From an uncultured Methanomassiliicoccales archaeon (GTDB lineage Archaea > Thermoplasmatota > Thermoplasmata > Methanomassiliicoccales > UBA472), in the NCBI GenBank assembly GCA_963695345.1, contig OY968769.1, positions 1,760,001-1,824,000 of the forward strand: a stretch of 64,000 nt of DNA. The letters are read 5' to 3'. Shown here piece by piece: positions 1-64,000 of the stretch (positions within the stretch are counted from its first letter, which is position 1; each line of letters opens with the position of its first letter). Made by a program: the position numbers and the translations under genes. Below the pieces are notes generated by a model. It ran no database searches. It had not been told where the DNA came from and worked only from the letters and a program-made list of their open reading frames with translations.

Positions 1-108
1 CTTGAATGCGGCTGCAAGGACGAATGGAAGATGTTGCTCCGGGTGGAGGACCTGATGGAGACCACGGTGGACCTCTCTCGGCACCTCGAGGACGAGATCC
101 GGCTCTGA
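1..108 (+). CDS. 3' end of an unidentified CDS (partial)
   Basis: Open frame 1 LECGCKDEWKMLLRVEDLMETTVDLSRHLEDEIRL* ending 17 nt before the next gene; codon usage like its neighbours. Confidence 0.5.
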   Translation, partial: LECGCKDEWKMLLRVEDLMETTVDLSRHLEDEIRL

Positions 109-125
109 GATTTCAAGGTGATCCA

Positions 126-446
126 ATGGATTATGATGTTAAGAAGGGACACGGAAAGGAACTTGAGGGCGACGGATTGAGGAGGATCGCCGAAGAGGTG
201 TTCGGAAGCGCGAAGGTCGAGGGCGACATGGTTGTGGCCAATTACGGCGCCATGACCCACCTGGAAGCCAAGTTAAAGGACAAGTCCACGATCACCCTCA
301 ACACCACAACCGACACGAAGGCAAGCGTGGAGCTAGCCGCGGACACGATAAAGCAGTATAACGTGTTCTTGGAGAAGGTCACCGGGTTCACATCAAAGGA
401 GAGGCGGACCCGATTGCAGAAGAAGGCAAAAGAAGGCAAGCTCTGA
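126..446 (+). CDS. Conserved archaeal hypothetical protein (DUF5611-like)
   Basis: MDYDVKKGH...YGAM...YNVFLEKVTGFTSKERR pattern; GGTGA SD before the ATG at 126. Confidence 0.7.
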   Translation: MDYDVKKGHGKELEGDGLRRIAEEVFGSAKVEGDMVVANYGAMTHLEAKLKDKSTITLNTTTDTKASVELAADTIKQYNVFLEKVTGFTSKERRTRLQKKAKEGKL

Positions 447-530
447 TTTCCTTATCAATCCGTCCTTCGGAAAATGGATGGAAAAAACGATGTCTGGCTG
501 GGGGTGTTTTTTCTTACCTCCGGCAGACCG

Positions 531-546
531 TATAACTTATATACCA
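531..546 (+). promoter_or_regulatory. Putative TATA box of the r-protein operon
   Basis: TATAACTTATATA AT-rich box about 210 nt upstream of rpl3 in a GC-rich genome. Confidence 0.55.
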
Positions 547-569
547 ATATCAGTATGCGAGAGGTGCTC

Positions 570-752
570 AACGCACTGAGGACGTTCGACCAGACCCCAT
601 GGGCAATGCACACGCAACCCTATACCCTTCCCAAGGCTAAGTTCTGGGGAAGCAAAACGGTGTCACGGTCGAAGGTGCTGACCTCAACACTCTTGAGAAC
701 AGGCGTTAGCAACTGAGAGTGTGCTCTCCAATCAACGTTGGGAGAGGGAATC
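570..752 (+). ncRNA. Structured 5' leader of the rpl3 operon (candidate ribosomal leader)
   Basis: Nested helices 577-581/682-686, 585-591/667-673, 627-632/647-652, 687-693/716-722, 724-729/741-746. Confidence 0.5.
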
Positions 753-1754
753 ATGCCAAACAGAAGACGTCCGAGACAAGGTTCGATGGCGTATTCGCCA
801 AGGAAAAGGGCTTCGAGACAGACGCCCAAGCTGGATGCCTGGCCCGAGATCAGCGAAGGCCCTAAGATACAGGGATTTGCTGGTTACAAGGCCGGAATGA
901 CCCACGCGTTCATAGTGGACTACAACAAGACCAGCACGACTGCGGGACAAGAGATCAGGATCCCGGTAACCGTGCTGGAAGTGCCGCCGATGAAGATCGC
1001 GGCAATAAGGGTCTACGAGAACACCCGGTATGGACTCAAGACCGCAGGAGAGGTCTGGGCCAGCGGAGTGGACGAGGTACTTTCCAGGCGCGTGCCGATA
1101 CCAAAGAAGTATGATGCTGACAAGGCTTGGGAGAAGCTGAAGACGGTGGATGTCGAGGATATCCGCGTCCTCGCCTATACCCAGCCGAAGATGGTGAAGG
1201 GAGTGCCCAAGAAGGTCCCGGAGCTCATGGAGCTCAGGATCGGCGGGGCGACGATGGACAAGAGGATGGAGTACGCCAAGGCCATCCTCGGCAAGGACAT
1301 CAACGTCACCGATTTCGCCAAGGAAGGCAACCTCATCGATGTCGCAGCGATCACCAAGGGAAAGGGTTTCCAGGGAGCCACCAAGAGATGGGGCATCAAG
1401 CTGCTGTCCCACAAGAACAGCAAGCACAGAAGGATGGTCGGTACCCTCGGTCCGAAGAGGCCCGGGTACGTCAGGAACACCGCCCCGCAGTCCGGTCAGA
1501 TGGGTTACCACCAGAGGACCGAGGTAAACAAGCTGGTACTGAAGATCGGAGCTACCGGAGAGGAGATCAACCCGAAGGGAGGGTTCATTCACTACGGAAC
1601 CATCGTCAACCAGTACGTTCTGATCCACGGATCCGTGCCCGGCCCGACCAAGAGGCTTGTGCGCCTGAGGGACCCGGTAAGGAACCACGGTGGCAACATG
1701 AAGGAAGCGCCCACCATAGTGTATGTATCTACTGAATCCAAGCAGGGGGCGTAA
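753..1754 (+). CDS. rpl3: 50S ribosomal protein uL3
   Basis: RPRQGSMAYSPRKRA, GFAGYKAGMTH, GQMGYHQRTE motifs. Confidence 0.98.
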   Translation: MPNRRRPRQGSMAYSPRKRASRQTPKLDAWPEISEGPKIQGFAGYKAGMTHAFIVDYNKTSTTAGQEIRIPVTVLEVPPMKIAAIRVYENTRYGLKTAGEVWASGVDEVLSRRVPIPKKYDADKAWEKLKTVDVEDIRVLAYTQPKMVKGVPKKVPELMELRIGGATMDKRMEYAKAILGKDINVTDFAKEGNLIDVAAITKGKGFQGATKRWGIKLLSHKNSKHRRMVGTLGPKRPGYVRNTAPQSGQMGYHQRTEVNKLVLKIGATGEEINPKGGFIHYGTIVNQYVLIHGSVPGPTKRLVRLRDPVRNHGGNMKEAPTIVYVSTESKQGA

Positions 1755-1757
1755 TCA

Positions 1758-2534
1758 ATGGCTGAAAAGAAGAGCGAAGTCAACGTTTATTCCATTAAGG
1801 GCGACGTCGTGAAGACGGTCGCACTGCCGCAGGTGTTCCAGACCCTGTACCGCCCTGACGTGATCAGGAAGGCAGTCGTCGCTGAGGAGGCGAACGGACG
1901 GCAACCTTACGGGTCCAAGCCGGGCGCCGGTACCAGGCACGCTGTCTCCACCTGGGGCAAAGGCCGTGGAGTCGCCAGGGTCCAGAGGCTTACATCGGGA
2001 GCGAAGGCCGCTGAATCGCCCAACAACGTGGGCGGCAGGAGGGCATTCCCCCCGATGGCAGACAAGGACTGGTCCCTGAAATGCAACCGGAAGGAGAGGA
2101 CGCTCGCAAGGTTCTCCGCCCTCGCCTGCACCGCTGACGCGGTACAGGTCAAGAAGCGCGGTCACCAGTTCGACGAGAATGTCACCCTGCCGGTCGTGGT
2201 AGAGGACAACATCGAGGCGTTGAAGACCACCTCCGAAGTGCTGCTGGCTCTCAGGAGCATGGGGCTAGAGGGAGACGTCATCAGGGCCAAGGAAGGCAAG
2301 AAGGTCAGGCCGGGCAAGGGCAAGATGAGAGGCAGGCGGTTCAAGGCGCCTCGCGGAATACTCATCGTTGTCGACGACCCGCAATCCGCGCTGTTCATCG
2401 GCGCCAAGAACCTGGCCGGAGTCGAGATCGCAACCGCTGAGAAGCTTAACCCGGGTCTACTGGCCCCAGGTGGCGACGCAGGAAGGCTGACGGTGTTCAC
2501 CGAGTCGGCCATAAAGAAAGTAGGAGCGTGGTGA
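1758..2534 (+). CDS. rpl4: 50S ribosomal protein uL4
   Basis: WGKGRGVARV, GKGKMRGRR, LAPGG motifs; operon order. Confidence 0.98.
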   Translation: MAEKKSEVNVYSIKGDVVKTVALPQVFQTLYRPDVIRKAVVAEEANGRQPYGSKPGAGTRHAVSTWGKGRGVARVQRLTSGAKAAESPNNVGGRRAFPPMADKDWSLKCNRKERTLARFSALACTADAVQVKKRGHQFDENVTLPVVVEDNIEALKTTSEVLLALRSMGLEGDVIRAKEGKKVRPGKGKMRGRRFKAPRGILIVVDDPQSALFIGAKNLAGVEIATAEKLNPGLLAPGGDAGRLTVFTESAIKKVGAW

Positions 2535-2536
2535 GA

Positions 2537-2821
2537 ATGGTCTCAAAGAGGGACGTTCTATTGCATCCGTTCGTCACAGAAAAGACGATGAACCACATGA
2601 CGGGCACCCCGACCCAGGACTTCAAGGACGGAAACAAGCTGGAGTTCATTGTGTTGAGGAGCGCCACGAAGGAGCAGCTAAAGACAGCGTTCGAGGAGCG
2701 CTTCGATGTCAAGGTATCGAAAGTATGGACCCGGGTAGCCCGCGATGGCAAGCACGCCATCTTCAAGCTGGCCGAGGGATACTCCGCTGAAGACATCGGA
2801 ATGAGGATCGGCGTGTTCTAA
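2537..2821 (+). CDS. rpl23: 50S ribosomal protein uL23
   Basis: PFVTEK...NKLEFIV...FDVKVSKV; operon order. Confidence 0.96.
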   Translation: MVSKRDVLLHPFVTEKTMNHMTGTPTQDFKDGNKLEFIVLRSATKEQLKTAFEERFDVKVSKVWTRVARDGKHAIFKLAEGYSAEDIGMRIGVF

Positions 2822-2832
2822 GGGGGGTTATC

Positions 2833-3537
2833 ATGGGTAAGAATTTAAGACAGCAAAGGAGAGGCCGCGGGGGATCAGTATACCGCTCACCGAGCCACAG
2901 GCACCTGGGCGTCATGAAGCACCCCCTGGCGGAGAAGAAGTCGGGCAAGGTAGTGGATCTCATTCACGCACCGGGCAAGACCTGCCCGGTGGCAAAGGTT
3001 GACTTCGGCGGCAACATCGAGATGATGATCGCCGCCGAGGGTATGATGGTGGGACAGAAGGTCATGGTGGACGGAACACCGGAGATCGTCTCCGGCAACA
3101 TCATGCCGCTGGCGAATGTCCCGGAAGGAACGCTGGTCTTCAACGTCGAAGGCCGGCCAGGCGACGGTGGAAAGTACATCAAGACGGCCGGAACATCGGG
3201 AACGGTCATCACCAAGGGCGAGAAGGTCTCCCTGCTGATGCCGTCCGGAGCGTTCCGCAGCTTTGACCCGCTGTGCAGGGCATCGATAGGGATCGTTGCC
3301 GGCGGCGGTGCAAAGGAGAAGCCATTCGCAACGGCCGGAAGGAAGTTCCACGCGTGGCGCAGCAAGTCCAAGGCTTACTTCAAGGTCAAGGGTATCGCGA
3401 TGAACCCAGTTGACCACCCGCACGGCGGTGGCGGTCACCCGCACGTCGGTAAGCCAAGCACTGTGTCGAGGAACGCACCTCCAGGAAGGAAGGTAGGACG
3501 CCTCTCGCCCCAGAAGAAGAAAAAGGAGAAGAGGTGA
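2833..3537 (+). CDS. rpl2: 50S ribosomal protein uL2
   Basis: MGKNLRQQRRGRG, AMNPVDHPHGGG, APPGRKVG. Confidence 0.98.
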   Translation: MGKNLRQQRRGRGGSVYRSPSHRHLGVMKHPLAEKKSGKVVDLIHAPGKTCPVAKVDFGGNIEMMIAAEGMMVGQKVMVDGTPEIVSGNIMPLANVPEGTLVFNVEGRPGDGGKYIKTAGTSGTVITKGEKVSLLMPSGAFRSFDPLCRASIGIVAGGGAKEKPFATAGRKFHAWRSKSKAYFKVKGIAMNPVDHPHGGGGHPHVGKPSTVSRNAPPGRKVGRLSPQKKKKEKR

Positions 3538-3542
3538 TCTGA

Positions 3543-4004
3543 ATGGCTGAAGAAAAGATGTCAGGTACCAAGTCCTCGAGAAGGAAGCTTAGGAAGAAGA
3601 AGGGAGTCCTCCAGGCAAAGCGGAAGAAGGAGTTCACCTACCGCGGCTTTACCATGGAGCAGCTTCTCGAGATGCCGTTCGAAGAGGTCCTCGACCTAAT
3701 GCCCTCCCGGATAAGGAGGAGCTTCGTCAGGGGCTTCAACGACGAGCAGAAGACCGCCTTCGAGAAGATCAAGGCGAGCGAGGGAGAAGCCGTCCGGACC
3801 CACCGGAGGGACATACCAATCGTTCCCGCGATGGTCGGCAAGAAAGTGGCAATTCACAACGGAAAGGAGTTCAAGGAAGTGGAGCTCAGGGCCGAGATGA
3901 TCGGGCACTTCCTGGGAGAGTTTGCTCTGACCCGCAAGATCGTCAAGCATTCTGGACCAGGTGTCGGTGCGACCAGATCGTCGAAGTTCATGCCGCTGAA
4001 GTAA
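3543..4004 (+). CDS. rps19: 30S ribosomal protein uS19
   Basis: FTYRG, RTHRRD, MIGHFLGEF, GATRSSKFMPLK. Confidence 0.98.
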   Translation: MAEEKMSGTKSSRRKLRKKKGVLQAKRKKEFTYRGFTMEQLLEMPFEEVLDLMPSRIRRSFVRGFNDEQKTAFEKIKASEGEAVRTHRRDIPIVPAMVGKKVAIHNGKEFKEVELRAEMIGHFLGEFALTRKIVKHSGPGVGATRSSKFMPLK

Positions 4005-4013
4005 GGTGAGAAC

Positions 4014-4460
4014 ATGGCTGGATACACACAAAGTACAGACCCGGACACTACCGCCCGAGCAATCGGGAAGGAGAATCCCATTTCACCTAAGTTCTCCCGT
4101 GAGATCGCCAGGATGATAAGGGGAAAGAAAGTCACCGTCGCGTTGAAGATGCTGGAGGAGGTCGCCGAGCTGAAGAGGCCGGTCCCGATCCGCCGCTACG
4201 ACACAGGTGTCGCGCACAAGCCCGGGGTAGGACCCGGACGATACCCGCAGAAGGCGGCGAAGGCCTTCATCGAGGCCATCGAGAGCGCGAAGCACAACGC
4301 CGAGTACAAGGGCCTCGACGCCGAGAACATGAGGCTTAAGGTCATAGCCACCCACCTCGGACGCACCCAGAAGGGACAGATGCAGAGGGCCTACGGCAGA
4401 GCCACCCAGTGGAACCAACAGACCGTGAACATCGAAGTCATCCTTGAGGAGATGGAGTAA
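4014..4460 (+). CDS. rpl22: 50S ribosomal protein uL22
   Basis: GRYPQKAA, NAEYKGLD, RAYGRA. Confidence 0.98.
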   Translation: MAGYTQSTDPDTTARAIGKENPISPKFSREIARMIRGKKVTVALKMLEEVAELKRPVPIRRYDTGVAHKPGVGPGRYPQKAAKAFIEAIESAKHNAEYKGLDAENMRLKVIATHLGRTQKGQMQRAYGRATQWNQQTVNIEVILEEME

Positions 4461-5198
4461 ATGGCAAGCGAGAGGAAGTTCGTCGCGGAGAACATCAGGA
4501 GGACCCTGCTGAGGGAATACCTGATGAAGACCGTAGACCGGGCAGGCTTCGGCGGCGTTGACGTCCAAAGGACCCCAATGGGCACCAGGGTGACGCTGAT
4601 AACCGAGAGGCCAGGAATCGTAATCGGACGCCGCGGCGCAGCGATCAAGACGCTGACCAAGGCGATCGAGGACAATTTCAAGTACGACAACCCCCAGATC
4701 GAGGTCCAGGAAGTTGAGGAGCCGAACCTCAACGCGCAGATCATGGCCGAGAAATTGGCCTTTGCGCTTGAGAGGGGATGGCACTTCAGGCGCGCAGGGC
4801 ATTCCACCGTCCGCAGGATAATGGACTCTGGCGCCAGAGGATGCCTCATCATCATCTCCGGAAAACTGACCGGGGAGAGGCACAGGACCGAGAAGTTCAA
4901 AGAAGGCTACATCAAATACTGCGGTGAGACCCGAAACCTGTTCATCAGGCAAGGATTCGCCGTGGCCAAGCTGAAGCCCGGAGTAATCGGGGTCAAGGTA
5001 GAGATCATGGACCCGAACGCCAGGCTGCCGGCCGAGATAAGCGTTAAAACGATGGAAGAGGCAATGGCGGCGATCCCTGAGATGGCCGCTCTGCTGGCCC
5101 ATCAGGACGACATCCCGGACGCAATAGCTTCCGCCGCTGACAGGGCCATAATGGACGCCTCCAGGGAGCCCGCCGAGGGCGACAACAAGGAGGCGTAG
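4461..5198 (+). CDS. rps3: 30S ribosomal protein uS3
   Basis: RPGIVIGRRG KH motif, GWHFRRAG, SGKLTGER. Confidence 0.98.
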   Translation: MASERKFVAENIRRTLLREYLMKTVDRAGFGGVDVQRTPMGTRVTLITERPGIVIGRRGAAIKTLTKAIEDNFKYDNPQIEVQEVEEPNLNAQIMAEKLAFALERGWHFRRAGHSTVRRIMDSGARGCLIIISGKLTGERHRTEKFKEGYIKYCGETRNLFIRQGFAVAKLKPGVIGVKVEIMDPNARLPAEISVKTMEEAMAAIPEMAALLAHQDDIPDAIASAADRAIMDASREPAEGDNKEA

Positions 5199-5203
5199 AC
5201 GAA

Positions 5204-5405
5204 ATGGCGCTGATCAAAGTCAAGGAGATCAAAGTCCATGAGCCTGAACGACCGCGGCGCGAAGCTCCGCGAGTTGCAGGACGAGCTCATGCACGAGAGG
5301 GGCACGGCAGCGATGGGCGGTGCTCCTGCCAACCCTGGCAGGATTAGGGCGATTAGGACCAACATAGCCAGGATACTCACCGTCCAGCAGGAGGAAGAGA
5401 AGTAA
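5204..5405 (+). CDS. rpl29: 50S ribosomal protein uL29 (one frameshift near 5232; missing from the ORF track)
   Basis: Reassembled [13 protein letters not shown]...[13 protein letters not shown]...[17 protein letters not shown]. Confidence 0.93.
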
Positions 5406-5704
5406 TGGCTGAAATTTGCTCCGTATGTGGGCTCCCAAAAGAACTGTGCATGTGCGAGGAGATCGCACGTGAGCAGCAAACGGTGAAGATATACACCGAC
5501 AGCAGGCGATACGGAAAGATCGTCACGGTCATCGATGGTATCGACGATAACGACATCGACATCAACGATCTGGCCAAGAAGTTGAAAAACAAATGCGCTG
5601 CCGGCGGCACCGCAAAGGACGGTAAGATCGAACTGCAGGGAGACCACAAGAAGAAGGTCAAAGAGGCCCTGGAAAGCATGGGCTTCAAGACCGAGGTCAG
5701 ATGA
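5405..5704 (+). CDS. sui1: Translation initiation factor aIF1 (SUI1)
   Basis: [26 protein letters not shown]. Confidence 0.96.
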
Positions 5705-5711
5705 GCGTTCC

Positions 5712-5972
5712 ATGGATAAAAGGGATTTCATGAAACAGGAATTCATCGGTCTGGAAGTTGAGGTCGTCTCGACGGCGCATCCTGGTTACAGGATGCGCGG
5801 CGTCGTGGTCGACGAGAGCAAGAACACGCTCTCCATCGAGCATGACGGAAAGGCGAGGACGGTCCCCAAGAAGGGCAACGGATTCCAGTTCACATACGGA
5901 AGCGAAAAGATCACAGTAATGGGATCAGAGATTCAGCACCGACCGGAAGATCGGATCAAGAAAACGAGGTGA
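5712..5972 (+). CDS. rnp1: Ribonuclease P protein component 1 (Rpp29/Pop4)
   Basis: EFIGLEVEV, GVVVDESKNTL, RPEDRIKK; canonical position. Confidence 0.93.
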   Translation: MDKRDFMKQEFIGLEVEVVSTAHPGYRMRGVVVDESKNTLSIEHDGKARTVPKKGNGFQFTYGSEKITVMGSEIQHRPEDRIKKTR

Positions 5973-5977
5973 ATCTT

Positions 5978-6307
5978 ATGAATGGTGAGGTTAAAGATAT
6001 CGGCATTGATGTTAAGGCCCCGACGGCCACCTGCGACGACAAGAACTGCCCCTTCCACGGCGAATTGCCAGTGAGGGGACAGATCATCGACGGGACGGTA
6101 ATCTCCGTCAAGATGAACAAGTCCGCAGTGGTCGAGAGGAAATACTTGAAGTATGACCAGAAGTACGAAAGGTACGCAAAGAGGACCAGCCACTACACGG
6201 TCCACAACCCGGCCTGCCTAGGCGTAAAGCCAGGCGACCAGGTGCGGATCGCGGAGTGCAGGCCGCTCAGCAAGACAGTATCGTTCGTGATCATCGAGAA
6301 GAGGTGA
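5978..6307 (+). CDS. rps17: 30S ribosomal protein uS17
   Basis: [23 protein letters not shown]. Confidence 0.98.
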
Positions 6308-6312
6308 ATGAC

Positions 6313-6711
6313 ATGAAGGGAATAGCAGGCAACCAGACCAGGGGAGTATGCACCGGCACGATCCTCTCTGTCATTGACAACACCGGCGCGAAGACCATAT
6401 CGGTCATTGCGGTCCCGGGATACCACGGCGTGGTAAGGCGCTACCCGTCCGCAGGCGTCGGCGACATCGTCGTCGCCTCGGTCAAGAAGGGAACGCCGGA
6501 GATGAGGCGGCAGGTCATATACGCGGTCATCGTCCGCCAGAGGCGCCCGTTCAGGCGCGCTGACGGGACATGGGTCCAGTTCGAGGACAACGCAGCGGTC
6601 ATTACTACAGAGGAAGGAGAGACCAAGGGCAGCGACATAAAGGGCGCAGTCGCCAGGGAGGCCGCCGAGAGGTGGCCCCGTATCGCAGCCACGGCCTCGA
6701 CGATTATCTGA
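6313..6711 (+). CDS. rpl14: 50S ribosomal protein uL14
   Basis: [22 protein letters not shown]. Confidence 0.98.
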
Positions 6712-6720
6712 GGTGAGAGA

Positions 6721-7095
6721 ATGGAAAAGAGCAAACAAGCAAGGAAGCAGAGGAAGGCCCTGTACAACGCCCCGACGCACGTCAAGGGGAAGACGGTCTC
6801 TTCACACCTCAGCACGGAGCTGGCCGAAGATGTCGGCAGGCGCTCGGTTAGGGTCGTCAAGGGCGACACCGTTAAGATCGTCCGCGGCGACGCGGCGATC
6901 CTGGGGCTGGAAGGGAAGGTCACTGAAGTGAAGACCGAGACCGGCCGGATCATAATCGAAGGCGTCACCGTCAAGAAGGCCGACGCCAAGATGGAGAGCC
7001 GCTCGGTCCACGCGTCCAACTGCGTGGTCACCAAGCTGGAACTCAAAGACCAGTGGAGAAAGGACAAGCTCCAGAAGAAGGAGGCATCCTCATGA
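6721..7095 (+). CDS. rpl24: 50S ribosomal protein uL24
   Basis: RKQRKALYNAPTH, KGDTVKIVRG KOW motif. Confidence 0.97.
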   Translation: MEKSKQARKQRKALYNAPTHVKGKTVSSHLSTELAEDVGRRSVRVVKGDTVKIVRGDAAILGLEGKVTEVKTETGRIIIEGVTVKKADAKMESRSVHASNCVVTKLELKDQWRKDKLQKKEASS

Positions 7096-7802
7096 GCAAC
7101 GATATGAAGAGACTGACCGCTCCCCGGAGCTGGCCAGTACCAAGAAAGTCCCATGTGTGGATCACAAGCCCAAGCCCGGGACCGCACTCGATCGAGGTCA
7201 GCATGCCGATCATGGTCATCATCCGTGACATGCTCCACCTGTGCGACACCGCGGCGGAAGGCGTCAAGCTGCTGCACGCCCGCGAGATCAAGGTCGACGG
7301 ACGCGTGGTCACCAACCACCGTTTCCCGGTCGGACTGATGGACGTAGTGTCCATCCAGAAGCTCGGACAGAACTACCGGATGGTCCTCGATGAGAACGAC
7401 AAGATGCGCCTGGTCACGATCCCCAGCGGGAAAGAGGCCTGGAAGCTGTGCCGCGTCGAGAACAAGACCACCCTGCCGGGCGGAAAGACCCAGCTGAACC
7501 TGCACGACGGACGCAACATCATCGTGGCCAAGGACGGCTGGAAGTCCGGAGATGTGCTAAAGCTAGAGGTCCCATCCCAGAAGATCCTGGAGACCTACAA
7601 GCTGGCCAAGGGCAACATGGTCCTCGTGATCGCCGGTGCCCACGCCGGTCGGCTGGAGGCCATCGAGGAGTACATCATCACCCGCTCATCCGCCCCGAAC
7701 CTGGTCAAGTTCAAGGACGGGACGACCACGGTGAAGAACAACGTCTTCGTCGTCGGCGCCAAGGTGCCGGAGATATCCCTGCCGGAGGCCAGCGCACTAT
7801 GA
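7092..7802 (+). CDS. rps4e: 30S ribosomal protein eS4
   Basis: [27 protein letters not shown]. Confidence 0.97.
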
Positions 7803-8322
7803 GCGACGAGAAGAACGTCATGCGCGAACCGCGCATCGAGAAGATCGTCGTCAACATCGGCGTCGGCGAGGCCGGCGAGCGTCTCCAGAAGGCCGAGAAG
7901 GTCCTGGAGATGGTCACCAAGCAGAAGCCGAAGACCACCTTCGCCAAGGTCACCAACAGGGACCTGGGCGTTCGTGAGGGCATGCCGATCGGATGCAAGG
8001 TCACCCTGCGCGGAGAGACTGGCGGAGGATTTCCTGAACAGGGCGCTCACCATCCGTGAGAGGCGGGTTGCCACGCTACTCCTTCGACCAGGAGGGCAAC
8101 CTGTCCTTCGGTATCAGCGATTACACCGACTTCGCAGGGATGAGATACGACCCAGAGATAGGCATCTTCGGTATGGACGTCTGCGTGTCGATCCAGAGGC
8201 CCGGAAGGCGGATCACCCGGCGCCGTATCATGAAGAAGAAGCTGCCCAAGGAGCACCGGATGACCAGGGACGAAGCGGTCAATTTCATGAAAGAGAAATA
8301 CAACGTGGATGTGGTCGAGTGA
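7799..8322 (+). CDS. rpl5: 50S ribosomal protein uL5 (frameshifts near 8017 and 8073)
   Basis: [46 protein letters not shown]. Confidence 0.95.
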
Positions 8323-8468
8323 CGAAGCCAAAGAAAGTGTTCGGCAGGACAGTAGGCTGCACGCGCTGCGGAAGGAAGCGTGGAATAGTGAGGAGGTACG
8401 GCATGCACCTGTGCAGGCAGTGCTTCCGTGAAGTCGCGCCGCAGATCGGGTTTAAGAAGTACTCGTGA
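8319..8468 (+). CDS. rps14: 30S ribosomal protein uS14 (zinc type)
   Basis: CTRCG...[14 protein letters not shown]...GFKKY; GTG start overlapping the rpl5 stop. Confidence 0.96.
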
Positions 8469-8477
8469 GGTGAGAAG

Positions 8478-8868
8478 ATGCAGAACGACCCATTAAATGA
8501 TGCAATGTCAACAATAAAGAATGCGGCGACAGTGGGAAAGAGCGAGTGCCAGATAAAGCCATCCTCTAAGCTCATCGGCCGCGTGCTCAAGGTCATGCAA
8601 GAAAACGGCTACATCAACCAGTTCGAGTTCGTCGAAGATGGTAAGGCCGGTGTCTTCAAGGTCAAGATGCAGGGAAAGATCAACAACTGCGGAGTCATCA
8701 AGCCGCGCTACTCGGTCAAGAAGGTCGACCTCGAGACAGTTCGAGGCCCGTTTCCTCCCGGCCCAGGACTTCGGCGTGTTGATCGTCTCGACCACCGAGG
8801 GCGTAATCAGCCACGTGAAAGCAAAGGAATTGGGCGTCGGCGGCAAGCTGCTGGCGTTCGTGTACTGA
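8478..8868 (+). CDS. rps8: 30S ribosomal protein uS8 (frameshift near 8736)
   Basis: [35 protein letters not shown]. Confidence 0.96.
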
Positions 8869-8878
8869 GGGAAAAGAG

Positions 8879-9432
8879 ATGACGGTAAGCGGATACATCG
8901 AGGAAAAGATCGAGATTCCCAAGGACGTGAAGGCATCCCTGGATAACGGGATCGTCACGCTCAAGGGGAAGAACGGTCAGCTGTCAAGGAACTTCTCCCA
9001 CCCCAAGGTCAAGTTGGCCATCGCCGACAACCACGTCGATCGTCGAGCAGCGAGATGCCGAAGGTGCGCGAGAAGGCCATCGTCGGTACCTACGCAGCTC
9101 ACGTCAGGAACATGATCGTCGGAGTCACCATCGGGTACGAGTACAAGATGAAGATCGTCTACTCTCACTTCCCCATCAAGGCGGCAGTGAAGGGAAACAA
9201 GTTCTCCATCGAGAACTTCCTCGGGGAGAAGGCTGCCCGCAGCGCGAACATCATCGGAGAGACCAAGGTCAAGGTCGCGGGCAGCGGAAGTACGTGCTCA
9301 CCGGCGCTGACCTGGAGACAGGTCTCCCAGACCGCCGCGAACATCGAGCGGGCCACCAAGATCAGGGGATTCGACCCCAGGGTCTTCCAGGATGGTATAT
9401 ACATCACGGAGAAGGCAGGGAGGTCTATCTAA
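8879..9432 (+). CDS. rpl6: 50S ribosomal protein uL6 (frameshifts near 9040 and around 9290-9320)
   Basis: [25 protein letters not shown]. Confidence 0.96.
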
Positions 9433-10130
9433 TGGCCAAGAACAAGAAGGAAATCAAGGAACTGGCGGACCTGCCGTACTACCGCGAGGAGTACACCGCT
9501 CAGCTGGCGAAGATGGACATCAACGACTCTGCCCGAGCTGCTGGCGGCGCTGAAGGAGAACAAGAAGAAGCAGAAGATCATCGATGACCTTGATGGCGTC
9601 GGCGTCAAGATCGCCGACCACTGGATCGAGGTCATGGAACCGGAAGAGTCCACCGCGTTGGCCACCAAGGAGTCCAAGACCGAGATCATCGAGGAAGCCG
9701 AGGCCGAGGTCGTGGAGAAGGGCGAATACGTCGCCAAGATCAAGCCCGTTCTCTCCGCCGAGGTCAAGGCCATGCTCGAGAAGCGCGCAGAGATATCTGG
9801 GCGCAGGCCGGAGTTCCTCCGTCAGGAGTGGTTCCGGTACGCCAAGCTCGGGCAAGAAGTGGAGAAAGCCGCAGGGGAATGCACTCGAAGATGAGAAGGC
9901 ACTACAAGTACAGGCCGACCATCGTCTCGATCGGATTCCGCGGACCGGCATTGGTCCGTGGTCTGGCATCCTCCGGATTCCAAGAGGTATTGGTATACAA
10001 CCCGTCGAACCTCGACATAATCGACCCGAAGACCCAGGCGGCCAAGATCGGCGGCACCGTCGGCGGGAAGAAGAGGGCGGCAATCATAGAGAAGGCGGAC
10101 CAGCTGAAGATCCGCGTATTGAACAGGTAA
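9432..10130 (+). CDS. rpl32e: 50S ribosomal protein eL32 with long N-terminal HhH-like/acidic extension (frameshifted)
   Basis: C-terminal RPEFLRQEW...WRKP.GMHSKMRRH...VSIGFRGP...IRVLN; N-terminal LDGVGVKIA. Confidence 0.93.
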
Positions 10131-10145
10131 TTTGGAAGTGAAGAT

Positions 10146-10602
10146 ATGGATCTGAAGAATCAAAAGCGCATGGCGGCCGAGATCCTCAAATGCGGACACA
10201 CCCGTGTCTGGATCGACCCGAACAGGATCGAGGATGTCGCAGACGCCATTACCCGGGCGGACATAAGGACGGCCATCGAATCCGGGACCATCCGCGCAAA
10301 GCCCGAAAAGGGCATCTCCCGTGGCAGGGCCCGCTACATGGCGGCCCAGAAGGCCAAGGGACGCAGGCGTGGACAGGGCAGCAGGAAGGGTACCGCAGGT
10401 GCCCGTACCCCCAGGAAGAGAAGGTGGATCCAGACGATCCGCCCGATCCGTGTCGAGCTGGCTAAGCTCCGCGACGAGGGGACAGATAACCAAGACAGTC
10501 TACAGGGAGTTCTACATGAAGGCCAAGGGCGGCATGTTCAAGAGCAGGAACAATCTCCTGATGCACCTGAAGACCGCGGGATACCTGAAGGAGGCTAACT
10601 GA
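10146..10602 (+). CDS. rpl19e: 50S ribosomal protein eL19 (frameshift near 10480)
   Basis: QKRMAAEIL, RVWIDP, GSRKG, YMKAKGGMFK. Confidence 0.96.
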
Positions 10603-11102
10603 TGGCAACGGGACCGAGATACAAGGTAGCCTTCCGCCGCAGGCGTGAGGGCAGGACAGATTACAGGCAGAGGGCCAGGCTGCTCCGGGCAAGGATCCCG
10701 AGGGCGGTCGTAAGGAACTCCCTGCGCCACACCAGCATACAGATCATTGCCTACGACGCGGTCGGAGACAGGGTCCTGGCCACGGCACACTCGCGCGAGC
10801 TAGTGGACCTCGGCTGGAACAAGGCCACCGGCAACCTGCCGGCAGCCTACCTCACCGGCTACCTGGCCGGGAAGCGGGCCAAGAAGAACGGCGTCACCGA
10901 GTGCGTGCTCGACATCGGGCTCAAGGTACCGGCCAAGGGAGCGGCGGTCTTCGCCGCCCTCAAGGGCATGGTCGACGCAGGCGTCGCCATCCCGCACGGA
11001 AAGGAGATCCTCCCGTCCGAGGACAGGCTGAACGGCGCGCACATCGGCGAGGATGTCGCCAAACTAGTACAGGAAGTCAAGAACCGCATGGAGGCTGCTT
11101 AA
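10602..11102 (+). CDS. rpl18: 50S ribosomal protein uL18
   Basis: [30 protein letters not shown]. Confidence 0.98.
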
Positions 11103-11103
11103 G

Positions 11104-11802
11104 ATGGAATGGGTTCCAAAGACCAGGCTCGGCAAGATGGTCCTCACCGGAGAGGTCACCAGCATGAGCCAGGCGCTAGCCACGAAGCTACCGCTGCGTG
11201 AGGCGGAGATCGTGGACATACTACTGCCGGACCTCAAGGACGAGGTCATCGACGTCAACATCGTGCAGAGGATGACCGACTCCGGAAGAAGGGTCAAGTT
11301 CAGGATCACCTGCGTGGTCGGAAACGGCGACGGTTTCATCGGCATCGGCCGCTGCAAGGGCAAGGAGGTCGGGCCATCGATCCGGAAGGCCATCGACAAC
11401 GCCAAGCTGAACATCATCGAGATCAAGCGCGGCTGCGGTTCGTGGGAATGCGGCTGCGGTACGCCGCACTCATTGCCGTTCGAGGTCATGGGCAAGTCCG
11501 GCTCCGTCGAGGTCATACTCAAGCCGGCCCCCAGGGGAATATCCCTGGCCGTCGGCGATGTCGCCAAGAGCATCCTGACGCTGGCCGGCGTGAAGGACTC
11601 CTGGGGATACGCCAAGGGCCACACCAAGACCACCGTCAACTATGCGCAGGCAACGTACAACGCGCTGAAGAAGACCACCGAGATGCGTGTCACCGAAGAC
11701 CAGGAAAAGAGGCTGAAGATCGTCTCCGGACCGGTCCAGATGCACGTGGCCCAGACATCGGTCGATTCCATGTCGGCACCGATGGACGTAAAGGGAGCGT
11801 GA
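11104..11802 (+). CDS. rps5: 30S ribosomal protein uS5
   Basis: [26 protein letters not shown]. Confidence 0.98.
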
Positions 11803-11807
11803 ACTAA

Positions 11808-12272
11808 ATGGCATTCGCAGTCATCAGGGTGCGCGGGCACTCCGGCGTTAACAGGGACATAGAGGACACCATGAAGATGCTCCGCCTGACCCGGATCAAC
11901 CACTGTGTGGTCCTGCCGCAGACGGCGGACATCCAGGGCATGCTCTACAAGGTGAAGGACTACGTCACCTGGGGCGAGGTCACGGAAGAGACCTTGGCCA
12001 GAATGATCAAGTTCAGGGGCCGCATCATCGGCGACAAGCCCATCGACGACGCAGTGGTCAAGGAGAACATCGACTTCCCCTCGATCATGTCGTTCGCCCG
12101 GGCCGTCTCCAAGGGCGAGGTCCGGTACTCGGACATGAAGAACATCAAGCCGCTGTTCCGTCTGGCACCTCCGAAGAAAGGGTACGGCGGAAGCAAGCGG
12201 GCATACCAAGCCGGCGGTGCCCTGGGCTACCGCGGCAAGGAAATAAACGAGATCATCGAGAGGATGATGTAA
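11808..12272 (+). CDS. rpl30: 50S ribosomal protein uL30
   Basis: AVIRVRG, KVKDYVTWGE, GALGYRG. Confidence 0.97.
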   Translation: MAFAVIRVRGHSGVNRDIEDTMKMLRLTRINHCVVLPQTADIQGMLYKVKDYVTWGEVTEETLARMIKFRGRIIGDKPIDDAVVKENIDFPSIMSFARAVSKGEVRYSDMKNIKPLFRLAPPKKGYGGSKRAYQAGGALGYRGKEINEIIERMM

Positions 12273-12291
12273 GGATAACCGGGTGATTCCA

Positions 12292-12721
12292 ATGGTTAGC
12301 AGAACCGACAAGTTCAGGGGAAGCAGGACCCACGGCCGCGGCAAGAAGAGCGGAAGGGGCGCAGGCAAGCACGGAGGTACGGGCAACGCCGGATTGCACA
12401 AGCACAAGATCCATGCACATGCTGAAGTACATGCCGGACCACTTCGGCCGCCACGGATTCAAGAGGCCACAGAGCATGGTGGGCGCCAAGATCACCATGA
12501 ACGTCTGCGACATCGACCAAAGCGTCGAGAAGCTGGTCATGGACGGCTCGGCCCAAAAGCAGGGCGAGACGTACACCATTAACCTGACGGAGCTGGGCAT
12601 CGACAAGCTGCTCGGTTCCGGTAAGATAGGGGTCGCAGTCGAGATCACGGTGGCTGAGGCCACGGAGACCGCAAAGCAGAAGGTTGAAATGGCTGGCGGC
12701 CATATCCTCCTACCGCAGTAA
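12292..12721 (+). CDS. rpl15: 50S ribosomal protein uL15 (frameshift near 12410)
   Basis: RGSRTHGRG, GNAGLHKHK, FGRHGFKRP, KLLGSG. Confidence 0.96.
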
Positions 12722-12737
12722 GTCTCCCGTGATCCAC

Positions 12738-14323
12738 ATGGCGGAAGAAAAGAAGAGCAGGCTTTACAGGCTAAAGCCAATAACGGACAGGCTACCGGCT
12801 GTAAAAAAGCCGGAGGGCCACGTCCACTTCAGGACCAAGATGCTATGGGTCATCGTGATCCTCGTCTTCTATTTCGTGATGACCAACGTGTTCATCTATG
12901 GTCTTGACCAGACACAGACTTTGGACATATTCGCCCAATACCGGGCAATCCTGGCGGGCGCACAAGGATCACTGATGCACCTGGGCATCGGCCCCATAGT
13001 CACCGCTTCGATCATCATGCAGCTGTTCGTCGGTGCCAAGATCATCAAGCTTGACCTGACGAACAAAGAGGACAAGGCGGTCTATCAGAGCACGCAGAAG
13101 TTCCTCGTCATCGTCATGATTCTGGTGGAAGCGGTGCCGCAGGTCTTCGGCTATCTCGTTCCGTCCACCAATTTCACCAGCGGGTTGAATACGGTGTTCG
13201 CTCCGGGAGGGTTCATCGACGGCCAAGGCATGGCTCAAATAATCATCATCATCCAGCTGTTCGTTGGCTCATATCTCGTGTTCCTCATGGACGAGGTCGT
13301 CTCCAAATGGGGCATCGGTAGCGGGATATCGCTCTTCATCGCCGCGGGAGTGGCGCAAGCCATATTCACCGGTACGGTCAATTGGGAGCCGTACGACCTC
13401 AGGAAGTCCGCTGAGCCTGTCCAATCCGCCGGTCGGGACCATCCCGAAAACGCTTTACATCCTGCATGAGAGCTCAGCATCGTCTCTGGCGAGCGGAGGC
13501 TACGAACGGATATTGCTTCAGAATCCCAATCCAATGATAGCTTTGGTGGGAACGATCGTGATCTTCATGTTCGTCGCCTACATCGAGTCAACCAGGATCG
13601 AGCTGCCGTTGGCTCACGGCACCTCCAGGGGCGCTCGGGGCCGATATCCGATCAAGCTGCTCTACGCGTCCAACATCCCGGTCATCCTGATGGCCGCAGT
13701 GCTGGCGAACGTCAGCATGTTCAGTTTACTTCTTTGGAACAGCGAAGCGCTAAGACAGATCCCGCTCATCGGAGGACAATGGTGGATCGGATTCTTCGAT
13801 GCTGGACAGACTACGCCTTCGGGAGGTCTCGCCTGGTACCTATCCACTCCGCGGGGGGCGGGTGATTGGCTATTGCCTATCCTGAGCCCGGATAGCTATG
13901 GCAGTCTGGCTTTAGGGCATCAGACACTGGCAGATCGGGGTGCACGTGCTGGTGTACTTCGCGGTAATGGTGTTCGGGTCGATACTGTTCGCCAAGTTCT
14001 GGATTCAGACCACAAACATGGGTCCGGAAGCCGTGGCCCGTCAGATCGAGTCCTCCGGACTTCAGATACCTGGGTTCCGGCGTGATCCGCGGGTCCTCAA
14101 GCGGGTGCTGGAACGGTACATACCGGTAGTGACCGTGATATCCGGTGCGACAGTGGGAGCTCTGGCCGCTGGGGCGGACCTGATAGGTACGGTGGGTAAC
14201 GCCAGCGGCACCGGTGTGCTGCTGTCGGTCGGTATCCTAATACAGTTCTATGAGGCGATAAGCCGGGAACAGATGATGGAGATGCATCCAGTGCTGAGAG
14301 GCTTCTTCGGAGGCGGAGAGTAA
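12738..14323 (+). CDS. secY: Preprotein translocase SecY (frameshifts near 13395 and 13930)
   Basis: LGIGPIVTASII, KWGIGSGISLFI, YPIKLLYASNIP, IPGFRRD, SGTGVLL. Confidence 0.97.
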
Positions 14324-14324
14324 G

Positions 14325-15041
14325 ATGGCTGAGAAGATCGCATCCCCAGCCCCGGTAGCCGCGACGGCATCGGCGGCCAAGCCCAAGGGCGGAATGTCGA
14401 GGATGGTCACCATCTTCATCTTCGTCCTGGCGATATTCATCCTCTTCGACCCGTCGCTCAGGGACGCCCTGGGAACGGCGGTCGGCTACGGACTCGACCC
14501 GCTGGTCTCCTTCAACCATGAGTTCCCTGTCGTGACTCTAGTGCTCACGGGTCTGTTGATGGCCGCGCTGACCATCATAGTCCGGCACTTCTTCACCGAC
14601 TACGTGGAGCAGGCAAGGAGCCAGAAGATTGTCGCGGCGTTCAACAAGGAATTGCGCGACGCCCGTAAGGAGAACAACTCCTTCAAGATGAAGAAGCTCC
14701 TGGCCGAACAGCCGAAGATCATGCAGAAGTCGATGGCCCAGACCACCACCCAGTTCAAGCTGTTGCCGGTATCGATGATCATCGTCATCCCGATATTCGC
14801 TTGGCTCTCGGTGTTCATAAACGGTTTGTCTGCTATCAATCACCCCGGTACCACGATCTCTATGCTGTACTATAGCGTACCCTGGTCGAGCATGGCTAAC
14901 TTCAATGAGGCATACCTCTTCCCGCAGTGGGTGCTGGTATACACACTGGTGAGCATACCGTTCGGACAGGTGCTATCGAGAGCGCTCAGGTATTTCTCCT
15001 TCGCGAAACGCCTGAAGGAACTCAAGGCAGCAAAGGCATGA
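14325..15041 (+). CDS. DUF106 / EMC3-TMCO1 (Oxa1 superfamily) membrane insertase
   Basis: TM-coiled coil-TM-TM layout, W.LVY motif, canonical post-secY position. Confidence 0.85.
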   Translation: MAEKIASPAPVAATASAAKPKGGMSRMVTIFIFVLAIFILFDPSLRDALGTAVGYGLDPLVSFNHEFPVVTLVLTGLLMAALTIIVRHFFTDYVEQARSQKIVAAFNKELRDARKENNSFKMKKLLAEQPKIMQKSMAQTTTQFKLLPVSMIIVIPIFAWLSVFINGLSAINHPGTTISMLYYSVPWSSMANFNEAYLFPQWVLVYTLVSIPFGQVLSRALRYFSFAKRLKELKAAKA

Positions 15042-15583
15042 GGATCACGATAAGCGGTCCGATCGGTTCCGGCAAGACCACCGTCTGCAACCTGCTCTCA
15101 AAGAGGCTTGGCTACCGTAGCGTGGTGTCCGGCAATATATTCCGGGAGATGGCCAAGGAGCACAAGCTGACCCTGGCCGAGTTCGGGGCCCTGTGCGAAC
15201 GGGACATGCGCTACGACAGGATGCTGGACGAACGCATGGTCGAGCTCGCCCGGGACAATCCGGACCTCATCCTGGAAGGCCGCCTGGTCGGGCATATGCT
15301 GAAGAAGAACGGCATACCGGCATTGAAGTTCTATCTCACCGCCGACCTGGAGGTCCGGGCCAAGCGTGTCGTGGAGCGAGAGGGCCAGCAATTGCAGGCC
15401 GCATTCCTGGAAATGAAGGAGCGGGAGGAATCGGAAGCGGTCCGCTACCTCTCCTACTATGGCATTGATATCAGGAACGAGGATGTCTACGATGTCGTCA
15501 TCGACACGGCGGACAAGACCCCGGAACAGATCGTCGAGATAATGATCGGGAAGGTAGAGGAATGGAATCCCCAAGTATGCTGA
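15038..15583 (+). CDS. cmk: Cytidylate kinase
   Basis: ITISGPIGSGKTT, SGNIFREMA, LEGRL, YYGID. Confidence 0.93.
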   Translation: MRITISGPIGSGKTTVCNLLSKRLGYRSVVSGNIFREMAKEHKLTLAEFGALCERDMRYDRMLDERMVELARDNPDLILEGRLVGHMLKKNGIPALKFYLTADLEVRAKRVVEREGQQLQAAFLEMKEREESEAVRYLSYYGIDIRNEDVYDVVIDTADKTPEQIVEIMIGKVEEWNPQVC

Positions 15584-16539
15584 TCAAGGACTCGGCACCG
15601 CGTTCGCTCAAGGCGGGTAAGAAGCCTTCGGAGCGAAGCATAGAGGAACTCCTGTCCGCCGGTGTCATCGACCTGGACAAGGTACAGGGACCGACCTCTC
15701 ACCAGGTGACCGCCTGGGTCCGGGACATCCTGGGCATCAAGCGGATCGGCCACGGCGGAACACTGGACCCTCATGTAAGCGGGGTTCTGCCCATCGCCCT
15801 CGGCAAGGCCACCCGGGCCACCGACCTGGTCCTGCGCTCCGATAAGGAGTACGTCTGTCACGTCAAACTGCACAGGGACGTCCCCAAGCAGAAGGCCCTG
15901 GCGGTCATCGCCACGTTTGTCGGCAACATCTACCAGACACCGCCGGTGCGGGCAGCCGTCAAGAGGCAGCTGAGGATCAGGAGGGTCCATTACATCAATG
16001 TCATCGAGATCGAGGGCCGGAACGTGCTGTTCCGGGTCGGGTGTGACGCCGGCACATACATCAGGACGCTGGCGGTCGACATCGGGGAGGCGCTGGGCGT
16101 GGGGGCCAACATGGAGGCGCTGAGGCGGACCCGCTCGGGCCTGCTGTCCGAGAACGGTTCCGTTACATTGCAGGAGCTGAAGGACGCCGCAGTCGCCTGG
16201 AAGGAGGAAAAGGACGACTCCCAGCTGCGGGCCATGGTAAGCCCTTTCGAGCTTTTATTGGAGCCGCTGCCTAAGATAGTGATCAAGGACAGCGCGGTCG
16301 ACGCGATCTGCCACGGGGCGGACCTGGCGGCGGCCGGCATCATCCGGCTGGACCCTGGAGTTTCAAAAGGGGCGACGGTGGCATTGTTCACCCAGAAAGG
16401 GGAGGGTGTGGCCCTGGGGGTCACCCTGATGGATTCGGAATCCATTTTCAAGGCGGTCGAAGGGAACGTCGTCCGGTCGGACCGGGTGTTCATGCCGGCG
16501 GGGACCTATCCCAAGATGTGGATCAAGCAACAGTGCTGA
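15562..16539 (+). CDS. cbf5: H/ACA pseudouridine synthase Cbf5 with PUA domain
   Basis: GPTSHQV, GHGGTLDP, GTYIR, YPKMW. Confidence 0.96.
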   Translation: MESPSMLIKDSAPRSLKAGKKPSERSIEELLSAGVIDLDKVQGPTSHQVTAWVRDILGIKRIGHGGTLDPHVSGVLPIALGKATRATDLVLRSDKEYVCHVKLHRDVPKQKALAVIATFVGNIYQTPPVRAAVKRQLRIRRVHYINVIEIEGRNVLFRVGCDAGTYIRTLAVDIGEALGVGANMEALRRTRSGLLSENGSVTLQELKDAAVAWKEEKDDSQLRAMVSPFELLLEPLPKIVIKDSAVDAICHGADLAAAGIIRLDPGVSKGATVALFTQKGEGVALGVTLMDSESIFKAVEGNVVRSDRVFMPAGTYPKMWIKQQC

Positions 16540-16767
16540 TCACTCGTAAAGGTCGTACTCGCGGAAATTCAGCTCTCCCTTGCGGAAGTGCCGGAACCCG
16601 ATCTCCACCACGGAGACGTCGGCGTTGATCCTGTCCCTAAGTGACTTCGAAACGCCGATGCGGCTTAATCTAGGACTAATGGAAGGAACGGTCTCGATGC
16701 TCTGCACAACTGATTCCAGGTCGTCGAATGTCGCGTCCCGGCCGGATTTGTATGTGGTCTCGCTCAT
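16540..16767 (-). CDS. Hypothetical protein (75 aa)
   Basis: Only ORF filling the gap; AT-rich upstream region; no recognised motif. Confidence 0.5.
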   Translation of the reverse strand: MSETTYKSGRDATFDDLESVVQSIETVPSISPRLSRIGVSKSLRDRINADVSVVEIGFRHFRKGELNFREYDLYE

Positions 16768-16902
16768 CTAGAATCCCTACTTCGTTATTTGTCTTGAGGA
16801 AGTGCAGTATTTATTAGCGTTGTTAGGCAATTGTCAGTACCGATACTGAGACCAGCTCCCGATCTTGTCGCTATCAATAACGGCCGAACGGATGTCTGGG
16901 GC

Positions 16903-17919
16903 CTAGTCGAAATCGCCGAGGCGGCGTTGTTTCGGGGGCGGCAAAAGCGATCTCGCCTCTATACCTAGGCGCCGTTTGATCTCTCCTGCCAGAGTATCGG
17001 CAGAACCGTGATGCGTGTAGACGACCTCCGGGTCGCAGCCCTTGACGAACTCGATCAGCTCCTCGAAGTCGGCATGGTCGGAGAACGGGAACGCCTCATC
17101 CACTCCCATCTGGTATTTGAAGGACGAGCTGATCGCCCATCCAGATACGGCGGCGGTCCTGAGCTGTCCCCTCTTCATCTTGCTGGTGAGGCCATATTTG
17201 GCGGCGGTGGAACAGACCATCACGCTGGGGGAGTCGAACCCGTTGGCGGCCTCGAACGGCCGGTAGCAGTATTCCGCTCCGTGGGATTCGATGTGGCGGG
17301 TGCATTCCAGAACGCTGCCCTCTATGAACGGTTCGAAATCGCTCAGCATCCGGATAAGCTCCTGCGACTTCCCGAGCGGGTAGGCGAAAAGCGCGGTCGA
17401 ATAGCCGCTGGAAATGGAGTCCTCCACCCAATCCTTGATGACCCGGGCGATCTTGTCCGTGGCCGGGAATCTGTAAGATGGGTCCCCGTAGGTGGATTCG
17501 ATGATCAGGACGTCCGTCTTTACCGGCGTCGCCCCTTTCATGCCGAAGCGGTCCCGGGTGCTCATGTCCCCGGTGTACAGGACCGTCTTCTCTCCCTTTA
17601 CCAGGAACATATTGGAGCCGGCGATGTGCCCGGCGTTCAGCATCTCCACCTCTGGGTGGGTGGATGGGACAATGGGTCTGGCGAGCGGCCGTTTCAGCCT
17701 TTTTGAGGCGAGCGTCGCGGTGATGGGCGAACAGACAATGGACCGCCCTTCCAGCTTCTTTGTGGCGCTGGGCAGATGGTCCGAATGGGCGTGGGAAATG
17801 CAATGCACACCGTCGTCGGGGGTGCTCCTGGGGTCAAAGAAGAACTTGGTCCCGCCCATGTGGAGCTCCACTCCCTGACCCCCCGGGCAAAGCCTGACCT
17901 CCAGCACATCCCCTGCCAT
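16903..17919 (-). CDS. Metallo-beta-lactamase / beta-CASP family nuclease
   Basis: SHAHSDH, AGHIAGS, YTGD, ESTYG, SDHAD motifs; C-terminal PIP-like KQRRLGDF. Confidence 0.88.
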   Translation of the reverse strand: MAGDVLEVRLCPGGQGVELHMGGTKFFFDPRSTPDDGVHCISHAHSDHLPSATKKLEGRSIVCSPITATLASKRLKRPLARPIVPSTHPEVEMLNAGHIAGSNMFLVKGEKTVLYTGDMSTRDRFGMKGATPVKTDVLIIESTYGDPSYRFPATDKIARVIKDWVEDSISSGYSTALFAYPLGKSQELIRMLSDFEPFIEGSVLECTRHIESHGAEYCYRPFEAANGFDSPSVMVCSTAAKYGLTSKMKRGQLRTAAVSGWAISSSFKYQMGVDEAFPFSDHADFEELIEFVKGCDPEVVYTHHGSADTLAGEIKRRLGIEARSLLPPPKQRRLGDFD

Positions 17920-18007
17920 CGGGCGCGTCTATCGCGGCGCTAGTATTTACTGGTTGCAGGAAGTGCACCGAAACTACTGGATACGAACTTTCGTGCGATC
18001 ATCGGCA

Positions 18008-18388
18008 CTAGATGTCGTGCCCGGCCATGCGGAGAGCCTCGGACGCCTTCTGGATGTCCTGCTTCCTGACCAGCACATAATCGGTATTGTAGGTGGACAT
18101 GACGAAGATCGGGACGTTGGCTCCGGCCAACGGAAGCGCCAGCTGCGACAGGATGCCGATCTCGGTGAAATCAAAATGGCCGTCAGGCCTTATGCATTTC
18201 CAGCCCTTGCTGCACGTGGCGCCCTCGGGTACAAGGTCCTCGCTGCACACGATCGTCACTTCATCATCGGTGCGCATCACTGAGAAAATGCCGGTGCCGT
18301 CGCTCCATTCCTCGACCTCGGAACCAGGCTCCAGCTGACAAATTGCCAGCGTCACGTCCAGAACCTTGAGCGTCAGCCTCATTATCAT
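18008..18388 (-). CDS. Tandem ACT-domain protein (CASTOR/ACT_7-like)
   Basis: SVMRTDDEVTIV, GILSQLALPLAGANVPIF, STYNTDYVLV. Confidence 0.85.
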   Translation of the reverse strand: MIMRLTLKVLDVTLAICQLEPGSEVEEWSDGTGIFSVMRTDDEVTIVCSEDLVPEGATCSKGWKCIRPDGHFDFTEIGILSQLALPLAGANVPIFVMSTYNTDYVLVRKQDIQKASEALRMAGHDI

Positions 18389-18535
18389 GACGTATGCCGT
18401 TGCCCATAAATATCCCTCTGAACAAATTATCGCAGTTCGTTACTCAGTCCGAATTGGCAACTGGCACACTTTCGGTCACCTCTCCCCTTCAATCCTTTAT
18501 AGGCAGAAGGCGAAAGCGGTGTATAGTGAGAGCCG

Positions 18536-19282
18536 ATGGAACTAAGCACTACAGATCAGAGGGAATATGCCAGCATCGGCATTTCGCATGAAACGCCCTA
18601 TGCCGACCGCACCGACCGGTCAGTGCGCACCTATGTGCCGCCGATCGACACGCTGATAGGCGGACTCCAGCCCAGGACCATGACGCTGATCGACAGCGCC
18701 GACCGGATCGTCTTCGGCATGGTCAACATGATGTCTGTCAATGCCGTCAGCGAGAACCATGATGAGGTGATCTGGGTGGATGGAGGGAACTCTGCCAACC
18801 CTTTCGAGCTCACCGCGGTCTGCAAACGTTTCCGCCTATCCTCGGACGAGGTGCTCTCCTCGGTGACGATATCGAGGGCGTTCACCGCGTACCAGATGTC
18901 CACCCTGATCGAGGACATGCTGGAGAAGGAGGTGCGGCGCATCCGCACCGGCATGGTGGTGATATCGTGCTTCCCGGACCTGTTCCAGGACAAGGACATG
19001 GACTGGTCCGAGTCGTTCCAGCTGATGCGGCGGTCGATGGACAAGCTGCGGGAGCTTACGGAGAAGCATGACCTGGTCACCGTCATCACGAACTTCGGCC
19101 TGGCCAAGATGTTCTACCGCAAGGGACTGAGGCCGCTGCTGTACGACGGCGTGGACCGGGTGGTGCGCATCGAGACCTACGGGAAGGCGCTGCGCATCAT
19201 GCTGCCGAAGGAGAACATCGGCACCCTGTACCGCCCGGTGCCGCGTAACCAGACCACCCTGGACGAGTTCGGGGGGTGGTGA
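18536..19282 (+). CDS. Inactivated RadA-like ATPase (iRadA) of the PolB2 operon
   Basis: IDTLIGG, WVDGGNS, ISRAFTAYQ RecA-fold elements but no Walker A GKT; PIP-like C-terminus NQTTLDEF. Confidence 0.85.
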   Translation: MELSTTDQREYASIGISHETPYADRTDRSVRTYVPPIDTLIGGLQPRTMTLIDSADRIVFGMVNMMSVNAVSENHDEVIWVDGGNSANPFELTAVCKRFRLSSDEVLSSVTISRAFTAYQMSTLIEDMLEKEVRRIRTGMVVISCFPDLFQDKDMDWSESFQLMRRSMDKLRELTEKHDLVTVITNFGLAKMFYRKGLRPLLYDGVDRVVRIETYGKALRIMLPKENIGTLYRPVPRNQTTLDEFGGW

Positions 19283-19530
19283 CGACGGGACGGACGGTGC
19301 CCACCTACCGCATGAACGCGGAGGGCATGATCAACAGCTGGTCCGATTATAGGCGGGCGTTGCCGCAGGACGACAAGACGGCCTTCGACTCGATGTGCAA
19401 CCGGGTGCGGATGCACGCCTCCGCCGCGACGTACGCCGCGTTCACCGATCCCTTCGAGAGCGCCGTGCTCTCGATCCTGCTGGAGCAGGAGAAGGAGATC
19501 CTGGCGTTGCGAAAGAGAGATGTCCGATGA
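19276..19530 (+). CDS. Small alpha-helical PolB2-associated protein (PPB2/arCOG07300-like)
   Basis: GRTVPTYR...W..YRRAL..D...FD...P.E..LLSILLE; lies between iRadA and PolB2. Confidence 0.82.
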   Translation: MVTTGRTVPTYRMNAEGMINSWSDYRRALPQDDKTAFDSMCNRVRMHASAATYAAFTDPFESAVLSILLEQEKEILALRKRDVR

Positions 19531-21896
19531 GAGGCTGGATCATCGATTGCTACGCCGACACCAAGGACGATTCCATGGTGCTGTGGCTGTGGACGGCCCA
19601 GGGCGTCCGGAAGATCGTGGACAGGAAGTTCCGACCGGCCTTCTTCGTCTGGGCCCCGGAGGAGAAGATGGCCGACCTGCGCTCCGGGCTGCGCATCGCC
19701 GGCATCGGCGAGCAGACGGTGGAGAAGCACCGGACCTGGCTTGGGGAGAAGAAGCGGGACGTGGTGAAGATCGTGCCGGACTGCTATCTGTCGATGATGC
19801 CCACGGCGAAGATGATCGACCGCTGGGGACTTTACCGGGACTATAAGCTGTTCAACGTCGACTTCCGCATGGACCACCGATACTATCTGGCGCACGGGAT
19901 ATTCCCCATGGGCCTGCTGGACACGGGAGATGGGTACCGCCACCTGGACCAGCCGTACCGGCTGGACTATCCCATACCGGACCTTAGGGTGATGCGCCTG
20001 GACATCAAGGTCGATGCCCGGAACCGCATACCGACCTATGAGGACCCGCTGCGTTCCGCGTCGCTCGCCGGGGATGAGGTGGACGGCACCGAGGAGGACG
20101 TGCTCCAGGGCGTGCTGGAACTGGTGCGCCGCAAGGACCCGGACATCATCCTGACGCAGAACGGCGACAGCTTCTACCTGCCCTACCTCTCGCACCGGGC
20201 GGAGAAATTAGGGATGGAATTCGACCTGGGCCGGGAGAAAGGAGTACGGAACGCCAAGGGCAAGAGCTACTTCACCTACGGCCGCATCGTCTACAAGCCG
20301 CCGGCGCAGAAGCTGCGGGGACGGATACACATCGACGCTGACAGTTCCTTCACCTTCGAGGAGGGCGGACTTTACGGGCTGATCGACATGACCCGGATGT
20401 CCCGCATATCGCTGCAGGAGATGTCCCGGTTATCGCCCGGTACGGCCATCAGCTCGATGCAGGTGAACGAGGCGGTGCGCTGCGGGACGCTGGTGCTCTG
20501 GAAGAAGAACCTGCCGGAGAACTTCAAGACCGCTGGTGAGCTGATCGTCTCGGACCGGGGCGGGTTCATCTACGAGCCGAAGGTCGGCATCCATGACCGG
20601 GTGGCAGAGTTCGATTTCGCGTCGCTCTATCCCAGCATCATGGTGGTGCACAACATCTCCCCGGAGACGCTGCAGTGCGACTGCTGCCCCGACTCCAGAC
20701 ACCTGGTGCCGGAGATAGGATACCGTCTCTGCGAGAGGGGTCCGGGACTGTTGCCCCGGGTGCTGGAGCCGATCGTCCGGCGCCGGATCGCGCTGAAGAA
20801 GCTGTCCAAGGCAGGGTCCCGGCACGCCAAGATATATGATTCACGGGCCAAGGCTTTGAAATGGGTGCTGGTGACCTGCTTCGGCTACACCGGTTACCGG
20901 AACGCCCGCTTCGGGCGGATCGAGTGCCATGAGGCCATCAACGCCTTCGGCCGGGAGATATTGCTTCGCACGTCCGCATTGGCGGAGCAGCGCGGCTTCC
21001 GCGTGCTGCACGGAATCGTCGACTCGCTCTGGCTCCAAGGGGATGGAGACACCGCCGCGTTCTCTACCGACGTGAAGAAGATCGAGAAGATACCGCTGGT
21101 GCTGGACGGCATATACAACTGGATAGTCTTCCTGCCGAACATCACCACCGGCGTGGGCGCGCTGAACCGCTATTACGGGGTGTTCGAGAGCGGCGAGGTC
21201 AAGATCCGCGGCATCGCGCTGAGGAAGCATGACACCACCACCATCGTACGGGAACTGCAGCAGGCGATGCTGGACCGATTGGCCCGGTGCCAGGACTCAG
21301 GAGAGTTCAGGGAAGCGATACCGGAAGTGCTGGACATCGTCGGCGGGTACGTGGAGACGCTGCGCTCCGGCTCCGTGCCATTGGACAAGCTGGTGATACG
21401 GAAGAGCGTCTCCAAGGAGTTGGAAGAGTACACCCAGCACAACGAATCCTTCGAGGCGCTGCAGCAGATGAGGCGCAACGGGTTCTCGGTGCCGCCCGGG
21501 GAGGCGATAGAGTATGTCGTGCTGGCCGGTGAGGAGCGGGTCAAGGTGGCCAAGTTCCTGGACGGTGACGAGAGATACGATCCGGAGAAATACGTGGAGC
21601 TGTCGCTGCGGGCCGCATCGGAACTTCTGGTGCCGTTCGGGTACGACATCGCGACGATGCGCACGATGTACTCAGATGAAAAGGGGCAGCGGGCAGCACA
21701 GCAGTCCCGCCCAGCACACCAATCGGGCCTTGCGGGGATCGCGCCAGCGGAACTGGAAGGCAACGAGGCGGAACCGTTCGTCCACCAGACGGACCTCTTC
21801 GCCGGACAGACCGTCCAGGAGTATGTGGCACAGGGCGCCGAGGGCGGGGAGGAACAGTACGGTCCCTTCGCCGGTGAGTCCGGCGAGGACGGTTGA
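19527..21896 (+). CDS. Family B DNA polymerase, PolB2 group
   Basis: DFASLYPSIM, KWVLVTCFGYTGY, HGIVDS in place of YGDTDS; degenerate Exo I/II (DIK, NGDSFY). Confidence 0.92.
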   Translation: MRGWIIDCYADTKDDSMVLWLWTAQGVRKIVDRKFRPAFFVWAPEEKMADLRSGLRIAGIGEQTVEKHRTWLGEKKRDVVKIVPDCYLSMMPTAKMIDRWGLYRDYKLFNVDFRMDHRYYLAHGIFPMGLLDTGDGYRHLDQPYRLDYPIPDLRVMRLDIKVDARNRIPTYEDPLRSASLAGDEVDGTEEDVLQGVLELVRRKDPDIILTQNGDSFYLPYLSHRAEKLGMEFDLGREKGVRNAKGKSYFTYGRIVYKPPAQKLRGRIHIDADSSFTFEEGGLYGLIDMTRMSRISLQEMSRLSPGTAISSMQVNEAVRCGTLVLWKKNLPENFKTAGELIVSDRGGFIYEPKVGIHDRVAEFDFASLYPSIMVVHNISPETLQCDCCPDSRHLVPEIGYRLCERGPGLLPRVLEPIVRRRIALKKLSKAGSRHAKIYDSRAKALKWVLVTCFGYTGYRNARFGRIECHEAINAFGREILLRTSALAEQRGFRVLHGIVDSLWLQGDGDTAAFSTDVKKIEKIPLVLDGIYNWIVFLPNITTGVGALNRYYGVFESGEVKIRGIALRKHDTTTIVRELQQAMLDRLARCQDSGEFREAIPEVLDIVGGYVETLRSGSVPLDKLVIRKSVSKELEEYTQHNESFEALQQMRRNGFSVPPGEAIEYVVLAGEERVKVAKFLDGDERYDPEKYVELSLRAASELLVPFGYDIATMRTMYSDEKGQRAAQQSRPAHQSGLAGIAPAELEGNEAEPFVHQTDLFAGQTVQEYVAQGAEGGEEQYGPFAGESGEDG

Positions 21897-22082
21897 TATG
21901 GGCAGAATGAGCAGCAGATAGGGCGAATGCAGGAAACGGTCGTGCCGGACCGACGGCGAGAGCGTCCGGTCCAGGTCGACAAGGATGGCGACAACGACCG
22001 ACAGGAATGCCAGCGGCAATGGCAGACCGAGCGATCGGAGCAGCGTCCCCGAGACCGAGAAGGCGAGGCCGGCATGGTACAA
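21672..22082 (-). CDS. Membrane-bound metal-dependent hydrolase (YdjM/DUF457-like)
   Basis: N-terminal H, VDLD, HDRFLHS, HILLDG motifs with TM segments; TTG start. Confidence 0.7.
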   Translation of the reverse strand: MYHAGLAFSVSGTLLRSLGLPLPLAFLSVVVAILVDLDRTLSPSVRHDRFLHSPYLLLILPISTVLAGLTGEGTVLFLPALGALCHILLDGLSGEEVRLVDERFRLVAFQFRWRDPRKARLVCWAGLLCCPLPLFI

Positions 22083-22090
22083 CGCTTCGG

Positions 22091-23723
22091 TCAGACCAAC
22101 CCCTCCAGGAACCTGGCGAAGGGCAGATCCAGACCGAAGAAGAACAGCGTTATCGGCACCAGCAGGCACCCGGTGAGATGCACCCGGTTCGTTCCGATGC
22201 GGGGCGGGACCATGCCGATCAACGTCGAAGCGATCAGCAGGAGCAGGCCCGGTATGCCGCTCATGAGCAGCACCAGCAGGATCAATGACACCACGATGGC
22301 TTTTGTCATCCGGTCCAGGTCGAGGTCGCCCACCTTGGCCGCGAACAGTCTCCCCAGGCGAAGGGTGATGGCGTAGCCGAGCAGCGCCGCGGCGAACACC
22401 GACAACAGAAGCGCGACCGTCTCTGCGGACGCCACCGACGAGAGCGCCCCGACACCCTCGGCACCGAGCATCTGCTTCACCGCCAGCAGGGCTCCGGTTC
22501 GGCCCTTGCCGGTCACTGCCAGCGCGACGATGCCGAACACCGCCGCGGCTGTGCCCACCGATGAGACCATGGTGATGAACCTCCGGGCACCATCGTCCCC
22601 ATCGTCTCCCCGGCCCGGGTCCAATATCGAGCCGATCATGGTGCCGGTGGTGGAGGTGACGCCCGGGACCCAGCCCACGAACCCGCCGGCCAGCGCCCCG
22701 CCGATGGCGGCCTTGCCGTAGAGGTCCCGGCCGACCTCGGCCGACTGTTTCGGGACCGGTCCGGAGGAGACCGAGGCAAGCAGGGCGGGCAGCCCGAACA
22801 GTCCGGTGAGCAGGGGGAACAGCATGCTTCCATCGGCGCCGTCCCAAACCCCGCCCAATGGCAGCCTCCCGTTCAAGGCAATGAAGCCCAGAAGCCCCGA
22901 TGACATGAGCAGGACCAGGGCGGAGAGCTTTCGGCGGATCCGGTGGCGTCTCACCTTCCATACGCCGTTAACCTCTGCCCTGCCCGCCAGCGTGCCGGCG
23001 CGTGCCCTCACCATCCATTTCCCCTGGGGGTTGTGCAGGATGAACTTCTTTCGGGAGATCCTCTCCAGCCTGCCCCACGCCCTGACCTTCTCCCCCTCCC
23101 GGGGGACCAGAGACGGGAACGCCGATCCGTTCCAGATGGAGGACCGAACCGCGTCGGGCATCGATCGACACAGATATGACCGGGTCATCCCGCTCTCCCA
23201 TCACCAGCAGCACCATGACGATGATGAGGACACCCGGGACGAGCGGTTCGAATCGGCCGTAGAGATCGATCGGACCCGACATGACCACGAACATCGGCAC
23301 CGCCAGGACGATGGCCATACAGGCTCCGGCCAGGCTGCCCTTGGCCGCACAGCTGATGGCATCCAGGCCGTTCCCGGAAAGCAGGAGGCGATGGCCCGGA
23401 AGGACGGAAAGCACAGTGTCCTCGTCCGGTGCTCCCAGGAAGACCGATGGAATGAAATCCACGAAGGAATGCACCACCGAAGCGGAGATGATGACGGAGC
23501 AAACCAGCAGCGGGACGTGAACTGGATCGATGCCAAGCGCCTGGCATGCCGATCCCATCAGGGCGGCTATCCAGGGGTAGGAGACCAGCATGATCAGGGC
23601 CAATGTGTTGACATGGATCCCCGGGGCGATGCCGGTGAACGTGCCCAGGGCCGCCCCGAAGCAGGTGCAGTACAAGACCATCAGGAGCAGTCCGATCTCC
23701 ACGTCCTGTCTATGGAGGTACAT
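22091..23723 (-). CDS. Archaeal TctA/DUF112-family membrane protein (frameshift near 23100)
   Basis: GIAPGIHVN, HSFVDFIPSVFLGAPD, SVLPGH, GWVPGV, RVHLTGCL. Confidence 0.88.
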
Positions 23724-23805
23724 TACGTCATCCAGCCCGCTACAGTCAGCTTTCGCCGAACGAGAGAACGGTTTAAATCCGTTCGGCGGCATTCATTCCA
23801 ATGCC

Positions 23806-24721
23806 ATGACCCCGGTGATCACAGCCATCAACCTGCGTAAGGAATTCGATGAGCTAGTCGCGGTCGCTGGCATCGATTTTTCCATCGAGGAAGGCGAGTG
23901 CTTCGGCTTCCTCGGACCGAACGGGGCGGGAAAGAGCACGACCATGCGCATGATCTACTGCGTCTCGCCCTTGACCTCCGGCACGCTCAAGGTCCTGGGC
24001 ATGGACGTGAAGGAGGACCACCAGCGCGAGATAAAGGCGCTGATCGGAGTGGTGCCGCAGGAGAACAACCTGGATGTGGACTTTTCCGTGCACAAGAACC
24101 TTACGGTCTATGCCAGGTATTTCCAGGTCGATCCGATGGAGGCTTCGAAGAGGGCCGACGACCTGATCGAGTTCATGCAGCTCAAGGACAAGCGGGATTC
24201 CAAGATAGACGAGCTTTCCGGTGGGCTGAAGCGCAGGCTGATCATCGCCCGGGCGCTGATCAACGACCCCCGAATACTGATCCTCGATGAACCGACCACC
24301 GGTCTCGACCCTCAGGCCAGGCATCTCATATGGGAGAGGGTGAGGGAGCTCAAGAAGCGGAAGGTCACGGTGATCCTCACCACCCATTACATGGATGAGG
24401 CGGAACAGCTCTGCGACCGTCTCATCATACTCGACAAGGGCAAGATCGTCGCCGAGGGAAACCCCCGCGACCTCATCGACCGGCATGTCAGCTCCCAGGT
24501 GCTGGAGATGATCCCGCCCTCGGATGAGCTCATCCAGCTGGTCAAGGAAAACGGATGGAACCACGAAAGTTACGCCGACCGGGTGTTCGTATACACCGAT
24601 GACAGCGCCGCCGTCCTCTCCCGAGATCAAGGGCAAGGTGACGCTCGACCGGAGCATCATCCGGAACGCCACGCTGGAGGACGTATTCCTCAAACTGACC
24701 GGCCGGGGGCTGATCGAATGA
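23806..24721 (+). CDS. ABC exporter ATP-binding subunit, NodI-like (frameshift near 24622)
   Basis: GPNGAGKST, LSGGLKRR, ILDEPTTGLD, TTHYMDEA, LEDVFLKLTG. Confidence 0.92.
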
Positions 24722-25503
24722 GCCTCGTCAGGAACATCAGCTGGCGGTCCTGGGATGCCTGGAGGCGGAACAAGGACGTGTTCCTCAAGACCTGGAAGAC
24801 GAACTTCCTCCCGCCCTTCATCGAACCGGTGCTGTACCTTCTGGCAATGGGCTTCAGCTTCGGGGCGGCGGTGACGCTTCCGCCCTACGAGGGGAGGCAG
24901 ATCAGCTACGTGGCGTTCCTGGCTCCCGGTCTGGTCGCCATATCGATCATGAACAACTCATTCTACGAATGCACCTATGGTTCATTCGTCCGCATGCATT
25001 ATCAGAAGACCTTCGACGCCATGATCGCGACCCCGCTGTCGATCGAGGACGTCATGCTGGGCGAAGTGCTCTGGGGCGCGACCAAGGCCATGATCAATGC
25101 CAGCATAGTCCTGGTGGTGATCGCGGCGGTGGGCGCTGCAAGCTTCCCGGGTCTGCTGCTCATTCCGTTCATCGCCTTTTTCGGAGGCCTGTTGTTCTCA
25201 TCGATGGCATTGATCTTCACCGCCATCGTTCCGAACATCGACTCCTACAACTACCCGTTCTTCCTGTTCATAACTCCCATGTTCCTCCTCAGCGGCACAT
25301 TCTTCCCGCTCTCCCTGCTGCCCTCCTGGGCCGCCGTCGGGGCATACGCTTTGCCGCTGACCCATGTCACGACGCTCACCCGTGACCTCTGCCTGAACAT
25401 GTTCACCATAAACAGCGTGATAAGTATCGTCTACATTGGCCTGCTGGCATTGGTCCTGACCTTGGCCGCCGTGTTCATGATGAAGAGGCGGCTGATCAAG
25501 TGA
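24718..25503 (+). CDS. ABC-2 type permease, NodJ-like
   Basis: EPVLYLLAMG, YVAFLAPG, PMFLLSGTFFP. Confidence 0.9.
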   Translation: MSLVRNISWRSWDAWRRNKDVFLKTWKTNFLPPFIEPVLYLLAMGFSFGAAVTLPPYEGRQISYVAFLAPGLVAISIMNNSFYECTYGSFVRMHYQKTFDAMIATPLSIEDVMLGEVLWGATKAMINASIVLVVIAAVGAASFPGLLLIPFIAFFGGLLFSSMALIFTAIVPNIDSYNYPFFLFITPMFLLSGTFFPLSLLPSWAAVGAYALPLTHVTTLTRDLCLNMFTINSVISIVYIGLLALVLTLAAVFMMKRRLIK

Positions 25504-25518
25504 TGGCATGAAAGTAGG

Positions 25519-26077
25519 CTAGTTCAGAACGACCAGCTTCCCGTCCCTCACCTCAACCTTGACCAGCGTCTTGATCTTCACCTCGAGCTCGGCCTCCAGC
25601 TCTTCCTTCCGGTCCCCCTTTTCTATGACCACGATGATGTCGACGATCTCGACACCCATCCGCCGGAAGGCGGTTACCAGGGCTTTCATCGTGCCGCCCG
25701 TCGAGATGACATCGTCCACGATCACCACCCGGTCCCCGGATTTGATGCCGTTGATGTACATCTCCTTCTCCGAGTATCCGGTGACCTGATGGACGCTCAC
25801 CTCCCCGGGAAGCTGGTAGCGCCTCTTCCTGACCACGTTGTAAGGGATGCCCGGTACGCAGGGAGAGAGGGACCGCCAGCGGTATTCCCATAGCCTCCGG
25901 GGCGACGATATAGTCGCAATTGAAATCCCCCATGTTCTGCATCCGGTCGATGATCTCCTTCATCACTTCGGATTCCATGAAGGGGATGCCGTCGGTGACC
26001 GGGTGAACAAAGTAATCGTAATCGCCCATCCTGACGATGGGGGCTGCCTCCAGGCTCCTCCTGAGGTTCTCCAACAT
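25519..26077 (-). CDS. hpt: Purine phosphoribosyltransferase, archaeal Hpt/Apt type (frameshift near 25850)
   Basis: [29 protein letters not shown]. Confidence 0.88.
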
Positions 26078-26185
26078 GTTCGAAAGTAACGACGTTCCGA
26101 CGATTTATAGTCACCCGGAAGGCCGACATGCGCTGATCAGGGCCTGCGAAAGGATTATCGGTTCGCTCCATCGATTGTTCTTATC

Positions 26186-26492
26186 ATGGCCCGGATCAAG
26201 ATAGCCACACTTGCAGACCTCTCAGAGGAAGCAATGACCAAGATCGAGGTGGATGGAAAGATCCATCGTAGTCGGAATGGTGGACGGTAAGCCATACGCC
26301 ATGGAAGGGAGATGCTCCCACATGGGCCAGGACCTTGCCCAAGGTACGAGGGAGGGGCACATCGTCCGCTGCCGCCTCCACGGAGCCGAGTTCGACATTC
26401 GGACCGGCGAGGTGCTGCGCAATATGCAGGCCAGGAAGCTCAACACCTATCCGGTCACGGTCGAAGGGGAAGAGGTCTTCATCGAGCTGTGA
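26186..26492 (+). CDS. Rieske [2Fe-2S] ferredoxin (frameshift near 26260)
   Basis: CSH...CRLHGAEFDIRTG Rieske ligand motif. Confidence 0.85.
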
Positions 26493-26502
26493 GGCTCGCT
26501 CC

Positions 26503-27165
26503 TCACTTGGACCTGGACCAGGCGTCCCCGTCCCGGTGAACCGATCCCTCAAGGGAGAGCTCCAGGAGCGTCTCCCGGATTAGGTCCATGGGCACATCTA
26601 TCGAGAACTGCTCCTTGAACGCGACCTGCACGGCCTCTTCGTTCTTGGTCCGGTGAGGGTCTTGGGCAGGATGGTCCGCAGGTCCTCGTGCAGGTTCCAG
26701 GGGAATATGAACCAGGTCCATTCCTCCTTGGGCACGTTGACGCAGAAGAAGTCGGGCTGGATCTTGGAATGGGCGATGTGCAGCAGGGTGGAGCTCTTCA
26801 GTTCCCTGGGCTTCATCTTCATCAAATGGCCCAATGCCAGGATCAGGCTCTCGCCGGTGTCGGTGATGTCGTCGACGATCAGAACGTTGTCGTTGACGAT
26901 GTCCATGCTCAGCTCCTGGGTGAGCAGGGCCTTCCCGTCCTGGTTGGCGGTGACGCCCCAATGCTCGGTCTTGACCGCGTACAGCTTCTTCACCTTGAGG
27001 TGATCGCAGATCAGCCGGGCCGGGACCCAGCCTCCGCGGGTCAGGCCTATGACCACGGTGGGGCGGAAACCGGTCTCGGTGATCTTCCTGGCCACCGTCT
27101 CGGTCCACTAGCGCGATCTCGTCCCAGGTCACCAGTTTGCATCGGAAGCTCTCGACCTTCTCCAT
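26503..27165 (-). CDS. Phosphoribosyltransferase, xanthine/guanine type (frameshifts near 27110 and 26630)
   Basis: GLTRGGWVPAR, LIVDDITDTGES, WFIFPW. Confidence 0.85.
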   Translation of the reverse strand: MEKVESFRCKLVTWDEIALVDRDGGQEDHRDRFPPHRGHRPDPRRLGPGPADLRSPQGEEAVRGQDRALGRHRQPGREGPAHPGAEHGHRQRQRSDRRRHHRHRREPDPGIGPFDEDEAQGTEELHPAAHRPFQDPARLLLRQRAQGGMDLVHIPLEPARGPADHPAQDPHRTKNEEAVQVAFKEQFSIDVPMDLIRETLLELSLEGSVHRDGDAWSRSK

Positions 27166-27259
27166 ATTAACGCCTCGGTCTAGGGCCACGCTTAGCGGAG
27201 CCAGCGGTCGCCGTTCCGGCAATGGCGTTCCATGGAAAATAGTTTGCCTGACGGGACGA

Positions 27260-28891
27260 TCATTCCTGGACCACGACGTCCACGAAACTCATCCGCTGAG
27301 AGTCGAACAGACCCTTGTCTGATAGCTTGAGCTCCGGTACGACCAGAAGCGCCTGGAACGACATGGTCATGAACGGTGCGGTCAGATTGCACCCCATGGA
27401 GTGGGCCATGTTGACCGCCCTGGTCTCCTCCTCGGCCACGGAATGGCACGGGTCCGTGCTCATGAGGCCGGCGACCGGAAGGCGCATGGACTCGTTCCTT
27501 TCCCCGTCGGTGACGTAATAGCCACCCTGCTCGGAGACCCGGTTCACCACCTCCGCCAGGGACGCCGCGTCCGCCCCCACCGCGATGATGTTGTGGGAAT
27601 CATGGGCCACCGTCGAGGCCATCGCTCCCCGCTTGAGATCGAACCCGGACACGAACGCCACCGACACCGGCGCCTCCTGATAGCGGTTCACCACCGCGAT
27701 CAGGTTGATCCCCCTGGCCAGGTCCGGAAGCACCGTGCCGTCGCTCACCTTGAGGAGCGCGGTCTCGCCCCGGCTCTCGATCTCGTCCGGGATCACCCGG
27801 ATGACCCTCACCCTGGCGCTCGAACCGGTAGCCGATATCCCGAACTCGACCGGCTTCCTGTCCTGTCTGAGGATCGCCAGCGGCGCCTTCAACGGGTTCA
27901 CGGCGAACAGGGCCTTGCCGTCCTTGGCCACCAGCTCACCGGCGATGTAGACCTCCCTCACCTTGAAGTCCTTCAGGTCGTCCACGATGACGATGTCGGC
28001 CGGCTTGCCGACGCTGAGGACCCCGCCGGGCAGATAGTAATGCCATGCTGGCCATGCGGTCACCGCCCGGATGGCGTGGATGGGGTCCATGCCCATGGAG
28101 ACCGCTTTCCGGAGCAGGACATCCACGTGTCCTTTCATCAGGTCGGTCGCCCGCAGGTCGTCGGACACCAGGAAACACTCGTTAGCCTTGGCGAACGGCA
28201 TCAGGTCGCGCATGTTCTTCTCCGTGCTGCCCTCTCGTACCATCACCCACATTCCCAGGTGGAACTTCTCCTCCGCCTCGTCCGCGGTCAGGCATTCATG
28301 GTCCGTCCTGATGCCCGCGTTTATGTACTTGACCAGGTCCGGTCCGACGAGTCCCGGGCTGTGCCCGTCGATGGGTTTCCAGAGGGCGTGGGCCGCCTTG
28401 ATCTTGTCCATGACCTCCGGTTCCCCGTTTATGACACCCCGGTAGTTCATGACCTCGCCCAGTGCCACGAACTGTTTCATGCCCAGCAGTTTCTCTATCT
28501 GTTCCGCGTCGATCCTGGCCCCGGCCGTCTCGAACGCGGTCGCCGGGACACAGGAAGGTGCGGTGTAGAATATCCGCAAGGGCACGGACTCGGAATCCTG
28601 GACCATGTACTGGATGCCCTCCATGCCCATTACGTTGGCGATCTCGTGCGGGTCGGATACGGTCGCAGTGGTCCCGTGCGGGACCACCGCCTCGGCGAAG
28701 CGCGATGGGGCAAGCTGCGAGGATTCGATGTGGATGTGGGCATCGATGAAACCGGGAAGGATGAAATGGGATGGCGCCGAATCCACCTTTTCTACCGCCA
28801 GTACCTTTCCGTCCGCGAAGGACAGCTTTGCCGGGTATATTTTTCCTGAAACCACATCGACGAAGTTGCCCGTGATCGACCTGACATCCAT
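27260..28891 (-). CDS. ade: Adenine deaminase
   Basis: PGFIDAHIHIESS, DPHEIANV, DGHSP, TDHEC, AHDSHN. Confidence 0.95.
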   Translation of the reverse strand: MDVRSITGNFVDVVSGKIYPAKLSFADGKVLAVEKVDSAPSHFILPGFIDAHIHIESSQLAPSRFAEAVVPHGTTATVSDPHEIANVMGMEGIQYMVQDSESVPLRIFYTAPSCVPATAFETAGARIDAEQIEKLLGMKQFVALGEVMNYRGVINGEPEVMDKIKAAHALWKPIDGHSPGLVGPDLVKYINAGIRTDHECLTADEAEEKFHLGMWVMVREGSTEKNMRDLMPFAKANECFLVSDDLRATDLMKGHVDVLLRKAVSMGMDPIHAIRAVTAWPAWHYYLPGGVLSVGKPADIVIVDDLKDFKVREVYIAGELVAKDGKALFAVNPLKAPLAILRQDRKPVEFGISATGSSARVRVIRVIPDEIESRGETALLKVSDGTVLPDLARGINLIAVVNRYQEAPVSVAFVSGFDLKRGAMASTVAHDSHNIIAVGADAASLAEVVNRVSEQGGYYVTDGERNESMRLPVAGLMSTDPCHSVAEEETRAVNMAHSMGCNLTAPFMTMSFQALLVVPELKLSDKGLFDSQRMSFVDVVVQE

Positions 28892-28956
28892 GGGGGAATG
28901 CAGGCATTGTGACGCCAGAAAAAGCTTTTGCCGCGAACATCCGATTAGATGGATCG

Positions 28957-29209
28957 ATGCCATATCCGAGGGAGATCCTGAACCGCCTGAAATGGAAGGA
29001 CGGCAGTCTGGAGGGGGTCAGGGTCACTTATGTGCATCGGGGAGCCCCGGGAGACGTCCTGACGATACCCGGCCGAGGACATCACTCAGCTGGGGCACTC
29101 CTTCTTCTCCACCGCTGACAGCGAGATCCCCTACCATCGGATCGTGTTGATAGAAAGGGGCGGGGAGGTCCTTTTCGATATCAAGGACATTCGAAAAGAA
29201 AGAGAATAG
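28957..29209 (+). CDS. DUF504/MJ1316 RNA-repair (cyclic end recognition) domain protein (frameshift near 29072)
   Basis: REILNRLKW, YVHRGAPGD, IPYHRI motifs. Confidence 0.82.
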
Positions 29210-29238
29210 CACCACCTAGAGGTGGTGAAGGGGTTTGA

Positions 29239-29910
29239 TCACCTGGACTTAGGCTCGTTGCAGTTCGGGCAGGCGTGCATGAAGGACGGGTACTGGACTC
29301 CGCACTTGCTGCACTTGATCATTTCTGTCTTCTGGTCTTCTTCTTCTGCTCGGCCGTTGCCTGGTCCTGCTTTATCCCCTCACGCAGCGTCTGCATCTGG
29401 TCCTTGTTGCGGTGCCTGCTGGTACTGCGGTGCGGGTTGCTGATAGGCCTGCTGATATTGGGCAGGTGCCTGTTGCTGCGGCGCCTGTTGAGGCGGGGCG
29501 ACGGTCGCATTCTGCGGCTGGTACTGTTGGTACTGCGGCTGGAACACTTCCTGCATCCTTACATAGCCGAGGATGAGCAGTATTCCTGGAATGCCTCCGG
29601 CGAAAAGACCGATGATCCCGAGGATCAGCATGCGGTCGCTCGCTTCCTTGAACTTGCCCTGGTCGAGGATGTCGAAGAGCATCCCCTTCAGGAGGACGGC
29701 GAACGCAAATGCGATGATCGCATCGACGATGTAGAGCACTCCCAGGAACCTGTCCCATGTCATCAGGTTGACGATTCCAACGAGTAACAACAGGACTCCC
29801 AGGACTCCAGCGATTATCTGAGCCCAGTAAGCTAGCTTTCTTGCCTCAGCGACGCTTGCGGGAAGCCATGGGGGGCCGACCGGGTTCGCCATGTACGGTA
29901 TTGATGCCAT
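29239..29910 (-). CDS. Membrane protein with Q/P/A-rich linker and C-terminal zinc ribbon (frameshifted in the linker)
   Basis: 3-4 TM segments, QQAPQQ repeats, terminal KCSKCGVQYPSFMHACPNC. Confidence 0.72.
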
Positions 29911-30147
29911 AATCTATGTCTCCCATCTCTAATAATGCCCAGATATTGCACTGGACTATGGATTGCGAAAGGCATTCAGGTATAATGAATGTATCGAATG
30001 GCCGGCGATGCGAGAATAAGTCACCAGAACATGCGGGTATCCATTGGCTCGTTTCTAGACCTATCCAGATGTTCTCATTATTAATCTAATTTACAATAGA
30101 TTTATATATTGAATCCCTTGTACGAAGGAATAACAAAGTGTGAACTG

Positions 30148-30906
30148 ATGAAGCATAATGATTTCAAGGTGATCTACGACCGACTGAACGAGCCGGCGGA
30201 CATCACCAAACTCTCTCAGGAACTCGGTCTTGACCTTGAGCTCTTGGATGTAATTTTTACACAGCGAACGGTCCGCGAGACCACCAAAAGCTTCTACAAG
30301 GTTCAGAGGAACGCGCAGAAGCTGGTCTATGACTGGAATCACGGACTGACCCTGCTCGAGGTGGCGAGGAAATGGAACTTCCCGCCCATCCTGACCGGTC
30401 TGATGATCTACCAGGTGAGCGGCCGTTCGAAGAAACAGTTCTGGAACATGGTCCGCAATGTGGACACCATACCGACGAGTCGCTGAGGCAACAGATCAAA
30501 GAGATAACCGAAGAGGACCTCGGTCTATTCTCCCTGGGCCACGGAGAAGCAGTACAAACGGGGGACCTGGGGCGAGGAGAAGCTGCAATGCTGGCTTGAT
30601 GGCCAGAATATCACCTACCGGACGGAAAAGGACCTCCGCGGAGAATTCCCGAAGACTCCGGACTGTCTTCTCGACAAGCCCATCAAGGTCAACGGATGGG
30701 ATGTCAACTGGATCGAGTCCAAGGCCACGTTCGGCGACCGGGTCGAGGTGAACAAGAACATGAAGAAACAGCTGGAGCCATACCTGGAGCTATTCGGAAA
30801 GGGCGTGGTCATCTACTGGTTCGGTTTCGTGGATGAGATAACCCCGCCCGAGGGGATCTACATATCGGATGCGTCCATCACCAACCTCATTTGCAGGATG
30901 CCTTAA
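30148..30906 (+). CDS. TPD-domain (C15orf41/CDIN1-like) PD-(D/E)XK nuclease (frameshifts near 30472 and 30520)
   Basis: Reassembled G..GEEKL...KTPDCLL...NWIESKATFG...KQLEPY..LFGKGVVIYWFGF. Confidence 0.82.
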
Positions 30907-30948
30907 CCAGATGGCAACCGACAAATATCCACAGCACATCTTTTGACC

Positions 30949-31933
30949 GTGGACCCTGAGTTCATTTCCGCCAGCGACCTTGAACGATTCGGCTATTGCC
31001 CCCTCAGCTGGTGGCAAGGGCCGGACGGCCCAGGCAAGCTCGGAAGCGCTGAAGCAGGGGACCAAGAACCATGACCGGATATCCGACGACCTCAGATCCA
31101 TCATGGTCAGCGAGGAGAAGGCCGGTTCCTGGGAAAGGGCGGTGCTGTGGTTCTCGGCGGTATCCACCCTAATGGCCATCGTCGGATTCCTAGTGACCGA
31201 GTCCGAGACCCTCAATGGGTGGCACTGGACTCCTGACATTGCTGTCAGTTTTCTGGGTCGCCTGCCGTTTCCGTCCTGGTATACAGCGTCTCCGCCCAAG
31301 GAAAACGGAAACATCCGCAAGGAACGTCTGATCGCGGTCGCCGGCATCGTGGTAATGGTGTTGGCGCTGAACGCGGTGACATTGCTTCAGGTCGACCAGG
31401 AAGTGGCCGGGATATTCGAGGTCCTGGCGCTGATATGGCTCATGGGAGCTAGCTTCGCCCTCTACTATTCGCTCATGGCGGAGAGCCTGGCCAAGAAGAA
31501 GCGCAGCAAGGTCAACGTGGACGGCAAGTTGCTGTATGTCGGAACCGATGACCAGAGGTTGTTGGTATCGGACAGGTACAAGCTCACCGGCCGTCCCGAC
31601 TACATTCTGATGGTGGGCAACGAGCGGATCCCGGTCGACCTGAAGACTGGAAGGCAACCCCGGGGGCCGCTCTTCTCTCACATCCTTCAGATCGCGGCCT
31701 ATTGCCTGCTTCTGAGCGACGAGACCGGAAAGCGCGTGTCCCGCGGCATCCTGAAGTACGGCGACGTCGAGCATGAGATCGAGTTCGACGACGAGCTCGA
31801 AAGCCTTCTGCTGGGAAAACTTGACGAGATGCGTGCGCTGATGAGGAGCGGTGAAGTGCACCGCAATCACAACCGTATCGGCAAGTGTGTAGGGTGTTCC
31901 CGCAAAGAGAACTGCCCTGAACGTCTCGATTGA
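30949..31933 (+). CDS. Solo Cas4-family nuclease with an inserted transmembrane bundle (frameshifted)
   Basis: ISASDLERFGYCP and G...H N-terminus; hydrophobic helices; GRPDY, VDLKT, QIAAY, CVGC-x5-C. Confidence 0.82.
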
Positions 31934-33727
31934 TCACTCGATCGTGACGCTCTTTGCCAGGTTCTTCGGTTTATCTATGGAGCAGTTCCTCTTCTTGGCA
32001 ACATAGTATGATAGCAGCTGCAGCACGATGGTCACCGGGATCGGCGAGAATATCGGGGCGGTGGTCGGCACCGTCAGCATCCTATCGGAGATCTGGGCCA
32101 GTTCATGGTCGTTCTCCAGTCCGATGGACACCACCGGCGAGTCCCGGGCGGCCACTTCCGATATGTTCGCCATCATCTTGTCGTAGGTGTGGTCCTTGGA
32201 GAGGGCCACCGCGATGATCGGTGTCTTCGCGTCGAGCAATGCCAGCGGTCCGTGCTTAAGTTCACCCGCGGCGAAACCCTCGGCGTGGATGTAGGAAATC
32301 TCCTTGAGCTTCAGTGCCCCTTCCAGCATGGTCGGGTAGTTGATGTTCCTTCCGATGAAGAAAACGTCCCGGGAATCCTTGATGAATTCCGCCGCATCCT
32401 CAATCTCTGACGTCTGGTCGAGGACCGATTGGACCACGGAGGGGGCGGACCTTAGCCCGGACAGCGCGCTCCACATGGCATCGTAGCTGAGGGCCCTCTT
32501 GGCATAGCCGATACGGATGCCTATGATGTACATCGCTATCAGCTGGGTGATGTAGGTCTTGGTCGCGGCGACACCAATCTCCGGTCCGGCGTGGGTGTAG
32601 AAGACCTCGTCGACCTCACGGGTCAGTGAGCTGCCCACCACATTGGTGACCCCGAGGGTGCGGCATCCCCGGCGCCTTGCCTCGCGAGACGCTGCCAGTG
32701 TGTCCGCGGTCTCACCGCTCTGCGATATCAGGATGACCAGGGGTGTTTCCAGCGCCCCGGGCGAGTAACGATATTCCGAAGCCAGCTCCAGAGTGGTCGG
32801 GATCTTGGCGAACTCTTCCATGATGTACTTGCCCACCATGGCGGCGTTGAACGATGTGCCGCATCCGACGATCTTGATGGAATTGAAACTGACATTGGGG
32901 AGCAGGTCACCCTCGATGAGCTCCTGCGCGCCCAGTATGGAATTGTGGATGGCCAGCGGTTCCTCGAATATCTCCTTCAGCATGAAATGTTCGAAACCGC
33001 CTTTCTGGGCGTCCTCGGCGCTCCAGGAGACGGTTTCCTCTTTTCTCTCCACCAGCAGGCCGCCCAGGTCGAACACTCTGACCCCTGTCCGGAGTGATCC
33101 TGACCGTTTCCCCGTCCATGATGTAGAGGACCTTGTTGGTGTAGGGCAGGAGCGCGGTCACGTCCGATGAGACGAAGTTCTCCCCGACTCCCAGGCCGAT
33201 GACCAGCGGGTTCTCCTTGCGCGCCGCGACGATCTCGTTGCTACCTTCCTTGACGGCCGCTATGGCGTACGTCCCGCGTATCGGTCAGCAACGGTCTTCT
33301 GCAACGCCTCGTGCATATCGTTCACGTAGTACTTCTCGAGCAGGTGAACGATGACCTCGGTGTCGGTCTGGGAGGAGAACTTGTGCCCCTCTCCTTCGAG
33401 CGTCTTCCTCAGCGACATGTAGTTCTCGATGATGCCGTTGTGGACGACGGCGATGCCCTTGCGTGCAGTCGCGGAACGGGTGGGCGTTCTCGTCCGACGG
33501 CTTTCCGCATGACGCCCAGCGGGTGTGGCCGATGCCCACGTTGCCCTTGATCTCGGGCAGGATCTTCTCCAGTTCCTTGATCTCGCCCTTCTTCTTGTGG
33601 ACCTCCAAATGGGGGTCATGACGGCGATGCCCGCTGAATCGTACCCGCGGTATTCCAGCCGTTTCAACGCGTCCAGCAATACTGGCGATGCCTGCCTGTA
33701 TCCAGTATAACCTATGATGCCGCACAT
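31934..33727 (-). CDS. glmS: Glutamine-fructose-6-phosphate aminotransferase (several frameshifts)
   Basis: MCGIIG, LEYRGYDSAG, GHTRWA, SQSGETAD, ELKHGP, KNLAKSVTIE. Confidence 0.96.
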
Positions 33728-33728
33728 C

Positions 33729-34922
33729 TCAGATCACAACGCTCTTGTTTTCCATGTTTCCTCTGAGGGTCGCTCCGTCCCCTATCCGGCAGCCTGCCCC
33801 GACGATCGACCCCAGAGGTCAGAACGACCCGGGAACAGATGGCGGTGTCCTCACCGATCATCGCCCCGATCTCCTCGACCTTGAAGAACTCGCCTTCAAC
33901 CTTGACATAGGCAGGCCCGACGAACGCGGAGAGGGCCCCCTTGATCGAAACCCCGTCGTCGATGACCGCATTCCCCAGGTGCGAGTGCGAACCGATCCTC
34001 ACGTTGTTCATGATGAGCGAATTATGGATGCTGGTGAAGGGTCCGATCTCCACGCTGTTGCCGATGCTGGTGGACGGGAAGATGGCCACGTTCGGTCCGA
34101 TGTCGCAGCCTTCCCCTATGACCACCGGCCCTTCTATATAGGTACCGGCCCGGATGCGGGAACCCGCCCCTATCGACACCGGTCCTTTGATGGTGACGCC
34201 CGGCTCGATCATGCCGGACACCTGCTGTCCATGCAGGTCGAGGGCGGTCTCGTTCAGCTTGATCAGGTCCCAGGGATAGACCGCGTCGTGCCAGCGTCCA
34301 TCGGTCCGGACGGCTTCCAGGCGGATATCGTCGATCTTGGACTGAAGGACCTCGGTGAGCCCGTATCGGCCCGCCTTTACCTCTTCCTCGACCAACTGGA
34401 AGATGTCCTTGTTGAAGTGGTATACTCCGGTGTTGATAATGTTGCCGATCCTGCGATCGGGCTTCTCGGTGATGCTGGCGACCCGGTCGTGCTCGAGGGT
34501 GATGACGCCATACTTCGATGGAAGCTCGCTCTCCGTGACCAGGACCGACGGGTTCTTGTCGTGGTGGATGATCCTGGAGACGGTCTCCCGATCGATGATG
34601 TTGTCCCCTGCGACCAGGACGAAATCCTCTTTCACCATGCTCTTGACATGTAGGAGCGCATGGGCGGTCCCCAGCTGCTTCTCTTGAACTACGTAGGTGA
34701 TCTTTGCCCCGAACTTGGAGCCATCGCCGAAGAAGGACATGATCCGTTCCTTCTTGTAACCGACGACCATGATGATGTCTTTGAGGCCGTTCTCCACCAG
34801 CGCCTCTGACAACGTAGGCAAGGATCGGTTTGTTGCCGATCGGCAGCATGACCTTGGGCTTCGAAATTGTGAAAGGCCGTAAGTCTGGTCCCTTCCCCTG
34901 CCGCTAGAATAATCGCCTGCAT
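33729..34922 (-). CDS. glmU: Bifunctional sugar-1-phosphate nucleotidylyl/acetyltransferase, archaeal GlmU-like (frameshifts)
   Basis: AIILAAGEGTRL, MLPIGNKPIL, QLGTAHA, hexapeptide repeats; next to glmS. Confidence 0.85.
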
Positions 34923-35097
34923 CGTAAATGCCTCGGGCCGAGCATCAACATATGGAGGTATAATAACTTTCTAACCCATTTCCAGCAGTCTGATAGTATC
35001 GATATTCGTTGCCTTGATAATCAGACCACAAGCGGGATTAACACCGAAGGACTGTTGTGAATTCTAATTCATTTCAATATTCCACAGGTGTTCATAG

Positions 35098-36564
35098 ATG
35101 ATCAGTTCAGAAGAGAACCGGAGAATACCGACCGAGATCTATCAGTTCTTCATGAATCCCGGTGGGCACTCACTCATCCTCCGGGGAAATGCCGGTACTG
35201 GTAAGACAACCTTCGCCCTCCAATCGATCGAGGATCTGGCCCAGATCGAGAACAGCTTCTATTTCTCCATGCGGGTCTCTGACCACTCACTGATCACCCA
35301 GTTCCCGTGGCTCACGGAAAAGCTCATGCCCGCGGGAATTGCCTCCGATCAGAAGAAGGAGGACGTGGTGGGAAAGCACCGGACCGGGCTCAGCAAGCTG
35401 AAGGGGCTGGGGATGCAGAGCATCGGCACCGCCAAGAAGGAGATGTCGGTCATGATCGGGAAGGATCTGGGCGACCTTGAGCACGTCTATGATGTGGTGG
35501 AGGGATCGTACCCGGCCCGCTCGCTCATCATAATCGACTCCATCGATGCCATGGCGGAAAGGTACAGCATGACCTGCTCGTCCCTCATCACCGCCATCCA
35601 GAAGGATCTGGTCGAGGGCTATGGCTCCAACGTGCTGTTCGTCCTCGAGAACAATGAACCAAAGCTCGACTACTTGGGAGACGGGGTCATCATCCTCGGG
35701 CTGGCAGTCCATCAGCTGCGCCGCATAAGGGAGATCGACATCCTCAAACTGAGGGGGGTGGAGATCGCCCAGCCAAAGTACCTCTTCACACTGAAGACAT
35801 CCCGTATCCAAACCTTCGCCAATCTCTGGGAGAACGAGGTCAGGCATCTTGATCCTTGGAAACCGGTGCCGGACGCGACCGGGAAGGTATCCTTCGGCCT
35901 CACCGACCTGGACCGGCTCATGAGGGGCGGCATGGAGAAAGGTTCCATGACCCTGATCGAACTGGGCCATGGCATACCCACGGCAATAAGCGGGGTCCTG
36001 GAAAGGTCCTTGGTGGCCAACTTCGTCTCGATGAACCGGGGCGTCTTCTGGTTGCCCACACGCAAGACCTCGGCCGAGGCGGCCAAGAACCTGATGATGG
36101 GGTCGCTGACCAAGGAACAGTTCGAGAAGAACGTCAGGATACCCGAATTGGCGGCCCAGATGGAGCTGGTGGGAGCACCCTACGTCATGCCCGTGGAAGG
36201 TTCCTCACCCGCATCGGATTACAAATGGAAATCGATCTCATACGCTCTTGGCAATGCCGAGTCGCCAATGCTGTCGCTCGTGGGTTTCGATTCGCTAGAG
36301 TCGAACTACGGAGACAAGGTGATGGACCAGATCCCGGACCATCTGGCGGCCATCAAGCGCAACAACGGCATATTCGTGGGGATCACGTCCCCATCGACCA
36401 AGTCCACGCAACGGCTGGCAGATCTGGCGAACCTGCACATCAAGGTGGAAAGGATCGGCGGCACGGTGGTGTTGTTCGGCGAGGAACCGTTCACCGAATG
36501 CAATGCGTTGGCAGTGGAGACCAGGGAGCGGGGCGGAAACATATCGCTCTCGCCGATTGTGTGA
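35098..36564 (+). CDS. GvpD/KaiC-like two-domain RecA-superfamily ATPase
   Basis: Walker A GNAGTGKTT, IIIDS, LDYLGDGVI.L, ILKLRG; second domain FGLTDLDRLMRGG lacking Walker A. Confidence 0.85.
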   Translation: MISSEENRRIPTEIYQFFMNPGGHSLILRGNAGTGKTTFALQSIEDLAQIENSFYFSMRVSDHSLITQFPWLTEKLMPAGIASDQKKEDVVGKHRTGLSKLKGLGMQSIGTAKKEMSVMIGKDLGDLEHVYDVVEGSYPARSLIIIDSIDAMAERYSMTCSSLITAIQKDLVEGYGSNVLFVLENNEPKLDYLGDGVIILGLAVHQLRRIREIDILKLRGVEIAQPKYLFTLKTSRIQTFANLWENEVRHLDPWKPVPDATGKVSFGLTDLDRLMRGGMEKGSMTLIELGHGIPTAISGVLERSLVANFVSMNRGVFWLPTRKTSAEAAKNLMMGSLTKEQFEKNVRIPELAAQMELVGAPYVMPVEGSSPASDYKWKSISYALGNAESPMLSLVGFDSLESNYGDKVMDQIPDHLAAIKRNNGIFVGITSPSTKSTQRLADLANLHIKVERIGGTVVLFGEEPFTECNALAVETRERGGNISLSPIV

Positions 36565-36576
36565 GGTGGAAAGGAA

Positions 36577-37260
36577 ATGATAAGAGCCTCACTCCCCGAC
36601 CACAGTTCCATTCTGATGGTAGGGTCGCCAGGGATCGGATTGTTGGAGTTCAACATAAGTCTCCTGAAGGACTATCTGACGGAGGACGTTTCGGTCATCT
36701 TTGTGACGGTCGACGTGCTTCCCTCGGACATCGTGACCATGATGGGGCAGTTCGGCATTGACACCAAGGCCGTGCTGGGCAAGAAGCTGTTCGTGGTGGA
36801 CTATCATTCCTCGTTGCTCGGCTCCGCGGAGGAGAGGTCCTCCTACCCCAAGACCGAGGTGCGTCCCGTTTCCGACCTGGAAGGGATCATGTTCAACGTG
36901 AACTCCATCGCTTCCGAGCATTCCCGTCCGGTGAAGGTCTTCCTCTACACCCTTTCAACGCTGTTCCTGTACAACCAGTCGAACGTCGTACTGAAGTTCT
37001 TCCAGATATCGAGTTCCAAGGTGAGGAGCTCCTACGGGACGATGATATTCTCGATCCATGACAGCGTGCATGATGATAAGACGGTCAATCACCTGATGGC
37101 CATTGCCGATGGCGTGATCGAGCTCAAGTTCGATGATGAACTGAACCGGCGGATGCGGATACGCCACATGCGCGGTTTCCCCACCTCCAGCCAATGGGTC
37201 CCGTTCGAGATCAGGGGAGATGCGGCAGAAACCTGCCCGGCACTACTGGAATGGCGTTAG
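36577..37260 (+). CDS. RAD55/KaiC-like single-domain protein with degenerate P-loop
   Basis: GSPGIGLLEF (Lys lost), LSTLFLYN, ADGVIELK, RMRIRHMRG. Confidence 0.8.
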   Translation: MIRASLPDHSSILMVGSPGIGLLEFNISLLKDYLTEDVSVIFVTVDVLPSDIVTMMGQFGIDTKAVLGKKLFVVDYHSSLLGSAEERSSYPKTEVRPVSDLEGIMFNVNSIASEHSRPVKVFLYTLSTLFLYNQSNVVLKFFQISSSKVRSSYGTMIFSIHDSVHDDKTVNHLMAIADGVIELKFDDELNRRMRIRHMRGFPTSSQWVPFEIRGDAAETCPALLEWR

Positions 37261-37262
37261 CC

Positions 37263-37472
37263 TCATTCCTCGTGCTCTTCCTCGATCTCACCGTAGATGG
37301 ACTTGTGCAGTTCCTTGACCGACTGTTTGGTGGCCCGGGTGTAGAGGGGGCATTCCGCCTTAGCTCTGACCACCATCTCCTTTCTTCGGCAATAAATCAA
37401 TTGACCGTTGACCCCCAGTTCTGGTCTTATCTCCCTGTGTAGACATGTAAAACATTTTTGATCGTTGGTCAT
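37263..37472 (-). CDS. Small Cys-rich hypothetical protein
   Basis: CFTC...C...CPLY four-Cys pattern; downstream of glpC. Confidence 0.6.
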   Translation of the reverse strand: MTNDQKCFTCLHREIRPELGVNGQLIYCRRKEMVVRAKAECPLYTRATKQSVKELHKSIYGEIEEEHEE

Positions 37473-37530
37473 GGACGACCGAAAAGAGGCAGATGGGGTA
37501 TTTTAGCGATTGGCACAGCAAGTTCGTTCT

Positions 37531-38563
37531 CTAGAAACGGAACGATATGAACTCGGTGAGGTCCATGACGTCCATTCCGCCTGCCTGTTTCAGGTTGAGC
37601 ACGCAGAAAGGGCAGGGGGCGAGGACGACATCTGCTCCGCTGGTCAATGCGTCCTCCACCTTTCTCTTGGCCAGGTCCATGGCGATGTCCGGATATCCTG
37701 AGAGAAGGCCTCCGCCTCCCCCGCAGCACCGATCCGCCTCCGGCATGTCCAGGACCTTGATTCCGGGCATGGAATGCAGAATGTCGTAGCAGTAGTCGAT
37801 GGCGTGCGGGCCCACCGTCCTCTTGAGATGGCAGGGTTCGTGCAGGGCGACCCGGACCACGCCATGGTTCCTGAACTTGAGCTTTGCCAGCCCCACCGAT
37901 TCGACCAGGTACTCGACGATATGGAGGGCCTCGATGCCGTAGTGATCGTTGATATGGCTGGTGCAGCCGGGGCATGAGGTCACTACCTGTGAGCGCCCCT
38001 CGAAGAGCTTGATGTTCCTCTTCCTCAGCGCCTCCATCCGCACCCTGTCGCCCACCTTCTCCAAGGGGGACCCGCAGCACACCAATCCAGACGGTGTTCG
38101 CACCGTGGAGTTCTGCAGCAAGGTGCGCACGGCGCCGTCCGCGATGTTCCTGAACTTCTGCCCGGCTATGCATCCGGGGAAATACAGCACCGACGCCTTC
38201 TCCACTCCCAGCGAGAGCGAGTCCAGTTCCCGTCTTACCGACAGGCCGTCCACGTCAATGTTCTGCATCATCTTGGTGTGTCCGGGCATGGCCGCGTTCC
38301 GGTCGAAGATATCTGCCCTGGCCCTGAGGATGGCGCGGGGCATCTCGACCCGGGAAGGGCACACGTCAGCGCACTTCCAGCACATCGAGCAGGCGAAAAT
38401 GTTGTCCCTCAGCGAGTTCACCTCATGGGAGAACCGGGAGGAGTCCACGGCCAGGCTGCGCGGGCCGTCGAATGTGGTGGTCGACTCCTCTTGGACGACC
38501 GGGACAGGCGCGCATGCAGGCGCCGCACTTGATGCAGCGGTCCGCGTTGAAGGGCCGGGTCAT
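37531..38563 (-). CDS. glpC: GlpC-like Fe-S / CCG-domain subunit (frameshift near 38495)
   Basis: CIKCGACMRACP, CSMCWKCADVCP, YFPGC, CCGSP, HEPCH, CCGGGG, PCPFC. Confidence 0.8.
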
Positions 38564-39651
38564 CTCGACACCTCCGCGTAATGGGCCACATCCCAGGCAC
38601 CGTCGAGAACGTCAAGCAGCCCCCGGCCCAGTGGATAAGAGAGCCCGGCCAGCGCCGAGCCGCACGCGTACACGTTCTCCGCTGAGTTGCCATTGTTCAT
38701 TATGGCTCGATATCTTCCGTCCACGTCGTATCCCGAGGATAGGGCACGGTTGACGGGCATGCCGCTTAGGCTCTCCTGTTTCCTGGTGATGACGAACGCC
38801 TCAAACGGGTCGGTCACCTCTTTTCCTGAGACCATAAGGCCCGGACCGATGGCGTTCCCCCCGGCCAGGACCAGGGTAGAGAAATTGATCTCCTGGACGG
38901 TGCCTGCGGTCTGCACCACCGCCGTGTCGTAGCGGCCGCCTATCTGGATCAATTTCGTCACCCTGCGATGGTCCAGGACATGGCATCCGCTATTGGCCAA
39001 TATGCAGCGCATCGCCTCCGCCAGCCTTGTCCCTGGTAGTGAAAGTGGGGTCACCGGTTCGAACACGATCCGTCCGGTGCGTTCTGTCAGCTCGAGCATG
39101 CCCGATTCATGGTCACGGAGCGCGAACAATGGCGGCAGCATGATCGAGTCCGCATCGATGCGGCTCAGTTCATGGCACAATGAATCCAACGAAATCCTAC
39201 CTTTGCCGGAGATGTACACCGGGTCCGCTTTCATGCCGGCGTCCTGCCTCAGGAATGAACAGACGAGCTCCGGATCCACATCCTGGTTGTCCTCTATGCC
39301 AACGACGGCCAGCTTGGACCGCATTACCGATTCCAGCGTGCCCAGCGCCGTATACCGGGGGGCCAGGCTGCAGTGGTAGCGATTTCCCGCATTGCCCAGG
39401 AGTGGCACCTGTTCCAGGTGGCGGGTCATGCTCAGTCCGTTGGACCTAAGCCTGGGCAAAAGGTAGTCCAGCATGGCCTCGTTCAACCCCGTGCCCTTGA
39501 GGCATCCGGTGGAGAGGGCGGTGCACGATGTACCGGTATCGACAAGGGCCACGTCCCTCCGGTGTTCCGCAAGGTATGTGGCGACCAGCATTCCGGCCGC
39601 TCCCCCTCCGATCACCAGGAATTCGGTCCGGACCGGATCTAGGTGCCTCAT
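38560..39651 (-). CDS. glpB: GlpB-like flavoprotein subunit
   Basis: VIGGGAAG, PLSLPGTRL, ENVYACGS.LAG; lies between glpA and glpC. Confidence 0.75.
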   Translation of the reverse strand: MRHLDPVRTEFLVIGGGAAGMLVATYLAEHRRDVALVDTGTSCTALSTGCLKGTGLNEAMLDYLLPRLRSNGLSMTRHLEQVPLLGNAGNRYHCSLAPRYTALGTLESVMRSKLAVVGIEDNQDVDPELVCSFLRQDAGMKADPVYISGKGRISLDSLCHELSRIDADSIMLPPLFALRDHESGMLELTERTGRIVFEPVTPLSLPGTRLAEAMRCILANSGCHVLDHRRVTKLIQIGGRYDTAVVQTAGTVQEINFSTLVLAGGNAIGPGLMVSGKEVTDPFEAFVITRKQESLSGMPVNRALSSGYDVDGRYRAIMNNGNSAENVYACGSALAGLSYPLGRGLLDVLDGAWDVAHYAEVSR

Positions 39652-41222
39652 CTGGATTCCTCCCGGATACCATATACTCCGCGCAGTAGGTGGGCTTTGA
39701 ACATCTCCTGCCGGAGCTGTTCCCCGACCAGTATCGACGAGACGCCCTTGTTCCTCTCTTTGAGGAAGCTATCGATATACTCGATCGGAGCGGTCCTGTT
39801 CACCCCTATCGCCGCAGACATCAAGCCTAGCACGCACAGTCCTCCCTGGCAGTACCCCATGCCGACCCTTGTCCGTTTAATGAGGTCGGAGGCATTATGC
39901 ACATCGCCCTTCTTCAGGTGATATTGGATCTCTCCGCGCAACACTCTTTCGCAGGTGCAGACCTCTTCCTTGCCGCGGGGATAGGAAACGCAGTGTTCCA
40001 GGACGTCCTGGTATGCCGAGCCGTTCTTTTTCGCTATTCGCAGCAGTGCCAGGTCATGGATCCCTGGAGTGGGGTCGATGGCCGGCATATCAGAGATGAC
40101 CTCCTTTGCCGTGCGGCATTTGTTGGGATTGTTGATCTTCTCACAGGCCAGGTCCGAGATCTTCTCTGCCATGAGACGGTAGGTGGTCAGCTTGCCCCCG
40201 ATCACGCTGACCAGGTTATAGACATCCGAGCTGGCATGATCAATGACCTTGAAATTGCGGCTGGCGGAGCGCCCTCCCCCGCCCGCGGTTATCAAGGGCC
40301 TGACCCCGCAGTAGGCCCTCACCGTCCTGGCGCTGGCGATTCCCGGAACAACCTTGGCGGTTTCCCGCAGGAGAAACGAGACCTCTGCCTCGGTTGGGCT
40401 GTTCCCATCCCCGGAGGTCACACCGTTAGATGTCGTTCCTATGATCGTGGATGAATGATTGGGGACCACTATGTCTCCGTCGGCTGGAGGCCTGAGGCGG
40501 TTCACAAGCATCTTGCAGAGGCGACCGTTCAGCACCACCAGGGTCCCCTTGTCGATCCGCAGCGACAGCCGTTGACCGGCCATGGCCGCTATTCCCGGCG
40601 ACCAGGCGCCAGCCGCGTTCACTACCACACCCGGGGTGACCGTTTCTATGATGCCGCTCCTGTGGTCCTTGAAACGGACCGCGCTGATGATGGATCCGTC
40701 GACATCCAGTCCGACGACCTCGCAGTAATTGCGGATCCTCGCTCCCTTGGACCGGGCGTCCTCAATGTTTGCCAGGGTCAATCCGAAAGGATCGATGGAA
40801 CCGTCGTCCACCCAGAAGGCCCGGACCACCTCTCCGCTGAGGGAAGGCTCCATCTCCCGGGCCTGATCCACGTCCACCTCCCTGGTATCCACCCCGGCAT
40901 TGCTGCAACCGCGCTTGAACTTCTCGGCGAAACCGAAATCATCCTCTGGCAATGAAACGAAAAGACCGCCGGTGTCCTCGATGAATGGGGCGGCGATCCT
41001 CCTCAGGATGTTGGCCTCCGAGGCGCACTCCTTGGCTGATTCCGGGTCCTTGACCGCGTACCTAGCCCCGCTGTGGAGCATCCCATGGTTGGATCCAGAT
41101 GCTCCGGAACAGAAATCGCCGCGGTCCAGGAGCATCACCGACGCCCCCCTCATGGAAAGGTCCCGGGCGACACCTGCACCGGTGATTCCCCCGCCAATGA
41201 TCAGAACGTCAACTTTCGGCAT
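39648..41222 (-). CDS. glpA: Anaerobic glycerol-3-phosphate dehydrogenase subunit A
   Basis: IIGGGITGAGVARDL, HGMLHSGARYAVKD, GGKLTTYRLMAE, CTCE...RTRVGMGYCQG. Confidence 0.9.
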   Translation of the reverse strand: MPKVDVLIIGGGITGAGVARDLSMRGASVMLLDRGDFCSGASGSNHGMLHSGARYAVKDPESAKECASEANILRRIAAPFIEDTGGLFVSLPEDDFGFAEKFKRGCSNAGVDTREVDVDQAREMEPSLSGEVVRAFWVDDGSIDPFGLTLANIEDARSKGARIRNYCEVVGLDVDGSIISAVRFKDHRSGIIETVTPGVVVNAAGAWSPGIAAMAGQRLSLRIDKGTLVVLNGRLCKMLVNRLRPPADGDIVVPNHSSTIIGTTSNGVTSGDGNSPTEAEVSFLLRETAKVVPGIASARTVRAYCGVRPLITAGGGGRSASRNFKVIDHASSDVYNLVSVIGGKLTTYRLMAEKISDLACEKINNPNKCRTAKEVISDMPAIDPTPGIHDLALLRIAKKNGSAYQDVLEHCVSYPRGKEEVCTCERVLRGEIQYHLKKGDVHNASDLIKRTRVGMGYCQGGLCVLGLMSAAIGVNRTAPIEYIDSFLKERNKGVSSILVGEQLRQEMFKAHLLRGVYGIREESR

Positions 41223-41334
41223 TGGAAACCTGTCCCTGTGTGACTTTGGGAGGTAATACGTTGGCGTCTATTTGTTTGTGACCTTCAACCCAGATAAGAG
41301 TAGAAGGTTACTGCGATAGATTTGATTTAGAAGA

Positions 41335-41412
41335 TGGTAGCGGGGGATCGATTTGAACGATCGGTCTCCGGGTTATGAGCCCGACGGGATGTCCTGGCTA
41401 CCCTACCCCGCT
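41335..41412 (-). tRNA. tRNA-Met(CAU), initiator
   Basis: AGCGGGG acceptor stem with A1-U72, GGG/CCC in the anticodon stem, CAT anticodon, TTCAAAT T-loop, encoded CCA. Confidence 0.95.
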
Positions 41413-41543
41413 ATTGTGGAGTACTCCTAATTGAGAAGCCTTAGATAAAGGTTTCCTAACAATACCGATGCCTGATGCGGTCCCCGGTTGGCGGTTCCAT
41501 GCCCTATGGCAAGTCTAATATCGTGCGCAGAGCATGGTGTGGC

Positions 41544-41711
41544 ATGGACGATATCCTCTCGAAGTATCTTGCCATCGGGATATTGCTGGGCCTGATGGGC
41601 GGATTCGTGACTTACCTATTCACGGACCAGGTATTGTTCATAGAGGCCGGGGCCGCCTTGGGCATCGTCGCCGGAGCGGTTATGGGCCTTCTTCTCTCCA
41701 GGAAGAAATGA
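41544..41711 (+). CDS. Small two-TM membrane protein
   Basis: Two hydrophobic Gly-rich helices and a basic tail. Confidence 0.55.
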   Translation: MDDILSKYLAIGILLGLMGGFVTYLFTDQVLFIEAGAALGIVAGAVMGLLLSRKK

Positions 41712-41714
41712 GGT

Positions 41715-42047
41715 TCAGAAGAACTTGCGGAGGCGCATGACGTCCTCCAGAGAACCCTTTATCTTGATCTTTTTGAGAGCCCAGGCCTTCATCGGCTTCA
41801 TCTTGCCGGTGATCAGTTCCTCGACGGTCTTGGGGTCAGATATGATAGTGACATCCGGGTTGTCGACCATGCCCTCTTTCAGAGAATGGATCTTATTGCA
41901 TGACAGTTCGAAGGAGTAGCTTTCCGTGCCCAAGTCAACGTTCGCCTTCTTCTTGACGCACTCGAGCTCTTTTTGCAGGGCCTCATCTTTTTCGACCTTC
42001 GCGTTGAATTTGGCGATGGTTTCTTCCAGAAGATCTTTTACCGGCAT
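41715..42047 (-). CDS. SCP2 sterol/lipid-binding domain protein
   Basis: PDVTI, GKMKPMKAWALKKIKIKG SCP2 signature. Confidence 0.8.
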   Translation of the reverse strand: MPVKDLLEETIAKFNAKVEKDEALQKELECVKKKANVDLGTESYSFELSCNKIHSLKEGMVDNPDVTIISDPKTVEELITGKMKPMKAWALKKIKIKGSLEDVMRLRKFF

Positions 42048-42051
42048 TAAA

Positions 42052-42696
42052 TCATTCCCAGTCGGTCAGTTTCGCGTTCTTGGATGAGCTCAAAGCTTCT
42101 TTGGCGGTAGCCCAAGATCTGCGCGTATAGGGCGGCAAATCCCCTTTCTCCTTTATCCACTTTTGCAGAAATGAAATGGTCGTCGGGTCGGAAGCGTACC
42201 CCGACCCAATCTCCTGGCCTATCTCGGACTGGATCTCAGACACGATGCGGTCCCGGTTCGTCTTAGCTATGATCGATGCCGCCGCCACGACTGGATAGTT
42301 ATCATCCGCCTTATGCTCGCATACCATCCGCGGGCCATAGCTCAGGCGCCCTCTTACCATCTGGCGAAAGTGGTCCTCATTGACATCGCAGGCGTCAATA
42401 TAGACGATATCCGCCCTCAGCCGGTCGATCAAGGCAGCGAACGCCATCGCCTCAAGTTCGTTCAGTGAGACCTTCTGGCCCCGAGCATCGATCTCCTCGT
42501 GGCTGATGACCTGGAATTCAACTCGGCAGGACTCGCATATCTTCGTTGCCAGTTCTTCCCTGCGGGTCGGGGTCAACTTCTTCGAGTCGCGGACCTCCAT
42601 GCGTCTCAGCAGGACGTCGTCCTCAACGGCCACCGCCGCCACTACCATGGGGCCGAGAACCGGTCCCCGTCCCGCCTCGTCCACCCCGCAGATCAT
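42052..42696 (-). CDS. rnhB: Ribonuclease HII
   Basis: GVDEAGRGPVLG, DSKKL, HKADD, AASIIAK, GSGY. Confidence 0.97.
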   Translation of the reverse strand: MICGVDEAGRGPVLGPMVVAAVAVEDDVLLRRMEVRDSKKLTPTRREELATKICESCRVEFQVISHEEIDARGQKVSLNELEAMAFAALIDRLRADIVYIDACDVNEDHFRQMVRGRLSYGPRMVCEHKADDNYPVVAAASIIAKTNRDRIVSEIQSEIGQEIGSGYASDPTTISFLQKWIKEKGDLPPYTRRSWATAKEALSSSKNAKLTDWE

Positions 42697-43028
42697 AGGT
42701 CCAGGATTCCTCCCGAGCTATTAATCAGTGTCGTGACGGTAACGCCTGCCAACAGAAAGGGACGCCGCTGCCAGGAACATACGTCAGAAGGTCTTCTTAA
42801 ATCGTCCGAGTTACCGGGACGACCATTGACAAGATCCGGACACGAAGGAAACGGTGGCGGACCTTATTCTAACGTATAGATGGTATCAGGATTTTCCCGC
42901 ATCGGACATTCTGGAGTAACGCACCGATCAGGGTCCGGTCCTATGTTCCTGCCCAACAGTTAGAATGGTCGCAAACGAGAGGTTTATAACATATAGCCCG
43001 AATCACGGCGCTAGGTGGTACCATTCAG

Positions 43029-43899
43029 TTGAGCGACGTTCAGAACAGGCGGCTTACCAACGGGTTCATGCTGACCAGGGTCGGGGTTACAGGGGTCAAG
43101 AAGCCTGTAGCGGTGAACCGAGCCGGTCACCTTGTCACACTTACATGCACATTCGATGTCTTCGTAGACCTTCCCTCGGAACAGAGAGGTTCTCATCTTT
43201 CCCGAAACCTGGAGGTCATCACCGATGTGGTGGAGAACAGTCTGAGCAAGCCGGTCAGCGGCATCGAGGTGCTCGCCTCGACCATGTCCAAGGACCTTCT
43301 GGATCGGCATGAGTATGCGACATATTCCGAGGTCAACATCGTCGCCGACTATTTCCTCGAAAGGACCGTACCGTCGGGCAGAAAGACCATGGAGTCCTTC
43401 AAGCTAATGGCCAAGGCCACCAGCCGGAAAGGCAACGGCCTGAAGAAGACCATCGGTGTCCAGGTCATCGGAATGACCGCCTGCCCCTGCGCCATGGAAA
43501 CGGTCAAGGACCTGCAGAAGGGAAACATCCGGTTCAAGGACAATGACCTGCCGAACATAACCCACAACCAGAGGAACGTCGCCACCCTGATGGTCGAGAT
43601 CCCGGAGGAACTGGACATCGAGGCCAACGACCTTATCGAGATAGCCGAGGCATCGTTCAGCTCTCCCACCTATCGAGATCCTGAAACGGTCCGAAGAGGC
43701 CATGGTGGTCATCCAGGCGCACGATCACCCGAAGTTCGTGGAAGATGTGGTCAGGGAGAACCTGCAGCGCATCCTGGCAAAATTCACGGACCTGCCGGAC
43801 GAGACGCTGGTGACCGTTCGGAGCGAGAGCGAGGAGTCCATACACAAACACAACGCCTTCGCCGAACGGGTCACCACCCTCGGCGAGCTGCGTAACTGA
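43029..43899 (+). CDS. mptA: GTP cyclohydrolase MptA/FolE2 (frameshift near 43673)
   Basis: DVQ, RGSHLSR, MTACPCA, HNQR, PKFVEDVVR, EESIHKHNA. Confidence 0.9.
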
Positions 43900-43915
43900 T
43901 CGCTCGGTTGATCCG

Positions 43916-44650
43916 ATGAATCCCAGGTACAAACTGCTGGTGTGCGATGTCGACGGCACGATAACCGACGACAGGAAGCGCATTCAGACGCTCGGTATCG
44001 AGACGCTGCGCCAGGTGCAGGAGAACGGATATACGGTATCGCTGTGCTCAGGGAACGTGCTCCCGGTGGCGTTCGGGCTTTCCACCTTCATCGGGCTGAA
44101 GGGTCCGGTCATCGCCGAGAACGGGGGACTAGTCTCTTACAAGGAGCAGATCCACCAGCTACATTCGGACGAGATTGCCAGGAAGGCGTTCGCCTATCTC
44201 CGGACTAAGATGCCTGAGGTCGACCGACTCTTCACCGACAACTGGCGAAAAACCGAGGTGGCGGTAAAGCGATCGTTCGACCTTGACACGGTCAAGGCCG
44301 TACTCAGTGATTGGAATGTGGAGATAGAGGCCACCGGCTTTGCCATTCACATAATGGAGCCGGGGCACAGCAAGGCGGACGGGGTCAGGAAGGCATGCCA
44401 GATTCTGGGAATAGACATCTCGGAAGTGGTGGCCATCGGGGATTCTGACAACGACGTGAAAATGCTTACACAGTGCGGTTACGGGATAGCGGTGGGCAAT
44501 GCCTCGGAGCCAGCAAAAGAAGCCGCTGACTTTGTGTGCAGCCGACCCCACTCAGAAGGGGTCGTCGAAGGCCTGGCACATCTGGACATGCTCGATCGCC
44601 CGGTGAATTGGTGCGCGTCCTCAGGACACGACGAGACCAGCGGCATTTGA
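43916..44650 (+). CDS. HAD phosphatase (phosphoglycolate phosphatase, TA0175 type)
   Basis: DVDGTIT, IAENGG, AIGDSDND. Confidence 0.88.
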   Translation: MNPRYKLLVCDVDGTITDDRKRIQTLGIETLRQVQENGYTVSLCSGNVLPVAFGLSTFIGLKGPVIAENGGLVSYKEQIHQLHSDEIARKAFAYLRTKMPEVDRLFTDNWRKTEVAVKRSFDLDTVKAVLSDWNVEIEATGFAIHIMEPGHSKADGVRKACQILGIDISEVVAIGDSDNDVKMLTQCGYGIAVGNASEPAKEAADFVCSRPHSEGVVEGLAHLDMLDRPVNWCASSGHDETSGI

Positions 44651-44710
44651 CATCCATCGGTCTTTTTTCTCGGCACAAGATTTATCCCTCGGCATTTCCA
44701 ACAGACAATC

Positions 44711-44890
44711 ATGGACCTGATCGGCCAATGTAGCATCTGTGGACGTCCCGCATACTTCACCTGCATCATCTGCGGACATATGGCTTGCGAACTGCACTAT
44801 GACCGAAAAAGCAAGATGTGCGCGAACTGCAGCCCATCGGCCTCCTTGGAGAATAAGAAAGGATGGGAAGAGGACAAGCTCCTCCGCTGA
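44711..44890 (+). CDS. Small zinc-finger protein, 59 aa (below the ORF-track cutoff)
   Basis: MDLIGQCSICGRPAYFTCIICGHMACELHYDRKSKMCANC: eight Cys/His ligands. Confidence 0.75.
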   Translation: MDLIGQCSICGRPAYFTCIICGHMACELHYDRKSKMCANCSPSASLENKKGWEEDKLLR

Positions 44891-44911
44891 ACAGATTTTA
44901 AATGAATCGGT

Positions 44912-45403
44912 TTAGAGAAGCTTCTTCGCGCTTGCTTCGTCCAGGTTGATGGACTTCAGCAGGTACTTGAGCGACTTCTTGGTTATGATCTCCATGGTCT
45001 TTTCGTCCATGTGCTGCTCGAAGACCACCGGCGCCTTGCGGAAGTACTCGACTCCGAACTCGGAATAGTAGTACGATGCGTCCTCCGGATCCTTCTCGGC
45101 TGCTTTCAGATAGGCAGCCTCTGCGTCATTGAACAATCCAACGTCCATGCAGAACGCGGCCTTTGACTGAAAGATGAACGGGTTGTCCGGCTCGAGCTCG
45201 ATCGCCTTGTTGTAGAGGGCGATGATCTCTTCCTGCGTCACCTTGGGGACGAGAACGCCGGCGTCGGCTTTGGCCAAATAAGCCTCCGCGCTCGTTGGGT
45301 TGGCCTTGATGGCCTTGTCGAACTTGGATAGGGCGGCGGCATATTCGCCTTCGCCCATTGATTGGAATCCCTGCTTCATCAATTTCTCGTAATCATCCGC
45401 CAT
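44912..45403 (-). CDS. TPR-repeat protein
   Basis: FDKAIKANP, YNKAIELEPDN, YLKAAEKDP repeats. Confidence 0.85.
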   Translation of the reverse strand: MADDYEKLMKQGFQSMGEGEYAAALSKFDKAIKANPTSAEAYLAKADAGVLVPKVTQEEIIALYNKAIELEPDNPFIFQSKAAFCMDVGLFNDAEAAYLKAAEKDPEDASYYYSEFGVEYFRKAPVVFEQHMDEKTMEIITKKSLKYLLKSINLDEASAKKLL

Positions 45404-45611
45404 CGGATCACTTAATCCGCAGTAAGTTGTGATAGGTAATAAGCGTTTTCTTTTGAGAGACATTGTCCGTGACAGATGCTGGATGTTAGTCAATTGTCGA
45501 GGTGGCGGGTTCTTGGGCGGTGACAGCGTCCTGATTTCAGTGCGAAAGTTTCACATGACTGCAGTCACTTCAGGTCATGGCGTCCTCCTCAAGAGACGCC
45601 GGGTTGATGGA

Positions 45612-45884
45612 ATGGAAATCGAAAAGGTGAAAAGGGTCGCGAAGGTCGCGAGATTGGAGCTGACGGACGAGGAACTCAAGAAGTTCGCCCAGGATCTCGA
45701 GGACATTCTCAATAATTTCTCAGTGCTGGACGAAGCACCCGGTCTCACCGAGTACGATTTCAACCCCATACCGGTGAACGATGTGCTGCGTGAGGACCAG
45801 GTCGGACAGGAGTTCGATCCGGCAGTATTGCGGGCAATGATGGACACCTACGAGGACTACGTCAGGGGGCCTAAGCTCTCGTGA
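45612..45884 (+). CDS. gatC: Asp/Glu-tRNA amidotransferase subunit C
   Basis: VAKVARLELTDEE, LRED, YVRGPK; upstream of gatA. Confidence 0.9.
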   Translation: MEIEKVKRVAKVARLELTDEELKKFAQDLEDILNNFSVLDEAPGLTEYDFNPIPVNDVLREDQVGQEFDPAVLRAMMDTYEDYVRGPKLS

Positions 45885-47220
45885 GCAGTGGTATCGACGA
45901 GCCCCGCCTGAGGGCCATCAACCAAAGGTATCGCATATTCAACCAGCTCATCGACCGAGAGATGATGGAGGCGGACGACAGCTCGTCGTTCACGTTCTCC
46001 GCCAAGGACAACCTGTGCACCAAGGAGTTCCAGGCGCGGGCCGGATCGAGGATCCTAGAAGGTTACCGCCCGCCATTCGACGCCACCCCGGTGCGCAAGC
46101 TGAGGGAGGCGGGGGGCCTACTGCTGGGAAAGACCAACATGGACGAGTTCGGATTCGGCACCTTCAGCACCAACTCCGGTTTCGACATCCCGCTGAACCC
46201 GTTCGATACTGGACGTGCGTGCGGTGGATCCAGCGGAGGTGCGGCGGCGGCCGCTGCGCTCATCGAAGGCCATGTCGCGCTGGGGGTCTCCACCGGCGGT
46301 TCGATATCTGCGCCGGCGTCCTTCTGCGGTGTCTACGGCCTGACGCCAACCTACGGCCGCGTCTCCCGTTATGGCCTGATCGACTACGGAAACTCGCTGG
46401 ACAAGGTGGGTCTCATGTCCCGTTCGATGGCTGACATCAAGAGACTGCTCCCGGTGATCTCCGGTTCCGATCCGAAGGATCCCGACTTCCTGCACCCAGC
46501 CGAGGCTGGAGATATCTGCGAAGAAGATCAGGCGGTTGGCTTTGCCGACGGAGGCGATGGCGAACATATCGCCGGAGGTCGAATCGACGTTCCGGCAGGC
46601 ATTGGAGACCATAACAAACCAGCTCGATATCGACATTCACGAGGTGAGCATGCCATCGCTGAGGTTCGCCATGCCGGCCTATTACATACTGGCGACGACC
46701 GAGGCATCGACGAACCTGGCAAGGTACTGCGGGATGAGGTTCGGGGTTCCGGAAAAGGACGTCTCGCAGCACTTCAACGATTTCTTCTCCGGCGTTCGTT
46801 CCGAATGCTTCGGACAGGAGGCGAAACGCCGGATCCTTCTGGGGACGTTCTGCCGCATGGTCGGGTTCAGGGACAAGTACTACCTGAAATCCCTGGCAGT
46901 CCGTCAGCTCATCACCAAGGAGTACCAAGCGGTGTTCGACGAGCATGACCTGATCGTGACCCCAACCATGCCCTTCGTGGCTCCCAGGTTCGATGAGATC
47001 GCCAAGATGAGGCCTTTGGAGATGTACTCGGCCGATTTCCTGACCATCCCGCCCAACCTCACCGGGATGCCGCATCTCTCCGTGCCCTGCGGATATGCGT
47101 CGTCGATGCCCGTCGGAATGCAGTTCGTTGCTCCGCACTGGGACGAATCGGGACTGACTGTCCATGGGGGAGGCATGGGAGAGCGTTTTCCAGCTCCGGA
47201 CCCCGGAGGTGATCCAATGA
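45881..47220 (+). CDS. gatA: Asp/Glu-tRNA amidotransferase subunit A (frameshifts near 46490-46520 and 47157)
   Basis: KDN, GKTNMDEFG, GGSSGG, STGGSI, STNLARY, KRRILLG. Confidence 0.93.
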
Positions 47221-48569
47221 AGATCGGCCTGGAGATGCATTTCCAGCTGCCCACCAAGTCGAAGCTGTTCTGCTCCTGCAGCACGGAGGGAGCGGAACCT
47301 AACACCCATATCTGTCCCACCTGCCTTGGTTTCCCCGGTTCCCGGCCGGCCTTGAACCGTCAGGCGCTCGAGTATGGGCTGATGATCACCAAATTCCTGA
47401 ACTGCGAGCTCAACGACCGCATATGGTTCTCCAGGAAGACCTATTTCTACCCAGACCTTCCGAAGAACTTCCAGATCACCATGTACGAGAGTCCCTTGGG
47501 CGAGCACGGCCATTATCAACTGAACGGCAAGCGCATAGGCATCTGGAGGGTCCACATCGAAGAGGACCCCGGCAGGATAAAGAGGGTGGGCCGGTCCGGA
47601 GAGGAGGTGTCGCTCATCGACTACAACCGCAGCGGAGTGCCGTTGGTGGAGATAGTCAGCGCACCGGACATGTCGTCACCCGCCGAGGCCAGGGACTTCG
47701 TGGCGGAACTGCTGGTCGAACTGCGCCATCTCGTGGGTCTCAGCGCCTCGGATGAGCAGGTCGCCCGGTGCGATGCCAACATTTCCGTGGGCGAAGAGCG
47801 CGTCGAGGTGAAGAACATCCTGGGCCTGAAGAACCTGGAAAGGGCGCTGAACTACGAGGTGTCCCGCCAGACCAAGATGCTGGCCGCCGGGAAAGTGATC
47901 GTCCGGGAGACGAGGGCGTTCGACGAGGAACGCAAGGTAACGATGCCGGCCCGCAAGAAAGAAATGGAGGAAGAGTACGGCTACATAGGCGAGCCAGACC
48001 TGGGAGAGTACAACGTCGGGGAGTTCGCCAGAGGACTCGTCCTTCCAGAAACGCCGATCAGGCGCGCCTACCGCCTCGAGCAACAATACGGCATCAACGC
48101 CGTCACCGCCAAACAGATCGTGATGACATCGTGGGGAATGGCCGATCTGTTCGAACATCTATGCGAGAAGATCGAGCCAGAAAAGGTGGTGCCAAAGATG
48201 CTCGGGCCGATAACGTCGAACTGGACCTCCATCGAGCAGAGGCTGGACGACACCATGAGGTCTCAGATCTGCCAGGTCATAGAGGACGATATCAACGGTA
48301 AGATAACCGACTCGGAGGCAAGGAGAGCCATCGCCACCATTGCCGAGGGCGGCAGCCACGTCGTCGAGGAAAAGGTCAATATCGAAGACGAGCTCGTCCG
48401 GTCCGTGAACGAGTTCTTGGATGCCCATCCCGAGACTGTCAGGGACGCCAAGGTCAATCCGAAGGCGGCGAACAGCGTGATCGGTCATGTGATGAAGGCC
48501 ACGAAGGGAAAGTTCCAGTCGAAGGAGATCGTGGAAGCGGTGAAAAAAGAACTGGAGAAGAGGCCTTAG
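47217..48569 (+). CDS. gatB: Asp/Glu-tRNA amidotransferase subunit B
   Basis: IGLEMH.QL, RKTYFYPDLPK, HIEEDPG, DYNRSGVPLVEIV, RCDANIS. Confidence 0.95.
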   Translation: MKIGLEMHFQLPTKSKLFCSCSTEGAEPNTHICPTCLGFPGSRPALNRQALEYGLMITKFLNCELNDRIWFSRKTYFYPDLPKNFQITMYESPLGEHGHYQLNGKRIGIWRVHIEEDPGRIKRVGRSGEEVSLIDYNRSGVPLVEIVSAPDMSSPAEARDFVAELLVELRHLVGLSASDEQVARCDANISVGEERVEVKNILGLKNLERALNYEVSRQTKMLAAGKVIVRETRAFDEERKVTMPARKKEMEEEYGYIGEPDLGEYNVGEFARGLVLPETPIRRAYRLEQQYGINAVTAKQIVMTSWGMADLFEHLCEKIEPEKVVPKMLGPITSNWTSIEQRLDDTMRSQICQVIEDDINGKITDSEARRAIATIAEGGSHVVEEKVNIEDELVRSVNEFLDAHPETVRDAKVNPKAANSVIGHVMKATKGKFQSKEIVEAVKKELEKRP

Positions 48570-50399
48570 GCCTCCTTCTCATCCTCCGCCAGGGAGAGCA
48601 GCTGGAGCTCGTCCAGCTTTGATTGCTCGACCTGGGTCGGGGATCCGTCGACCAGCGATTGGAACTTCTTGTTCTTCGGGAAGGCAATCACGTCGCGTAT
48701 GCTCTCGCAGCCCAGCAGCATGGCGCAAAGCCGGTCCATCCCCATGCCTATGCCGCCGTGGGGCGGAGCCCCGAAGGACAGCGCCTCCAGGAAGAAGTCG
48801 AACTCCTTCTTCATCTGCTCCTCGTCCTTGCCCAGAAGGTGGAACACCTTGCGCTGGACGCAGGCATCGTGGTTCCTCATGGAGCCGGAAGCGATCTCGC
48901 TCCCGTCCAGTACCAGGTCATAGGAGAGGCCCATGATGTTCATCGGGTCCTCGTTCACGCTTATGTCCCCGCTGACCGGTCTCACGAACGGATGGTGGAA
49001 CGAGGTGAGCTTGCCGGTCACCGGGTCGGCCTGGAACATGGGACAGTCCACGATCCACACGAACTGGTGGCCTTTGCCCTCGAGCAGGTCGTTCTCCTTC
49101 GCCAGCTTGATCCTCAGCTGCCCGGCCGCCTTAAGCGTCGGCATCTTCGAACCGGCCAAGAAGAGGAGCAGGTCCCCGGGCTCGGCCTCCATCTTCCCTT
49201 CCAGTCCTCTGCGGACCTCCTCGGGGAAGTACTTCACGATGTTGGAGCTCAGACCCTCCTCGGTCATCCTCATCCAAGTGAGACCTCCCATCCCCTGCTG
49301 CTTGGCCCACTCGATGAGCCGGTCCACCTGTTTGCGTCCGACGTTCGCGTCCAGGATCTTCTCCTTGACCAGTGATGATTTGAGGTTGATGCAGACGATG
49401 GTGCCCTTTTTCTTCAGGATCTGATGGAATATCTCGTAATTGGCGCACTTCACCTCTTCGGTGACGTTTACTATCTCCAGTCCGAAGCGGACGTCCGGCG
49501 CGTCAGTGCCGTACTTGGAGAACGCTTCCTCCACCGGAATTCGGGGGAACGGCGTCTTCAGCTCGGTGTCGTATACCTCCTTCCAGACGTGTGAATACAT
49601 ATCCTCGATGGTGTCGAAGATGTCCTCCTGCTCGACGAACGACATCTCGATATCTAACTGGGTGAACTCTGGCTGCCGGTCAGCGCGTGAATCCTCGTCC
49701 CTGAAGCAGCGGGCCAGCTGGTAATAGCGTTCGACGCTCCCGACCATCAGCATCTGCTTGTAGAGCTGCGGCGACTGTGGCAGCGCATAGAACTCACCGG
49801 GCATGGTCCTGGACGGTACCAGGAAATCTCTGGCGCCCTCCTGCGAGCTCTTGGTGAGCATCGGTGTCTCGACCTCGATGAAGCCTACCTTAGTCCAAGT
49901 ATCTCCGGGCGGCAGAGATGACCTTGTGCCTGAACTGCAGGTTGGCCACCATCTCCTTCCTTCTCAGGTCGAGGTAGCGGTATTTCATCCTGACGTCCTC
50001 GTTCGGCAACGTGGAGTTCTTCTGCTCGGCGATCTCGAAAGGTATCGCCTTGGACGTGTTGAGCACCTTCGCCTCCTCGATGAGGACCTCCACCTCTCCG
50101 GTGGGATTGCGGGCATCCTCGGTGCCTGGAACCCTTTCCCTGACAGTACCGGTGATGGAGATGACATACTCCCTGCCGATGCTATTCAGGATGGAGCCCA
50201 GACCTTTTACGTCAACTGAGCTGGTGTAGGCCTCCGGGTCGAAGACCGTTTGGGTGGTGCCATGTGCGTCCGCAAGATCGAAGAACAGCACTCCTCCGTG
50301 GTCCCTATAGAAGCGAACCCAACCAGCCAGCTTGACTTGCTTTCCGAGGTCCTTTGTTCGAATTTCGCCGCAATCATGTGTTCGGATCATTTGCTGCAA
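48566..50399 (-). CDS. aspS: Aspartyl-tRNA synthetase, bacterial type with GAD insert (frameshift near 49890)
   Basis: RTHDCGE, RDHGG, GARDFLVPSR, ALPQSPQ, RCFRDED.RADRQPEFTQLD, GAPPHGG. Confidence 0.95.
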
Positions 50400-50579
50400 C
50401 CTCTGGTCACGCTGTGGTTGTGATGGCTGTGGTTAAGGGCGAACGGTATTAAACATTTTTCTAGCTGGCTCTCGCCAAAATGACAATAAATGGCAACAGA
50501 TGGTCAAAATAATTGACACTATGCTTTCAATTAACTTGAGAATCTGCCGTTTGTTTGCGGTTTCATCGGGGGAGGGAGC

Positions 50580-51071
50580 TTACTTTCCGCGGTGGCGGGC
50601 TTGCTTCTCCCCCTCACTATTGTCGTCAAAATTGGGGATGAACTTGAATGGGTCCTTGATCAAGCTCAGGATAACGTAGGTATTGGTCTTCTTGACCCCG
50701 GGGATGGTCAGCATCCCCTTCACGACATTGCTGAACTCTTCCCTGGACCGGCAGGCCACCCAGGCGATCGCATCGCATTCACCGGTAACATCGAAGACCG
50801 CCACTATGTTCTTCAGGTCGGTGATCCGGCGCTCCACTTCGACCAGGTCTCCTTCTACATAGATATGGACGATGGCCATGAACTCGTATCCGAGTCGCAT
50901 GTAGTCGACGTTGGCACGATAGCCCTTGACGATCCCCTGCTCCTCAAGGTTCTTGATCCTCTGGATCAAGGTGGTCGGGTGGATCCCCAGTCTTTTCGCT
51001 ATCTGGCGGTAGGATCCCTGGCTCGAGGTGCAGATCTCCTCAACGATGCGCTTGTCCAAATCGTCCAACAT
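50580..51071 (-). CDS. Lrp/AsnC transcriptional regulator
   Basis: LDDLDKRI HTH, GIVKGY, VTGECD RAM domain. Confidence 0.93.
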   Translation of the reverse strand: MLDDLDKRIVEEICTSSQGSYRQIAKRLGIHPTTLIQRIKNLEEQGIVKGYRANVDYMRLGYEFMAIVHIYVEGDLVEVERRITDLKNIVAVFDVTGECDAIAWVACRSREEFSNVVKGMLTIPGVKKTNTYVILSLIKDPFKFIPNFDDNSEGEKQARHRGK

Positions 51072-51289
51072 GGTGCTGACCAGTCCCGAATCGTGGTCCG
51101 CTTTCGCGATGCTCAGAAATGTCTTGCTAGATATATGTCGGTTTGCATGACCACACAGTAATCATTTATCTAGCATTTTATTCCTTAAAGAATTCGCCTT
51201 GGTCGATTAAGACACAAGGCCGATCTATAAGAAAGACAGGTTCTCTGATTGAGAACGTTTATCAACGCGCTCATGGTTTTCAGAGTCGT

Positions 51290-52477
51290 ATGACGGTTCG
51301 CCTGTATGAAAAGGATCCATACTGTTCTCGTTTCGACGCCAACGTGGTCAGCATCAATGGGGACTGGATCGCCTTGGACGGAACATATTTCTATCCCGGG
51401 GGCGGCGGGCAGGAACCAGACCGCGGAACGATAGATGGCCTGGCCGTGGTCGAGGTCAAAGCAGATAAGGAATCGGTGAACCACCGGGTGCCTGGCCACA
51501 AGTTCGCGACCGGTCAGGGGGTCCACTGCGAGATCGATTGGGAGAGGAGGTACGACCTCATGAAAGGGCATTCCGGCGAACACCTTCTCTATGGTTCCAT
51601 CCAAAAAGGCCTGGACGAGCTCGAGCTGGTGAAGATATCGATCACCCCGGAAAGGAAGATGGTCATGGTCCGGGGACAGATCGATTGGGACAACATACAG
51701 ACGAGCCAACGGGCGGTGAACGAGGTCATCGCGAGAGGTTTGCCTTCCGAGGACGTTTGGGTGGGGAAGGAAAGCCCTTTGCTGGAAAAGGCCCGGGTCA
51801 AACTGGACAGGATCCATGGTGACCGGATCCGCCTGGTCAGCTTCGGGGACTACGACATCGCGGCCTGCTCCGGGATCCATGTGAGGAACACGTCCGAGAT
51901 CGGAATGCTGCTGGTAACGAGGTTCACCTCGGCGAAACCGGCGGGGGACTACGAGATCGAGTTCGAGGTCGGGAACCAGGCCATGCTCAAGGCGTTGGAA
52001 CTATCCAGCATTGCGCTCCAGGCCTCATCCTCGATGGGCGCGACCACCGAGACCCTGCTCGGCGCGATATCCAACCAATGTGGGGAGCTAGCGGCATCCA
52101 GGGATGCGCTCAGGAAATATGCCCGGGAGGCCTTGGACCGCATCGTTCCGCAGATCGTCGAGGGAATGAAGATCTACAGCGGGGTTTTCAAGGGCATAGA
52201 CAAGAAGGTTCTGATGGATGCGGCCACCTCCATTACTCGGGAGAGCATGTCCCTCTGCGCCTTCGCCACCGAAGGCGACAAACTAACCCTCGTCGTAGCT
52301 TCCAGCCCCGACCTAGGGATTGATTGTTCCGCGGTCCTGAACGACGTACTGAAGAAGGTCTCTGGCAAGGGCGGCGGAAATCGCACATTTGCCACCGGGG
52401 GAGCGCTGGTCTGCGGTCATGCGGATAATCTGGTCGGTGAAGTGGTACAAACCGTCCGCAAATGTCGTGCGGTCTGA
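51290..52477 (+). CDS. AlaX-type tRNA editing protein with C-terminal DHHA1
   Basis: FYPGGGGQEPDRG, HSGEH, CSGIH, GKGGG. Confidence 0.9.
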   Translation: MTVRLYEKDPYCSRFDANVVSINGDWIALDGTYFYPGGGGQEPDRGTIDGLAVVEVKADKESVNHRVPGHKFATGQGVHCEIDWERRYDLMKGHSGEHLLYGSIQKGLDELELVKISITPERKMVMVRGQIDWDNIQTSQRAVNEVIARGLPSEDVWVGKESPLLEKARVKLDRIHGDRIRLVSFGDYDIAACSGIHVRNTSEIGMLLVTRFTSAKPAGDYEIEFEVGNQAMLKALELSSIALQASSSMGATTETLLGAISNQCGELAASRDALRKYAREALDRIVPQIVEGMKIYSGVFKGIDKKVLMDAATSITRESMSLCAFATEGDKLTLVVASSPDLGIDCSAVLNDVLKKVSGKGGGNRTFATGGALVCGHADNLVGEVVQTVRKCRAV

Positions 52478-52541
52478 GTCATTCTCCGGTCTCTGACATT
52501 GAAAGGGAAAGAACCATATTCGACTACTCCGAGTATATGTC

Positions 52542-53892
52542 ATGACCGAAGGCCCGCGGAATTCGGAATTGAAGGAAGAGATAGTCAGGAAGATCAAGGA
52601 AGATGACGTGAAGTTCATCGAAATGCAGTTCTCGGACATACTCGGTACGGTAAAGAGCGTTTCCATCCCTACCACCCACATTGACCGGGTGATTGAGGAA
52701 GGAGTCTACATTGACGGGTCCTCCATACTCGGATACGCGACGATCGAGGAATCGGACATGAGGGCCATGCCGATACTCGATTCGTTCCAGGTCTATCCAT
52801 GGACGATGGACGGTCCCTTGAGGACCGCTCGGTTCATGTGCACCATCTATGATCACAGCGGCGACCGTTTCAAAGGCGACCCACGCTGGGTCCTGGAGAA
52901 GCTGGTGGCCAAGGTGAAGGAAAGAGGCTATGACTTCAATGTCGGGCCGGAGTTCGAGTTCTTTCTATTCCCGATGGACGATTCGGGATTGCCCATCCGG
53001 AAGCCGTCCGATTCGGGAGGATATTTTGACCTGATGCCCATGGACAGAGGGGAGATGGCCCGCAAGGAGATCATGCTCATGTTCGATCAGATGGGCTATG
53101 AAATGGAAGCATCCCATCACGAGGTAGCTCCGGGCCAGGTCGAGATCGATCTGAGGTATCAGGACGCCCTCACAATGGCGGACCGGGTGCTGACGCTGAA
53201 GTTCGGCATCAAGACCATCGCGGCGCAATATGGCCTCCACGCCACTTTCATGCCGAAACCCGTGCATGGTCTGGCTGGTTCGGGTATGCATGTCCATCAA
53301 TCCATGGCGAACAAAGGTCACAACGCGTTCGACGATCCCGACGGGAAGTTCGGGCTCAGCGAGATGGCCATGAACTATCTGGCCGGACTATTGGTACACT
53401 CCAGGAGCAACTGTGCGGTATCTGGCGTCCCATGTGAATTCCTACAAGAGACTGGTCCCGGGCTATGAGGCTCCCTGCTACATCAGTTGGGCGAACCGGA
53501 ACCGGAGCGCTCTGATCCGCGTGCCGGCCGGCAGAGGCGGACGGACTAGGGTGGAACTGAGGAACCCCGACCCAGCCGGAAATCCGTACCTCCAGTTCGC
53601 GGTCATGCTGGCCTCGGGTCTCGATGGCATCGACCGGCATCTCGAACCTCCTGAACCGGTAGAGAAGGACATCTACAAGATGAACAAGACGGAACGGGCC
53701 AAAAACGGGATCGACAGCCTGCCCATGAATCTCGGGGATGCGATGCAGGTATTCTCCGAGAGCAAGCTCATGAAGGAGACGCTGGGGGACCACATATTCG
53801 AGCACTATGTGCACATCAAGGAGGAGGAATGGGACAACTACCGTACCTGGGTCACCGACTGGGAGGTGGACCGCTACCTGAAGGTCCTGTAA
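52542..53892 (+). CDS. glnA: Glutamine synthetase type I (frameshift near 53418)
   Basis: DGSSI, GPEFEFF, HHEVAPGQ, FMPKP, GSGMH, NSYKRLVPGYEAP, NRSALIR. Confidence 0.97.
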
Positions 53893-54067
53893 CCGGTCGA
53901 TTCGCGGCACCTGTGCGGGATTCACATCTGCCGCCCTTTCGATCCAAGCGACTGACCGGCCGCTTGTAGCTCCATTTACATCTGGACACCCAAAACCATC
54001 AAACGTTCGTCCCGATGCATCTTTGTAAGGATTTTATATACGCTACATAATCACTCACAGGACGTCC

Positions 54068-54460
54068 ATGATGCCAGGAATGGGCCGGGTCAACCCTAGA
54101 CAAATGAAACAGGCTATGCGCAAGATGGGCATAAGCACTGAAGATCTAACCGACGTTCAGGAAATAATCATCCTGACCAAGACCAAGGAGTACATCTTCA
54201 AGGAAGCCGAGGTCACGATAATGACCGTTCAAGGCCAGAAGACATTCCAGGTCGTTGGGGAGCCCGAAGTGAGGCCCAGATCCGCCACAGCGAAGCAGGG
54301 AAATACCACGCTCACCGCACCGGCAGAACCAGGCCTGCCCGAGGAGGACATCACATTGGTGATGGAGCAGACCGGTGCCTCGAGGGAAAAGGCCATCGCA
54401 GCTCTAAAGGCCACCGATGGTCAGCCAGCGGAAGCAATACTGATGATAATGGCAGGGTGA
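54068..54460 (+). CDS. nac: Nascent polypeptide-associated complex protein
   Basis: NPRQMKQAMRKMG, QGQKTFQV, C-terminal UBA domain. Confidence 0.94.
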   Translation: MMPGMGRVNPRQMKQAMRKMGISTEDLTDVQEIIILTKTKEYIFKEAEVTIMTVQGQKTFQVVGEPEVRPRSATAKQGNTTLTAPAEPGLPEEDITLVMEQTGASREKAIAALKATDGQPAEAILMIMAG

Positions 54461-54465
54461 AAAAA

Positions 54466-54684
54466 ATGTGCCTAGCGGTCCCAGGTAAGATTATGAGCAT
54501 CGAGGGTAAGGACGCCGATGTCGATTTCGGGGGTGTCACGAGAAAAGTGAACGTATCCCTGGTGAAGGCAGATGTGGGTGAGTATGTTATCATCCATGCT
54601 GGATTCGCGATCCAAGTGGTCGATCGAGAAGAGGCGGAAGAGACCATCAAGATATGGGAAGAGATGTTGGCCGCCCAATCTTGA
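54466..54684 (+). CDS. hypC: Hydrogenase maturation chaperone HypC
   Basis: MCLAVPGK, VDFGG, IIHAGFAI. Confidence 0.95.
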   Translation: MCLAVPGKIMSIEGKDADVDFGGVTRKVNVSLVKADVGEYVIIHAGFAIQVVDREEAEETIKIWEEMLAAQS

Positions 54685-54906
54685 GGGCGTAACGATCCCT
54701 TCTAGTACGCCCGGACAGCGATATAGTATATTTTTTCTGATGCTTTCGCCACGAAACCTTTATGGTTGATTGGCGGCAATTACAATCTCCAAGGTTGTCA
54801 AGGGCGTGCTCGCAAGCTTAAAGTTTGATCGATTCAAGTGCAATTGCCAGTTACAACGCTCTGTCCTGACCGGCAAGGGGTAACCCAATCAAAGGAGACA
54901 ATAAAA

Positions 54907-55617
54907 ATGAGGTCAGTCTACGATGTGAAATCGAGCGAATCCGGTTGCGGTCTAGGCGTTGACCCCATATGTCGGGGTCCGAAGGTCTGCAATTTCAATT
55001 GCAGCTATTGCCGACTGGGAAGGGGTGGAATGATGGTCACGCAACGTAGCAAGTTCGTGGCCGAACAGGACCTGGCCAATGATTTCATGGAACACATCAA
55101 TGTCTCCGATGTCGACCACATCACATTCCGTGGGACGGGAGAGCCTCTTCTGGCCGAGAACCTGGGTGAAATCGTAGGAGCGCTGCGTAAGCTCACCGAC
55201 AAGAAGATGTCAGTGATAACCAACTGCAGCCTTCTGAACGAGGACGACGCTCTCGCCGAGATACTCAAGTTCGACATCATCATCGCGAAGATCGATGCCG
55301 CCACCGAGGCCACCTTCCAGAAAGTGAACCGGCCTTGCGGCGTCATTCATATCAACGACGTGGTTTCTGGAGCCAGAAGGGTCAGGGACACGTTCAAGGG
55401 AGATTTCCGCGTGAAGACCACGCTGATCGGTCACAATATTGGTGAGATCAACGAGATTGCCGAGACGATAAGCAACCTTGACCCCAAGATCGTCTATATC
55501 GACAGGCCCACAATGCCCAACACCGGCAGGCAACTGACCAAGAAGGACCTCGAAGCCATCGAGAGGGCTTTCCGCGGAATGGATGCGGTATTCGAGGAAC
55601 CTGGGTTGACCCACTAA
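54907..55617 (+). CDS. Radical SAM protein (TYW1-like Fe-S oxidoreductase family)
   Basis: CNFNCSYC, GTGEPLL, ITNCSLL, KIDA. Confidence 0.85.
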   Translation: MRSVYDVKSSESGCGLGVDPICRGPKVCNFNCSYCRLGRGGMMVTQRSKFVAEQDLANDFMEHINVSDVDHITFRGTGEPLLAENLGEIVGALRKLTDKKMSVITNCSLLNEDDALAEILKFDIIIAKIDAATEATFQKVNRPCGVIHINDVVSGARRVRDTFKGDFRVKTTLIGHNIGEINEIAETISNLDPKIVYIDRPTMPNTGRQLTKKDLEAIERAFRGMDAVFEEPGLTH

Positions 55618-55697
55618 GGTCCTTCTCGCATCCAGTTTCTTACATCCAACGCAATCGAAAAAGGGTGACGGTTAAAAGGTTTGAAAGTTGGGGCCGA

Positions 55698-56642
55698 TCA
55701 CATCTGGCTGAGCTTGATCAGCTCTCCCCATTTCTTATCGACATTGGCCTGGATCTCATCGATCACCGGTGACCATTTGTCCTTCAGGAGGTGGCCGAAA
55801 CGTCCCTGGGATTTGATCCATTCCATGACCGGGCGCTTCTCCTTCTTCCCTTCGGCGATCCTCTTGCTCTCTCCGGTCAGGCTCCAATTCCCCTTTTCGA
55901 ACTCGTAGAGGGGCCATATGCAGGTCTCTACCGCCAGCCTGGAGATCTCAACGGTCAATGCCGGGTCGAACCTCCAGCCGCGAGGACATGGGGTGATCAC
56001 GTTCATGAACGCCGGACCTCCGCATTCCAGTCCCTTCTTTGCCTTTTCCATCAGGTCCTTCCAGTTGTGGGGGGATGCCTGGGCGGCGTAGGGGAGGTCA
56101 TGGGCGATGATGATCCGCGTGAGGTCCTTGGGGAACTCTTTCTTTCCCGGGATGCAGGACCCTGCCGGGCAGGTGGTCGTCTGGGCTCCCCTTCCGGTCG
56201 CCCCGGACCTCTGGATGCCCGTGTTCATGTAGGCCTCGTTGTTCAGGCAGACATAGAGGAAACGGTGTCCCCTCTCGATCGCACCCGATAGTGCCTGGAA
56301 TCCGATATCGTAGGTGGCGCCATCCCCGCCGAAGGCCAGGAAGTTTATTTCCTCGGTTATCTTGCCCTTCCTCTTCAACGCCAGATATGTGGCTTCGACG
56401 CCGCCGATCGATGCCGGGGCGTTCTCGAAGGCACTGTGTATCCATGGCACGTTCCATGAGGTATACGGATAGATCGTGGTCGAGACCTCGAAGCAACCGG
56501 TGGCGTTGGACACGATGACCGGTTTCTTGCTGGCCATCAGTATTTGCCGGGCAACTATGGATTCGGAGCATCCGGCGCAGAGACGGTGACCCTCGGTCAG
56601 GCGCTCTTCGGAATGCGATAGCTCTTTCAGCGTGAAGCTCAC
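55698..56642 (-). CDS. porB: Pyruvate:ferredoxin oxidoreductase beta subunit
   Basis: GHRLCAGC, GGDGATYDIG, NEAYMNTG, PCPRGW. Confidence 0.93.
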   Translation of the reverse strand: MSFTLKELSHSEERLTEGHRLCAGCSESIVARQILMASKKPVIVSNATGCFEVSTTIYPYTSWNVPWIHSAFENAPASIGGVEATYLALKRKGKITEEINFLAFGGDGATYDIGFQALSGAIERGHRFLYVCLNNEAYMNTGIQRSGATGRGAQTTTCPAGSCIPGKKEFPKDLTRIIIAHDLPYAAQASPHNWKDLMEKAKKGLECGGPAFMNVITPCPRGWRFDPALTVEISRLAVETCIWPLYEFEKGNWSLTGESKRIAEGKKEKRPVMEWIKSQGRFGHLLKDKWSPVIDEIQANVDKKWGELIKLSQM

Positions 56643-57799
56643 GGACGCACCCCCAGGTAGTTGATCATGTCATGGTCTTTCGTCATCAGCTGCTTGTACA
56701 CTCCCTTCAGCTCATCGATCTTGACGTCCCTTCCTCCCAGGCCATAGACATAGTTCGCTATGTCTGGACGGTCCACGGAATCGTACAGTGCGGTGCGCAC
56801 CTCCGGGAACATCGGCCCTGAGGACCCAGTGCTTATCGCGCGGTCCATAACGGCCACTCCCTTCTTGCCTTCCAGCATTTCCTTGACCTCATCGAACGGG
56901 AAGGGCCTGAACAGGCGCAGCTTGATCGAGCCGACCTTCTTGCCCTCATGCCTCAGCTCGTCGACCACATGGCGTAGAGTACCTGCGGTTGACCCCAATG
57001 CCATTATGACGTAGTCAGCATCCTCGGTCATGTATCCCTCAATGATGCTGTGCTCTCGGCCGGAGATCTTGGCGTAGTCCTTCTGGACCTGCTTGACCAC
57101 CGGTTTGGCGCGCTTCATGGCCTCCATGACCTGAAATTTGTGCTCGAAATAATAGTCCGTCTGCGAGAACGGCCCGTAGGTAGTTGGGTTCTTCAGGTCC
57201 AGAAGCGGCCTGATCGCCTCATACGGTCCGACGAAGTCCTTGACGACCTTGGTGTCGAGCGTTTCCAGGCGCTCCAGCGCGTGGGTGACTATGAAACCGT
57301 CGATGCAGGTCATTATGGGCAGGCGAATGCCGGAATGCTCCGCGATCTTGAACGACATTATCGTGTTGTCGTAGGCTTCCTGGACGTTCTCTCCGAATAA
57401 CTGGATCCACCCGGTGTCCCTGGCGCCCATGGCATCACTGTGGTCGCACTGGATATTGATCGGTCCGCTCAGCGCCCGGTTGGCCACCGACATGCAGATG
57501 GGAAGCCTCATCGCGGAGGCGATCCAAAGAACCTCCCACATATAGGCCAGTCCTGCCGATGCGGTCGCCGTCGCCACTCTGCCTCCGGCAGCGGAGGCGC
57601 CAATGCACAATGACATCGCGCTGTGTTCCGACTCGGCGCAGACGTATTCGGTGTTAACCTCTCCGTTGGCTACGAACTCGGCGAAGTTCTCCACTATGAT
57701 GGTTTGCGGAGTGATCGGATAGGACGCGACGACGTCCGGGTCGATCTGTCTCCAAGCATGTGCTATGGCCATGTCCCCGTTCAACGCAATCGGTTCCAT
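56639..57799 (-). CDS. porA: Pyruvate:ferredoxin oxidoreductase alpha subunit
   Basis: YPITPQT, ESEHSA, NRALSGP, FRPFP, YGLGGRD. Confidence 0.93.
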   Translation of the reverse strand: MEPIALNGDMAIAHAWRQIDPDVVASYPITPQTIIVENFAEFVANGEVNTEYVCAESEHSAMSLCIGASAAGGRVATATASAGLAYMWEVLWIASAMRLPICMSVANRALSGPINIQCDHSDAMGARDTGWIQLFGENVQEAYDNTIMSFKIAEHSGIRLPIMTCIDGFIVTHALERLETLDTKVVKDFVGPYEAIRPLLDLKNPTTYGPFSQTDYYFEHKFQVMEAMKRAKPVVKQVQKDYAKISGREHSIIEGYMTEDADYVIMALGSTAGTLRHVVDELRHEGKKVGSIKLRLFRPFPFDEVKEMLEGKKGVAVMDRAISTGSSGPMFPEVRTALYDSVDRPDIANYVYGLGGRDVKIDELKGVYKQLMTKDHDMINYLGVRP

Positions 57800-58080
57800 T
57801 ACGCTCCCTCCTCCTTCATGGTGATGGCTTTGACCGGACACTGGTTGGCGCAGATGCCGCAGCCTTTGCAGTGTGAGTACTTGAAGCCCTTCATCTGCTC
57901 GTCCTCGACGATGACACTGTTGTCCGGGCAGTAGATCCAGCAGAAAAGGCAGTTGGTGCATTTCGCCTTGTCTACCTCCGGTCTCTTCGACCTCCAGTCA
58001 CCCGTCTTATACTCTCTGGCGTTGCCTGCCTCGCATATCATCGCGCCAGGTTCCAGTTCCTTTGAGCTCTTCTCCGCCAT
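57799..58080 (-). CDS. porD: Pyruvate:ferredoxin oxidoreductase delta subunit
   Basis: TGDWR, CTNCLFCWIYCP, CKGCGICANQCP. Confidence 0.93.
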   Translation of the reverse strand: MAEKSSKELEPGAMICEAGNAREYKTGDWRSKRPEVDKAKCTNCLFCWIYCPDNSVIVEDEQMKGFKYSHCKGCGICANQCPVKAITMKEEGA

Positions 58081-58081
58081 T

Positions 58082-58643
58082 TCAGTCCACCTCCTCGAAT
58101 GCCCTTTCGACGGCCTTGACGTTCTTCGCGATGACCTCTTCCTTGAACTTGCCAGTGAATTTCGCCCTAAGCTCTTCCGTGACAGTCTTCAGGCTTACTA
58201 CATTCGAGACCTTGACCAGCGCACCCAACATGGCGGTGTTGGTCATCGGCCTCCCGAGCTCATCCAGCGCTATCTTGGTGGCGTTGACCGCATGGATGTC
58301 CGCTTCGCTGCCTATCTTCATCTTGAGCTTGTCCTTTCCGTCTGGATAGTTCGCTATGACAGATCCCGTTCTGCTTGAGCCCATCCAGCACGTTGACGAC
58401 GCCGATCAGCGTGGGGTCGATCACGACCACCACATCGGGATAGTAAACCTGACTATGAACAACGATCGGCTCTTCCGATATGCGGGCGAACGCCCTGATG
58501 GGTGCCCCCATCCTTTCCGGACCGAACTCCGGGAACGCTTTGATATACTTGCCCTCCTTCAGTGCGGCTCCAGCCAAGATCTCGTTTGCTGTAACGACAC
58601 CTTGTCCGCCCCTGCCGTGCCATCGTATCTCAATGGTTTTCAC
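58082..58643 (-). CDS. porC: Pyruvate:ferredoxin oxidoreductase gamma subunit (frameshift near 58360)
   Basis: [27 protein letters not shown]. Confidence 0.92.
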
Positions 58644-59141
58644 TTCAACGCCCTCGCAGGATACTGAAAAATAACATGATATTTAATCATTTCACTTATT
58701 CAATTACGAAAGACAATAAATTCATTGCGAATAATGGTATAAATGCTCATTGTTGACCTAACAATTTCGAAAATAGCTCTGAATAGCGAAGTCACCCTTC
58801 GATTATCGAATATGAAATTATGGAATAATGTCACATGGCATGCAATGGCATAGCTTGGCCCATCTTGAATCTCGGGCGGAATCAGAAGAACCGCCTAGTC
58901 CTCCTCGGCGTTGAATTAATATTTCAACCTAACAATTCTTAGTGCAGAAGGTCGTTCCTGTCTCGATCGGCAGTTCGTCCAGCGTTGGTTCGGAGTTCCT
59001 ACCGAACCACGATTGTTTTTCTTACCAAAATAACAATGTTCTCGGAAAACTTAATAGCCATTGCGCTTATTGCGAACTGGCGAGCGGGACGGACATTCGG
59101 TCCCATGAGTCCAAATCCGTTCTTGAAAGGGGGACGAAACA

Positions 59142-61471
<2,330 letters not shown>

Positions 61472-61528
61472 GCGCTCCCCGATAAAACCCCTTCCTCAAT
61501 GTTTTAAGAAGAATAGTCTGCCAATGTT

Positions 61529-62335
61529 CTAGACATTGGTCTCGTCCTTCATGAACCTGGTGGTTATCTCGATCAATGGATGGTGTGAGCCATCGATGAT
61601 CTTGACATCGTCGAGGGTATGCAGGTCCCGTTCGTCGGCCGAGCGTTCCAGGCCGAGCTCGACATCGACGCTCGGTTCCAAGACGAAGGCAGTGAACTGC
61701 CTCACGCCCATCTTCTTCGAAGCCAACGCCCGGTGGTGTCCGTCCACCAGGATGTAATGGTCATGTTTCTGGACTACGATGATCGGCTCCACCAGTCCGC
61801 GCTTGATCTCCTCCATCCGCCCGAACAGCTCGTCGGCGTAGACCTCGTGCTGGGTCGGTCTGAGCTCCTCTATTGGGATCAGGCGCCTCTTGACCACGAT
61901 GGTGATATTGTGCTTGGATTCCAGGAAGTTCTTGATCATGTTGACCTTGTTCGGTGTCGCCCTTTCGATGTGCGAACGAACAATGTCAAGGTTCGAGATG
62001 ATTCCGATAAGAACGCCTTTCTCGTCGACCACCGGAACGTTCCTCAACCCATGCCGGAACAGGACACGCGCGGCGTCGTCCAGGTCCATCTGGGGGTTAA
62101 CGCTGACGGTGCCCTTCTTGATGATGTTGCGAACGAGCTCCTTCGGGCGGTTCGCGTTCCGGAGCAGTTCCTTGGCGGTAATGAACCCGATGAGGCGGCC
62201 ATTCTCGGTGACCGGCAGCCCGTGGAACTCGGTGGAGATGAGCTTAGCGGTCGTCTGGGCGACCGTATAACCACCAGGGATCTCGATGACGTCCCTGACC
62301 ATATAGTCCTCTACTCTGAGTTTTCGTTCTGCCAT
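61529..62335 (-). CDS. CBS-pair plus ParB/sulfiredoxin-like domain protein
   Basis: Two CBS motifs (HGLPV, RNVPVVD) followed by LRPTQ...EPIIV...LVDGHHR. Confidence 0.87.
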   Translation of the reverse strand: MAERKLRVEDYMVRDVIEIPGGYTVAQTTAKLISTEFHGLPVTENGRLIGFITAKELLRNANRPKELVRNIIKKGTVSVNPQMDLDDAARVLFRHGLRNVPVVDEKGVLIGIISNLDIVRSHIERATPNKVNMIKNFLESKHNITIVVKRRLIPIEELRPTQHEVYADELFGRMEEIKRGLVEPIIVVQKHDHYILVDGHHRALASKKMGVRQFTAFVLEPSVDVELGLERSADERDLHTLDDVKIIDGSHHPLIEITTRFMKDETNV

Positions 62336-62498
62336 GACATTACCATCCTTCTGCCTCAAGCAGTGCCTGCAAAGAATGATGGGTACAATAATAATCTTTT
62401 CCGGACCGGCATCAAATATTTGCCACTTTTGTCCATTCATCTAGACTGAGTCACCTCAAGCCATATATATGACTTATTTATTGTGGAGACCAGCATAA

Positions 62499-62574
62499 GC
62501 CCCGGTAGTGTAGCGGCCTATCATCCTAGCCTGTCGAGCTAGGGACTCGGGTCCGAATCCCGACCGGGGCGCCA
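62499..62574 (+). tRNA. tRNA-Asp(GUC)
   Basis: GCCCCGG/CCGGGGC acceptor stem, CTAGC-CTGTCGA-GCTAG anticodon arm, G discriminator, encoded CCA; TATA-like ATATATAT about 30 nt upstream. Confidence 0.93.
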
Positions 62575-62695
62575 TGCTCAATTTTATCGCCCTCATTCCT
62601 CTCAAACGGATTTTCCTGGAATTGGTATCAATTTCTATAATACCGTATTAACCAACAAATAAACGAGGCCGTGATATTGTCTCGGTTCGATTGAT

Positions 62696-63334
62696 ATGGT
62701 CGTAATTCTAGGCACGCTCGGTCATCACCCGGAGACATTGATGCCCACGATCCGGTCCACGAGGTGCACCGAGGAGGTTGTGGTGTTCCACAGCGATCAT
62801 GAGGACTCCTTGAAAGCGGTGGATGAGATCAGGCGCACCTGCCAGATGATGGAGGTCGCCTTCTCCCCTCGTCTGATACCGGACGCCTTCGACCTGGTCT
62901 CGACGGCCATGGAGATACAGAGGGCGATTGAGGAGCTGCGGACGGCCAACAAGCAGATCGCCGTGTTCAATATCGCTGGCGGCACCAGGATCATGAGCGC
63001 CTCAGCCCTTCTGGTCTGCACCCTGGAGGGATTGAACGCGGTCTATGTCCATGATGATAGCCACAGGGAGATACCGCTGCCACTTCTTCAGATCAAATAT
63101 TCAAATATCCTCACCGACCAGGAAAAGGTGATCCTCCGTTTCCTGCTGGAAAGGAAAGGGAAGGAGGTGACCCAGCGGGACCTGGCGAGCGCGCTGCACT
63201 TGCACAAGGCCACCGTCAACCACCACGTCCAACAGCTTATCGAGAAGGGGGCGGTGCACCTGGAGGAAAAGGCTGGGGACAAGAGGGTCAAGCTCATCAG
63301 GATCGAGGACAGCATGGCGTTGCTGCTCAGGTGA
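62696..63334 (+). CDS. CARF + winged-HTH transcriptional regulator (Csa3/DUF6293-like)
   Basis: GTLG..P motif I, FNIAGGTR motif II, TQRDLASALHLHKATVNHHVQQL wHTH. Confidence 0.82.
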   Translation: MVVILGTLGHHPETLMPTIRSTRCTEEVVVFHSDHEDSLKAVDEIRRTCQMMEVAFSPRLIPDAFDLVSTAMEIQRAIEELRTANKQIAVFNIAGGTRIMSASALLVCTLEGLNAVYVHDDSHREIPLPLLQIKYSNILTDQEKVILRFLLERKGKEVTQRDLASALHLHKATVNHHVQQLIEKGAVHLEEKAGDKRVKLIRIEDSMALLLR

Positions 63335-63338
63335 GCAA

Positions 63339-63962
63339 ATGAGAACACTGGTCTGTACCTATGGCTATCGTCAGGACAAGATAGTCAAGGCGATGAGGAC
63401 CATAGACCACAACGAGCTGGTGCTGGTGACCGGGGAGAAGAACACTGCCCGACCAGAATACTCGAAGATATTGGAGCTTGCCCGGAGCTTAGGCACTCCT
63501 GTGGAGACGGTGGTAGTGGACATTTTCGATTTCATCTCGTGTTTCTCCAGCATCGACGAGATCGTGCGCCAGAGGCAGGATGCCAATCACACGGTCGCGA
63601 TCAACATCAGCGGTGGGCTTTCCCTGCTCTCCGACGCCGCGATGATGGCGGCGCTCAATAATGGTTGCGAATCATACTATGTCGACGATGTGGTCAAGAG
63701 GATGCCGACAACGCTCCCAATATTGAAGGTGAATATTGGCGAAAGGCTTACCTCGATGCAGAAGGAGACCTTGCTGGACCTTAAGGAGGGTTCTCCGGTG
63801 GTCGTCTCAAGTACAATTGGGGATGCGCCTGAACCGCGTTTGCGGGCCTTGCGCGAGCTCAAAGAAATGGGGATGATATCCGTGGACCTGACAGGCGGAC
63901 AGGCGAGGATGTCCCTCACCCCGAACGGCCTTAGCATACGAGATTGGCTCCGGCGTCGTTGA
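63339..63962 (+). CDS. Second CARF-like + degenerate wHTH protein
   Basis: TLVCTYG, DIFDF, INISGG; C-terminal LRELKEMGMI...LTPNG. Confidence 0.75.
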   Translation: MRTLVCTYGYRQDKIVKAMRTIDHNELVLVTGEKNTARPEYSKILELARSLGTPVETVVVDIFDFISCFSSIDEIVRQRQDANHTVAINISGGLSLLSDAAMMAALNNGCESYYVDDVVKRMPTTLPILKVNIGERLTSMQKETLLDLKEGSPVVVSSTIGDAPEPRLRALRELKEMGMISVDLTGGQARMSLTPNGLSIRDWLRRR

Positions 63963-64000
63963 TCAAGGGGACCCGCGCATCATGGGCAGGACGTTGTCCA

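Follow-up and report, generated by a model that had tools for sequence, protein, structure and literature searches.

The 64-kb stretch of DNA that we analyzed (the window) contains a gene for a Cas4-family protein whose nuclease domain is interrupted by a run of hydrophobic helices, and we refer to this gene as TM-Cas4. The boundaries assigned to it in an earlier, sequence-only reading of the same DNA were correct, with a GTG opening frame 1 at 30949 and a TGA closing frame 2 at 31931-31933. TM-Cas4 follows a TPD gene and is followed by convergent glmS and glmU genes and two KaiC/GvpD-like ATPases, a gene order that is common to 18 loci of the order.

TABLE 1 Features of the TM-Cas4 locus in window coordinates
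Feature	Position	Strand	Remarks
TPD gene (PF14811, CDIN1/C15orf41-like)	30109..30906	+	Upstream of TM-Cas4; indels near 30471 and 30520
TM-Cas4 gene, whole	30949..31933	+	GTG start, TGA stop; reading passes four single-base insertions
N-terminal Cas4 element (ISASDLERFGYCPLSWW ... G..H)	30949..31135	+	Cys17 30997-30999; His41 31070-31072; first extra base ~31015-31020
Predicted TM helix 1 (AVLWFSAVSTLMAIVGFLVT)	31139..31198	+	Hydropathy peak at residue ~73
Predicted TM helix 2 (LLTLLSVFWVA / AVSVLVYSVSA)	31230..31296	+	Extra bases before, inside, and at end: ~31231, 31264, 31290
Predicted TM helix 3 (LIAVAGIVVMVLALNAVTLL)	31328..31387	+	Hydropathy
Predicted TM helix 4 (IFEVLALIWLMGASFALYY)	31412..31468	+	Hydropathy; K/R-rich, predicted inside loop follows
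C-terminal PD-(D/E)XK / Cas4 core	31523..31930	+	Pfam PF12705, PF01930; invariant columns
Core motif GRPDY	31590-31604	+	
Core motif VDLKT	31634-31648	+	
Core motif QIAAY	31688-31702	+	
Core motif CxxCx5C	31886-31915	+	
glmS	31934-33727	-	Split by indels into SIS and amidotransferase pieces
glmU	33712-34821	-	Next to glmS
KaiC/GvpD-like P-loop ATPase pair, 488 + 227 aa	35098-37260	+	Beside glmU in 16-17/18 loci of the order

As assembled, the gene falls into two overlapping frames, one of 43 codons from 30943/30949 (VDPEFISASDLERFGYCPLSWWQG) and one of 317 codons (30980-31933). When the closest of the intact homologs, P0002 (326 aa), was placed on the window by tblastn, residues 1 to 24 aligned to 30949-31020 in frame 1 and residues 18 to 326 to 31001-31930 in frame 2. 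Three-frame translation of 31195-31320 revealed three further +1 steps, leading from the main frame to 'LLTLLSVFWVA', then to 'AVSVLVYSVSA', and then back to the main frame at 'PPKENGN'. On the strength of the tblastn placement and the three-frame reading, we conclude that the window copy contains four single extra bases, of which the last three are one-base insertions that sum to one codon. The first of these had already been recognized from the letters alone as a +1 frameshift near 31020. Compensating shifts had also been proposed near 31220-31300; the helix repaired on that proposal (LLTLLSVFWVAAVSVLVYSV) does match the DNA, but the shifts are three one-base insertions and include no compensating pair.

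The four frame breaks are most likely assembly errors and not signs of decay, judging from a comparison with public sequence. A public contig of 2215 bases (run X1) spans 30105-32192 and is 97% identical to the window, with 64 letter differences and six gaps. This contig is one letter shorter at 31015 and again at 31231, 31264, and 31290, and it has no further gap within the TM-Cas4 gene. The near-identical contig thus reads the gene as one open reading frame (ORF), and the separate, unrelated ORFs that the sequence-only reading had named as fatal to its proposal did not appear. The remaining two indels of the contig lie in the upstream TPD gene, and a second X1 contig adds four more in glmS, for a total of ten frame-breaking indels in 3.7 kb over three conserved genes (TM-Cas4, TPD, and glmS). 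Runs X2 to X4 cover only conserved parts of glmS, together with short 3' pieces of TM-Cas4 in X2 and X3, and the frame breaks fall outside this coverage. Because breaks of the same kind affect the adjoining TPD and glmS, and because a 97%-identical contig lacks the extra bases, we read the breaks in TM-Cas4 as assembly noise. One could instead take the window copy as a decaying pseudogene whose four frameshifts are real, given that four breaks lie inside 300 bases and that the contig free of them is 97% identical to the window and not identical. However, single-base indels of the same kind occur next door in TPD and in the essential glmS, the source genome is a single 2.56-Mb contig and yet has a marker completeness of only 85%, and all catalytic residues are intact outside the breaks. 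We retain the pseudogene at a very low probability because the X1 contig comes from a close relative that is not proven to be the same strain. The high indel rate evident in glmS also calls for caution with other "pseudogenes" of this genome.

Of 2378 candidates searched with the 317-aa frame, 349 matched at E ≤ 0.001. Among the 120 matches listed, most are 324 to 331 aa long, and their source names are "Cas4" or "PD-(D/E)XK nuclease" from Methanomassiliicoccales archaea. Cas4 proteins are characterized by one N-terminal and three C-terminal cysteines for an Fe-S cluster. In a full-length alignment of 57 intact homologs (A1), C17, H41, D216, K231, Y250, C312, C315, and C321 are invariant, and Asp/Glu229 and Gln246 (Gln246...Tyr250) are further core residues of the set. 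By alignment, the invariant columns are those of the Cas4/RecB set, namely, one N-terminal and three C-terminal Cys, the predicted metal-binding His, the Asp, the (D/E)xK, and the Tyr of QxxxY. Every motif that had been picked out by eye (GRPDY, VDLKT, QIAAY, CxxC-x5-C, the N-terminal Cys, and G..H) is present and is conserved in the homologs.

Profile comparisons led to the same assignment. Pfam models PF12705 (35.4 bits; cut-off, 22) and PF01930 (29.3 bits; gathering cut-off, 22.7) both match the window ORF, as they do an intact homolog (7.1e-16 and 2.2e-11, respectively), and no Pfam domain beyond the nuclease ones was found in the 326-aa protein. Because the insert splits off the N-terminal part, the PF01930 match is limited to profile positions 53-158 of 160. 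When PF01930 was run against the whole source genome, it returned nothing at E ≤ 0.001, even though the ORF itself scores above the cut-off with this model. The A1 profile also matched Cas4 chains in the Protein Data Bank (PDB; 8d3l_I, 3.1e-6; 4ic1_A, 1.5e-5; 7mi4_A, 3.5e-3), and the N-terminal element aligned in order with the N terminus of Cas4 (8d3l_I) in a weak match that is not significant.

P0002 was modeled with AlphaFold2 from the A1 alignment; the model had a pLDDT of 78.1 and a pTM of 0.72, with confidence above 90 over most of the nuclease core and low confidence (block means, 49-63) at residues 81-150. The top Foldseek match of this model was Cas4 (8d3l_J, 2e-5). VIA-align superposed it on the Cas4-Cas1 chain 7mi4_A with a Z score of 19.8 and an rmsd of 2.3 Å over 176 residues (model range, 1-326; chain range, 6-212); Z scores against other chains were 18.9 for 8d3l_I, 15.2 for AdnA, 14.0 for Exo5, and 13.4 for SSO0001 (4ic1_D). 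Since the superposition spans model residues 1 to 326, the two ends of the chain together make up one Cas4 domain. A homodimer prediction scored 0.00 and counts neither way. Pfam, profile, fold, and motifs therefore all bear out the identification of this gene as encoding a Cas4-family nuclease with a predicted Fe-S cluster.

The insert lies within this domain. In intact homologs, four hydrophobic helices sit between His41 and Asp216, in keeping with the insert of about four transmembrane helices that had been perceived in the window, and the homologs retain it. Family-averaged hydropathy (Kyte-Doolittle, 19-residue window) peaks at 2.1-2.5 at residues ~73, 102, 135, and 161, so that all four peaks exceed 1.6. 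Across the family, K and R are concentrated in two loops, with mean K+R counts of 3.68 (helices 2 to 3) and 4.35 (following helix 4), while the remaining two loops average 0.75 and 0.14. By the positive-inside rule, this distribution places both soluble parts in the cytoplasm, and together with hydropathy it suggests an N-in/C-in topology in which both Cas4 halves would face the cell interior. The argument that an even number of helices would keep the two halves on one side of the membrane is thereby supported, and the loop charges did not put them on opposite sides. In the AlphaFold2 model, helices 32-82 and 149-187 are unbroken and join the nuclease domain to membrane helix 1 and membrane helix 4, respectively. 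The insert itself may be a repeat, as hhalign aligned one hairpin with the other in register (probability, 94.8%; E, 5.1e-8; 57 columns), values that hydrophobic composition may inflate.

When 1.84 billion cluster representatives were searched with the profile, there were 2011 matches at E ≤ 0.001, of which 136 reached E ≤ 1e-30. The 150 representatives listed were sorted with separate sub-profiles of the N-element and of the C-domain, and their helices were counted with a crude hydropathy peak counter. Both parts were present in 75 (two of them truncated), the C-domain only in 68 (44 of which have one N-terminal helix and are ~175 aa long), and the N-element only in 7. The 73 whole proteins were counted as having no helix (2 proteins), one (3), two (21), four (33), seven (1), or eight (13), such that, by this crude count, 69 of 73 have an even number (0, 2, 4, or 8), which likewise speaks for both halves lying on one side of the membrane. 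By eye, two of the four proteins with odd counts have merged or weak pairs, and two are ambiguous. P0145 is an example of a relative with two helices, and the eight-helix forms, such as P0135 ("Cas4 [Thermoplasmata archaeon]" at NCBI), contain one hairpin motif in four repeats. In a quick, poorly resolved C-domain tree (10 starred branches of 130), the two-, four-, and eight-helix forms are interleaved and most one-helix forms stand apart, which suggests that the number of hairpins has changed several times, in an order that the tree does not resolve. Five of the seven N-only forms were aligned; two of them continue beyond helix 4 into out-of-frame tails, and one fails before helix 4. The N-only forms aligned look like broken frames and provide no evidence for a split of the Cas4 halves between two genes, for which the sequence-only reading had advised looking.

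Two further groups of proteins came to light in these searches. The ~175-aa Cas4-like proteins (P0214, P0224, P0230, and 41 further representatives) have one N-terminal hydrophobic helix and three C-terminal Cys and lack the N-terminal Cys/His element; in the Atlas, the clusters nearest to them come from bacteria (Chloroflexota) and from Methanobacteriota. The nearest Atlas clusters of P0002 are archaeal, with Thermoplasmatota the commonest source. At rank 8 for P0002 is a cluster of 324 bacterial "hypothetical proteins" of ~356 aa, most commonly from Planctomycetota (score, 0.92, from language-model features), possibly a bacterial equivalent of the membrane form, which we treat only as a lead.

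TM-Cas4 is present in 35 of 41 relatives, including all 34 genomes of families f1 to f5 and none of the 6 genomes of f6 and f7. In a larger sample, too, almost every genome of these last two families lacked the gene (present in 2 of 68 genomes in f7 and 2 of 7 in f6). Across a sample of the phylum, the whole profile matched 281 of 401 genomes at 1e-10, a count that may include ordinary Cas4; among the 150 matches listed from that search, 49 cover the whole profile, and these include other orders and classes. With the C-domain left out of the profile (A2, N-element plus helices), matches were obtained in 210 of the 401 genomes and 104 of 155 genera, although some of the weak ones, at ~1e-6, may reflect the N-element alone. 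A pattern scan of the named species-genome collection gave 375 matches, of which 355 encode a relative. The titles of the records behind the 80 best are Methanomassiliicoccales, Methanomassiliicoccaceae, Methanomassiliicoccus sp., Thermoplasmata, Thermoplasmatota, "Methanobacteriota archaeon," and "Euryarchaeota archaeon," and one further assembly has no title. The viral contigs scanned yielded 14 pattern matches, none of which was confirmed as a relative. TM-Cas4 is a vertically inherited, core-like chromosomal gene in much of Thermoplasmatota.

CRISPR-associated Cas4 genes lie beside cas1/cas2 or an array, and in the window the neighbors of TM-Cas4 are instead TPD and glmS. A search of the entire 2.56-Mb source genome gave no match to Cas1, and no short-spaced direct-repeat array was found in the 64-kb window. 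Among the 41 relatives, 15 have a Cas1 match (11 of the 35 TM-Cas4 carriers and 4 of the 6 non-carriers), leaving 24 of 35 carrier genomes without one. TM-Cas4 is not CRISPR-associated, and the lack of CRISPR context remarked upon in the window extends, as judged by Cas1, to most of the carriers among these relatives.

Within the order, TPD regularly accompanies TM-Cas4. In 35 of 35 carriers among the relatives, a TPD match occurs no more than ~600 bases upstream, on the contig and strand of TM-Cas4, and the intergenic gaps at 16 loci range from -61 to +69 bases. The two genes are probably co-transcribed in this order. TPD is itself present in all 41 relatives, including the 6 that lack TM-Cas4, and in one of these non-carriers glmS lies beside TPD with the nuclease gene absent. 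No TPD match was found near TM-Cas4, within the stretch fetched, at any of 17 loci from other orders, a set that leaves out one locus where the ORF picker found no gene. We therefore rejected TPD as a family-wide partner, since the adjacency is found only inside this order.

At 16 loci of other orders, we scanned 64 of 68 neighbor proteins (excluding four from a near-twin locus), and these were encoded by metabolic, translation, and DNA-topology genes. There was no cas gene among these 64 proteins, nor was there a helicase among the neighbors scanned, in contrast to AddB-, RecB-, or Dna2-type enzymes, whose nuclease domain is fused to or paired with a helicase, and no conserved partner pointing to a pathway was found in the neighborhoods. 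Several local arrangements were observed. At one locus (L032, G127:C32), TM-Cas4 is flanked on one side by a T2SSE-type ATPase and a 664-aa protein that matches no Pfam family and on the other by a prepilin peptidase; we rejected a link to type IV pili because this arrangement is absent from 10 other loci of the same family. In family f45 (L050-L059), a class II-type ribonucleotide reductase gene lies downstream on the same strand at 8 of 11 loci, and a ~550-aa protein without a Pfam match precedes TM-Cas4 at 5 loci. Elsewhere, purH, a purE-like gene, pyrD, and NTPase_1 occur near TM-Cas4; these ribonucleotide reductase, pur, and pyr cases were too few and too clade-bound to sustain a link to nucleotide metabolism. 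One further contig (G006:C55:24486-26644) contains two partial TPD/TM-Cas4 pairs, inverted and face to face, which represent either an inverted duplication or an assembly artifact.

Taking these observations together, we propose that TM-Cas4 is a Cas4-family DNA nuclease that is built into the membrane, faces the cytoplasm, and acts alone and without CRISPR, a reading to which we assign a probability of roughly 0.7. In this proposal, the N-terminal element (with Cys17 and His41) and the C-terminal domain would fold together on the cytoplasmic side as one Cas4 domain, stapled by the cluster, and the two homologous two-helix hairpins between them would pass out through the membrane and return. 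Hairpins that cross out and back would fix the active site at the inner face of the membrane. By analogy with soluble Cas4 enzymes, the protein would carry out Mg/Mn-dependent cutting or resection of DNA ends at this face, and the role to which we tentatively commit is the constitutive processing of linear DNA that would appear there. The Fe-S staple may be structural only, because, according to the available text of PMC12501428, the Solo-Cas4 of Methanosarcina mazei cleaves DNA without needing its cluster. As for the substrate, DNA that comes into the cell, whether taken up or foreign, seems to us the likeliest candidate, which we offer tentatively and at somewhat less than even odds; repair or segregation linked to the chromosome comes next and is itself rather unlikely. 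The vertical inheritance agrees no less well with a housekeeping role than with one in handling entering DNA, and the housekeeping context makes a classical mobile defense gene less likely.

The alternative that survives best retains the same molecule and gives it the task of maintaining the chromosome at the membrane, through repair, segregation, or the clearing of DNA at the division site, and in this order it would do so with the TPD/CDIN1-like nuclease. TM-Cas4 is single copy, vertically inherited, and placed among housekeeping genes, all of which suits such a task, as does the proximity of TPD in all 35 carriers among the relatives. Moreover, the available text of PMC7092493 describes C15orf41/CDIN1 as resolvase-like, links it to chromatin bridges, and reports orthologues in Euryarchaeota. 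On the other hand, TPD persists in every relative that lacks the nuclease, once still beside glmS, and was not found in the stretches fetched at the other-order loci, and two families of the order do almost entirely without TM-Cas4. We consider chromosome maintenance a serious but unlikely explanation.

The protein could also be a dedicated defense nuclease that cuts injected virus or plasmid DNA at the membrane. A position at the inner face would suit this function, and Cas4 relatives do act in defense, for example, ACE1 with Argonaute (9iac; available text of PMC12094033). Yet the distribution of TM-Cas4 is not patchy, the 64 neighbors scanned are housekeeping genes and form no defense islands, its chromosomal place is constant across an order, and no relative was confirmed on the viral contigs scanned, so that dedicated defense is quite doubtful. 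A more ambitious idea is that the repeated hairpin modules, in 1, 2, or 4 copies, form a membrane device that senses or conducts DNA, with TM-Cas4 as the cutting end of an apparatus for DNA import or entry surveillance across Thermoplasmatota; we regard this as a long shot.

Still less probable is a protein that keeps the Cas4 fold and serves mainly as a membrane-bound Fe-S (redox) sensor or scaffold. Several residues within the helices are invariant among the 57 sequences (W61, F68, W102, L160, and L163, with N140 nearly so), which suggests that the helices are more than an anchor, but every RecB-type catalytic residue is also invariant in these sequences, a pattern difficult to account for without catalysis. 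We give almost no credence to the remaining options, that TM-Cas4 serves CRISPR adaptation in trans, as the name Cas4 in source databases might imply, or is an ecto-nuclease whose two halves both lie outside the cell, because Cas1 matches are lacking in most carriers and present in most non-carriers, the protein start has no signal peptide-like features, the nuclease domain and the K/R-rich loops share one side, and Fe-S clusters are made in the cytoplasm.

A membrane-embedded, cytoplasm-facing nuclease thus remains our preferred reading, and it would be of interest on several grounds. To our knowledge, Cas4 and its relatives have been known as soluble enzymes, and almost nothing is known about DNA processing at the archaeal cell membrane, to which TM-Cas4 would point. 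Hairpins inserted inside a catalytic fold, such that they anchor Cas4 in the membrane, would be an unusual protein architecture, and this membrane form is retained in about half of the sampled genomes of one archaeal phylum. The database label "Cas4" conceals a family without a tie to CRISPR. By sequence, motifs, and fold, TM-Cas4 is a member of the Cas4 family, and, as far as we searched, its membrane architecture is undescribed: no description of a membrane-inserted Cas4 was found in the literature searched, a scope that did not extend to subscription journals and supplements, and a term search of a solo-Cas4 survey (PMC5704561) turned up no passage on a membrane form.

Compared with known systems, TM-Cas4 is closest in fold to the Cas4 proteins of CRISPR systems (type I-C, PDB 8D3L/8D3Q; Cas4-Cas1 fusion, PDB 7MI4/7MI5), with Z scores of 18.9-19.8 and rmsd values of 2.3-2.4 Å over 176 residues, and it shares with them the order of an N-terminal Cys/His element, D...ExK...QxxxY, and a C-terminal CxxCx5C. 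It differs from them in the ~135 residues, comprising four membrane helices, between the His and the Asp; in the absence of nearby cas1/cas2 and, in most carriers, of Cas1 genome-wide; and in its distant sequence similarity (3.1e-6 with the 57-sequence profile). Like Solo-Cas4 (SSO0001, PDB 4IC1, and the M. mazei protein), TM-Cas4 lies away from cas genes, has four Cys for a putative [4Fe-4S] cluster, resembles 4ic1_D in fold (Z, 13.4), and is expected by analogy to cleave DNA in a metal-dependent manner. Solo-Cas4 forms soluble oligomers, as the available text of PMC12501428 describes for M. mazei, whereas TM-Cas4 is predicted to be embedded in the membrane; a further soluble Cas4-like lineage, distinct from TM-Cas4, is described in the available text of PMC13621843.

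The nuclease domains of AdnA/AddB, Dna2, Exo5, and MGME1 have the same core (Z, 11.5-15.2 for AdnA, Exo5, MGME1, and Dna2 and 9.3 for AddB), and those of AddB, Dna2, and Exo5 also have the Fe-S staple. Unlike these enzymes, TM-Cas4 would stand alone in the membrane, with no helicase or other soluble partner domain. Finally, the ~175-aa, single-pass, C-only proteins share with TM-Cas4 the C-terminal core, the three C-terminal Cys, and a hydrophobic helix directly before the core, but they are set apart from it by the missing N-terminal Cys/His element and by their separate position in the quick, weakly supported tree.
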